A DNA stretch of 64,000 bases from Phaeosaccion multiseriatum (taxonomy: Eukaryota; Protista; Ochrophyta, other classes), in contig OZ218952.1 of NCBI GenBank assembly GCA_965112735.1, positions 4,030,001 through 4,094,000 of the forward strand. Direction: 5' to 3'. Under the pieces are notes generated by a model. The model saw only the letters and a list, made by a program, of their open reading frames with translations. It was not told the DNA's origin and searched no databases. Positions 1-64,000 of the stretch are shown piece by piece (within the stretch, counting starts at the first letter, position 1; every line of letters starts with the position of its first letter). A program made the translations under genes and the position numbers.

Positions 1-1052
1 TGTCTCGCCACCTCCCTAGCGAGCAAAGACCCGTCCAACAGCCCGGCCCGCACGCTCTCCATCGCCCACGGAGCCCAACCACTAGTGCTGCTGCCGCTCT
101 GAGTCGCGTCGGTTCCTTCCAAGCGGCGTCGGGCAATGTCCGAGAGCCTCCTCAGCCCCACGACCTTCTTGAGCAGGGGCAAAATGCCGCACTGCGCGAG
201 AAAGCGGTAGTCCCTTGCTTCGTAGTCCAACGCCCAACACGTGAGCAGCACATGCACAGTGCCCGACTGGAGACAGTCATAGGCCCGCCCCACCACGGGG
301 CACAGCAGCTCGTACAGCCGCGAGAAGGCCGTCTGCACACCGCTCAGCACACCCGCGCTACATCCTTCGAGGTCGTTGAGGTAGTGATGGCGACTCAGTG
401 CTGCCGCTGCCGCTGCCGCCGCTGCTGCCGTCGCTGCTGCTGCCTCTGCCTCCCGTCCGCCCCCTCCTCCTCCTCCTCCTCCTCCTCCAGCCGGTCCATC
501 CCCTCGGCTCGTCCCATCCACCCCCCATGCCCTCCCCTCGGGCTGTTTCCCTCCTTCCTCTTGCCCCCCGCCAGAGCCCTCCCCCCTCTCCTCGCTGCGG
601 ACGCTGTGGAAGGCCGGACGAAGAAAGGCAAGGGCGTCTGCCAGAGCCGAATGTAGCGGCGCAGGAGCATCGGCACCAGCAGCAGCGCTCGCACCTGCGC
701 CGACGACGGCAGCGCTACTTTCTTTCTGACCCTCCCCCTTACCCTCACCTTCCGACCCGCTGCTGCTGCCTTTAGAAGACGGCGAGACACCGCCGATAAG
801 AGATGCTTGCGATGGTGCCTGTGGCAGCTTCGGTAGCGGCAGCAATGGCGAAGGTCTCACCAACGTCTCCACGAGGGCCTTGAGGCCTTGCAGGCCGAAG
901 GAACGCATGGCGGCCCTCTGACTGCGCGCTTTGAGGGCTCCTCTCAGACGAGCAGGGGTGGCCAAAACACCACCTGTGAGGATATACAGAGCACACGCCT
1001 GTGCGGCAGCCATGGCCGGAGACATAGCGTCGAAGACCTCCTCCTCCTCCTC

Positions 1053-1089
<37 letters not shown>

Positions 1090-3179
1090 TCGTCATCATC
1101 ACTATCACTACGGCCATCGCCATCACCATCACAGTAACCACCATGCTCACCACCCTCTCTACCATCGTGGATGCCTAGGTGCTGGTGGTCGTTGTCCTCC
1201 GCCTCCTCGTTGTCGGCCTCGCTGAAGCTCCCAAACGCCTTTACAAGACGACGCCCTGTTCCCACTCCTCCGGAACCACTGGGGTAGCGTTTGCCGTGTT
1301 CCCACTCCTCCTCCCACAGCGCCAAATGTGCCCCTCCTCCCCGCCTCCTACCCAAGAAGGAAGACGACGCTGCCCGCTTCAAGGGGCGTTGCAATCCCAC
1401 GTCCCCTCTTCCTCCTTCCTCTTTTCCTTCTTCTTCTCTCTCTCGACCTCCATCGAGGCTCTGTGGCGTACCGGGCAGCCCCAGTCCTCCCCACCCCCCT
1501 CGGCTACCCCCGAGTGGAGACCCCGCGTACTGCTGTAGAGAGAGCAGCCCTGACTCCCCTCCTCCGTAGCTGCTGGAGCGAGACACCGCCTGTCTCTGTA
1601 GCGAGGTTAGAGACTTGCGACGCATGCGCTGCTGCACACGAAGTACATCTTGCACGCCCTTCCACCGCTGCTGCTGCTGTAGGGCCATATGCTGCGGGTG
1701 TGGGTGCGCGTAGTGTCCGAGGCTGCTGCTGCTGCTGCTACTGACTGGTCTCGCCGCTAGTGATCCTGCCAACCCATGCTCCTCACCACTGCGCCACCTC
1801 ATGAGCTGATGCTGCACACCCACAGGTGGAGGTGTAGGTAGGGAAGACATGTTGTCAGCGAGCATGTGCATGAGTTCGGCATTCGAGTGCGTCGCCATTT
1901 GCGAGGCCGTGGCTGACTCTAACTCGGCCTCCGACTCGTCATGTTCAGTACCCGTAGGGAGGATGGTCGAGGACGCCATCTCGAGGAGGAAGAAGGAGCG
2001 CTCTCGGAGCTGTGAGCAGAGATGCTTGAAACCGTCGAAGGGAAGGGGCCGCGACTGCTGCTTCTGCTGCTGCTCCTTTTGTCGGGAGCGTGGCTTCCTT
2101 CGCTTCGTCGTCGGAGTGGTTCCTAAGGCCGCCTCGGTTGTCGCTCCTTCACCATCATCCTTGGTCTCTTGCTCCTCGCCCCCTTCTTTCTCTTCGTCTT
2201 CGTCCTCGTCCTCCTCCTCGTTCTCCTCAGCTTCAGCTTCGGCTGCCATCCTCTGCCGCTCCGTATCCTCTCGCTCTACCGTGGAGGCCTTGAAGAACTG
2301 CCTCTGACTGCGCAAGTGCGTCCGCAGCTGCCGCACACGCACCCACAGTTTGCACATGGCCGCACTCGGCTTGGGTGGGCCACTACCAATGCCAACAACA
2401 TTACCCTTCTCGTTGTCCGTGGCTGCGGCCCCACCACCACCTGCAGTAGCCTCCTCCCCGTCCCCTCGCTCTTCCTTCGCCTCCTCCTCTCCCTCCCCTC
2501 CCTGCTCCTGCTCCTCCTCCTCTTCCTCCTTCCTTGCAGCCGCTTGCTTGGCTTTCTCATCTTGCTCGTCCTCGATGTCGGCAACTGCACTCTGCGCCTC
2601 TGTAACGAGGCAGCTGTGCTTGAGCAGAGCCGCCAGAAAGGGTGTCTCCACGGTGGGAAAGGCGTAATTTCCCGTCCTTTCCAAAACCTTGCGCAAGAAA
2701 GCCGGGTCGGGGTGACTCTGCTCCATCCAGCCGACGAGCAATCGGTACAAGGAAGGGGAGGAGGAGGAGCTAGAGGTGACTTCCACTGCTGCTGCTGGTG
2801 TTGCTGTTGCCACTCCTGCTGCTGCGTCACCTGTTGCTGCTTCCATCGCCTCTTGTCTTTGCTCCTCTGCAGCCACAGCGGACGCATTCAGCTCATCCAG
2901 GAACGCCTTGGTAGACTGCGACGAAACCCTCGCCGCACCGCGAACACCGCGAATAGCGCTACCCCGCACCACCCCCTCACCACCCTCCTTGTCCTGCCCT
3001 GTGCCCTGTGTTGTAGGGCGCTGAACATGACCGCCTCGGGTACCTCCAACACCCACTCCGTCTTGTGGGCGTTGTACGACACGCAGCACAAGGGCGAGCT
3101 GCCCCCCCGTGTCTAAGCCTGCCAACACCCGCCACGACTTCCGCCCCCCCTCTCCTCTCTCGTCCTCTCTAGTAGGTCT

Positions 3180-3211
<32 letters not shown>

Positions 3212-5004
3212 CCTGCTGCTGCTGCCGCTGCCACGGCTGCTCGCTATACCGCAGAGGCACGTCACACCGCCCTACAGGCACTTTGCCGAGCATCACCGTT
3301 GCCCTGACTCGCAGAGAGCCCAAGTCGTCACCGCCAGGAAGGCCGAACACGTGGGAGCAAAAGGTCTCTCCCTCTCCCTCTCCCCGCGCCAAACTCAAAC
3401 TACCCCTGCCCCTGCCCACTACAGAGGTGCCAATGTGTTGTTTGTGCAGTGTGCTGCTGTCAGCGCCCTTATTGGCTGTCAGAGAAGGAGAAGGAGAAGA
3501 AGAAGAAGAGGAAGGAGAAGGAAGCGGCGGTGCTGCTGTCTCCAGCCAAACAGGGTTGCATCCGCCTCGACGACAGGGTCGAATGCCGGCCCTCTCCAAT
3601 ACCATCCCCTCCCCCCCCCCCTCCTCCTCCTCTTGTTCTCCCTCCTCTGTGTACACCTTACGCACCAGGCTAAGGCATACAGAGGGGTTCGAAACACTCG
3701 CCTGGAATAGCCGTCTCCGCCTCTCTTCATCGCCTCCAAGGCCTCGAGCATAGAGCACCACCACCTCCACCTCTCCCCCGCTCGCGTCGCCCCCTGTGAG
3801 TGCGGCCCTGCTGCCCCTGCTACCCTCGATCATGCCCTTCTTGTAACTGCTCCCACTACTCTCTTCCCCGCCCTTATTACCATCTTCCTGGCGCCTGCCA
3901 CCCCGAGCAGAGACGACTCTTTCTCCTCCTCCGCCTCCTCCTCCGCCACCACCCACCACCATCGGGACCCTTCTCTCCTCCTCCTCCTCCTCCTCCTCCT
4001 CCTCCTCCTCCTCCTCCTCCTGCTGCTGCCGTACCACCAATTGGTGCTTCCCCGACTCGGCTCTCCACGCCTTTGCCCAAGTGCGGCGAGACAGTGCCCA
4101 CTTCTCCCCTGCATCCATCACCCCACCAGACACCTCGGACTCCACTCCTCCACTGAGCAAGGGGGAGCGAAGCCAGGGCTGAAGCAAGGCTGCCTCTCCA
4201 TCCTCCTTGTTGTTCAGGTGCTCTCCGCGAATCAGCGTCGCACTCAACCCCCCCCCCAGGGCAGCAAGTGTCTTTTGAAGGTCCAGCGAAAGGGGCAATA
4301 TCCGTGTCCCGTTCACGCCTCCACCTCCTCCTGGTCGAAGGGTCACCGCTTGCTTATCACTGCTGATGCTGCACGCGGGGTACAACACAGCGCCACCGCC
4401 AGACCGTTCCTTCTTCCCCTTCTTTCTCCGCGGGACAGTCGGTGTCTGTGCCACCCCTCCGGGCACCTCACACACCGCCCCACTCCCGGGGCGACCGAAG
4501 AGCAACCCCTGATCCACGCCATTAATCCTCAGCCAAAGGGCTCCAGTGGTGGCGTCCGCCCCAATGGTCACAACATCAAGGCTCTTGAGCGGTAGGCAGG
4601 CTTCCCCGACCCGCACAGGGAGACCGTCCAGTCCCATCACCACCACGCCATTGGTGCGTAGGGTGCCATCGCTCCACCACGCCCATGAGCCGAAGTACGA
4701 GCCAAGTGCCTTTCCATCGGGAATGACTGCAACCGCACTCACTCCGAAGGCCATTGGGTACCGAACAGTGTCCAGGCACGAAGCCGAAGAACTGCCACCG
4801 ACACTTCCCTCTCCCCCGCCACCGCCGCCACTGAAGCAACCCCGTCCATTGCCATCCCCCCCTCCTCCTCCTCCTCCTCCTTGCCGTCCGTTGGAGGTGA
4901 TCTCCATCTCAACTGCGTTAAAGCCCTGCGCTGCTGTGAAGCCATGGAGAGTGCGCGCAGTAACCCAGTCCCAGCTTTGAAGCCGCCGATGCTGTTGCTG
5001 CTGC

Positions 5005-5040
<36 letters not shown>

Positions 5041-6497
5041 ACATCGTCTTGTCGCAAATCGACAACCAAAGTGTCTCCCCCCCTTGGTGAAACTGCTGCT
5101 ACCCTTTCTGCTGCTCCTGCTCTTTCTGCTACTTCTGCGGCTTCTCCGTCAGCTACTGCTGCTGCCGCTGCCCCAGAAGCCTCAGCCATTGCTTCTGCCA
5201 ACGGGTCTCGCACCCGACCTCCTCCGTCTCTACCCATCCCTCCCACGCCACCACCCATGTCGCTCGCTGAACCTTCTCGAGCGTCGCCCCCGGCGCTCTC
5301 TGGGCTCTCTCCCCCCTCCTCCCCCATTCCCTCCCCATGGCCGTTGTGACCCCCGCGTCTTTCCGCCTCCTCTGCCTCCTCCTCCTCTTCCATCATGTCT
5401 CCTACAGACTCGTCTCTAACGAGACCAGCCAACAACCACGGCATGCTGTGAAGCTTCCGCCGCTCAATCGCGCGCTTATCCGCACACAACACCGCACCTC
5501 CTCTTCCCTCCTTCATGCAAGGAGCCGGGGCCCAAACCAGCTGTCGTTGGGCCTCCCAGCCTCCTCCTCCTCCCCCTCCTCCTCCTCCCAACAACACATC
5601 CTCCTCCTCCTCCCCCTCCTCCGAGCAAGCCGCCGCTCCATCCCCCCACTGGATTGTCTGAAAAGAAGAGGAAGGGCTTCTCCCCATCACCTCTACCTTT
5701 AATAGCCGAATCTTAACCCCCGAGCGGTAGCTACCGCAGCAAGGGTATAGCGCTCCTCCTCCTCCTCCCGAAGCGGCGGAGGCATCAATATTGTCAAAGC
5801 CTCCGTCCTGCTCCTCCCCATTCACACTAAACCGCAAGGTGCCTTCGTCGGCGTCCAATTCGCAGCGAATGGTATCGCCAGGATGCACTTTCTGCATAAT
5901 CCGGCTCCCTGCCAGCTGCACACCTCTCGCGTAGAGCACTCCATTGTACGCCCTGCGCATCCACAGAGAAGCGCTTGAGTTGTAGCACCTGCTCAGGAGG
6001 GGCTTGACACCCAACCCAAACACCGAGCATTCGTCTCCCACGCTGTCGCTCTCCAGCATGAATTCCCACGCCGCCTTTCCGCTGGTGATGGGGCAGTCAA
6101 CGGTGGCGCAGGTGTTGCTGCTGGTGAGGGCGGTGTACACCTGGCCGTCGTCGGAGATGGTGTAGTATGCACCTGTGAGTACGGAGGAGGAAGAGAGGAG
6201 GAGGAGGAGGAGGAGGAGGAGGAGGAGGAGGAGGAGGAGGAGGAGGAGGAGGAGGAGGGGCTTAGTCTTGTGCATTACTCACATGCACACGCACACACGC
6301 GCGCACAAAACACACAAAACAAAACTCATGCACACACATGCCCGGCCCTTCCTGCCCCCACCTGCGACCTCATCTCCCTCCAGACTGGCGGGCACCGTTC
6401 TCCACCCGCTGGTAGAGGCCGTGGGGCAGCCCTGGGGACGCTTCAGCTCAGCACGACATAACGCGCGCTCGGCCGACGCCACCTGTGTGTGTGTTTA

Positions 6498-6528
<31 letters not shown>

Positions 6529-7564
6529 ACGTGTGTTTGTGTGTGTGCGTGTGAGTTGGTGCGTGTATGTGTGCGTGCACAACAAGGCAACATACTTAAG
6601 ATATCATTTCAAATCCTCCCCTACAGAATGATTTCATCAACGCAACAACAAACGAAAGGCCTCGGCCCATGCACTTTCAAAGGTCCTCTTCTCTCCCTCT
6701 CCTATGTCAACAAACTCACCAGGGCGGCCTCCTCCGGGGATGTGGCGATGTGGTTTCCCAACGCCCCTGACAGTTTCACAACCGCCGGAAGCAGCCCCTC
6801 CGCCACGCGAGCTCTCCCCGCACACGAGCAGAGCCCCAGCAGCAGGGGGGGTAGGAGCGTGTCCAGGAGATGCAGCCAGGGAGAGTCCTCGTCATCACCA
6901 CCGCAGCCCCCTCCTTGTCGTCTGCCTCTTTCTTCGTCTCCTTCCTCTTCATCATCGCCATCTTCTTTTTCGTCATCTTCGACGCCTTCCTCCTCTTGTT
7001 CTTCGTCGTATTCTTCCAGTGCCGTCGCAGCGGCCAGTCTCCTTCTTCTGCCGCTACTCCTCCTCCTTGCTCTTTCTTCGTTAGGCCCTTGACAAAACGT
7101 GTCGTGACCATCCTCCTCCTCCTCCTCCTCCTCATCATCATCATCATCATCATCACAATAAGCATGATCATCACCGCCTTCAGAGCTTCTTCTTGTTGCC
7201 GCCGCCCCTTGCCCCTGCCTGCGCCTTTCAAAGCGATGGCAGCAAACGAAGCCCGGCAGAGCCAGAATCGTGCAGCACCCTCTCAGGAAGCTCTGCCCAT
7301 AGTGGCAAAGGAGCTCCTCGTGCGGCGTCTCCTGCGAAGGGCCTTTCTCCGCCACGAGTACAAGCAGGTGCTGCTGAAGAGTGTCGAGGAAGCGGAACGC
7401 CAGCCCGAGTACCTCGTCGCTCCATTCCTCCATCTCCGTCAGCCCAGGCTCGACCACACCCCCTTCTCCCTCCTCCTCCGCCTTTTCCTCCTTCTCCTCG
7501 CTTGCCTTCGTCTTACCTAAGCCAACCTCGGAGTCATGCTTCCCTTCCCTTACGACCCTCGCAA

Positions 7565-7598
<34 letters not shown>

Positions 7599-8113
7599 CT
7601 CCTCCGCCGCCTCCTCCTCCTCCTGCTTCTTCTTCTTCTTCTTCTTCTTCTTCTTCTTCTTCTTCTTCTTTTCTTCTTCCTCCTCTTGCTGCTCACCACG
7701 GCCCTCATGGAGGGAGCAAGTCCTCCCCTCTCCTCGCGCTCTCTTGCCGTTGTTGCGGGCCCTTCTCACTTGGTGGTGGTGGTGCTGCTGTTGCTGCTTC
7801 CCTCTGGAGGCCCGGGTCACGAGCATGCTGACCATGAGTGCCAGCAGGTCCGCCACGCTCTCTCTTTCAAACAAGTCGGACTCATACATACTGAGCAGCT
7901 CCAAAATCGACTTGGTCCCTGAGAAATGTAGCATCATATGGCGCAGAAGGCGTAGTCTGGCAATGGGCAGAGGATACATATCCTCACCATCCCCTCCTCC
8001 TCCCCCACTGCCAGACCCGCCTGTGCTGGTGTCCCTGCTTGTTGTGTCTGTGCCCACTGAAGAAGCTGGGTCAGTAGGCGCCTGTGACCCTGTCACCACT
8101 GCCGGTACTGGCG

Positions 8114-8144
<31 letters not shown>

Positions 8145-8811
8145 TGACTGGCGTGGCGATGGTGCTGAATCATACGTCAACGGCAGTGGCGGCGACGGCG
8201 GCGGCGGCCTTGAGAGCATTAGCAACAGATGCATGCGATCCGAGCAACGCGGCAAGAGTAGCGTCAGGCCGCTAGCGAAGGTATCCGCCGCCGCGCAGCG
8301 CAGAGTCTCTCCGTAGAGCCCACCCCTCATGATGCGGCGCAGACACCGGCACAGCCCGGGCATAACCATCCTGCCCATCATGTCTATCTTGTCGTGGATG
8401 TTGTTGGTGTCCTCCTTGCCGGTAGTATCATCACTGTGCCGTGGTGCGGTGTCAGCGGTGTCGAGCTTCAAGCCGACGGTTTCGGGGTTCACGTGCACGG
8501 CTACGAGACGGCAAAAGTTGGCCCGGAGAATGACCAGCAGGGAGAGAATGAGACTTGCGATCTTGGCAGTCTTGGCGCTGGCTTGCCCTTCTAGTGCTGC
8601 TGCTGCCGCTGCCGCAGTAGTAGCAGCTTCTTCTTGTGTTACCTGCGCCTCCTTTCCATCCTTCCCATGCTCCCCTTCTTTCGCAGCCGCCGTCGCCGAT
8701 GCTTCTTCGGAACGATTCCCTTCCTCGTCCGTCGAAGTACCGCCAGCCCCTGCTGCAGACGGACCGGCTGCCTCGTCGTCACCCTCATCCTCGTCACGGC
8801 AGTCGGGAGTT

Positions 8812-8847
<36 letters not shown>

Positions 8848-9592
8848 GCCGCCGCCGCCGCCGCCGCCGCGGCCGCCGCTTTTAGGTCAGTCTCGGCTTG
8901 GTCAAAGGACGCCAAGGTCCCCTGAAGCAGGGCCAACAGCTTGTCAAACACCAGTGCCGTCGGTTGAATCACGTACGGCTCCTCCAGAGGAAGCTCCCTC
9001 AGGAAGGATGAGGAGGCGCCGCCGCCGCCGTTGCCGCTACTGCCTCTCGCGCCGCCCAAGTCTCGGTGCATTCCGTCGGATGTTCTCCCGAACATTCCTC
9101 CGCCACTTCCAATGCCCCCCCCCCCACCGCCACGGCCTCTGCCAAATCCGTCCCCTTCCAACCCCATGCCAAACAGCCCCAGACTGCCTCCAGACCGTAA
9201 CCCTAACCCAGACCCTCCTCCTCCGCCATACATCCCCCCAGGGTGGAAGGGGATACCACTCCACGAGGGGGAACCGTCTCCTCCTCCTCCTCCTCCTCCT
9301 CCTCCTCCTCCTCCTCCTCCTCCTCCTCCTCCTCCTCCCCCTCCTCCTCCAGAGTAACCGCTGAAACCGTCTCCAAATCTCCACCGACTCTGCTCAAAGC
9401 TGGCAGGGAGGGGGGGGGTGCCAAAATCGAAGGCATTATTCCCTCCTCCCCCGCCACCACCCCAGCCAGGGCCAAGCAAGTTCAGCCGGGCGGCATTGGC
9501 GCTAAACCGCCCATACTCGTCCAACCAAAAAGGGCTGCGACTGCTGTTGTTCCTGTCCCCACCCCCTGCCCGCCCTCCTCCTCCTCCTCCTC

Positions 9593-9626
<34 letters not shown>

Positions 9627-12600
9627 TCTTCTATTACCCCCGGAGACCGGGCTACTCTCCAGCCAGGAGTGACCGTCTCCCCATATGAGGTGTGACGAGC
9701 GATGAGGAATGGCCATTACTGCGTTCTCCACCATCCGAAACGCCAAGCTCGAGCCACCGCCGGAGCCGGGGGAGGAGGAGGAGGAGGAAGAGGGGAAGCC
9801 CCTCCTTGCGGGAGAGGAAGACGAGGTAGGAGAGGGGGAATCGTCATCAATGTCCACGAACGCCGGATATCTACTGCTGCCTCCACCCCTATTATTCCCC
9901 GCCCCGGTGCCTCTGGTAGAGGCCCTGGGGATCAGACCCCTTCTGCCCCTCGGCTCTGCGCCTGCCCCTCCTCCCCCTCCTCCTCCTCCTCCCCCTCCTC
10001 TTTCCGTTGCTGCTGCTGCTGCTGCTGCTGCTGTCAATGCTGATGCGGATGACACTGCCCTCCCCCGGCCGAGCTGCTGCTCAGTGGTGTCCCATTCGTC
10101 GTCGCTTGTACCCAGGGTGGCAACTTCACTGTTGCCCGCTGCTCTCCCCTGCACGGTGAGACCCTGTCGACGAAGGTTTTGGCGCTGCATGTTCTGCCGA
10201 TGAACCCTCTCCCGCAGGTTCGAGACGGCCGAAGTCAAGGCCTCCGCTGTCGACTGCTGCGTAGTAGCGGTGCGGTTGGCCCTACTAGTGCCACTACCAC
10301 TGCTGCTTCTACTGCCGCTGCTGCTGGTTGACCGCCCGCCACCACCGGCGGCACCACTCCTACTGCTGTTGAGGCCTGGGCCTACCGCCACCATCTGGTA
10401 AGGCCGCTGCCGCTGCTGGCGCTGCTCATTGTGCTGGTGGAGGTGTGCTGTGCTCGCCGTGCTTACACTCCGCACCTCGACTCCTCGACTGATCCAATTT
10501 CCTCCCCTAGACTCCGCCCTGGAGCTGCTGGCGGTATTATTCCCCTGCCGACCCACCCCGCCCCCGCTGGACATCTGCACAAGCTGGCCTTCGCCACCAC
10601 CTGCGTTGGCCGTGCCCGATCCTCCTCCTCCTCCTCCTCCCCCGCCGCCGGTAGGGCCTCGCCCAACGATTATGCGTGCCGGCCCACCCATCTCAAAGGT
10701 TGGACTAGAGGATGCTCCTCCTCCCCCCCCCCCCTGCCCACGAGCCCGCGCAAGGTAGCGCGATGCCCTTGCCGTCCAGCCTCCTCCTCCTCCTGCCACT
10801 CCTTCAGCTCGAGCCCTACCCCTCCGGCCCGACGGAGGTGATGACATAGCCTCCGAAAACGACGGCGACGGTCCTCCTCCCCAGAGTCCCCTCCTCGCAC
10901 CGGAGCGCAATCTTCCGCCCTCCGTTGCAGCAGCAGCGGTACCAGCAGCAGTAGCAGCGGCGGCAGCAGCAGCGTCGGATGGATCTAGAGGCACGTACCA
11001 CCTCGCTAGGACCGACATGCTGCGGAGCAATGCGGACGCAGGGGAGGCCTCCAGCTCGGCCTTAATGTCCTCGATTCGCTCCGCCGCTGCCAAAGCTTCG
11101 CTGCTGGTGCTGTTGCTGTTGCTACTTCTCCGTTGTCCACCCTCTGCTTCTGTTGCTGCACCTCCGCGTCCTACTTCTGTATCACCATCTGCCCCTGCTG
11201 CGGACCCGGGCCGTCCAGACGCCGTCGGAGAGGGAGGGGACGGTGAGCTTGAGCGCTGCTGCTGCTGCCCAGTCCTCCTCTGCTCGGCCCCGTTCTCCGT
11301 GGCGGCGGGGTACTGCTCTTCTGCTTCTGTTTCACTGTCCTCCGTTTCACTGTCCTCCTCAAAGATAATGATGGGGTCGTCTCTTCTCCCGTCGCCTCCA
11401 GTTCTTCCTCTCATCCCCCCTTCTCCTCCCCTCCTCGACCTATTGTCATTACTGCTGTTGCTGGTGCTGCTGCCATTGTCACTGCCGCGACCACCACTAC
11501 TACTGTTGCTCGTGACCACCCCAGCCCCACCTCCTTCCTCATCCGCGTCATCGGAATCAGCGTCCAAGCGCTTCAGATGCAGCAAGCGCACACTCTTGTG
11601 GCTGCCGTAAAAGCAGACGAGGGGGTGCACGCCGTGGGGCACGCCGTTGAATATCACTCCACGATCGATGCCATTCACCTGCAGCGACAGCGTGTGTGCC
11701 CCGCTGTCCAGCCGGAACTTGACAGCGTCTCTGGGGTGAATCTTGGATACCGTGAGCCCCTGCCGCTGCCCGTTGCAGTACGTCTCGCCGCTGTAGCAGC
11801 GCACCGTCCACATTTGGTGGCTGTTCTCGTAGCAGGAGTTGGTCACCGGGTGTACCGCAACGCCTAGTAGTGGAGGCGGCGGTGGTGGTGGTGGTGGTGG
11901 TGGATGGAAGTGGATGGATTATGAGGCAACAGGAAGCAAAAGGGTTGGGGTTTAGGTGATGCTTGGGGTGTAGGTGACGCTCTGTGTGTGTAACAGAAAG
12001 CCGAGCACCGCCGTGCTGCAGACAAGTACTCTCCTCCTCCTCCTCCTCCTCTTCCTCTTCTTCTTCCTCCTCCTCCTGCTGCTGCTCCTCCTGCTCCTCC
12101 TCCTTCTTCCCCTCCTCCTCCCCTTCCTCCTCCTCTTCCTCTTCTTCCTCCTCCTTCCTCACCTAAGCACGTGGTTTCATCTCCGTTTGTCTCTCGCTCT
12201 AGACGCATCTCCCACTCCCACACGCCCCTCCTCAGGCACTGCTGTACCAAGCTGTGGCTGTTGCCGCTATCCACACTCGTTGCCACTGCGCCTCCGTCAG
12301 AAATGTCCACCCATGAGCTGGAGCGGGACCGATCAAACACAGCGTCTTTCACCGTCCGCTCGTGGCTCCTGCGCTGACAAGACCGCTGCGCCTTCTCGGC
12401 TGCCCCTATGAGCTTCTCGACAAGTGACCCCAGGCCCCCCGCCTCAAAGGACAGGTACTCAGCAGGGAGCGCGGTGACGGCGGAAGGGGTTGGAGGAGTA
12501 GGAGTAGGAGTAGGAGGCGAGGGTAGTGCTGTCGTTGTTACCGTCGGCATCATCATCGAGTGAGACCCCGTCCCAGACCCGGATGACCCGGAGGGACTGC

Positions 12601-15136
12601 TGCTGCTGCTGCTGCTGCTGTTGTTGCTGTTGTCGGCAAATGTTGTAAGTAGCCCCTCAGCCTCGAGCAGCACACTGAGCAGGTCGAGGGCGAACTCCAG
12701 CGCCCCACAGCTCATGACAATGGCCAGCAAGGCTCGCAGCATCTGCAGCCGCAGCTCGGGGGTGCACAGGGTGGTCATGAGAAAGTCTCGAATCTGCCGA
12801 AGCGTCGCTAGCACATCAAAGCACTCGGTCGCTTCATCAGGCACGTTCACGCGTACGTCATATATCTCGAGGCTGGCGTTGTTGCCGTGAAGGTTCGCGC
12901 CGCTGCGGCCCCGCATGCGGAGGCGCACGTGCGTGATCTTCACCTCCTCTTCGTTCTTCGCTGCCCTGACTACTGCTTCTTCTGCGCCCGCTGATGCCCC
13001 TGTTGTTGCCCCTGCTGCGGTCGCCCTATCGTTCGCAACTGCCTGCTGCGCTGGCTGCTGCATGTGCTTGACGTTCCACAGCGACACGGCGTATCGATGC
13101 CTACACCCCGCCCCTGCCGCGGCCGTATTCCTGGCTGCGTCCATGAGAATGACTCCATCCTCCCCAGTCATATTGGCCCAGCTGGATCCGCCATCTGCAG
13201 ACGCTTCGAGCACCAACGTGTGGGGCGTGGCGTATTGCTTGGGTGTGGGGGCAGACGCATCTCCCGGCCCCCATTGGATTGTTACTGACGTAATGTTGGC
13301 CTGGGGTTTCAGAAGCGCCGCCTGTCGCCGTCGCCGTTGTTGGTGTGGTGGTGATGCATGTGAGGGAGGTGAGGGAGTGAAGGGGAAGAGAGTCAGCGAG
13401 AGGTGACCGCTCAACAGAGACTGACTGTATACACACGTCATGTCCCCCGCCTCGCTATACCCCCCCCCCCCCCCTCCCGCACAGCAAGACGTGCGCATAA
13501 CAATTGGTTGACAGATTGGTTCACCGACTTATTCATTTCCGCTGGCTGTAACACATACACATGAACACACATAAACACACACTCACCTGCCACGTGACCT
13601 CCGCTCCCGGGCCAATAGACTTGCTCTTCCACCCGACGTGCGCCCCCCGGGAGACGGCCAGGCAGGCCAGGGTGGAGGACATGCTCGCAGACGCGGACTC
13701 TGGGTCAAAGCCCTCCTCCCTCTCCGGCCCTGCCGGCAGGGGCGACCAGTACTTGAATAAACTCAGCGGGGGGAGCTTGGTGAGCATGCCATTGAGCATG
13801 TTAAAGGGCGCCTGCACCAGCCCAAGAGCTGCAGAAGAAGGGGTGGAACCGGTACTGCCACTGCCACTGGCGGTGGTGGTGTTGAGCGCTCCTGCCGCCC
13901 GCAGGACGGGGAGGAGCGAGGCGAGGCTGGATAGGCCGGTGAGCGCCACCGAGTTGAGCGTGAGGGCCAGGTGGACGTCAGCCTGCTTGTCGCTCGTGGG
14001 GAGGGGTGGGGCCAGCACCTTCAAGCGATAAGGGCTGCACTTGGACATTCGCTCAATGGTGATGATGCTCCCCACCTCTCGCAGGACGGCAAGGCGTCGC
14101 TGGAGGGTGGGGAGGAAGCTACCAGCGTTGAAGGACCGGGCTGGGGTGGGGGGGAGGAGGGAGGGGGATGCTGGAAAGGTCAGGGCACACTTGGAAGTAG
14201 TAATACAGACGACTAATGTTGGGGTTGGGCGTGGACGTGTGCGTGGACGCTGATGGAACTGAGGGACACGACTTTCAGGGAGCCTCTTCTGATGGCGCGC
14301 ACTACTCTATACTGTGGGCCACAAGTCAGACTCTCTGTGGCCACGCCTGAGACGGGTTTGACCCCTGCTAGGCCCCTCAGGGCATTACCCCTCAGGGCTG
14401 GATAGGTATGGGCCCCTGTCCTCCTTTTGAGGCGAACGTACCGAGCTGCAGCTCGTCGAAGGACGCCTCCACCGCGGTTCGGCCCTCCAGGTGGTCCACG
14501 CCCGCACCCGCAGCCTCTTGCCACGCGCCCACACGCTCCTGTAGCAGCTGTCGATGCTTCTCGTCCAATGCGCTAGAGTGGAGGGAGGAGGTCAGGGGAG
14601 AAGAAGGGGAATCACGAGTGATTAAGATGGTGTTTACATGGCATGGCTGGGCCAGCAAGGGTACAGGGATTCTGCGTCTGTGTGTAACGAAGACCAGGGG
14701 AAAGCCCCTAGCAGCAGAGCATCACGTACAGCATCTGTGGATCGACATCTAATGTGACTTCCCACAGCAGCTTTTGGGGAGCGAAGTGGGTCGAGCGAAG
14801 TCGAGCCTTTCACAGAGGAGTCCACAAAACTCCTTTTCGGAGACGCACGCTATCCACACCGTTTACAATGTACCTGAAGTATGGGATATCCACCACAGCC
14901 GCCAGGGCACCGTCCATCCCTTCTGCATTGTCGAGCATGGCGTTGATGAAGGCATCGTCCAGGAGGTGTCTGATGGCACACTCTCTGAAGGAGGGGTGGC
15001 TTGTAAGCTCCTCCCATGTGGAGCACTGCTGTGCAAGTGGACATGCACAGCCGGTGGTCTTCTTGCCCTTGCGCAGTCGGAGCTGGTGCTCTGCAGAGGA
15101 AGGGGCAAAGGGCCCATGGGAAGATGCCTGCCCCAT
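1..15136 (-). CDS. Giant multi-SPRY/B30.2-domain protein, HERC/HECT-type E3 ubiquitin ligase-like (5' portion; 3' end beyond window start)
   Basis: Starts MGQASS at 15136. GT-AG exons ~15136-14874, ~14572-14442, ~14140-13587, ~13321-12163, ~11863-6720, 6482-6362 and 6172-<1. Three SPRY-like segments: WEWEMRLERETNGDETTC..KIHPRDAVKFRLDSGAHTLSLQVNG..HPLVCFYG; WEFMLESDSVGDECSVFG..KVHPGDTIRCELDADEGTLRFSVNG..LYPCCGSY; LDVVTIGADATTGALWLRINGVDQG..LYPACS. Also PWLRSPLLSGG and FLAALLKH segments reminiscent of HERC-family ligases. No HECT domain lies within the window, so the E3 call is inference. Confidence 0.7.
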
Positions 15137-15507
15137 TTTGGTGTGTAATGATTAAGCAGTAGCAGTAACCCACCGCTACTGCTGCGACCTCCTCCTGCCT
15201 ACTGCTTTTGCGGTGATACGTCCCCGCTCTCTTCTTGTGCCTACTGTACAACTTGAGATTTTTGTCTCTATCCTTGCCGCTCCGTTAGGGCCATGCCCTG
15301 TATGCCTCTAAATTTTTTCGCCTCATCAATCAACGCCTTACTGTATTTTTTCTCCCTTTATCCCTTCGGCTCCAGACTGGCCTAGAAGCCTATGCTCTAG
15401 GCCCTAGGCCGAGCGGCCTACGCCCGCTCTAGGCCTAGGCCGGCGGCCGTTGGCCGCTCTAGGCCGGCCATTTTTTCTCCCTAGGCCGGCAGTTCTAGGC
15501 CTAGGCC

Positions 15508-17377
15508 TCGACCTATCTGATTAGTAATTACCGCCGGCGCAGCCGGCCTGATTACTGATTATGACCGGCGCCAGCCGGCCTGAGTACTGATTATGCGCCA
15601 GCCGGGGGCTGATTACTGATTACGGCCGGCGCACACCGTAATCTTGTCCAGGGTCGAAGGGAGGGAGGGAGGGAGGGAGGGAGGGAGGGAGGGAGGGAGG
15701 GAGGGAGGGAGGGAGGGAGGGAGGGAGGGAGGGAGGGAGGGAGGGAGGGAGGGAGGGAGGGAGGGAGGGAGGGAGGGAGGGAGGGAGGGAGGGAGGGAGG
15801 GAGGGAGGGAGGGAGGGAGGGAGGGAGGGAGGGAGGGAGGGAGGGAGGGAGGGAGGGAGGGAGGGAGGGAGGGAGGGAGGGAGGGAGGGAGGGAGGGAGG
15901 GAGGGAGGGAGGGAGGGAGGGAGGGAGGGAGGGAGGGAGGGAGGGAGGGAGGGAGGGAGGGAGGGAGGGAGGGAGGGAGGGAGGGAGGGAGGGAGGGAGG
16001 GAGGGAGGGAGGGAGGGAGGGAGGGAGGGAGGGAGGGAGGGAGGGAGGGAGGGAGGGAGGGAGGGAGGGAGGGAGGGAGGGAGGGAGGGAGGGAGGGAGG
16101 GAGGGAGGGAGGGAGGGAGGGAGGGAGGGAGGGAGGGAGGGAGGGAGGGAGGGAGGGAGGGAGGGAGGGAGGGAGGGAGGGAGGGAGGGAGGGAGGGAGG
16201 GAGGGAGGGAGGGAGGGAGGGAGGGAGGGAGGGAGGGAGGGAGGGAGGGAGGGAGGGAGGGAGGGAGGGAGGGAGGGAGGGAGGGAGGGAGGGAGGGAGG
16301 GAGGGAGGGAGGGAGGGAGGGAGGGAGGGAGGGAGGGAGGGAGGGAGGGAGGGAGGGAGGGAGGGAGGGAGGGAGGGAGGGAGGGAGGGAGGGAGGGAGG
16401 GAGGGAGGGAGGGAGGGAGGGAGGGAGGGAGGGAGGGAGGGAGGGAGGGAGGGAGGGAGGGAGGGAGGGAGGGAGGGAGGGAGGGAGGGAGGGAGGGAGG
16501 GAGGGAGGGAGGGAGGGAGGGAGGGAGGGAGGGAGGGAGGGAGGGAGGGAGGGAGGGAGGGAGGGAGGGAGGGAGGGAGGGAGGGAGGGAGGGAGGGAGG
16601 GAGGGAGGGAGGGAGGGAGGGAGGGAGGGAGGGAGGGAGGGAGGGAGGGAGGGAGGGAGGGAGGGAGGGAGGGAGGGAGGGAGGGAGGGAGGGAGGGAGG
16701 GAGGGAGGGAGGGAGGGAGGGAGGGAGGGAGGGAGGGAGGGAGGGAGGGAGGGAGGGAGGGAGGGAGGGAGGGAGGGAGGGAGGGAGGGAGGGAGGGAGG
16801 GAGGGAGGGAGGGAGGGAGGGAGGGAGGGAGGGAGGGAGGGAGGGAGGGAGGGAGGGAGGGAGGGAGGGAGGGAGGGAGGGAGGGAGGGAGGGAGGGAGG
16901 GAGGGAGGGAGGGAGGGAGGGAGGGAGGGAGGGAGGGAGGGAGGGAGGGAGGGAGGGAGGGAGGGAGGGAGGGAGGGAGGGAGGGAGGGAGGGAGGGAGG
17001 GAGGGAGGGAGGGAGGGAGGGAGGGAGGGAGGGAGGGAGGGAGGGAGGGAGGGAGGGAGGGAGGGAGGGAGGGAGGGAGGGAGGGAGGGAGGGAGGGAGG
17101 GAGGGAGGGAGGGAGGGAGGGAGGGAGGGAGGGAGGGAGGGAGGGAGGGAGGGAGGGAGGGAGGGAGGGAGGGAGGGAGGGAGGGAGGGAGGGAGGGAGG
17201 GAGGGAGGGAGGGAGGGAGGGAGGGAGGGAGCAGCCGGCCTGATTACTGATTATGACCGGCGCCAGCCGGTCTGGTTGCTTACAGCCGGTGACCAGCCGG
17301 CCTGATTACTGATTTTGCGCCGGCCGGGGGCTGATTACCGGTTACGGCCGGCGCACACCGTAATCTTGTCCAGGTCC
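15508..17377. mobile_element. MITE family B (GCCGGC/TGATTA subrepeats) nested in family A, internally duplicated around the (GGGA)n tract
   Basis: Begins tcgacc. The end motif gtaatcttgtccag(g)gtc occurs at 15638-15657 and 17360-17376 and resembles the TIR of the element at 54497-54713. Flanked by taggcc (15502-15507, 17378-17383). Confidence 0.65.
15658..17231 (+). repeat. (GGGA)n tetranucleotide array, ~1.57 kb, essentially perfect
   Basis: Read directly from the sequence; ORF 15644-17305 (GGRE)n is its artefact. Confidence 0.95.
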
Positions 17378-17520
17378 TAGGCCGGGAGGGCTGCGCCCAA
17401 AATAGGCCTAGGCCGGGGACCTGCGGCCCCCTCTAGGCCTAGGCCGGGGGCCTGCGGCCCCCCTAGGCCGGCCGCATTTCGTCTCTAGGCCTAGGCTTCT
17501 AGGCCAGTCTGGAGCCGAAT

Positions 17521-17629
17521 CCCTGACGTGCTATCGACCACATTCTCGATAGCATGCTATCGGCCGCCGGCCGATAGTAGATAGCACGCCGGCCGCGGCG
17601 GCGATAGCGGATAGCACGTCAGGGGTCGA
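17521..17629. mobile_element. MITE family C (GATAG-rich palindromic element)
   Basis: TIR ccctgacgtgctatc / gatagcacgtcagggg(tcga). Shares the internal segment ctatcg.ccacattctcgatagc with the copy at 23298. Confidence 0.75.
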
Positions 17630-17755
17630 AAAGAAGCTTGCTTGACAACATGTATCGAGGGAAAGAACACCCAGCAGGACATACATTACAGGCAAACAGC
17701 CCAGAGAGAGCCCTCATGAGCACCACAACGCACGGCAATGGCTCTTTTTTCCTTT

Positions 17756-18565
17756 CTACCTCGCACCACCACCGACCCGCATCACCACCATCCCCGGGTT
17801 GCGCTCATCTTCCCATGCTTCGAGGCCCTGCCTCTCCTGCAAAGAGGCCAGCACAGTGAGCTTGAGAACGCTGACGCTGTCCTTGCTGCCTCGGCCTCGG
17901 TCTGTGATGACTTACGTCTTAGCCCCTGGCTTCGCCTCTAACTTGCTCGTTTGCCTTGTGAAGTCGTGCAGGTCCATCTCGCTCGCAGGCACCAGCCAGT
18001 GTTTCAAGATGCCCTCCGACATGGCCTCTGCGTACAGCTCGTCAGCAGCCTCCTCGTCGCCACCCTCCTGCAAAGCGCCAATGGTAGCGTTTTTGTAGGT
18101 GATTTGATTGGGGGCAAGGCCTTCCTCCTTCAATTTTTCCTTTTTCCTTTTCGCTTACATCACACTGAAGAGCTTCAGGACCTGTGTACATTCGCCAGCT
18201 CTGCGACACGCCGTGATGATAGTGCTGTAGGTCCTCTCTGTCCTCTCTTCACGGGGTTCCTTTGTCCTTGCTTGCTTCTTCTCAATATTCAGGGCCTCCA
18301 CTGGGAGTAAGGGGGGTTTAGCTCTTTCCCCTCCCTTCTACCTGATAACACTCGTCGGCTCGATCGGCCCAATGCCCTCCTTCTTCGTCTCTTCCAGAAG
18401 TTTCAAAGCGCCCTAGCACCGCCCGCACTTCCCAATCGCGGAAATGGAAGCTTTGAGACAGTGAGGGGGGGAAGGAGGAGGAGGGGAGAGGATTCCTCAT
18501 GAGCTGCATATACCTCGCCTTGTCAAGCCCCCACCGTTCCCCAGTAGAGAGTGGGACCATTGTTG
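17756..18565 (-). pseudogene. PPR-SMR pseudogene (paralog of 51656-54369) with most repeats absent
   Basis: Reverse complement matches the intact gene's N-terminus (gacaaggcgagg..cagctcatgagg; catttccgcgattgggaagtgcgggcggtg), a PPR (RTYSTIITACRRAGECTQVLKLF) and the SMR region (LQEGGDEEAADELYAEA..MDLHDFTR..VITDRGRGS..WEDERNPGMVVMR). Contains premature stops and indels. Confidence 0.85.
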
Positions 18566-18757
18566 CTCACTCTCCCTGCGCGTCCTTCTTTGCCAGGACC
18601 ATCGTGAGGTGATCGACAGTTTCGTTTATGTGTTCTTTTACCCTTCGTATTATTTGTATTTGAGGGGGGTTCCTTTTCCCTCCTTCTCTTTTCGCCATTA
18701 CACTACTTCTCCTTTTGCCACTACACGTTACTTGCTCCTCTCCTCCTTTCCTCGTCT

Positions 18758-19465
18758 ATGCTGTGCTGTGGCTCTACCGCTGATGTTTTGCCGGAGGGAA
18801 AGGACGTGATTGAGGATGCCGGTGGTCCCGAAGGCAAGCAGGCAAGCCCCGCAGCGGAATGGGCCAAGGAAAAAGTGGGCTCGCACAAATACCTGCCACC
18901 GAAGGCCGAAGCTATGGACGAGGGGTTTGTGGAGGAGGGCCTAATCCCGCAAAAGTACTGCTGGCTCTCCTGCATCTGTTCCTGCTTCGCCATGTTCACT
19001 GACATGGGCGGCCTGACCTTCCCGGCCTTCTGGGATGCCCACCTTGGCGGCCCAGGCTTCACCGACGTCTCTCAGGACGAGCTCTGCAGTACTGCCGAAG
19101 CCGTTCTCATTAAGCTTCTCGCTCCGGAGATCAAGGAGCTTGTCGACAATGGTGTCACCGAGGAGGATGCCCAAGAGAGGTGGTCAATTGCCATGGGCAT
19201 TGTTATGCTGCGCAACATGACGCAGGCGAAGGGCGACAACGCGGACATCACCCTGCACAACGCTCTGACGGGATCACCCGATGAAGCGTGCCCGGTGGAT
19301 GCCGAGAGGTGGTCTGGATGCGTCTGGAAGCCTGACCTGTTCGCAGAAGAGGGGGGGGATAAGCTCAACGGCGACGCGTACACAAAGGAGCAGCTGGAGA
19401 AGATCCTCGGGAGAACGGTTGAGGCTGATGAGATTGTGTGTGAGGAGGAGGAGGAGGAGGAGTAG
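18758..19465 (+). CDS. Hypothetical acidic protein (235 aa), intronless
   Basis: Complex (non-repetitive) ORF with GC3-rich codon usage like neighbouring genes; no family recognised; start codon uncertain. Confidence 0.55.
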   Translation: MLCCGSTADVLPEGKDVIEDAGGPEGKQASPAAEWAKEKVGSHKYLPPKAEAMDEGFVEEGLIPQKYCWLSCICSCFAMFTDMGGLTFPAFWDAHLGGPGFTDVSQDELCSTAEAVLIKLLAPEIKELVDNGVTEEDAQERWSIAMGIVMLRNMTQAKGDNADITLHNALTGSPDEACPVDAERWSGCVWKPDLFAEEGGDKLNGDAYTKEQLEKILGRTVEADEIVCEEEEEEE

Positions 19466-19888
19466 GAGGTAGAAGGAGACTGAGGCGGAGCAGGAGCAGT
19501 AGCAGGAGGGGGAGAACTCGAGCAAGTCAGCGTTGCCGTCTGAAGACGAAAAACGCCCGCCCCTCACTCTTTTTTTTAATACCATTGTACTCACTACGAT
19601 ACATGTTCTTTCATGTTCTTTCTTCTATTCATTCAAAGCAACGAGCGCTTCTCGCCTTGCCTAAATGACTCGTTCCTTCACGTCAGGGGCCATCGTGAAT
19701 GCCTGCCTGAGTCCTTTTGCCTCACCGATGGAACTCTGCAAACCCCCCCCCCCCCAAGTGCTAACTCCTTTTAATTAACTCTTTTATGATTTCACCAAAT
19801 TCCTCCCTCCCTCCTCCTCTCCTCCATCCAAACGTATCCCCTCTGCCCTACTCTCCTCTCCCCCCCCCCCAACCCCCTCTTCCAGCCC

Positions 19889-19970
19889 CCCAAAAGAGGT
19901 ATGGTCAGATGCAACTCACGGGTTTGTATCACTCGTTCAAAAGCCGCAATCGTCATTCACTTCTTTCGGG
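19889..19970 (-). promoter_or_regulatory. SECIS element in the GPx 3' UTR
   Basis: On the minus strand: helix I cccgaaagaagt/acctcttttggg, core AUGAC...UGAC (GA quartet), helix II gattgcggctt/gagttgcatc, and apical unpaired AA with a mini-stem (form II-like). Lies ~105 nt after the GPx stop. Confidence 0.8.
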
Positions 19971-20074
19971 TCGTCAGATAGAGAGAGGTAGATGAGAGGG
20001 ATAAGATGGGTGAGGAATACACCTTCCAACCCGCTCAGTTGTAATACACACATACACCCGCCACCCCTATCCGC

Positions 20075-21590
20075 TTAGGTGGAGGAGGAAGAAGCGGCCG
20101 ATGCTGCCCCCTGTTGGTTCTGCTCAGGCGACGGCTTCGAGTCTTCCCCCCCCTCCTCCTCGCCGCCACTACCACTACCGCTCACGTCTTCGAGCAGTTT
20201 CAGGATGTCCTTCTCCATGCTCAGTGGAGAGTCTTTGGGGCCGAAGCGTCGCACGGGCTGGCCAGATCCATCCAAGAGGAACTTTCACAACACACCACAA
20301 GAGTAGTTTGCAGGTGCCGAGGTCCCACGCGGGGGGGGACACAATGAGAGAGTGAGGGATAGAAACAGTGAGAGGCAGAAGAGACAGGGGGAGGGGGGGA
20401 GAGAGAAGATGAAGGAGAGAGGCAGAAGAGACAAGGGAGAGAAAGATGAAAGAGGGAGAGAGTACGGATGGCTGGAGAAGTCGGGGTTGTAGGAGGAAGA
20501 GGTGGAGGCAAGAAGGCATGGGCGCAGCAAGCGAAAAGTGGAACTGGGCTCATGGTCACTCCGTACCCAGCTCCCATTCAGAGGCCGAGGTGGACATTCC
20601 TCCCCTGAGGGTCCACCCACCGCGCCAGCACCACACCCTTTCCTGACTCTCCCTGCGCCCCTCCACTGCCATCGCCTCTCACCTTGGAGAAGTTCCACTT
20701 GATGCTGTCTGTGATAAAACCCTTGAGGGCGCCCTTCAACCACTTGTAGAGCGGGTGTGCCTTGGAGTCGTTGACTTTGATCTTGCCAAACACGGGGAAG
20801 GTCACGCCGTAGCCCTTTGCGAAGGCCTGAATCGCCTCGTTGTCACCGGGTTCTTGGCCTCCAAACTGTGACATTCACAGAATCACACACACGACATGGA
20901 GACGGAGCGAGAGAGAGAGACAGGGAGAGAGGGAGCGAGAGAGAGAGAGAGAGCAAGAAAGAGGGAGAGAAAGCAAGAGAGAGAGGGAGAGCAGCGGCCG
21001 ACCGCAGCGTGAGGATGAGGGACCGGGACAGGAGAGAAAACGAGGGGGCGGGCATAATCATGTGTGCTGTGTACGGGAACCTCAACAGTAAACTACCAAC
21101 CTGGTTGCAAGGGAAGGCCATGATTTCGAGACCATGGTTTTTGTACTTTCCGTACAGCTGGACCAGTTCCTTGTAGTTCTGGTCCGTCAGGCCTGAGGAG
21201 GGAGGGACGTCCGAGGAGGGAGGTCAAAGGAAGAGAAAAGGGGTCGGGAAGGGAGATGGGGGAATAGGGGAAGTCCACAGGGGGCGGCGAGAGAGGGCCG
21301 TTCGGGTGGGGCAAGGACGTATCCGGGCATTACCTCATTTACTCGCCACATTGACGATGAGGAATGCCTGCAAGTAGCATACGTAGTAGCAGCGGGGATC
21401 AGGGGTGAGTGTGAAAAAAATCCTGGAGAAAAAGGGGAGTGTCATTCGCACGCACCTTCGTCCCCTTTCCTTCGTAAGACTTGAGCTCCACTGGGTTATC
21501 CTCCGCGTCGGGAACAGTGAAATTGAAGAGGGTCTGGCCAGCCCCGGCGACTGGCTTGCTGGCCGACAGCCTTCGCAGCATCTTGTTCAT
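20075..21590 (-). CDS. GPX: Selenocysteine-containing glutathione peroxidase
   Basis: Exons 21590-21456, 21367-21334, 21192-21101, 20865-20683, 20281-20075 (all GT-AG, phases compatible). Motifs NVASK-U(TGA 21337-21335)-GLT, AFPCNQFGGQEPG and IKWNFSKFL. Confidence 0.93.
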
Positions 21591-21799
21591 CTTGAAAAAG
21601 AGGGGATGAGGCGGAAAAATCATCCGTCCTCTCAGACAGCTCGCTCACAAATGTCGGCGAAGATCTAACACATGTACCTTGTGTCCATCTGTCCCCCCCT
21701 GATATCGGCCTCGCTGGTGCTCCTTGCTGCCCTCTTCCCACATTAACGCACTGAGTCTGTGCGTAGGTATCCTTACTACCACTGCCATCATCATCTACC

Positions 21800-22668
21800 A
21801 TGGCAGAACATCCCGAGGAGGCGATGAAGGAGGGCGTGAAGCGGCGGAGGCAGGAAGATCGCTTCAGCGAATACGAGGTCTTTGTCGGCAAGGAGAACTT
21901 CAAGTTCAATGCAGCGCATTTCGTGGCATTTCAGGGCTTCCGTGAGCGGCTGCACGGCCACAATTACGCCGTCGGGGTGCGGCTGAGGGGTAGAAAGAAC
22001 ATCAGCTCTGATGGCTACGTCATGGACTTTGGTGATGTGAAGAAGGCAACTCGACTCCTCTGCAAGCAGATGAATGAGCGCTTCCTCGTGCCTGCGCGAA
22101 GTGACGTTATGGCGATTACGGAGGAGGGCCCGCAGCTGTGCTTGAAGTGTGAGGACGGGGCCTCCTTCTCCATGCCCAAGGTATTGATTGAAACGACGAG
22201 AAACAAAAGAACGCGAATCCAGGGGGAATGCCCACCCCCCGTTTCTTTTTTTAACTCAGTCCCCTATGAAGAAGTATCCTGCCTGCGACGATGATGGCGC
22301 CAGTGCACTCACTCCGCCTCATGTCCATTCATCCCTCCTTTCTCTTTGTTTCCTGCTGTTGCTACTGTTTCTTCTTCGTGTGCGCGTTCGGTTCTTCGTA
22401 CCAGTCCGATTGCATCATGCTCCCCATCATGCACAGCACCGCAGAAGAGCTGGCGCACTACCTCTACAACAAGTTGGTGGAGCACTTCACGCTAGAGCAC
22501 CTCCAGGCGAGGGGCATTTGGCAGATGGAGGTCTCCGTGGCCGAGATGCCGAGACAGGAGGCCGTGTTCAAGGCCACACTGCCCGACCACATAGAAGATC
22601 TGGTGTGGGACAGTCCATGTCTAACGAGACCACGGGCTTGCTTTGGGGGGGGGGGGGAGGAGAGCTGA
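21800..22668 (+). CDS. 6-pyruvoyl-tetrahydropterin synthase family protein, PTPS-III type
   Basis: Exons 21800-22180 and 22405-22668. Motifs FNAAHF, ERLHGHNY, GYVMDF and STAEELA; Glu-x2-HGH replaces the catalytic Cys motif. Confidence 0.88.
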
Positions 22669-22789
22669 GAGGCGTGTCTTGCTTGAGGGGGATGGGGAAA
22701 GAGAGGGGGAGAGAGAGAGAGAGAGAGGGAGGGGGAGAGAGAGAGAGACAGAGGGATGACATTCGTTGATCACTTTTAGTCTTTTTCCT

Positions 22790-23084
22790 ATCTTGCAAGA
22801 AGGTGGCGATGAGAAGGCTCCTGACGTGTTGTACGCCGCCTCTGCAAGGGGCCTACGCACACTGGAAGAGACAGGGGCAGGAGATGGGGCTTGCACGAGC
22901 TCACCAGGAGGACGAGAAAGGCTGCACGCTTTGTGGCATCACAGACCGAGGCCGAGGCCGCGAGGACGGTATCCGCGTTCTCAAGCCCGCTGTGCTGTCC
23001 TACTTGCAGGAGAGGCCAGGTGTCGAACCATGGGAAGACGACAAAAACCCGAGGATGGTGGTGATAGGTTGCGCGAGTCGATAG
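22790..23084 (+). pseudogene. 5'-truncated PPR-SMR relic (SMR domain only)
   Basis: Colinear nucleotide similarity to 54033-54355 with frameshifts; ITDRGRGREDGIRVLKPAVLSYLQERPGVEPWEDDKNPRMVV. Confidence 0.85.
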
Positions 23085-23297
23085 CGCCAAGTAGTAGTAG
23101 ATGGGTTGGCACCCACTCACTCCTTTGCTCTGCATCATAAGGGCTTGTCTTGGCAGAGCCTCCGATGTAGTCCCTTTGCTTTTGCTCGATGGACATACAA
23201 GATATCAGAACGAAAGAGAAGGGAGTTTAATGGCCCAACAACACTTCTCGCAACTCGCTTGAGCTTGAAGAAAGGCTCAGCAGACGTGTTCTTCTCT

Positions 23298-23387
23298 TCA
23301 ACCCCCGATACACTATCGCCCACATTCTCGATAGCGCGCCGGCTGGCGCCGGCGATAGCGGATAGCGGATAGTGTATCAGGGGTTGA
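23298..23387. mobile_element. MITE family C copy
   Basis: TIR tcaacccccgatacactatc / gatagtgtatcaggggttga; flanks ttctct / ctctct. Confidence 0.75.
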
Positions 23388-23393
23388 CTCTCT

Positions 23394-23438
<45 letters not shown>

Positions 23439-23489
23439 TGTGTGTGTGTGTGTGTGACTCTATCAGTGTACCGATCAGCCCCATGCACG

Positions 23490-23550
23490 CCTAGCGGCCT
23501 AGGCCTATTTGGGAAAATTGCCCGGCCTAGCGAGGGCCGTAGGCCCTCGC
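23490..23550 (-). mobile_element. Degenerate remnant of MITE family A
   Basis: cggcctaggcctatttggg..cccggcctag resembles the reverse complement of 17378-17418. Confidence 0.4.
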
Positions 23551-23710
23551 CGCCTTCCTATCTCTTTCCGCCTCGCTGGCCTAGCACGCTTTGTGTATGG
23601 TTTCCGATGGTTTCCGACACGTGATTTTCTTTCCTCCCTTCTCTTCCCTTCCCATTTGTTCTTCCTCCTCCCCCGAGAGAAAATAATTATTTTGATCATT
23701 GGTATCAATC

Positions 23711-25039
23711 ATGGGGCTCTCTCACTCTCCTTCTTCTCTCTTTCGTGGGGCGGCAGCGGTGGCTGCGCTGTTGTTAGGGTCCTACTGCGGAAGGGTTGGA
23801 GCGGGCGGAGAGCCGGTGGCACTTGAAGACCTGGAAGGCTTGCTGCAGGCTACAGGCAAAGGCGATGACTACGGTACCGGCGAGAGGATATCCAGGTCAG
23901 TGGCGGTAGCAGTGGGGGCAGGGGGGCGCACGGGGAAGACTATGGGGCTGCTATGAGCTGAGAATGGGCGGACCTTCTGGAGCCAGCTGGAGGGAGGAGC
24001 GCTAGTGTAGCTGTAGCGTGCTTTCCCTGCCTTTTCTCCACCCTCTCCTGCTTTTCCCTTTTTCTCCTTCACCCTCTCGTCTTTGCCCTGCTGTTCCGCT
24101 TGGCCTCCTTCCTCTTTCTCTCTCCCTCTGCAGAGAGGCCATTGTGCTGTTCCACAAGCAAGGCCTGTGCACCCCCGACTTCTCCAAGCTTGGCATGTTC
24201 GCCAAGAATGACCACCTCTACGTGCTTGCGAGCGTAGATGTGGATCACGTGAACAGCGATCTGATGGAGGTGAGCGGACTTTTCGTGGGTCAAGAAGGGG
24301 AAGGGAGGGCTGGTGCTTCACATCCCCACTTTTGAGGAAACAATGGACAGAGCTAGAAGCAATACGTGACACACACGACCTACGTTGTGGCCGCTTCCCC
24401 TAGAAGAAGGTTCGTAACGAATGTTCCTCACTCTGTCCAAATCTGCTCCCTCTCCGCTGTTTGGCAGGCTCTCCGTGTGAAGCCGGAGGAGCTGGAGAAG
24501 AACTGTCCTGTGGCTGTGGTGGTCGAGGAGCGATCCCTTGTGGACAACCTCCAATCCAAGAAGGTTGTGGGCACAGCGAAAACAGCCATCAGTCAGGCCA
24601 TCATCAGCACGCAAGCGGTAGGTGGGGATGAGGGTGGAATGGAAGAGCCGTCGGGTGGGTGGCCACGGGTGCCATCACGTAGGGGCTTTAGCAGGAACTC
24701 ATGCGTGTGGAGATGAAGTACTACCAGCGAACCAGCACATCGAACGAACGTGTTGTCCATTATTCCCCTCATCTTTTTCTCTCCTCCCCCATCCCGCAGG
24801 TGACGTTCGGCTTCCTGAACCAGCTGGACGAGGACGTGAAGCTCACGTACAGCTGGAACGACGAGCCCGAGCAACCAATGATCCCCAAAGAGACGTAAGG
24901 GCACACTCTCAACCGTTACGGCCTTTGTCAGCCCTCTCCTACCACGCCCTCCACGTGTCCTCTCTCCCGTCCCCTCCAATTCACCCTCTTGAGTTTCTTC
25001 CCGAACGTGTGCAGTCAACTAACCACCTCCTGCTATGCT

Positions 25040-25081
<42 letters not shown>

Positions 25082-27144
25082 TGGCGAATCCATCAGCGTG
25101 CTGACTCCTGGGAAGGAGCGCTGGATCACCACCTATCGCACCACCGTGGCCATTGCCCGACGAGTGGACACGGGGGAGGAGCTGGGGCGGCGCCTCATCG
25201 ACTACACCGGAGAGTTCATCGTCAACGCCCTCACCTGTAATGCCCTCACCTGCGGTATTGAAATGAGGGACACGGGAGTCACCTTCACGTAAGTTAGTTT
25301 TGGGCTGCTCCTGTGCCCTGCTAAAGTATGGGCATCTGGGCATTCCCTCCCCTATCTCTCTCCCTCTCTCTTTTCCCCCCCACCCCTCTTGTTTTCGTTG
25401 CTTGGCGGGGTGCTGGGATATACTTGGCTTGGGACGGGAGCAAGTGTCATCATTGGTTGAGTGGTGTTGCACTTTCTAACAGCATCCTCTCCAGAGAGGC
25501 ACACATTGTCCCATCCCCTCCCCTTGGAAGCCCTCCACGCGTACTCATCAGCACCCTGTTACCCTTCACCTGCTCGATCTCTTCCTTCTACCTGCCTACC
25601 TTCCCACCTGCCTACCGACAGGGCCCAAGAAGAGAAAGCGATGGACATGAGCAGGAGGAGTGTGGACCACAACAACAGAAAACAGCCGGGAGAGCTGCCC
25701 GTGTTCACTGACATCGGCTTTAAGAAGGTCACCGTCCCAGACGATGTGTGGGACCTCGTTCAGACGTACTACCACAGAAACCAGGTGGGGTGGGCGCGTG
25801 CGTGCATACCATGCCGAAGCGTCGCCTTGTATACCGGGGAGGACGTTGGGGAGCACGATCACCTGTCCCGGACCGAAAAGAGTTGTAGCGACCGGGTTTC
25901 GGTCGGCAGGCACCCCGGCTGATTTGCCCCTTCTTCTCCAAGTCACTTGCATTAATTTTGCACATGTGAATATGCCTGCTGTGCCCCCCTCTCCTCTCGT
26001 CAGAATGACCCGAAGCTTGAAACCTGGGGCAAGAACAATGGTGAGGAGACAAAAGCATACTCTTTGCCAGTATACCCACCCTGCAGTTTGCGATCTTCTG
26101 AAAGGAAACCGGGTGACGATCTTCTTCGTATCTGCCTGCTGTGTGGTCCTCGTTGTTGTCGTCGTCGTTGTCGCTCTGCTTACCGGCCATACCCTCCCTC
26201 CTCCTCCTCCTCCTCCTCCTCCTCCTCCTCCTCCTCCTCCCCTCCCCCTCTTCAGTCTTCACCAACAACAAGGTGGCCCCAACCTACATGGTCAACTTGC
26301 CCGAGCAGGGCATATTCAAGCCCAAGCTCTTCAACGGTATTCGACCCATCCTGGAGGAGTGGGCGGGTTGTGAGCTCGAGCAGACAGCCTGCTACGGCAT
26401 CCGAGTGTACACCAACGGCAGCTGGCTCGTCAACCACGTTGACTCGAGGGCCACACACGCGGGTAAGAGTGTGGGGGAGAAGAACGGCAGTACGAGCTCC
26501 GTCCGCTCCGGTCTTGCTCGTGCGCTTTGGCTCCTCGTTTCGCACTCTTTTCTCTTTCTCAAGCTGTCTATTGCCCCTGGCTTATCTGTCGACACACGTT
26601 TCCTGCCCCCCCCGTCTACACGCGCCTGTCTGCCTGTGTACCCTGTCTGCCTGTGTACCCTGTTTGCCCTGTCTCTCTGTCTGGCGCAGTGTCTGTGATC
26701 ATCAACGTGGACCAGGAGGTGGATGAGCCCTGGCCGCTTATGATCCACGACCACGAGGGCAACGACTACAACATCACCATGAAGCCAAGAGACATGGTGC
26801 TCTATGAGAGCGCCACGTGCATCCACGGCCGACCGACGTACATGGAAGGCTCCTTCTATTCCAACATGTTTGTCCATTGTAAGTGGCAAGTAGAGGGGGA
26901 GAGGGGGGGGGAGAGAGAGTCAACGTGGCGCCACCACACGTCGCATTATTTGTACGGGGATCCGCGGTGGGCCTTTCCTTACCAATTTTTCGCCTCCCAT
27001 TCTCTTTCTCTCTCTGTGTGTATGTGTGTGTTTGCGTGTGCATCAACGTCTCTGTCTCTGTCTTTCCGTATCTCCGTCTCTCTTCGCCCTCCAGACCGAC
27101 CGACGGACCCGGAGAAGTGGAAAATCTACAACGAGAAGAAATAG
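23711..27144 (+). CDS. Secreted/ER 2OG-Fe(II) oxygenase superfamily protein (prolyl-hydroxylase-like), multi-exon
   Basis: Signal-peptide-like N-terminus. Spliced C-terminus ILEEWAGCELEQTACYGIRVYTNGSWLVNHVD..VSVIINVDQEVDEPWPL..MVLYESATCIHGRP..YSNMFVH contains the HxD...H..R signature. Confidence 0.8.
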
Positions 27145-27245
27145 AGCAGGGGCGAGATTGAATAAGCGTGGGAGGGGCTTCTTACTTTTCCCTCTCTTTC
27201 CCCCCTTCTCTGCCTGTCTGAAGGGTTTCTGATAAGCAAAGCAAT

Positions 27246-27381
27246 TCGGCTCCAGACTGGCCTAGAAGCCTATGCTCTAGGCCTAGGCCGGCGGCCGTTG
27301 GCCGCTCTAGGCCGGCAATTTTTTCTCCCTAGGTTTCTAAGCAAGTAAGGCCAGAGTCTGGAGCTCGGCCGATGGAGCCGA
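27246..27381. mobile_element. MITE family A, short copy
   Basis: First ~37 bp identical to 15366-15402 with continuing similarity; ends ggagccga; flanks agcaat / agcatc. Confidence 0.8.
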
Positions 27382-27474
27382 AGCATCGAGAAGCAAAATG
27401 GATGTGTACATTTTCGTGGTAGAATTTCAATTTCAATTTTCCCTGCCGAACTGCCAGTTGAGTCGACAAAAAAT

Positions 27475-27511
<37 letters not shown>

Positions 27512-27641
27512 TGCTGATGAGGGAGAAGAGAGAGAAGAGGCTTCTAGAGCTTCGTAAGAAGTAGAATATTGAACAGGAAGAGAAAAAGGATATCGAAAAA
27601 GGGCGCGAGGAGACTGAGGTGATTCTTGCCGTCTCGCTCAG

Positions 27642-29850
27642 ATGGAACAAGAGGGGGAGGAGAAAGCACCCGCTGGTGTACAGCGCTCAGCCTCTTTCCA
27701 GAGCTCGCAGGTGCTCCAGCAAAGAGAGCAGATGCTCATCCAGGCACTTAGCGACGAGAACATGTGAGTAGGTACTCAACCTCAAATGATGCCTTTATTA
27801 CTTCCCCCCCCCATTACTATCGCACTCCCTTGCATCTTGTTCAAGACATAACCGTGAATTCTCCTCCTCCTCCTCCTCCTCTTCCTCCTCCTGTCCCTGT
27901 CTCTCTCTGTGTGCTCTCTGTGTGCTCTCTGTGTGCTCTGTCCCTCCCTTCTCTCTCCTTCTATGGCTCTCACGCTCTCGCTCTCTCCATCCCTTTATCT
28001 ATCTGTTTATCTCTCTTTCTATCTCTCTCGCTGTCACTCGCTCTCTCTCTCTCCCTCTCTTCCTCTCTCTCTACTTCTCTCGCTCTCCCCTCTTGCTCCC
28101 GCTCGTCCCGTGCACCCTCTCCTCTGTATCCTCTTTATCCCTCCTCAGCGAGACGCTCTCCGCTCTCCTCTGTCAGCAGCCGGGAGGGGTGGTGGGCATC
28201 GCACAGCCCCTGGTACGCTCGGACGTGTGGTGCCTTCTCCTCCTGGGCACCCCTGCGGCGGCTTTGTCGGAACTTGCTCAGGAGAATCGTCGCAGCATTC
28301 ACGGGAAGTCCAGAGAGTCGGACGAGGCAGATGCCACATCCCGCTTCTCGAAGGTAAAATGACCCCCGTGGTTCTCTCTCTCTGTGTGTGTGTGTTTGGG
28401 TGTGCTTATTTGTGTGTGTATCTTCCTCCCCCTCCTCTCTCTCACCTGTCTCTCTCTGATATGGACATGTACTTCAAGACCTCTCAAACGCTTCTACGTA
28501 CATGTGAACATCCCTCCGTGCCTCTCGCAGGACGATCAGCGCACACTCGCCGCAGACATCAAGCGCACCAGACAGGTACGCGACGCTCATTGATCAGTGC
28601 TTAGTTGGGTCGGGAGGTACCCAAGGTCTTCCACCTCTGGCTGCTACTCCCTCCTACTCTTCACCGAAGGGCGGCTGTGGTTCAGGTCGGGTCGCTCATG
28701 GTCTTTGGTCCTGTGTGCCTGCTGCTGCTGTACGTACCTTTGCCCTTCCCCGCCCCACCCCCTATCGTCACAGGCATACCCCTTATTTAAGCGGCCAGAG
28801 GTGCAACTTCTCATCAGCGAAGTGCTGGAGCAGTACTGTGTTAAGCATGGTAAAAGCCAGAGGGTGAAAGGGGGGGGGGGGGGCAGGAGGCTAGAGGGTA
28901 GGGGGCAAACAGACAGCAGAGCCTCAAAGAAGGAAGGAAGTGCGAAAGGCGTAGTTTAAGTAACTTGAAGAAGGGCGAAAGGGGCCGACAGGGCTGTCTC
29001 TTTGGAGCTCCGACCTGCACCCAAGTCCCTTAGGAAAGCTTACTTCCGGGGTTGGGTTCCGTCTCGGGGTGGTGGTGTGGTACATCTTGTGACTGCTATT
29101 GCCAGTCCTGCTCTGCGTGCGTCGACTTTTGGATACCCCACGCTTTCTCTTCTCACGCCGAGCACCCCCCACCCCCACCCACACCTTTCCCTTCCCCCTC
29201 GCATTTGCCTTTGCCTTTGCCCTACCTTCCACCCGTCAGGCGTCCGCTACAAGCAGGGTAAAAACGAGCTCCTGGCCCCCTTTGTGGGGTTGCAGGACCC
29301 TCCGCTGCCATCTCACGTCATCTCGCTCCTCTTTGAAGCCTTTGTGAGCCGCTTCGCCAGCAGGTAATTCGGGCTGAGCATTTATCGCTTTTCGAAAACT
29401 GCTCCCTGTCTGCCTGTCTGTCTGCCTGTCTGTCTGCCTGTCTGCCGGTCTGGCTCCCTCCCACCCACTCTTCCTTCTTCCTCCTCCCTCCCTCCCTCCC
29501 TCCCTTCCTCCCTCCCTCCCTCCCTCCCTCCCTCCCCCCATTCCTTCCTTCCTTCCTTCCTTCCTTCTTTCCTCACTGCCTTCTTCCTTCCTCCCTCACC
29601 TCTCCCCCTTCAGGTGGTACTGCGACGACGAGTTCGAGGCCCTGCAGGTATCCTTCAAGGTGTTTCGTATCCTACTGCTCTATGTTGACCCCGCGCTGGC
29701 CATGCGCCTCGACGAGTGCGAGTTTACGCCTGAACTATACACCACAAGTTGGCTCATCACCATCTTCAGCCGCAATCTTTCTCTGGAGGAGGTGAGAGGA
29801 CAGAGGAGGAGGAGGAGGAGGGGGAGGAGGATCAAAGGAGGAGGAGGTGG

Positions 29851-29901
<51 letters not shown>

Positions 29902-32900
29902 TAGTAGGAATAGTTGCGGAGGAGGAGAGAAACAGACAAGACTCACATTGCGGTCCGTTGTGTGCCGCTGAAAGCCCCCCTCCCTCTTCCCCTTCCCTGT
30001 CTCGCCCGTCGTTCCGTCGGTTCCGTCACAGGTGTTTCCGCTTTGGGACTTTTACCTGGGGCTCAACGACCCTTCCTTCGTCTTCATTCTGCTGGCAGCG
30101 CTGCTCAACAGCCACCGCACTCGGCTGATGCAAGTGACCGCGTCACACGCCATGCCCGAAGCCATTCAGGTCAGGGGGCGGGCCAGGGACATCGGAGTGG
30201 GAGCAGTGAATGTAGGCGACGAAGTACGGCCAAGTAGAAGCCCGAAAATGAGCCTCTTGTGACCCCCCCCCTCTATGAGCCTCTTGGCCTCTTGTGACCC
30301 CCCCCCCCCCCCCCTCTCTCTCTCGCTCGCTCGCTCGCTCGTCTGTTTGTTGTTCCCGTCTTCTTCTTGTCCGTCCGTGATCCCTTCGGCTTCACTCACT
30401 GTGTACTCGATCGGTGATACAGGAATGTGCGGAAGGGGCGGTATCCATACCGAAGTTATTGAGAAGGGCCAAGCGCTTCCATAGTCTCATCCCTGTCTCC
30501 TTTAGAGACACATTGAGGTCTTGCTGTAGCGACAGTGACATGGGCGAGAGGACCGTGGAGGGGAATGGGAAGATGGGACTCCACACCTCTCGGGCGCTCT
30601 TCTACGAGGCTGTGGGGTGTGTGTCAGTGGGGGCGTGGGAGCTGATAGGTCAGCTGAGGGGCCCAACAGTAGCAGGAGCAGGAGGACGAGGAGGGGGAGG
30701 AAGCGGGTCTGCGAAGGGTCCAGCAGCACCGCCACCACCACCGGGAGGAGGAAGAGGAGGAGGAGGAGGAGGAGGGGGGGGGGAGGGGAATGGCAGTAGC
30801 GAAAAGAGGAGCGAAGAGGAGGACAGGTAAGGGTTCACTTGGAGCACACAGAGAGCTCGGGGATTGGTGTGGAAGGGAGGAGGAAGGGCAACTATCGTGT
30901 TGTTTTGTGTTAAAAGGAACCCACATATCCGCGTTCCTGCATGCCTCTCTGGTAGACTGGGGAAGGGGCTGATGTGGTTTCATTCCCCTGCTTGCCTTTG
31001 CTTGGTCCTGTCTGCTCTGTTCGCTTGCTCACTTGCTCCTTCTGTTGCTGTTGCGGATGCGGCTACTGTTTTTTTGTGTGGTGGTGGTCGTCATTGTTGG
31101 TGGTTGTTGTTGCTGGTTTTGCTCTTGTTATGGTCTCCCTCTCTCTTTTCTCTCCTTCCCTTCATTTCTGTAACCCACAGAATACGCAGCAATAGCTTCA
31201 AGAAGGTCCCGAGCTTCCGTACCTCAACCGTTCAGAACGACACGACATATAGGGACGATGAGCAAGGGTCCGTGGAGCTCCACCCCCCCCCTTCCCCGGT
31301 AGCACAAGTCACAGAGGGAGAAGCGTCTCCAGAATCGCGGGGTAGTGATAGTCCCATCGATAGCGGTAGTAGTACAGGTAGCAGCACAAGAGGTGGCAGC
31401 AAGAACGAGTTGGAGTCCAAGTGTCCTGCCTCCGGCTCGGGAACGCCGTCGTCGGATTACGTGGGGTCACCACTCGGCCCCAACGCTCGGAGGGCAAATG
31501 ATGGGGGGCCCGGCGAGGGCGAAGGCCACGGCGGCAGCAGTGGTGCTAAACGACGCAGCGGCAGCGGCCCACAGCGCCCGTACTCAAGCGTTGGTGCTCG
31601 AAGTACCATGTCCCCCACCGCAGCCGCCGCCGCCGGAGGCGGAGGAGGGAGGAGAGCAAGGAGCGGCAGCAATAGCAGCTATGGGAGCACGACGCGGAGT
31701 GGCACAGGCACCGGCAGGCAGGAGGGCGGGAACGAGAATGGGTCGGACGCTGATGAGTCTAGCTTGGATGGGCAGTGCCTACCACCCACCAGCGGGGTGC
31801 GCACTGTGGTACTCGACCTCCGTAGCGAGGACGAAGTGGACAACAGCGGCTCGGGCACTATCGCCAAGGTATATGGGATCACAGACATGCGCGCCGCACA
31901 CACACGCGCACACACACATGCACACACCTCACGTCGCCCTCCGCTTCCTCCTCCTGCTACTACTTCTACTGTTACTCCTGCTGCTGCCCTCCCCCCCCAG
32001 GCCCTACGTGTACCGCCGCGCCTGCTTCAGCTACCGGACACGCTGGAGGCCTGGCTGCAGCACCTCGACAGCACCCGGGGATGCTGCCAGATATGCCTTC
32101 TTGACTCCCCGCCTGGCAAGGTGAGGTAGAGAGGCACTGACATGGGGCGAGACACACTAGGAGGCGGACGGAGGGGGAAGGGGGGGAGGGTGAAATGAAT
32201 AAAGTGACCTGTGGTAGGGAAGTGAGGGGTATGTAGGTGTTCATGCAGCAGGGCAGTGCATGCAGTGCAGATACGCATTTCAGTTCATTCCCCCGTATCT
32301 CTCCCTCTGTCAGAAGCTTACGGTGTGTGTGTGTGCGTGTCTGTGGGCATGCGTGTGTTGTATTGGGTGCGTGTGCGTGCGCGCCTGTGTCCCGTATACC
32401 GATACGCCGTGTCGTCGCCGCCGTCATCATCATCATCATCATCATCATCATCAGGGGTCCTCGGTGGGCACCATGTGGCGACGTATGTTGGCAGTAGGCG
32501 GAGCAGTGGGCGGGGCAGTGGGCGGGGCGGTAGGAGGGGCAGGGGGAGGGGTGGGGGGCGTCTTCTCGTTGAATGGGAACGACAAAGAGGAGGCCTACCA
32601 CTCCAGCGCTGCTGTTGTGCGGCCGTCGTTGTCGCAGGTACGGGGTCTGTCCGCCTCTCTCCTTCGATCTGTACCTCCCTCCCTTCTCTCCTCGTGTATC
32701 GTACATACCCTTCTCACTGTGCTATGCGAGGCTCACGCGCTCCTCGCTCGGCCCATTCCCGTTCCCCGCTCCCCGTCCCCGCAGGCCCTTCCTCCCCCGG
32801 TGGGCGGGGGAGGCCCAGGGGGGCACACCATCTCCCGGCTCTTCGTAGAGCACCTCCAACGCCGAGGCTTCCCCTTTGTGGGGGTGCTCGAGGGGGGCAT

Positions 32901-34754
32901 GCACGCGCTCCTTGCAGCTCTGCAGGCAGAAGGCGCGGGCGGATTCGAACCCGTTGTCATCAACCACGACCCTGTTCAGTATCGCAAGTGGTGTCTCAAG
33001 GAGGGGTTACCGCCCCTCACCTCCGCCCCAGCTCCAGAGGCGGCGATAATGTCTCCTCGTAGTCGAATGTCTGCCACTACCGTCGCTCCGGGCTCGCTTC
33101 TTCGAAAGGTCTCTCCGAAAAGAAGCCGAGGGAAGGTGGCCCGCTCTGGTGGATCAGCAGCAGGAGGAGCGTGGGCAGCAGCAGCAGGAGCAGGAGGAGG
33201 AGGAGGAGGAGGAGTAGGCGAAGGAGGAGGGGCGACAGGGGAGCGCAGCACAAGGAGAATGGGGTCGATGGAGGGCAGACAAGCAGCGAGGGCCTTGGGC
33301 GGCTTCTTTTCTGCAGGTGAGGAGGTGGAATTGCAGGGCACGTTTTCCGGTCGTTCCTTGCTCCCTGTGTGCCTTTTGCATAGCTGCGCTCACACACACC
33401 GTGCTTCCCCCTTCCTAGTCACCCTCCTTTCGGTTGAGATTGAGCCCTTGTGGTTTGCTTACCTTACACGTGAAATGCTGAAAACGAAACGAAACTTATG
33501 AGCATAACGTCAATATAACGTTATCGTTCACGGTGTTGTTCAGGCGTGGGCTGGCTAAAGAATGCCGACGGACACGCTGCTATCTACGACAACGACGATG
33601 AAGAGGAGGAGGACGAGGATGCAGAGGCCGGTACTTACCGCAGCGAGGACGAGGAGGTGGAGCAGGAGGGGGACACTGTGTTGCTTAGCGACGGACCCCA
33701 TGCAGGAAGGGGAGGGAGGGAAAAGCAGCAACAGCGTCAGTCAGAACTCGCACTGAGCACAGCATATCATCGGAAGCACCTCACTGTAGCGGTGCTGCTT
33801 CAGTCGAGGCTGGGAGTCGCGAATGTATCACCACCTGCTGGGGCTACCGACGAGGGTGGTGGGGTTCTGCCGGTGGTTGAGCACGTGGGGAAGGAGAACA
33901 GTGGTGGCATATCAGCAGCTGCCCCTGACACACAGCAGACGGTGGGTCATAGTAACGAGGCTGGACATCAGCTGCCTTCTCCTTCTCCTCCTCCTCCTCG
34001 TCCTCTGCAGAAGGCACACGAGGAACTGTCTGACACGTCTCTGGAGACTGAGCCCGGCTGGGAGCTGCCGGCCGATCTTCGTCTTCCGGACCCTATTTGC
34101 AAGGTTCAGGGCTGGGAGGGGGTCATCGGGAGACTCAAGCCCCAAGGTGAGGGAAGGAGGACGAAGAGGGGGGGATTTTTGTCCACTTTCTCGCTCCCAC
34201 TCCCGCAGACCATTGCTCGGCAGTGCACGCGTTTTCAAGTTCTGTCATCCCACTTTTTTTTCTTTTTTTTTTTTCGTGCTCCTGAATTCTCTGCATGTAC
34301 CCCCCTCCTCCCGTACTTGACTTCTCTTCTGGCTGGAAGGCACGGGAGCGACGGTGGCCGCAGCTACTGCTCCTGCTGCTGCTCCTGCTCCTGCTGCTGC
34401 TCCTGCTCCTGCTGCTGCTCCTGCTCCTGCTGCTAATCCTATTGCTGCCACTGCTACTGCTCCTGCTGCTGGATTCGCCCTGGAAAGAGAGCGCGAGAGT
34501 GAGAACGGGAGCGAGAGCGTGAGGCGGAGCCTGGAAGAAGGCCGCGAGAGGATGAAGAGCATTGTGCAGGCCTTACGTAGCGCGGAGCGGCTGGGCCACT
34601 ACTTGGCCGCTGAGCGCATCCGAGCCACACTGGACGAGGCCATTCGAGAAAGGCGGGAGGGGGAGGAGAAGAGGGCGAGAGGGGCGGCAGCGGCACGGGC
34701 GGCGTCTGCTCAGCAGCGTAAAAAGTACGAGGAAAAGAGGAAGATGATGCAGCC

Positions 34755-34787
<33 letters not shown>

Positions 34788-34875
34788 TCGGCAGAAGCGG
34801 TTGGACAAGAAGAGTGGCCAAGACGACAGTAGCGGCGCTGCTGGTGAAGAGATGGCGGATGGCGTGCTCGTGTGA
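27642..34875 (+). CDS. TBC (Rab-GAP) + rhodanese-like domain protein (TBC1D23/TBCK-like architecture)
   Basis: Spliced TBC motifs LAADIKRTRQ, YKQGKNELLAPF, FRILLLYVDPALA, PELYTTSWLITIFSR and VFPLWDFYL. Rhodanese-like VVLDLRSEDE..LQRRGFPFVGVLEGGMHAL. GT-AG introns throughout. Confidence 0.85.
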
Positions 34876-35349
34876 GTGAGGCAGTCTATCGCCCATGGTG
34901 AGGGAGGCGATGTGAGTCAGAGTTGTGGGATGTCGTGCCGCTCGCTTTCTTAGGACTCGCACTGCGTAGCGCCCCCCTGAAGTAGACCACACAGCTGGAC
35001 CAGAGTGACTGCGGTATCACCAACTGCTGCTGTACCACCAACTACCACTTCGGCCTCGAGCCTCGGCCTCCGCTTCTAGCTGTCTAGCTGGAGAGTCATG
35101 ACCTTTGTACAGTAGGCCACACAGGCGATCTCTAAGTACGCCGCCCTATACTGTTTGCCATGTAGTGGCATCTATCTGGCTTGCTTCACAGCCTCATTGC
35201 CCGTAGTAGAAGATTCGGGGAGGTGAAGGAAGTGTTTTTTATAGGCAAAGAAGGTACAAGGTTGTCTTTTTATGCAGTAACTTAAAAAAGTAGCTCAGAG
35301 GTAGCTCAGAGCGCCCGGCTTATCCTGGGTCAAGGCCTCTTCCGCCGTT

Positions 35350-37980
35350 TCAAAAGGCGATGGGCGCGGGAGTGGTGGGAGTTGTGTCTCCAGAGGCTGT
35401 GGGCGCGGGGGTGGTGTCTCCAGAGGCTGTGGGCGCGGGAGTTGTGTCTCCAGAGGCTGTTGGTGCGGGGGTGGTTGCTTCCGAAGCTGTGGGCGCGAGG
35501 GTGGTCGCTTCAGAGGCTGTGGGTGGGGGAGTGGTGTCTCCAGTGACTGCAGGCGCCGGGGTGTTCGTTCCAATGTCCTCAGCTCCGTCCAGCTGCTGGA
35601 GCCCTGCTTGTGTGGCAGGAGCAGTCAAGCCCCCTCCTGCTCCACCACCTCCAGCAGCAGCGGCACCGCCGACACCAGCCGAAGCATTCCCGTTATCAGC
35701 CGCAGCGGCGGATCCTCCTCCTCCTCCTCCGCCGCCTCTTCCTCCGGCGGCAGCAGAGGCACTGCCATCACCAGCAGCCGCTGCACCATCCCCGTTCACA
35801 GCAGTGGCGCCATTGCCACTCCCTCCTCCTGCCGCAGCCGTGCCATTCCCCCCAACATTCCCTCCGATCTGCAGGCCTCGCAGTACACCACCACCACCTG
35901 CAGCGGGTAAACCACCCCTGTTCCCACCCGCCGCGGCGGAACCTCCTCCTCCGCCTCCTCCGCCTACTCCTCCCGCAGCCGCAGCGGCACTACCCGCAGC
36001 AGCAGCGGCACTACCACCACCAGCAGCCGCAGCGCCATTCCCGCTCACAGCAGTGGAGCCATTGCCACCCCCTCCTGCTGCAGCAGCCAGGCGTCGAAGC
36101 TCAGGCTGTGCAGCTTCACCCCCCAAGGAGCCTGCGCGGGTGTAGGGTCAACGGGACAGGAAGGAGTCAGGGAAGGTTCTCGAGACGTGTAGGGGGGCGC
36201 GGGTAAGTGCGAGTTAGCGAGTGAGTGACTGATTGACTGAGTGATTGAGTAACTGAGTGATTGAGTAACTGAGTGACTGAGTGACTGAGTGACTGACTGA
36301 CTGAGTGAGTGAATGAATGAGTGCGAGTGATCAAATGAGAAAAAGGGAGTGTTCCAAGAATGAGTGTGAGTATGAGGAGTGAGAGAGGGGAAGAGGGAGG
36401 GAGCGACACAACGAACGAGTGAGTCAGTGAGCGAGTGGGTCAGTGAGTCAGTATGGGAACGAGAGAGTCAGTGAGTGAGCGAAGCACCTTAATCTGGTGG
36501 TAGCGTCGCACGGAGAAGAGAGGAAGGGACAACACGACCGAGGTTGAGTGGGCCCTGGGGCGAATGGAGGGAAGCAGCATCGGAGACGAGCGAAGTGGAA
36601 GTAGCGTACCGAAGAGCGATGCCGAGCGAGGAAGAACGCAGCACTGAGCACTGCGGTTGGACGGGGGGCGGTGGAGCGGGCGCGAGCGCAGAGGAGTCGA
36701 GCGAAAGAACTGTGCGGACGGGTGCGCCGAGCGAGCGAGCCAGCGAAGACCGATGGGTGGGTGGGTGCGAGAACGGGCCCGTGACCAAGTGCGTCGGCTC
36801 GAGCCAAGAACCGTGGCCAACCCCCGAAGGGCAGGTGAGGGAGCTATGAGCCCCCACTCATAGAAGGCATGTGCCGGGGAGCGAAATGTCACTCATGCTG
36901 AAAGTCTTGTTTCTTTCCGAGAGGGGAGAGCTCGGCGCTCCTCAGTCGGGTGGGGAAGAATCGTCGCAAGTGTTTGTCACACTCACATTGACATAGATAT
37001 CACCTCCCCCCCCCACCACGCTCACGACTGCGTTGCCATTCCCTGATGCCGATGCTGCTGCTGCGGCGGCGGCGGCTGCTGCAGCCCCTGCCACGCCACC
37101 GGAGGCAGCCGCTGCCGCGCCTCCCCCAATAGAGGTGGGGGGCGGTTTCTCTTCACTCCTCCCCACCACCCCCGCAGCAGCATCATCATCGCCATCGCCG
37201 CTCATCCCTCCAACGAAAGCGTCCTCTGAGTCCGAAGACTCCTCTGCCGTGGTGCCGGCGCCATAGGATCCCCCGGTGCCCAGCAGCGGTGGCCCTTCCA
37301 CTTCATCGAGAATCCGAGCGCCCGGGGCGGCGTCCGAGGATGACATGGTCACGGTGCTCAAGACAGGGCCAAGGCTCTGACTTTGAGCATCGTCGTACTG
37401 AGCCTCACCCTCAGCCCTGACGCAGGTACAAACGAGAGCGTCGTCGTCTAAATAACCACTGGCAGCAGCAGCATATGCAGCACGGCTGTCAGCGCTTGAG
37501 CGAGCCACCGCAGCGCCGGCACGATTAAGAGTGCCTGCTGCTTACGAGGTGGTCCAATAGCGCGAGGGAAGTCTCCAGGTGTTAAAATGACGCTTGCCTT
37601 TGCTAGGTGTGAGAGAGTGAGGGGATAAAAGAGGCCGGCACTAGATCGGAGCCAGGAGAGGCAGAAGGAGAGCAGAAGCAGCACCGTCGAGCGGTGGTGG
37701 GGAAGGGTCCGCTGAGAGGCGGCTGAAAGCTCTAAGCTTGAGTCACTCCCAAGCTGGTCAGGGAGGTATGAGACCGGCCGGGATGGGAGGAGGGCGCAGC
37801 CGTAAAAGCACACAAAACGCTCCCTCACTCTCGTGTAGTGGACAGGGCAGGAAAAGGAATCTGCTCCAAGTTCCGCTCTTTCTCACCTGAAAGCTCCGCT
37901 CCTCGAAGGTAAGGTGCAGCCGTGATATCAGCCACCGCGGCAGCAAAAGCCAAGGCGAAGATGAGTACGGACCTCGCCAT
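35350..37980 (-). CDS. Secreted low-complexity Gly/Ala-rich and (T/P)-repeat surface or cell-wall protein; exon structure uncertain
   Basis: Signal-peptide exon MARSVLIFALAFAAAVADITAAPYLRGAELS (37980-37887, phase-1 donor gtgaga). Phase-1 acceptors at 37534 and 36131 lead into ORFs ending at 36942 and 35350; TTPAPTASG repeats. Confidence 0.5.
35380..35560 (-). repeat. 30-bp coding minisatellite (TTPAPTASGD/EA)
   Basis: Tandem tgtctccagaggctgtgggcgcggg..t units. Confidence 0.8.
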
Positions 37981-38241
37981 TCTCTCTTTCTTTTATTTTT
38001 TATTCAACTGCCCGACAAAAAGCAAAAAGGCTCTCTCCGTGCACATGGCACCAGACGGCAAAGCGATGAGGTGAAACTCAAATGACAAATCAAATCCTCC
38101 CTCCACGCGTGAGGCAGGCAAGAAAGTAAACAATACAAGAGCATTACCGAACGCTATAGAACCGCTGCCACATCTTTATCTACTCGAACCACTCCCGTGC
38201 ATTAGCCTGCCCACTCTGTGAAAGGGGTGGGGAGGAAGGCC

Positions 38242-41200
38242 ATGGCTAGTTGCCGTCGGCGAATGAGCGGCCTTGCAACCCTCTGTTGTCTGCTGCTATG
38301 TCTCGCTGGCGGGGCGTCTGCGGCCAAGACCAAGAAACCCAAGGAGAAGCCTGGGGAGTCCAACCCTTCCTTCTTCCTACAGGACACCGCTGATGGTGAG
38401 TCACAGACGCGCAGCATTGTGATGGCATCTTGGTGCAACGAGAGAGTATGGACAGCTCAAATGGGAGCTCTGCAGGAAAGGCCAGAGAAGCCCCCCTGCT
38501 CTTAACCCGGGCAACCGTGGGGCGGGGATGGGGAAGGACCGTCCTGAGGTCTGTTTGTTCGCACACTAACACCCCTCCTCGCCTCTCTGGACTGTCTCCA
38601 GGCTCTTGCCTCTCTGGCGCCACTTTCCAGCGCTGCTCAGTGACCACGCTGTGGTACGTGAGCGGCCAGTCCTCATCGTACCAACTGCACCAGAGGGCAG
38701 TGGAGGAGGGCGGGAAGGACATGTGCATCGACAAGACGTCCAGTGGGGGGCTGACCCTGCAGGACTGCCGGAAATGCAAAGCCAAGGAGTGGAACATCCT
38801 CGGCGACAAGGACACGGGGTAAGGGGGAGACGGAGGCTTAGGCCTTTAGTGGACTGACTTATGGACCGTACACAAGCGTAGACAATCGATGGTTGTTGAG
38901 GGGAGGTGTGTGGGTGGGCCATAGATGATTTACATCACATGGTATCTTTTGGATCCAGAACACGACACCCGTAAGCTTACTCTCTGGGACCCCTCTTGCT
39001 CCTCTCTTCCCCGTCTCTCCCATAACCTCTTCTCTCAAACACTCACCACCCCATCCAAGATACGTGGTCACGGAGGGCGAGGATAACAAGAACTGTCTAC
39101 AGCGGGACGGGGACAAGGCCGTGATTGTGCCCTGCGACGAGGGCTACGCAGCCCTGGCTCTTCAGTTTGTCACCACTGAGGAGCGCGACCAGATGCTGTC
39201 ACCGGGCGTGATGCTCATCTCTGCCGCCCGAGACGGCGAGAAGAAGGCTGTGGACAAGGCGCTGAAGGATGGCGTGGATGTCAACTCGGAGGACTGGGAC
39301 AAGCTCAAGCCCATCATCGCGGCTGCAGCAGGCGGACACACCGACGTTGTCAAGCTCCTCTTGAAGAAGGTACGCCCAGTTTGTCTCAATCTCTTTTCTC
39401 CCGTCTCCGTGAGTCTTCCCCAAAAGACGACAGAGGCGTGGCCGATGCTTTCTCTCGCTCCTATTATCTCACGCTTGGGCGTCCGACTATTTTCCTCTCT
39501 CGTCTCCCTCGTCTCATCCCCCTCTTCTCTCACGAGAGCAGGGAGCAGATGTCAACGCCTATGACAAGGACAACATCACCGCCTTAATGGAGGCGTCGAT
39601 CATGGGGCACGTCGCCGTGGTGAAGGAGTTGCTCAAGGAGGGCGCCCAAGTCGACGCAGAGTCTCTCACTCACGTAACGGCTTTGTGGCTCGCGGCCAGC
39701 GAGGGACACGCTGATGTGGTGAAGGAGATCATCAAGAGCGGGGGGGATGTGCAGAAGGCCCGAGAGGACGGCATCACCTGCCTCATGGCTGCCTCCATGA
39801 ACGGGCACTTGCCTGTAGTCAAGCTGCTCCTCGAGAAGGGTGAGTGCGTGAGTGCGTGAGTGAGTGGGTAGTATTACTCTGGGCCTTTTGTTTTGCCTTC
39901 CCCTCCCGGGCTGCTCCGCGTGGAGCTAGCTGTAACGTGTTTGTGTGTGGCGCTAAGAAAGGAAGTGACGACAACTCACTCATAACCCGAAAACCTGTTT
40001 TCACCCGCCGGGCTTGAGGCTCAGCCAGCGCTGTACAAGCGCTGTGCTGGCCTCTGCAACGCCCGACTTGTAACGGCAGATTCCGTGAGGGCTTATGTTT
40101 ACTAGGACTGATCCTTGGCACACTGACAGACTGACTGATTGACTGACGGACAGGCTCACTGACTGACCGACTGATTGACTAACAGACTGACAGACTGCCT
40201 GAATTATGACTGGTCCTCCGCGCACACACGGGGGAGTTGAGGGGGTGGGGTTAGGGTGGGCACCTCTGTCTTTGGGAGGACCTGTCAAGGCCTTCCTCCC
40301 CAGCAGCGCTGAACTCCGTCTTGCTGACGGCCTGGAGCTCAAACCTCCCACCCGCCCGCCTTTATTCCCTCGTCTCTCGCTGCGCAGGCGCCGATGTGGA
40401 TGCTGTGGATCCCGAGGGGGTCACTGCGCTGATGAACGCTGCCGAGTTTGGAGATGCCGACATTTTGTCGTACCTGATCTCGAAGGGAGCCAACCCAGGG
40501 GCCATGAGTAAGCAGGGCTTCACGCCTCTCATCGTCGCCGCTGCCGGAGGGCATAAGGAGGCATGCCAGGTGCGTGCCAAACCATGGAGGAAGAGGGAGG
40601 GGCGGGGCGGGGGGGCGGGGCAGGGAAGAGCGACAGAGAGAAGGGAAGAGATGCAGATCTAGCCTGTCCCCCCCGGGGCGATGATGGAAGAGGGCACTTG
40701 CTCTCTGCGGCTCTCTATCCCATTCCTTACAAGTATGTATCAATCCACAACTCAAAATCTTCTTGTCTCTCTTCTACCCTTCACTCCTCCTTCCTCTCTG
40801 CACCCCTCCCCCCCCACATCCTTTGTCCTTCCTTCTTTGCTTCAGGTGCTCATTGACAAGAAGGTGGATATTAACGCAATGTTTGAAGGCGGTGTGAGTG
40901 CGCTCATGTACGCCGCGGCAGGGGGCTTTGAGGAAGTGGTGGCGCTGTTGCTCAGCAAGGGTGCAGACGTGAACCAAAGACACGTACAGGGAGGCACGGC
41001 TCTCTTGGAGGCCGCCACGCAAGGATCTATGGAGGTGGTGACGGCACTGCTGGACGCAGGGGCAGACCACCTTGTCAAGGACTTGGATGGCGTCACGCCC
41101 CTCATGTCTGCGGCTGCTGCTGGCCACGCCGAGCTGTGCACGCTGCTCATCAACAAGGGAGTGGCCATTGATGCCACTACCGCTTCGGGAGGGACTGCGC

Positions 41201-42468
41201 TTATGTTCGCAGCGGGAGCGGGCCATGTCGAGGCAGCCAAGGTGTGTGTAGCTGTGGTGTGCTGGTGCACGTACATGATTCCTTGCATGGAGACGCTCGT
41301 CTGTATACATAAACAAACATATGCCTCCTGCAGTTCCTCCTGATTCATTTGCTCCTGCTTGGCAAGCTTTTGACACACACCCCAACCCCCACCCCTCCTC
41401 TCCCCTCCCGTCCCGTTCCTCCTCCTTGGACAGGTGCTGATCGCCGCCGGAGCTGGAGTGAATATCGCTGTGGAGGCGACTCCCGAGTATCTCGAGGCCT
41501 TTGCCGCCGACGTGGAGGCGGGAGAGGACAAGGAACCGCACAAGAACGGCGTCACGGCTCTACACGTGGCTGCTCTTGGCGGGCACGGAGAGTTGGCCAT
41601 GCTGCTGCTGGACAGTGGAGCGGACATTCTCGCAGTGGATGATGAGGACATCAGTGCCCTCAAGAACGCCATTCAGGGTAACTACGCGGAGGTAGCGGCG
41701 GCGCTGGTGGAGAGAGGCGCTAACCCCAACGATGTCTATGTGGACGAGCATGGGGTGGAGCACAACCTGCTCATGGATAGCATCAGCCTGAGCAATGTCC
41801 AGTTCGCCATGCTCTTGATCAACAAGGGGGCTGACGTGACGAACACGGACTCCGCGGGTGTGACTACCCTCATCCAGGCCGCACACAAGGGCCTCGACGA
41901 GGTGGTGGAAGCGCTGTTGGACACGGGCAAGGTGGATGTTGGCGCTGTCAACGAGGATGGGGTGTGTGCGCTCACTGCGGCGGCCAGCCAGGGCCGTGCG
42001 GGCGCAGTCAGACTGCTGCTCGGCAAGGGAAAGGCCAGCCCAAACACCAAGGATAAGGACGGCACCACCCCTCTCATGGCTGCGTCGGTGGGCGGCCACA
42101 GCGAGGCGGTCATGGCTCTGATAGAGGGCCGTGCGCGGCTCAACGATCAGAACGATGATGGACACACGGCGCTCATGTATGCCTACCATAGCAGAAACCA
42201 GGTGGCATCGCTCATGGCCAAGTACCGGCACTACTGGGAGGAGTCAGCGGCCGCAGCGGAGGCGGAGGGTGGGGCGGAGGCGAAGGAGAGCCAAGACAGT
42301 GCTGCTCTCATGAAGGAGGCCCTTGACTCCGCGGATGCCATTATCGAGGCGCTGTTGAGGGAGGGCGCGGATGGCACCCTAAAGGACAAGGAGGGCCACA
42401 CCGCAGCTGACTTCGACTACAAGCCCGAGCAAGGGGGCGTTGGCGACCCCGGGAGGGGCGAGCTCTAG
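38242..42468 (+). CDS. Signal peptide + Cys-rich ricin-B-like domain + long ankyrin-repeat array, C-terminal RGEL
   Basis: N-terminus LATLCCLLLCLAGGASA; CL..C..W repeats (GSCLSGATFQRC, DMCIDK..LTLQDC..EWNI, NCLQRDG..VPC); many G.TALM.AA..GH.EVV..LL..GAD.N motifs across GT-AG exons. Confidence 0.88.
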
Positions 42469-43134
42469 GTCAGCAGGGAAGGGCAGGCATTGATGAGAGA
42501 TGTGTAGGGGTGGTGGTGGTGGTGGAGGAGGAGAAAGAGGAGAAGGTAGACTTTGACTTGGAGCAACCTCTCGATTTGTTGCGCAGGGAGAGGTGGTCCC
42601 AGAGTGAGTGTGCGAGCATCATGGCACGATGGTTTCGGGCTTCGTGCTACGTAGTTTTGGGGCGGAGAGGGGGGGGGGGGGGGACGTAGCTTCGTAGTAT
42701 AGATAGATACAGGGGGATCGACGGGATACAAGTAGAGAAGGGTGGGGTGAGCAAGAATCCCGAGCCGCAGACAGCCAGCGTTGCTGCTGGTACAGGCTTT
42801 TATATGTAGGGGGCACCCCCTGACTATATATATACACAAACACATATTTCGAGAACTTCACTCCCTGTTACAATGTATCTTTTGAACGTTTGTTTGAGAC
42901 AACTCCCGCCCTCTACAGTGACGCAGACCAGCTCAGCCCCCCTCTCACGCACCCCTTCCTCACACCCCTCCCCCACGTCCCTCCCTCTTTGGAGTCCTCT
43001 TCTATTCACGCGAACGTGCACCATAACTCATCACCGCTCAAACCACCACCCACCATCGCAGATGCTGCCCCCCAAGAGAAGGGCAGGGTGGCCATCTCAG
43101 CCCATTGCCAGAGGACAATGGATCACCAACTCCG

Positions 43135-43966
43135 TCACCGGGTGAGCCGCCCCTTCTTCATGGTAGTGGCCTGCGTTTTAAACGCCCGATAGTGATCCGT
43201 CCCTCCGTACACCTTCCGGTCCTCCTCGTACGTGGTCAGGTAGCCCGAGGGGGCCGTCTTGGGCTCACCGTACGTCGAGAACCACTGACTGAGACTATTA
43301 ATGACGGGCAAGGTGTTGGGATCGAGCTCCTCCAGCTTGAGCTTCGCTCGACACCTCCCGACCTCGTCGCTAAGCTGCTCCAGCTCTTTCTGCGCCTGCA
43401 GGATCTTCCTGGTGAGTGTGTGTAGCTCGCCGCTCTCAATTGGGCTATTGTCCCCCTTGTAGTAGTCTATGGTGCCCGGTCGCATGGCCACAGCAATCGC
43501 AAACTCCAGGTTCTGGAGAAGGAGGAGGACGCCAGTATCGAACAGCAGTGCCGCGCAATAACACAAAAGAACAAAAAGAAGCGGAAGGGGCCACAGCATC
43601 AGGAACGGTGCCATTCAAGAACAAGTAGGCGGGCGGGACGAAAGAGTCGGGAAGAGCTGATACTTCGTACGGCACGACGACGAGGAGCACAGAAAAAAAA
43701 AATTACCCTCCCCCAACTTCTCTCCCGCTTTCGGCCGGGAAGTTCCCCTATTCGATCTTCTCTCTCACCTTCATTGTCGCCAATGAGTGCTGATTAAGGC
43801 CTCCTTCCTTGGTGAATATACGGTTGGCCTCCTCGCACAGGGACTTTTGATAGCTCAACTTCCTGCGCTGCTGCCCAACCAGCTCATCTAAGCGACTTGT
43901 GATGTGGCTCCCTCCTCTCCCTCCACCGCTGCTCCGACTAGAGCTTCGCCTCATGGGTGTTGCCAT
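43135..43966 (-). CDS. Hypothetical protein (spliced, coiled-coil segment)
   Basis: Exon MATPMRR..HSLATMK|gtgaga and last exon ctccag|NLEFAIAVAMRPG..KKGRLTR have coding-like composition; no family recognised. Confidence 0.6.
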
Positions 43967-44221
43967 TCTTCGCCCTGAAAGCAGCACAGCTACTCCGATT
44001 TTTTTTTTGTGTTGTGACAGAACTCGGGACAATCACAATCCCGTTACTTTTAGGCAAGACAGATGGCACCAAATGGCCTTTACTTTTCTCCCCCCCTTTA
44101 CTTTTGCATTCCTATTATTTCCAAAATTCCTTGGCAGAGAGCAACATGGTTGCGCGTTTGCAAATTGGAGCGACTGTGATGTCGGGAAAGACCAGAAGCA
44201 GATTTGAAGTAGCAGGTAGCA

Positions 44222-44878
44222 ATGTTTTCAGAGACGCAGAATGAGAAGGAGAAGGAGAATGAAGAAGCGGGGGTGGTGAAGGAAATGGACTTGGTGCCTC
44301 CATTGACCCCTTCTTGTTCCGTATCAGCAGCAGATTGTTCCATGTCACGGTGGACGGCGAGTGACTTGTCATTCACAAACAGCACCGCGGGCACCGACCC
44401 GAGCCTGAGCTCAACCCGAAGCAGTCTGGTGGGTACAACCCTCTGCGGCTCGTCGATGGAGAGCACCGCGACTTGGGGGGGCAGCGGTGCCATGAGCATA
44501 GCAACGACCGCGTGTAGTGCTAGTATGGGGGAGAGCAGCAGTGGCGTGGATGCCGAGAGTATGAAAATGAGCTGGGGGCGGGGCGGACATGCCCCCACTG
44601 GAGAAGAAGAGGACGGGTTAAGATACAGAGAAGTAGATTCGGTGATCAAGCAGATGATGATGTCGCAAACGCTGGCGAAGGAGGAGGAGGCGGAGGAGGA
44701 GGAGCTGCAGCAGTCCCAGCAGCAGCAAGAGCGGTCGACTGAGAAGTGCAAGTGCAGGAAAAGAAGGGGGCGAGCCGGGCCGCGCAAGCTCGGTACATTA
44801 CTACGACGCTGTTTCGCTGCAGCTGTTGGTGCTGCCACTGCTGGTGGTCGAAAGAAGAACAAGAAAAAGTGCGCGTGA
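44222..44878 (+). CDS. Hypothetical Ser/Thr-rich, probably disordered protein
   Basis: 218-codon ATG ORF divergent from the 43966 gene; no motif. Confidence 0.35.
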   Translation: MFSETQNEKEKENEEAGVVKEMDLVPPLTPSCSVSAADCSMSRWTASDLSFTNSTAGTDPSLSSTRSSLVGTTLCGSSMESTATWGGSGAMSIATTACSASMGESSSGVDAESMKMSWGRGGHAPTGEEEDGLRYREVDSVIKQMMMSQTLAKEEEAEEEELQQSQQQQERSTEKCKCRKRRGRAGPRKLGTLLRRCFAAAVGAATAGGRKKNKKKCA

Positions 44879-45984
44879 GCAGCCAGTGGTTCGGCCTATA
44901 TTATTGATTGTGTATTGCACTCGCATGGGGCGGGGAAAGGGCGCAACAATAGTGCCGCCTCACAGCGGTCGTTCTGGTGCGTAGAGCAGAGGGGGTCAGC
45001 TGCAATGGGGCGAGGCAGCAGGGTGAGGGTGAGACGACAGTGAGCGATCATCGAAGAGTGACTGAGGAGATCGGAGCGTGACGTTGAGCGAGTTCCATCA
45101 GCCAAGCAACAAGGCGGTGGGAGCAATAAGGACTGGTGACTGGCAGATTCCGCGCCCGAGTCGGTGGTGGCAAGGGTGGCGATAAAGAGGTCACAGTTGT
45201 GCTGGCGAAGAGTCATTCAGTCATAGGCATCCGGCTCACGTAGTAGAAATACAAATAGAAAATTATCCATGTGTGACTCATCGCAGTGCCGGGGCGTCTT
45301 GGGATGGGTAGTGGGCCAACCTAAAGAGACTCGCACCTACAATCCACTTCGCCAGCTTTATCCCCCCTCCCTCGCCCATACTCGCTCGGTGCCTCGCCCC
45401 CCCCCCCCGTCCTGGCCTGCTCCGGACCTTCTGGACCGCACCCCAGCGGGCTCCGGCCCCGTGTGTATCGCATCCGGAGCTCCACACGGCAGCTCGATGC
45501 ATCTCAGCCCTACACAGTAACCTCCGGCGCTCCGTGTAAGTGTGCACATGAGCACTCGAAAGGAAGGCAGCCCATGTCCGCATGGCACGGACGGAGCCAA
45601 GGGGTTACGAGCTGAGCACCGCGAGAGAGAGCGACCGGTGACTGTCGACGCACATCAGCGCGTCATCGTGTGTGGGTGACTGTGATTCAGTTCTGAAGAG
45701 GAATGGCCTACGACCATTCTTAACACTCGATTTGCGTAAGAATCGCCCAAATCACCCGTTTTTTAGAGATCGGGCGGCAAGGGGGAGGGCTCTTGCAGAA
45801 ATGCTGACAGGTACTCGTAGAGAAGGGAAAAGGCTATGAAAGGGCCCTGTGTCGGTAGGCATCTCAAAGAGCTACACGAAGAGCTATAGCGCTTCTCCCA
45901 GCGTCATTTTGCGGAGTTCGTGCAACAAAATTGTTGGGGGCGATTTGGGCGATTCTTACGCAAATCGAGTGTTAAGAACTATCT

Positions 45985-47704
45985 TTATTTGAGCAGCGAG
46001 TCCAGCGCGTCTCCTCCGAAGTCGCTCTCGGCGTGCAGCAAATCGAGATTGCTCTTCTCAGGCATATCGGCCAGCGCCTCCTCCAGCACACGCACGCACG
46101 CACCAAAGTCCGGCCTGTCGTTTGGCGCCTGTGCCCAGCAGTCCTGGATGAGGTCCCTCACCGCCCGCGGCGTGTCCCCCCGGGGTACGCTTGGCCGGTC
46201 TCCGCCCACAATGACGTCACGAATGTCCGTCACCTCGTAGTCGTAAAAGGGAATCTCGCCGGAGAACATTTCCCACAGAAGCATGCCGAAGGCGTACACG
46301 TCCACGGCTTTGTTGAACGGCTTTTGAAGGCGGCGGCAGACAAGAGGAGGATATGAGGAAGAAAAGCAAAAGAGGGTGAGAGAGGCGACGGTAGAGCGGG
46401 CCATTTGTAAGTGTTGTCTTTGGAGCGGGAGCTTTTGGAAGGAGAGGCAGCAGAAACGGGGGGGCGGGGACACCATACGTAGTGTCCCCCATCCCACGCA
46501 GCAGGATCCCCAGCCTAGTCCTGTTCTCTTTCTCTTTCCCCCCCTCACCTTATTCTGTAAAAGCTCCGGAGCCATGTAGGCAGGTGTGCCCGCCATCGTT
46601 GCCTTGGTCCTCACCAAGCCAAAGTCGCACAGCTTAATGACCCCGTCTCGATCCATGAGCAAGTTCTGCGACTTTAGGTCCCTGTGAATGATGGGTGGGG
46701 TCCTGTGATGCAGGTAGTCCATGGCCCGCCCCACGTCCAGCGCAATGCCCACTAGCTCACGCGCCCCCACGTCCCGCCTCTCCTTGTGTAGCACCTCAAA
46801 GAGAGAGGCGTCGCAGCGCTCCATTACGAAAAAGAGGTTGGGAGGCTCCATACTTGCCCCCACAAAGCGGACAATGTTGGGGTGATCCAGAGAGGCCATG
46901 ATGAGTAACTCGTCCAGGTACTCCCGCTTCAAGGGCTCACTGACACGAGGGTCGAACTACGGCAAAGGGAAAGAGAGGGTGTGTGTGTGGGGGGGGGGGG
47001 TGTTAGGTGTTGGGTTCTTTACATGGGCAGGGGAGAAGCAGCAGAGGGAGTGGAGGTGTACAGGGCAAGAGATGGGAGGCTTGGGTGTGAGGCGCGTCTT
47101 TGATCGAGGGGAGAGCGGGGGAGCCAGGGCTACATCCAGATGAGTAGAGGGGGAGTACATGGGTGGCCGAGTGGTTGAGAGGAGAAGCCTCTCGGAGCTG
47201 CAGTCTTCCAAGCGCAAAGGAGGAGCAGTCGATGTTCCATGAATTCCACACACACTTGAGGAGGCAGATATGGAACTGTAGCAGCGACCGCGACAGGGAG
47301 CAATTCAGTCGCGATCAGTAGTAGCGAGCTCCACACACTGAGCTGTTAGCAGTCACCCCTAGTGCCACATAGTAGATCTCTCCCCCCAGTAGGCTCAGGA
47401 AGAGACCATCGCTCGAGGCGTCACTCACCAGCGTTTTTAATGCCACCTCCTCGTCCTGATAATATCCGCTATAAATCACGCCCACGCCTCCTCCTCCTAT
47501 TCGTTTTCCCATCTCGATATCCTTGAAGTCTATCGTCTTCCATAGCTGCTGCTCCGTCGGACGCTCCTCGTGTCCACCTGTTTGTTCCACTCTTGTGCGT
47601 TCACCCTTCTCTTCTCCACTTTGTCGCTTGCATTCCATGCCTTCGTCGCCGCCTTCAAAGTCGTCCTCATAGTCGTCCTCCTCCTCCCGATCGTCTGTAG
47701 GCAT
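45985..47704 (-). CDS. TKL (Raf/MLK-like) protein kinase
   Basis: IGGGGVGVIY, VALK, LDHPNIV, HRDLKSQNLL, DFG, GTPAYMAPE, DVYAFG and CW...P..RPDF; two introns. Confidence 0.93.
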
Positions 47705-48034
47705 CCTTCCACGACTCGTTCTCCTTTCTTTGAAGCGGTTCTTCTTGTTTTTTTCTCTCGCCTCCCTCTCGTGCTATGAGGAAAGGACGCGCCTCTGCTT
47801 CCCTCACCGAAGCAACGCAAATTCTTCTACAAGAGACTTCTTTCAACCGGCTGCTTCTTTCATAGTCTGGTGGTTGGACCTTCGCGCAAAAACGGGCAAG
47901 GTATGATTAATTTGAGAAACGTGTTGGTTCTCTTCTTCCACAAATAACAACTGCTGGATATCCTCAATTTTTTTCTCCCCGCTGCCACCTCTCCCGATCC
48001 CTCCTTCGCTCCTCTCCTTGGAGAAGAAAGAAGG

Positions 48035-49554
48035 ATGGATACGCTGCGATTCCTACTCCTCCTTTGTGCGGTAGGTATATTAGTAGTGCCCGTGGACGGC
48101 TTCCATGCCTTCACAAGCGTTTGCAGTGGTGGCACCCCTTCGCTATCAAGGGGGCCTTCCCAGGGCATGCAAATGTTCTTTGGTGGGAATCCAACAGCCT
48201 TTCCTAAGCTGTTCGACGGGTGGTTTAAGGTGGGTCGAGGGCAAGAGAGGGAGTACACGTCCTCGTTCGTGTAAATCAAGAAATGCACCCCCTTTCCCCC
48301 CTTCAGAAAAATGGCCAGATCGAGAAGGGCATGATCGCAGGCTGCAAAGCAAGTGGACTCAAGGTGAGAACAATTCCCATCAACGGGTTCTCCACTCTTG
48401 TTTTTCCTCATTCGCCCCCTTCTTACCCTTCTTGCTGCTGCTGCTGCTGCTGCTCAGGTTGGGGAACCACTGGAAGGTGTGTTGGGGTGGTGGAAGCTTC
48501 TCTATTGCGCCACTCCACCTCTGCAAGAGAAATGCATAACGTTTGTTTCTTCCCTGCTCCTTCCACCTCTCTCTTTCTTTCTCTCCCTCGATGTGTGTCT
48601 ATGTGTGTACGCACGCCGTGGTGCCGGATCCTGACGACTCGCTCTGGTCGAGGCAGTCCTTTTCCCTCCTGTTCCCAACTTGGACGAGGTAAGCGAGGTG
48701 CTGAACAATACAAGTCACGAATACGGGTCTGACGGATGATAGCACATGCGACATTCTCCTGCCCCCACCCCTTCTGTCCAAGAGAGAGGAGGAGTGGGAA
48801 GAAAACCACTCCGAACGCCCACCCACCTAATTGTCCGCCTTCGGAGCTCGCGTGCTCCCTGTCTGACCTCTGCTGCACAAGTGCCGATAGATGATGGATT
48901 ATTGACGACGCCTTGATCGACGATGGTTGCCCCCGCCATTTGCATAAACTCACCCCACCACCGCCCTCACCCGCGCGTGTCATGTTTACGTGTGCCCAAC
49001 AGGTGAACTTTGGGACGCCCCTCAACGCCCAGTTCGGGACGGAAATGGCTGTGGAGCTGGGCCTTCCGCCCTACAAGGTGGGAAGAATGCTAACCAATGA
49101 CCCAATGCAATCCGAGGAGGGTTTGCACTGCCTATACAGCAACGGTCATCATATCACACGATCAGCTCTAGCGCAACTAAACTTCCCTTGCCCACCCCCT
49201 CCCTTGTGTGTGCCCCCCCCCCCCCCTCCCTTCCTCGCGCCTTCTTCTGTGTCACTCTCAGCCCGGAAGCAGCGCGAAACGCTACCTGCTGCAGTGGGCA
49301 AGCGTGTACTGGGCCAAGAAGCTGGGGCAGGGCCTCGGGGGGAAGGTGTGGGCGGGTGAGTGAGTGAGTGAGTGAGTGAGTGAGGGCGAGTGAAGGGGGG
49401 GCTGACGGGTTTTTTTTTCGTTCGCTTGTCCCCATTCGTGAAGGCTTTGCTCCGTCCCGCGCGTCGATACTCTTGGGGCAATGATTCATTTCAAGCGTCA
49501 GGAGGATCGCATCTGCCGCCCCACGCCAGGCGCAAACACACTCATATACACACC

Positions 49555-49593
<39 letters not shown>

Positions 49594-50762
49594 TCAACCC
49601 CCTCCTCCACTCCTCTTTGGTGGTCTCGACGGCACTAGTGTGCGGAGACGGTTTGAAGAAGGACATTGTGTCAAAGCCAGGCAGTATCAACTTCGCGAGT
49701 ATGGCCAAGCCCGACACTTGGAAGGACATTAAGAAGGGCGATACCGTCCTCGTCGTCTCACCAGGCACCTCGCAGCAGTGGAGGATGGCAGAGGAGGCAT
49801 TCAAGGACAACAAGGTCAGGAGTCACAGGGGGGGGAGAGGATGGGAGGGAGAGGGCTTCTGGCGCCTCCTGCCTCTTGGCCAGGCAAAGGGGGGGTGGTA
49901 GAGGCGCTTTCAGCCGTACTTGAGGACGACCCTCCCCCTCCTTAACCCTTTCCCCCACGCACACCTCACTGCCATTTTGCGCCCTCATTTTCTTGCCGCC
50001 CGAGCGGATGAGACGAGCCACCAACTCCTTCCTTCCTCCCCTCCCTCCCTCCCTCCCTCCCTCCCTCCCTCCCTCCCTCCCTCCCTCCCTCCCTTCCCCC
50101 CTCCCTTCCTCCCTTCCTTCCTTCCTTCCTCCCTCCCTCCCTCCCTCCCTCTCTGCTTCCCTACTTCCTCCCTTCCTTCCTCCCTTCTCTTCTTTCGTTC
50201 CCCTTCTCCTCTGCAGGTGGTGTTTCTGAACGGACTCGTGAGCGACACATACGACCTAGGGGGGCCCTTACCTAGCCTCCGACAGGCGTACTACGTCAAG
50301 AGGATCAGCAAGGGGTGGGCCTTCAAGGCGGGCAAGCAGCCGTGGAAGGGCCTCTTAGAGAAGCCTGACGGCACCGTAGAGCTGGTGCAGAGCTATCCGG
50401 AAAGACCCTCATTGAGTGAATTGGCCACAGGGGTGAGAGACGAGGAGGAGGAGGGGGGGGGGGGGGGAGGAGGAAGAGGAGGAATGCGTTTTCTCTGCTG
50501 TACACAAGTCTGCTGACACCCATCAAGGTACTCTTCACTCTCTTCTGGTCGTCTTATCAGCTTCTCATTCTCATTGACAACGTGCTTCTCACCTGCAACG
50601 TACTCCCCGCTCTCATCTCGTCATGTTTACCGCCTTCCTTTACCTCACCCCATGCGCTGCCCCCCTCCTCCCTCACTTTTTCTGTAGGTAAGAGAGCTCT
50701 CCATGGCGAGATACGGGATGAATAACGACAGGTTTATGAAGGGGTTCGGGGAGAGGCTATGA
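48035..50762 (+). CDS. Plastid-targeted DUF1995-like protein
   Basis: Signal peptide ending VDG-F followed by a Ser-rich transit-like segment (heterokont bipartite targeting). Spliced motifs LEVLFPPVPNLDE, VVFLNG, AYYVKRISKGWAFK...PWK and YPERPS. Confidence 0.7.
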
Positions 50763-50794
50763 GAGGCCTTGGCGATAAGCTCTGTATGCTTAAC

Positions 50795-50872
50795 CTACTA
50801 CTACTACTACTCTACTACTACTACTACTACTACTACTATTACTACTACTTCTACTACTACTGCTACTACCAA

Positions 50873-50918
<46 letters not shown>
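50795..50918 (+). repeat. (TAC)n microsatellite in the 3' flank
   Basis: Read directly from the sequence. Confidence 0.9.
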
Positions 50919-51321
50919 GGGGTGCTGTCCTTGAGGCAGCAGGTTTTTAATAGGCGGGTCTAACTAGTAAGAAAAGAGAGGGAATGTGGAGCGGTGGCGC
51001 TAGGTAGGCTGAGTGGCGAAACAAGATTTTTTTGTGGTTAATAGACGTATATTCGTAAGAGGTGACTCCTTCCTCAGCAAAAGGCACGTATTCTGTCCTC
51101 CTCATCCTCCCGTCTTTCTCCGCCGCGATGCTCCCTCGAGCACCTCGGTTCCGCCTCAAAGGGAAAAAGAGGGAGACCCACCAGACCCACCGGCCGTGCC
51201 TCACCGACGTCCCAATACGGATCTCCGCAGACCTGCCTGCCGACAAACGTGGCCAGACTGCACACACAGCAACGCGCCTCCTCTTTCGAACTCTCTTCCC
51301 TGTGGCAAAGTAAGCCTTCTT

Positions 51322-51385
<64 letters not shown>

Positions 51386-51655
51386 CCTCCTTTCTTGTTC
51401 CGCCTTGTGTTGAGAAATCTAACTCGGCCCTCTAAAAGTTAGGACGAAGCAGGCCTGGAGCAAGCGCTGCATGGACTATGACACACACACGAGCGAAAGG
51501 GGCCTCACTTTCAACAGCGGTGCCGTGGATTAATTGATCGGGGGGGTGCGGGTTGGATTCCGGGTTGTCGTCAAGTCGGATGGCACTCGAAGGCTCGGTT
51601 TCCCCCCCCCCCCTTGTGTGTCACTCCTCTGCGAATCGCGAGGGCGATCATCATC

Positions 51656-54369
51656 ATGCTGATGATGCGAGTGATGTCGTTGAGGAGGGTGGTCAGGACC
51701 TGCATTGGCAGGAGGTCAAGACCGTTAGGAAGCACCTCTGCGCAACGTAGGGCAGAGACTGCGCTTTCCCTTCCACAATGCCCACAATGGTCCTGCTACT
51801 CGAATGGGGGACGGCGGGGGGGTGACAAGGCGAGGCAGAAGCAGCTCATGAGGGAGATCCAAGCTCTGGGTGCAAGCAAGGACTGGAAGAGGGTCGCGCC
51901 TACTCTGGAACGCGCACGGCGAGTGGGTCTGCAACCCAATCGGTACTATTTGAGTGCTGCCATTTCCGCGATTGGGAAGTGCGGGCGGTGGAAGGGCGCT
52001 TTGAAACTTCTGGAAGAGATGAAGAAGGAGGGTATTGAACCAGATGAGTACAGCTATAACTCAGTCATTACCGCTTGTGCCAATGGCAAGAACCACGTGG
52101 AGGCCTTGCGACTGCTCAGGAATATGAAGGCGGTAGGACTCAAGCCAGATGTTATCAGCTTCAATACCACCATTACTGCGTGTTCCAACGACAATAACGA
52201 AGTTGAGGCCCTGAAGCTCTTCAATGAGATGAAGGAGGTAGGAATCGCTCCCAACAAGAGGACCTATAACACTATCATTACGGCGTGTGGCAGAGCTGGC
52301 GAAAGTACACAGGCCCTGAAGCTCTTCAAGGAGATGAAGGCGGTAGGACTCAATCCTGATGTGATCAGCTTTAGTGCAGCCATCACTGCATGTGGCAACG
52401 ACAACAACCATGTGGAGGCCCTGAAGCTCTTCAAGGAGATGAAAGCGGTAGGACTCAGGCCTAATGTGATCAGCTACAATGCAGCCATTACTGCATGCTG
52501 TGCAAAGTCAGTCGTATGTCAGTGGCCCAGGCCTAGGCAACGCAGTGAGAAACGGTGCCCGTTTCTCACTAACCTCCCAGCAGGTTGGTCGTTTAGGATG
52601 GCTCACGGATAAAGCTAATAGAGACAAGGCTGGCTGCCAGGCTGGCTTTGGGGTTGTAAAGAGTCACGTTGCTCTCCACCTAGGATAGGAGTAGCCGCAT
52701 GGACAAGGTAACAGCAACCCCAAAGCCAGCCTGGCAGCAGCCTTGTATCTATTAGCTTTATCCGTGAGCCATCCTAAACGACCAACCTGCTGGGAGGTGA
52801 GTGAGAAACGGGCCACGCACCGTTTCTCACCGTATTTGCCTGGGCCTGGGCCATTGACAAAATACTGACTTTCAACAATGCGGCAACGGCAGCAACCACG
52901 TGGAGGCTCTGAAGCTCTTCAAGGAGATGAGGGGTGTAGGACTCAAGCCCGATGTGATCAGCTTCAATGCAGCAATCACTGCATGCGGCAACGACAACAA
53001 CCACGTGGAGGCCCTGAAGCTGCTCAAGGAGATGAAGGCGGTAGGACTCAAGCCTGATGTGATCAGCTTCAATGCAGCAATCACTGCATGCGGCAACGAC
53101 AACAAACACGTGGAGGCCCTGAAGCTGCTCAAGGAGATGAAGGCGGTAGGACTCAAGCCTGATGTGATCAGCTACAGCACAGCCATCACTGCATGTGGCA
53201 ACGACAACAACCATGTGGAGGCCCTGAAGCTCTTCAAGGAAATGAGGGGGGCAGGACTCAAGCCAACTGTGATCAGCTACAGCGCAGCCATCACTGCATG
53301 TGGCAACGGCAACAACCACGTGGAGGCCCTGAAGCTCTTCAAGGAGATGAAGGCGGTAGGACTGAAGCCTGATGTGATCAGCTACAGTGCAGCCATCACT
53401 GCATGTGGCAACGACAACAACCATGTGGAGGCGTTGAAGCTCCTCAGAGAGATGAAGGCGGTAGGACTCAAGCCTGATGTGATCAGCTTTAATGCTGCAA
53501 TCACTGCATGTGGCAACGACAACAACCATGTGGAGGCCCTGAAGCTCTTCAAGGAGATGAATGAGGTAGGAATCAAGCCGGATGTGATCAGCTACAGTGC
53601 AGCCATTACGGCATGTGGCAACGAAGATAACCACGTGGAGGCCCTGAAGCTGCTCAAGGAGATGAGGGGGGTTGGACTCAAACCAAATGTGGTCAGCTTC
53701 AATGCAGCCATCACTGCATGCGGCAACGACAATAACCACGTGGAGGCCCTGAAGCTGCTCAAGGAGATGAGGGGGGTTGGACTCAAACCAAATGTGGTCA
53801 GCTTCAATGCAGCCATCACTGCATGCGGCAACGACAACAACCACGTGGAGGCCCTGAAGCTGTTGAATGAGATGAAGGCGGTAGGGCTCAATCCTGATGT
53901 GATCAGCTACAGTGCAGCCATCACTGCGTGTGGCAACACGAATAACCACGTGGAGGCCCTGATGCTGTTGAATGAGATGAAAGCGGTAGGACTCAAGCCA
54001 GGTGTTATCAGCTACAGCTCAACCATTAATGCTCTGCAGGAGGGTGGCGACGAGGAGGCTGCTGACGAAGTGTACGCAGAGGCCGTGTCGCAAGGGGTCT
54101 TCAGACACTGGAACAAACCGGGGCAGGAGATGGACTTGCACGACTTCACAAGGGGAACGAGCAAGGCAGCGCTTCGTCACGTGCTCTCAGAGGCGAAGTC
54201 GGGGGCTGAGATCAAAGTCATCACAGGCCGAGGCCGAGGCAGCGAGGGCGGTGTCAGCATTCTCAAGCCCACTATGCTGGCCTATTTACAGGAGAGAGCA
54301 GGAGTCGAAGTGTGGGAAGATGAGCGCAATCCCGGGAGGGTGGTGATGCGGCTCGGTGGAGGGAAGTAA
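51656..54369 (+). CDS. PPR-SMR protein (~17 P-type PPR motifs + C-terminal SMR nuclease-like domain), probably organelle-targeted; interrupted by a MITE at 52499-52877
   Basis: Arg/Ser-rich presequence; 35-aa repeats VISYSAAITACGNDNNHVEALKLFKEMKAVGLKPD; SMR motifs MDLHDF, VITGRGRGS and NPGRV. ORFs 51614-52612 and 52900-54369 join in frame when the insertion is removed. Confidence 0.92.
52499..52877. mobile_element. 379-bp foldback MITE with TGT..ACA ends and a 4-bp TSD (Ginger-like); candidate spliced intron 52507-52892
   Basis: ~160-bp imperfect inverted arms (52499-52656 / 52715-52877) with a ~58-bp spacer; TSD atgc at 52495-52498 and 52878-52881. Confidence 0.92.
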
Positions 54370-54496
54370 AGGGTGGAGCCCTCTGGCTAGGTTTCGAGTC
54401 AGCTCTATGAGGAGGAGTGGTACCAGTAGAATATGGTGACGGCGAGTGAGAAGAAGCGACGCGGGCGGAAGGCGTTGCGAGGGTGCGTGCGTGTGG

Positions 54497-54713
54497 TCGG
54501 CCCCGGACAGGATTACAGCGGTCGCCGGCGATAAGCTGAAATCCGGCCGCCTGGCGCCGGCCATGAGCTGGAGTCCGGCTCAAGCTGACATGGCAGCCAA
54601 TTGGCGCCGGTCATGAGCTGAATCCGGGCTCGCGGGGGGGAAATATTCTTGAGGTGAAATCCGGCCGGCTGGCGCCGCCATAAGCATGAGCATACAATCC
54701 TGTCCAAGGTCGA
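54497..54713. mobile_element. MITE related to family B
   Basis: TIR tcggccccggacaggatt / aatcctgtccaaggtcga; internal repeats gcgccgg..at.agctgaa.tccgg; flanks gtgtgg / ttgtgg. Confidence 0.7.
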
Positions 54714-55068
54714 TTGTGGAGGGCGTGCCAGGCTCCCCTGATGCTCATCTCTCTGGGCTCGACAGCTTTAATGATCCATTCGCCCCGCCTTGGGGGGGCG
54801 AATTGTACCTGTAGAATGAAGTCAAGAGAAAAAAGGAAAAGAAAAAAATAAAGAAATGAGATGACAATTATTACTATTAGGCAGTTTGGTGCGGGGGCGG
54901 CGGCTCAGAAGGCGAGCGTTTACACAGAGCAGGCAACAGGCAGAGCACACGCGCTCAGCGGCTCTCAGCGTTTTGCTTGGGAGAAGAAGGAGAAGCAGTA
55001 GAAGCGGCAGAAAGTAGCAGAGAAGTAGGAGATTAGCATGTGTGAGTGAAGAAAGGCCTAGGCACAAA

Positions 55069-58000
55069 ATGGCCACCACCAGCACAGCCACGACCAGCAG
55101 CAGCCACTGCTGGGACCACATCCACTTCGATGGCTACGACGTGCTTGCTCTGGCGGCCTACCCTCCTACGGTGGTGCTGCTCGATGCTGCTGCGCTGGTG
55201 GTCATGCAGCGTATCGCCATGCCGAAGGGGTTGGGCGTACCCAGTCACCTAGTGTGGCAACCCACGTGCCCTACCACAGGGACTGGCTCGGGGAGGCTCG
55301 CCGTACTCGTGCCAGAAGAAGAAGAAGAAGAAGAAGGAGGAGGAGGAGGAGGAGGACGAGCGGCTGCTCAGTTTCCCACACTACTCATTCTGGCGCCCAG
55401 GACCTTGCTTCTGTCGAGCAGGGTACGGTACAGTTGGACTTGGTTGGCAAGGGTATCGCTCTCCGCGGTGGGAGCTGGGCGAGTCAGCAGAGGACTCTTG
55501 ATGGACTGGTCTTCGGAGGGCCCTTTGGTGGTGGCTGGAGGTGGAGGGAGTATCAGTGTGTGGTCCGTGGATGCGGTCAGGCACCGCCTCGACGGCTCTC
55601 AGAGTTTGCAAGCGGCGGATGAGCCCCACCCCTATGATGGGTTTAGCACGCTGCAGGAGAAGACGTCCGGGAGACTGCCTCGCCGCCTTGACTCTAGACT
55701 CGCTGACGAGGGCAATGCTAGTGGGGGGGGCAAGGATGGGCAGCATCACCAGCAGGAGGAGCAAGAGGAGGGGGCAGAGGTACTTCTGCCTGAAGGCACG
55801 AAGGACTACGACAGGGAGGGAGAGGCAGGGGACACGGCCGGGCCAGTCCTGGGGCACGAGAGAGGGAACGGGTACTCTCTTCAGGCGCTGCGAGAGGACG
55901 CGAAAGACGTGGTGGTGTGCGAGTGGACTGTGCACCCCCGGGAAGGATGCAGCAATTGCATCTCGCTCGCCGCCTCACCCTGTGGCTGCATGTTTGCTGT
56001 TGCCCAGGCCGGCTCAGGCACGGTGGTGGTCTGGAAGAGGAGGATGGAGACTGGAAAAGGAATAGAAGGAGCCTCGACAAGGGAGACATGGAATTTTTAC
56101 GAGTCGGCAGTACTGAAGACCTCTAAAGACGCGGGAATGGTGCGCATCCGCTGGGAGAAGGGTGTCGCAGCCGCACAGGACTACCTCCTCATGCTGGATG
56201 CGAGTGGCAAGGCCAAGCTCTGGATCGAGCGGCCACCGCCCCAATTCGAGGATCAGGCAACCGAAGCAGCGGCAGTGATAGAAGCAGTGGTAGAGGCTTT
56301 CCCTCTCACAATAGAAGGAGGTGGAGGAGGAGGAGGAGGAGGAGGGGGAGGAGGGGGGGGAGAAGGAGGAGGGGGTGATGGTGAAGGGGTAGGAGGGGGA
56401 GGACAGCAGGACCCACCACATAGCCCAGTGCGGGCTCCTACCCAAGTTGGTAAGTCGGCATGTCTGTCGCCAGTGCCAGCGCTGAGGGCGGCCTTTGTGG
56501 AAGCGTCCATGCTCCGCGCTTGGCTGGGATCGCAGTCAGATCTGCTGACCTTCAACTTTGTCCAGTGGGCCTACTTTGGCACCAGAGCTAGAGAGCTGTG
56601 CGTGGGGGGGCAGTCCAACACGCCTTACTATACGGTGAGAGGGACACCCCAAGAGAAAAGAGATAGAGAGAGAGTGAGAGGCAGAGAGGGGAGAGATGAC
56701 AAGGGGGAAAGGTGGAGGGGGCGGGAGGAAGGAAGCAGACGTGTTGATGTGCGGGTCTGGTCTTCGCCTGTGGCAACACTTAACTTGGTCGTCCTTCCTC
56801 CCCAAGGCCTTTCTCTCATTTCTCCTGCCCTGTGTGTTGCTCTCTCCCTCTCCCCCTCTCCCCCCCTCTCTCACTCACTCGTGCAGGTACATCAGCGTGA
56901 GGGCAGGGAGACGAGGGCGAGCAAGAGCTGGATCATGGGCGTGACTCGGTCAGGCTTGCTCAAGTTGTGGAGGGTGGTGGACATTTCGCTTCCCAGTGGC
57001 TGGAGTAAGCCGGAGCCCATGGAGGTTGCAGCTCTCAAGCTCTCAGACTTGGTGGCGGTAAGATTCACTTGCAATCTCGGTCTGTTTGACCCAAAGATAC
57101 CGTAAGATGATGGGGTGGAGGGCGTCGGTCTCCGACGGTGTACGGAGGAGACGTTTGACACAGATATGGCATATCTGCTCTACTCTAAGCGTCAAGTCGT
57201 ATCGACGTTTTATCTGACTGACGTACTGACTGACGTACTGACTTACTGCACCTGCTGCCACCCCAGGACGCGCCTCGTTTTTGGTCGAGGAGCCGTGGCG
57301 AGGGAGGGAACATTGGGCACACCTCCATCAGCACCATTGGCTTCTTCCACTCCGCAGACACCGACGGAGCCCCTAGAGAGCTCCAGGTGGTGGCCTTCAC
57401 AGCGGAAGGAGGGGACGCAGGAGGAGGGGTAGCAGGGGGGGGGGCAAGAATCCGCAGAGGCACAGCAGGGGCGGAGTCGTCGTCTGCGTCTGGGGGGGGG
57501 TATGCTTGCTGGTCGGCTCCGTCTCTGACGGTGATTAGTGCACGCCTCAACCATGACGAGGAGATGAACAAGTACGTGTTTACCAACGTCCGAGCGGCCA
57601 CTCTTCCCCTCCAGCAGTGGCATCCTAACAGCAGGAGCCCCAGCCTGAAGGGACTCGGCAACGGGTCCTCCCCTGCCGCGCTTTGCGTGGGGATGGGGGT
57701 GAGTATGGGGGTGGCCTGCTACAAGGGCGACCGCAGAGGAGGCAGTCGCAACGGCAGCAGTAGCAGCAGCAGTAGTAGTGGGGGTATTAGCACCAGTAGT
57801 GGCAGCAGCCAGGCGAGGACTTGTGCGTCCTCGTGTTCTCCGGCGGTGCACCCCACACTGCCCATGGCGGCGACAATCGAGGCGGGGAGAAGGAAGAGGC
57901 GAAGAGGCGAGGCAGCCCCGGGCGCTGCTACAAGGGTAGCTGTGTTCAGTTGGTTGAACGGAGGCAGTCACCTGCAGTCCATTCCGTTCCGCCCCACCGT

Positions 58001-61000
58001 GTCTCCTGATGGCTGTGGCCAGCTCTTCAGTGCACGGCACAAGAAGATCAAGAGCGGGTCTGAGAATGCCTTTGTTCCGTACATGCTGCCGGTGAGTGAG
58101 TGAGTGAGTGAATTGAGTTGGTGAATTGAGTGGGTGAATTGTGTGAGTGAGTGAGTGAGTGAGTGAGTGAGAGAATGAGTGAGTGGGTGAATTGAGTGAG
58201 TGATTGAGTGAGTTGTGTAAAGGCGCTATACCCTCAGTGCACTGGTGAACACGCCCTGTACCGTGCACGTCTGAGCACCTCCCTTCCCCCTCCCCCGTTC
58301 CGGAACGTGCCCTTGTCGCCTTCTGCCCCTACGCCTGCTGTCCCTGCTCCCCCTTCGCCGCAGTCGGTGGATCTCCCCGAGGGGCTGGAGGCGCGACGCG
58401 TGTTTTGGCTCACGGATTGGGTGGGGGTGGAGGACCTGGGGCCAGCGATGCTCGTCCTGTGCGCCAGACAAGACGCGCCGTCATGCAGCGGCTCCTCTGA
58501 GGTGGACATTGCTTCGGCGGGGATGACTGCAGACGAAGGCGGGGGCAGCAGCGGCAGCAGCGGCGGCAGCAGCGGTGGTCATGGGTTAGACGACCACTCC
58601 AGGTGGCGGCGGGGCCAGCAGCAGCAACAGCAGCGCAAGCAGGTGCTGCTGCTGTATGAGCTGAGGGAGCGACAGGTCGGGACGGGTGCGACAGAGCGGC
58701 GGTTGGAGGAGGCACGGTATCTGGAGGGAGTTGCGTCTGATGGAGCCTCCAACGATTGGAGCAGTAGAGCCACCAGCTCGGGCTCATTGGGCAGCTCCGT
58801 CCAGGGTATGGGTAACAGCACTAGCACTGGTAATAGTAGCAGTGGCAGCAACGGCAATGTCAACAACTACGAACACGTCATCGCACCGATAATCGCAGAG
58901 GAAGGATTCCCGGACGCGGAAGCTGTGGTGGTGCGGCAGGCGAGTGGAGGGAAGACTAGAGGTCGGGCAGGGGCAGCAGGGCGTGGTGGTGGCGCTAGTG
59001 GCGGTGGTGGTGGAGGAGGAGAAGGAGGAGGAGCCGCTCGGTCTTCTACAGGAGTGGTCTCTCCTCCCTCACGTAGGGATGGGTTGCGTGAGAAGGGCCC
59101 ATGGGAGACCAATCGTGTCATCAGGCTGCGTGTCGAGCATGGCTTAGGCCTCGGCCTGACTCTGGAGTTTGAGCACGGTAAGGTGGTGGTGGCCGGCTTT
59201 AAGCGCCACCCCACCGCGGGAGGGATGTTACCTGCGGAGGCTTGTGGCCAGCTCCACAAGGGTGACGTCATCACCTCGCTGAATGACGTGAGTCTGCAGG
59301 ACCTCTCTGGCGATGACGCCAAGGATGTCATCCGAACGGCGAGGTTCGGTCGTGGATTGGGAATGGACATGGACCACGTCACCATCACTGTCCGGAGCAC
59401 CGTGAACATGGGGGCAGAAAAAGACGACGACGACGGAGGAGGAGGAGGAGGAGGAGGAGGAGGGGAGTACCGCTGCACCAGCGGCGGCGGCGACGGCATG
59501 ATGCGTGGGAATGGGCCCTGGTTTCGATCCACGAGTCCGGGCAAGGGTCGCACCAGTCGAGCAACGAGTGGAAGTGGCAGGGACGGTGGAGAGGGTGGTG
59601 CGCCACCCTTGCCGCGGAGCGGTTGGTTCACCAACGCTCGAGCCCGGGTCAGCACGAGAAGGTTTCGACGGAGGAAAGGAAAGCGGACGGGGGAGGGAGG
59701 GGGAGGAGGAGCGGAGGGGAGTGGAAGGGGTGTTGCTGGTGTGGGGGACGCTGGAGGGGGTGCTACAGAGGGAGGCCGAGGGCAAGGGGGAATGTACGTG
59801 GAGGATCAGTCCGTGGCGGCGAATGATTCCAACTGCACAGAGGTGTATTGGCATCTGTGCAACGTGGAGACTTCTTCCAGAGGAGGAGGAGTAGTAGAAG
59901 GAGGAGGAGGAGGAGGAGGAGGAGGAGGAGGAGGAGGAGGAGGGGTGGGAGGAGGGGGGCCAAGCATAGTGGTCGAAGGAAGCGAAGAAGGTGGCCGAGA
60001 TGATACGCCAACTCTTCCAGATGGCACAGGTGCCCTCCTGCCTCCTCCTCCTCAGCCGCCGATTACGAGAAGAGGGGGCAGGACGACGATGGCGGCCGCT
60101 CTGTCCTCTGACCTCCTCGTGGGCAGCGAAAGCATCTTCTTGCCTCGCCTGCCACCGACCGGAGGAGCCGTGCCAAAGGTTGAACCTACTGACGAACCTG
60201 AGCTGTGGGAGGAGGATGGAGAGTACCACCCTTTGGATGACAGGGTAGGGCGTCAGGGCATCCTCCTGGGCTGTGCAGCCGTCGTCGGAGTAGGAGGAGG
60301 AGGAGAAAGAGGAGATGGCGTTTCGGAAAAGAAGACGTCTGAGTGTTTTGCAATGGTGGCCATGAGTGTGTGCAAGACGGTGCCACGTAGGAAGACGGAG
60401 GCGGAGGCATTGGTAGGGACAGGTGCAGGGTCAGGGGCAGGGACAGGCGAATACACTAGGCAAGATGAGGAGGGGGAGGGGGAGGAGGATGAGAAGGAGG
60501 CGGCGGAGGCGGCAGAGGAGGAGCAGGAAGGGCGGGTGAAGGTGAAGGAGCTGTGTCGAGTGGAGATTGAGTCGGAGGCGCGGCCTGTGCTCCTCAACGA
60601 GCAGCAGCAGGGAGGAGCGCAGCAGAGTCGACGGACCGGAGCGATGATCGCTCTCTGTGCGGACGGGTGGGTGCGACGCTGGGTGCTGCTGGCTCCACGG
60701 ACGACGGGGAAGGGTGGGACACATGACGGTGAGTGAGGGGGGAGAAAAAGAGGGGTTACGTGCTCGAAGGCTTGGCAAGTGCACTCTCTCTCTCTCTCTC
60801 ATACGTACACACGCACACGAACGGAGAGAAAGAGAAGAAGTTGCGGAGTCTGGTTCCAGAGCTTTGCTTGGTCCGCTCCACGTTGGCGCATCACAGCACC
60901 ACATCGGATCTGTTTCCCCTTCTCACCCCTCACTCACTCTCACTCCACTCCGACCCAGAGGGGCCCTCGCCATCCACTCCACCCTCTCACACTCTGCTCT

Positions 61001-61024
61001 GTGACGACGTATGCTCTGCTCTCT

Positions 61025-61076
<52 letters not shown>

Positions 61077-63833
61077 ATGTATCTTACAATCTGCAGGTGC
61101 TGCCGCTGGAGAAGGCTGGCAAATCAAAACCGAGGTCCTGTGTAGGCCCTTTGTGCATTCCCTTGGTGGTGGTGCGGTGAGCATGCTCTCAGCGGCGGAG
61201 GGCTGCCCCGCCCCTGCTTTCCTCGCTGCTGTGGACGACGCGGGGGTGATTGAGGTGTGGCGCCGCTCCAAGTCCTACCCTCAGGGAGAGTATCAGAAGG
61301 AAGGGCGACTCATCGCACCCGAGGCTGAGAAGCAGCAGCACCAAGACGACGAGAGCTTCCGCAGCGGGGTGGACGAGAAGAAGCAGCATATCAACAACAG
61401 CGGCAGCAGCAGCGGCAGTAACAGCAGCACGACCAAGGCGTTCTTCTCCACGAGCGCCGTGGCCTGCATCTGTTGGGTGTACCCGGAGCCTTCTGTCGGA
61501 CACGCAGACAAGTCCTCCTCGGGGGTGCGCACCCACTGCCTCTGCGTGGCGAGGGGCGGTAGTGTCATTGTCTACGAGCGGCACCTACTGCACCAGCCAA
61601 GGGAGGCGACGGGGGGGAGCAACAGCGACGACCGGGGCAGCAAATCGAGCATCAGTAGTAGTAGCAGCGGCAGTGGTAGTGACAGCAGCAGCAGCAACGT
61701 CGGTGAGGAGTGGGGGTGGATGCCGTTGCTTCGAGTGGCGGACCCGACCCTGCTCCTGCCTATTCCGGGGACAGGGCTGTCTGCCTTCTGCCAGGGGTTG
61801 GTGGCCAAGTACAGCCGTGCCCGACGGGTGCGTGTGTGTGTGTGTGTGTGTGTGATTGCGTTTGTACTTGCCCTGCTGTTGTCCTGTCAAGTCATCCTGT
61901 TTCTTACCTATCCTGTAGCAAGTATCCCCCTTCCCTCTCTCTTTGTCCTGCCCTACCAAATCTCCCTCAAGGAGCTGCTACTGCTCTTGATCGGCCTCTC
62001 CACCAGTTCCCCCTTCCCTTCCCTGTCTTTAACCTATGCTCTGTTTCGACCTGCGAAATTGAATCATCTGGGCCCGCCGGACCGACCACAGACGCAGCGG
62101 CGATCCAAAGAGAGCGATGCTTTGGACGAGTGGGACCCCTTGAATGTTGCGGCGCTGTGGTGTGCGGTAGGGAGTAGAGGCAGTGGCATGGGAGGCAGCG
62201 ACGGGTGGGGGGCAGGCCGCCAGAGGGCGCTGACGTTGCTGAGGTGGGCTGCGAGAGGGTCGGCAGCAGCAGCAGGAGTTGGTGATACAGCAGCAGGAAC
62301 AGGAGGAGGAGAGGAAGGGACTTCACTATCTTCTACATTAATGGCCGCAGCCGTATGCCCCGTGCTGCAGCAAGTGGGGGATGCGGCTCACGCTCCAGAG
62401 ACTGGAGGAAAAGGGGAGGAGGAGGAGGAGGAAGAACAGGAAGCTCTCTTTGCTCTGTCAGACGCCTTACTTTACGAGTACTTTGACGAGAAACGGTTAC
62501 AAGCCGTGGCTAGGATGCGGAGCAAGGCAGCAAGCTCTCGTCGGAGCGGCGGCGGTAGCAGCAGCATTGACACCACACCAAGCCTAAGCACAAGAGAGGA
62601 CAAGGAGGGGCAAGTGGGGGAGGAAGAGAGAGACGCCGAGAGGGCCATGACGTCCGCCGTGGAGCGAGAGAAGAGGCGTGTGGCGAGGTTTCAGCGGCTG
62701 AGCCCGGCCCGGAGGCTGGCACTTTGGGCGCTGTGTAGCTCGTCCCTGCACGGGGAAGTGTCGTCCGAGGAGGGGCTCCAAGCCGTGAGAGACGTGCGGC
62801 AGCGGGAGGAGGATTTTATTTACGCCCTGCACAGCCTGGAAGTGCAGGAGCACAGCAGACATGGAGGTGGTAGCGGCAAGTACAGCGGGGAGTCGGACTC
62901 GTCGTCGTCGTCGTCAGCAGTGGGGATCAGCAGCAGCTATCACTCTTCCACGCGGGCGCAGCAGGAGCGGCACTGGGATAGAGTGAGTGGGGGCAGCGCT
63001 CACTCGGCAGCGCTCCTCTCCTTTTCTCAGCACTCCTCGAGTAGGCCCGGCCAAACAGGGGGGGGCAGGAGCGGGGGCGGTGGGGCCAAGCGTGAAGCGC
63101 CGTCTTTGGGGAAGGCGTTTGATGGCGTACCGTCGGGAGGGGCTTTCTTGCTGAGCAAGGGGCTGTACGATCGGCTACAAGCGGTGGCAGGAGGCAAACT
63201 AGGCGGGGCAGGCGGCGAGGCAGCAGCAGCCGCGACAGCAGGGGCCTTGATGAGCGCCTCTCCACAGCAGCATCACCATAAGAGTAGTGGTGGCCCTTCG
63301 TCCTCCTCCTCCTCGTCCTCCTCCTCCTCCTCCTCCCCGATTGGAGGAATGAGGGTAGCGTCCTCCACAACTCTGGCGCTGCTTTTGGCGGGGAAAAGGG
63401 TACAAGCACAAGTCATTAAGGAGGCCTTTGGAGTCAGCGTCGCCCCCTCGGGAACGCCGTCCTGGGCGATGGGAGGCGGAGGCGGCGGCGGGGGTGGCGG
63501 GGGAGGAGCGGGAAGAGCGGGGGTGGTCGACTGGGACGCTGTGAGAGCCTCCAACCTCCCTCTTTGGTGTGAGGACCTGGACCTGCTTCGAGAAGTGGCG
63601 CAGACGGTGGCGTCTTGCACCTACCGCCGCGATCACGAAGTGATGGAGGTGGCGCTTTTCTATATCGCACAGGGCAAGGAGACGCAGCTGAGGCAAGTGG
63701 CGAAGCTGGACGATCATCGCCCGTCGCACTCCAGGAGGAAGGGGGCGTCGGCAGGGAGTCGCCTCATGAAGCTTATGGAGCACGACTTTACTCGTCCGGA
63801 GGGCCGGTAAGTGAGGTTGTTGTTGTTGTTGTT

Positions 63834-63868
<35 letters not shown>

Positions 63869-64000
63869 CGTGCTGCTTTTAGACCTTTCAGACCTTCGAA
63901 ATTGCGCATGTATGTCTCTCCCTCCTTTTGTCTCCCGTCGCCCTTACCGCCTCTCTCACCTCCCCTATCCCGTGCCGCTCGTGCCTGTCTCTCCCGCCCT
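55069..64000 (+). CDS. DMXL/Rabconnectin-3alpha/Rav1-like WD40 scaffold with an inserted PDZ domain (3' end beyond window)
   Basis: Degenerate WD-like strands (SISVWS, TVVVWK, LLKLWR, VIEVWR). PDZ-like GLGLTLEFEHGKVVVAGF..PAEACGQLHKGDVITSLND. Rav1p_C-like WDAVRASNLPLW..LLREVAQTVA..VALFYIAQGK..HDFTRPEGR followed by donor gtaagt at ~63807. Confidence 0.75.

Follow-up and report, generated by a model that had tools for sequence, protein, structure and literature searches.

A probable recent foldback MITE insertion in a PPR gene of Phaeosaccion multiseriatum, with candidate splice signals at its ends

The interrupted PPR gene and its element

The stretch of DNA analyzed here (64,000 nt; hereinafter designated the window) contains a PPR gene, of the kind whose products bind RNA in organelles, that is interrupted by a foldback MITE (Table 1). 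Apart from the insertion, the gene has no introns and reads as two open frames, 51614-52498 and 52882-54369, with six PPR motifs up to the insertion, which interrupts motif 6, and 11 after it (Pfam PPR families, E 1e-61 and 1e-102). The best database matches of the encoded protein are at most 51% identical. The first-pass annotation had called the host a PPR-SMR gene; the 11 downstream motifs do lie in an open frame, whereas the Smr match at the C-terminus is weak, scoring 23.7 bits against a Pfam cut-off of 25.7.

Two further genes of the window lie on either side of this locus. Protein search with the kinase on the minus strand gave matches of 58-67% identity in Tribonema, Chrysoparadoxa, Discosporangium, Ectocarpus and Ascophyllum, which indicate an ochrophyte close to the brown and yellow-green algae; its best relatives fall in Xanthophyceae, Chrysoparadoxophyceae and brown algae. 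A very large gene (55018-64000, plus strand) combines long open exons with many poly-G/poly-E low-complexity runs and, close to its end, matches Rav1p_C (RAVE/DMXL-like) weakly; protein search returned no relatives for it. Two exact copies of GTTGGTGATAC are present at 35014-35024 (minus) and 62278-62288 (plus), both embedded in CAG/CTG-type repeats (e.g. CAGCAGCAGGAGTTGGTGATACAGCAGCAGG).

Table 1 Positions of the genes, the element and the splice-like words in the window
Feature	Positions	Strand	Remarks
TKL/CTR1-like protein kinase gene	45988-47542	-	two GT-AG introns (47428-46957, 46548-46321), homology-anchored
Host PPR gene	51614-54369	+	17 PPR motifs, weak SMR-like C-terminus
Left TSD copy ATGC	52495-52498	.	
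Foldback MITE	52499-52877	.	379 bp, TGT..ACA ends
Foldback left arm	52499-52656	.	inverted-repeat pairs, self-alignment
Terminal donor-like word aaa/GTCAGT	52507-52512	+	7/9 to MAG/GTRAGT
Second GTCAGT	52518-52523	+	11 bp past the first; out of frame with AG 52892
Internal 3' splice-site-like block	52565-52583	+	CTCACTAAC; pyrimidine run, CCCAG/CAG; 11/14 pyrimidines; left arm
First in-frame stop TAA on read-through	52610-52612	+	
Foldback right arm	52715-52877	.	inverted-repeat pairs, self-alignment
Strongest internal donor-like site gag/GTGAGT	52797-52802	+	8/9; right arm
Branch-point-like TACTGAC	52863-52869	+	reverse complement of the terminal GTCAGT word
Right TSD copy ATGC	52878-52881	.	
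First AG past the branch-like word	52891-52892	+	host codon AGC, 11 nt beyond the TSD

The element begins with TGTGC and ends with AACA, its termini being TGTKSAAAGTCAGT. The left junction reads ...actgcATGC/TGTGCAAAGTCAGT and the right junction ACTGACTTTCAACA/ATGCggcaac..., and the ATGC target site of this single insertion sits within GCATGCGG. A repeat search pairs the two arms in blocks of 42 nt (83% complementary), 76 nt (97%) and 24 nt (100%) that cover nearly the entire element, and self-BLAST aligns the element with its own reverse complement at 83% over 369 nt. As RNA it is predicted to form a single extended hairpin at -308 kcal/mol, compared with -138 ± 6 for shuffled sequences (z = -28). 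Such an element is far beyond chance. Each arm additionally contains a small hairpin of its own (52544-52570 and 52800-52830; AGTGAGAAACGG / CCGTTTCTCACT), making the element a palindrome of palindromes in which GTGAG/CTCAC words are abundant.

The ORF list contains no frame of at least 80 aa that lies wholly inside the element, and Rfam gives no match in the window. The features of a non-autonomous TIR transposon are thus all present: terminal inverted repeats, a TSD, small size, lack of coding capacity and multiple copies, although the window itself contains a single one. Deletion of the element together with one ATGC yields ..ITACGNGSNHVEAL.. / ..VISYNAAITACGNGSNHVEALKLFKEM.., which is colinear with the sister repeats and restores a 35-residue repeat exactly, indicating that both the insertion and its target site duplication are real. 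The description of the element in the first-pass annotation (TGT..ACA ends, inverted arms and an ATGC TSD within PPR motif 6) therefore holds in every sequence-level detail. Unspliced read-through into the element halts translation at 52610, 5.3 PPR motifs into the protein.

Family copy number and an uninterrupted copy of the site

Depth was obtained from the four sequencing runs in which the locus was found, all of one sample (X1-X4) and none of them RNA. The even depth across the intergenic flank, the unique parts of the gene and the next gene identifies these as genomic DNA, and single-copy depth is about 500, 54, 100 and 70 across the four runs. In X1, depth inside the element, counted on contigs at least 95% alike only, is about 150,000, compared with about 500 in the flanks. 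The element family thus stands at about 300 times single-copy depth, perhaps half of that once both arms are allowed for, and only one position in the element carries more than 5% variant depth. Such high depth with so few variants indicates a young and abundant MITE family, numbering roughly 100-300 copies that are nearly identical. Among the DNA contigs covering 52717-52846 there are also variant members with 33-117 nt of the right arm swapped for short unrelated stretches, which represent MITE subfamilies with internal rearrangements. Two metagenome scans, one with a 24-mer core and one with a degenerate terminal pattern, returned no further copies of the family.

The same DNA contains the site without the element. 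A contig joint running from 52494 to 52878 skips 383 nt, with four letters common to both sides, and is found at a depth of 133 in X3 and 130 in X4, where single-copy sequence stands at about 100 and 70, respectively. Cross-mapping from a sister repeat was considered as the source of this joint and rejected, the best match within the gene having 6 mismatches in 58. An uninterrupted copy of the site exists in the DNA of this sample, as an allele or as a very recent duplicate. Its existence means that an intact frame downstream of the element is what a recent insertion would be expected to show, and is no evidence of splicing; this applies to the stop-free downstream repeats that the first-pass annotation pointed out.

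The depth of the empty joint comes closer to a full copy than to half of one and is higher than a simple heterozygote predicts. Depth at or above single-copy level would follow more readily if the insertion were fixed, the empty-site contigs stemmed from a near-identical paralogous PPR gene and the gene in the window were a young pseudogene. PPR repeat k-mers are 8-48-fold over-represented, indicating a large PPR family, which also speaks for a paralogue. Against it, the unique stretches of the gene (51449-51669, 52893-52980 and 54218-54317) lie at single-copy depth, which disfavours an identical duplicate with those flanks. The joint contig begins 26-27 nt before 52494, or ~30 nt ahead of the element when the four shared letters are counted, and this start would fit a k=31 graph in which filled and empty forms diverge from a common left flank. 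We therefore give the paralogue only a slim chance.

A mis-assembled repeat might also have put the element into the gene. Among the contigs listed, which are only a small subset of the total, none crosses either element-flank junction, whereas the empty junction is seen. The perfect 4-bp duplication and the exact colinearity of the restored repeat nevertheless speak for real transposition and not for a mis-join, and we consider an assembly artefact very improbable.

Splice-like signals measured against local introns

The terminal words of the element can be read as splicing signals. The left end carries GTCAGT twice and the right arm its reverse complement within TACTGAC, and the first AG that follows belongs to the host, the element having no AG of its own to offer. 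The splice arithmetic of the first-pass annotation is correct: once 52507-52892 (386 nt) is taken out, the frame stays open and reads ..ITACCANNHVEAL.., one residue (3 nt) shorter. When all plausible removals are translated, 52507 is the only donor in frame with the AG at 52892, and the later AGs at 52905 and 52914 are out of frame. Chance alone would put one of two terminal donors in frame with a probability of about 0.56 (5/9), so the in-frame outcome by itself weighs little.

The palindromic GTCAGT/ACTGAC arrangement had been interpreted as a design that makes the element spliceable in either orientation. The words are indeed present in both orientations, but this is automatic in any inverted repeat that contains GTNAGT, which reads ACTNAC on the opposite strand and so matches the branch consensus. 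The two GTCAGT words at each end, 11 bp apart, may equally well be subterminal transposase-binding repeats.

As a reference for these signals we used the kinase introns, anchored by homology to stramenopile kinases, together with tight ORF junctions in the window; a blind ORF-junction intron finder was discarded as too noisy in this GC-rich DNA. The kinase introns (minus strand) read ctg/GTGAGT...CTAAC...ccgtag/TTC and aag/GTGAGG...ttcaaaag/CCG. Tight ORF junctions in the large neighbouring gene provide the donors gcg/GTAAGA (57058-57266), ccg/GTGAGT (58092-58237) and acg/GTGAGT (60729), and a gene at 13.5 kb provides cag/GTGAGT (13586). GTRAG is found in all six mapped donors. Five of these introns could be traced from donor to acceptor, and their last 30 nt contain 20-23 pyrimidines in three cases, and 14 and 6 in the others. 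The likely intron at 57058-57266 (plus) contains TACTGAC three times in tandem (CTGACTGACGTACTGACTGACGTACTGACTTACTG) directly before a ccccag acceptor, and the one at 58092-58237 (plus) is for the most part a (GTGAGT)n-like microsatellite in which donor-like words follow one another.

Measured against this set, the candidate branch word is excellent, being identical to the triplicate word at 57220-57250 in the nearby intron. The candidate donor differs from the local donors by C at +3 and also has A at -1. The candidate acceptor lies in a purine-rich coding context, with five pyrimidines in the upstream 14 nt and 13 in the last 30 nt. The strongest splice-like sites of the element are internal: a textbook-like 3' block, CTCACTAACCTCCCAG/CAG, in the left arm and an 8/9 donor in the right arm, an order that is wrong for removal of the whole element. 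Two-intron models through these internal sites were examined as well, and were rejected as a source of functional protein since they retain a pseudo-exon of 213-216 nt with several stops. In the predicted hairpin, moreover, the donor word (52507-52512) is base-paired with the branch word (52864-52869).

These comparisons bear directly on whether the element is a true introner, adapted to spliceosomal removal whichever way round it is inserted, this copy being a newly gained intron that costs one residue. In that case GTCAGT would provide the donor, TACTGAC in the opposite arm the branch point and the first AG of the host the acceptor, and the hairpin would draw the ends together. Several observations are in keeping with this: the motifs of the two arms match in position, the spliced product would keep the frame, the branch word matches that of a nearby intron, the family is young and of high copy number, and either-orientation, hairpin and codon-changing introners all have precedents. 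The departure of the donor from the GTRAG of all six local donors weighs on the other side, as does the lack of a polypyrimidine tract. The acceptor hinges on a chance AGC codon, so that only one third of insertions would be in frame; the stronger sites are internal and misordered; and the donor would be sequestered by the branch word. The coexistence of an uninterrupted copy, in addition, removes any selective argument for splicing. On balance we consider a true introner unlikely.

Relation to introners and Ginger elements, and the favoured reading

Introners of Aureococcus anophagefferens and Micromonas pusilla were reportedly described by Huff et al. 2016. Like these, and like the class 6/8/10 elements of Polarella glacialis, the element is short, non-autonomous, bounded by TIRs and TSDs, exonic and of high copy number, and its candidate splice signals likewise belong partly to the element and partly to the host. 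In Aureococcus, Micromonas and Polarella, by contrast, splicing has been shown, the splice sites lie at the TSD or terminus and the mRNA is as a rule restored precisely, whereas the putative intron described here would use a donor 8 nt inside the element and an AG 11 nt outside it, in host coding sequence. Introners that act in either orientation are known in Aureococcus and Polarella (preprint 10.1101/2020.10.14.339549).

In the hairpin introner elements of Amoebophrya, inverted repeats at the two ends of the intron are predicted to fold into a hairpin that brings the exons together, and short direct repeats flank the element (PMC7789003). Those inverted repeats measure 8-20 nt and many of the introns are non-canonical, whereas here the whole 379 bp forms the hairpin and the proposed sites are GT..AG. 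A few-residue change to the protein also has a precedent in the family 4 introner of Aureococcus sp., which lengthens the mRNA by 12 nt (PMC9860276); that introner carries both splice sites, unlike the present element with no AG of its own. Introners arise from at least half of transposon superfamilies; a case in Amoebophrya that is reminiscent of Ginger lacks Ginger termini and TSDs (PMC12130899). As orientation-independent and hairpin introners are already known, neither property would be new even if the element were spliced.

Ginger1 and Ginger2 elements have TGTNR termini, 4-bp TSDs and a Gypsy-like integrase, and target CCGG/CCGT (Ginger1) or RTATAY (Ginger2) (PMC2836005). The TGT..ACA-type termini, long TIRs and 4-bp TSD of our element resemble theirs, while its ATGC target in GCATGCGG corresponds to none of these target sequences. 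The right end, TGTTG, fits TGTNR; the left end, TGTGC, departs from it, position 5 not being a purine. No integrase-like transposase gene was found among the long ORFs scanned in the window (20 of 36 of at least 220 aa). The proposal that the element is Ginger-like is thus supported in part: the terminal TGT..ACA and the duplication length agree, the TGTNR terminus agrees on one side, and the target preference differs, with no transposase in the scanned ORFs.

An ordinary exonic MITE insertion is the default reading of the locus: such insertions share with this one a small TIR element with a TSD, polymorphism and a premature stop if the element is retained, and no difference from them is established. 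We favour, at a probability of roughly 65%, a recent and not yet fixed insertion of a non-autonomous foldback MITE into PPR motif 6, for which splicing is latent and hypothetical. This reading is supported by the TIRs, the perfect TSD and the exact restoration of the repeat, by the high copy number and youth of the family, and by the exact empty site in DNA. The subordinate place given to splicing follows from signals that are weak relative to the mapped introns, from stronger internal sites that lead to stops, and from the pairing of donor and branch word in the -308 kcal/mol hairpin. The element was probably mobilised by a DDE enzyme, integrase-like or Ginger-like, that makes TG..CA ends and 4-bp duplications. 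If read through, the element would end translation at 52610, and the inserted copy is therefore most likely a truncated, null or weak allele, while the terminal GTCAGT/ACTGAC words could hypothetically lend it a latent capacity for in-frame 52507-52892 splicing with the loss of one residue.

Several observations count against the insertion-allele reading: there is one in-frame splice choice, TACTGAC is identical to the word in the nearby intron, documented introners alter the mRNA by a few codons, the high empty-site depth is unexplained, and the contigs listed cross no element-flank junction. A more far-reaching proposal is that an integrase-type foldback MITE of a brown-alga-related ochrophyte works as an orientation-independent introner, this copy being a polymorphic, just-gained intron; we rate it as quite unlikely. 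The mechanism that it entails, in which one palindromic terminal word supplies both donor and branch point, the hairpin joins the ends and host coding sequence contributes the AG, appears to us equally doubtful.

As it stands, a young high-copy MITE family with an insertional allele in a PPR gene is ordinary transposon biology. If the junction 52506^52893 were present in RNA, the locus would show the gain of an intron at a stage when it is still polymorphic, both filled and empty forms occurring in a single sample. Such a case would be rare and useful for gauging how efficiently a brand-new introner is spliced, and would add an integrase-type foldback element to the kinds of transposon that make introns.
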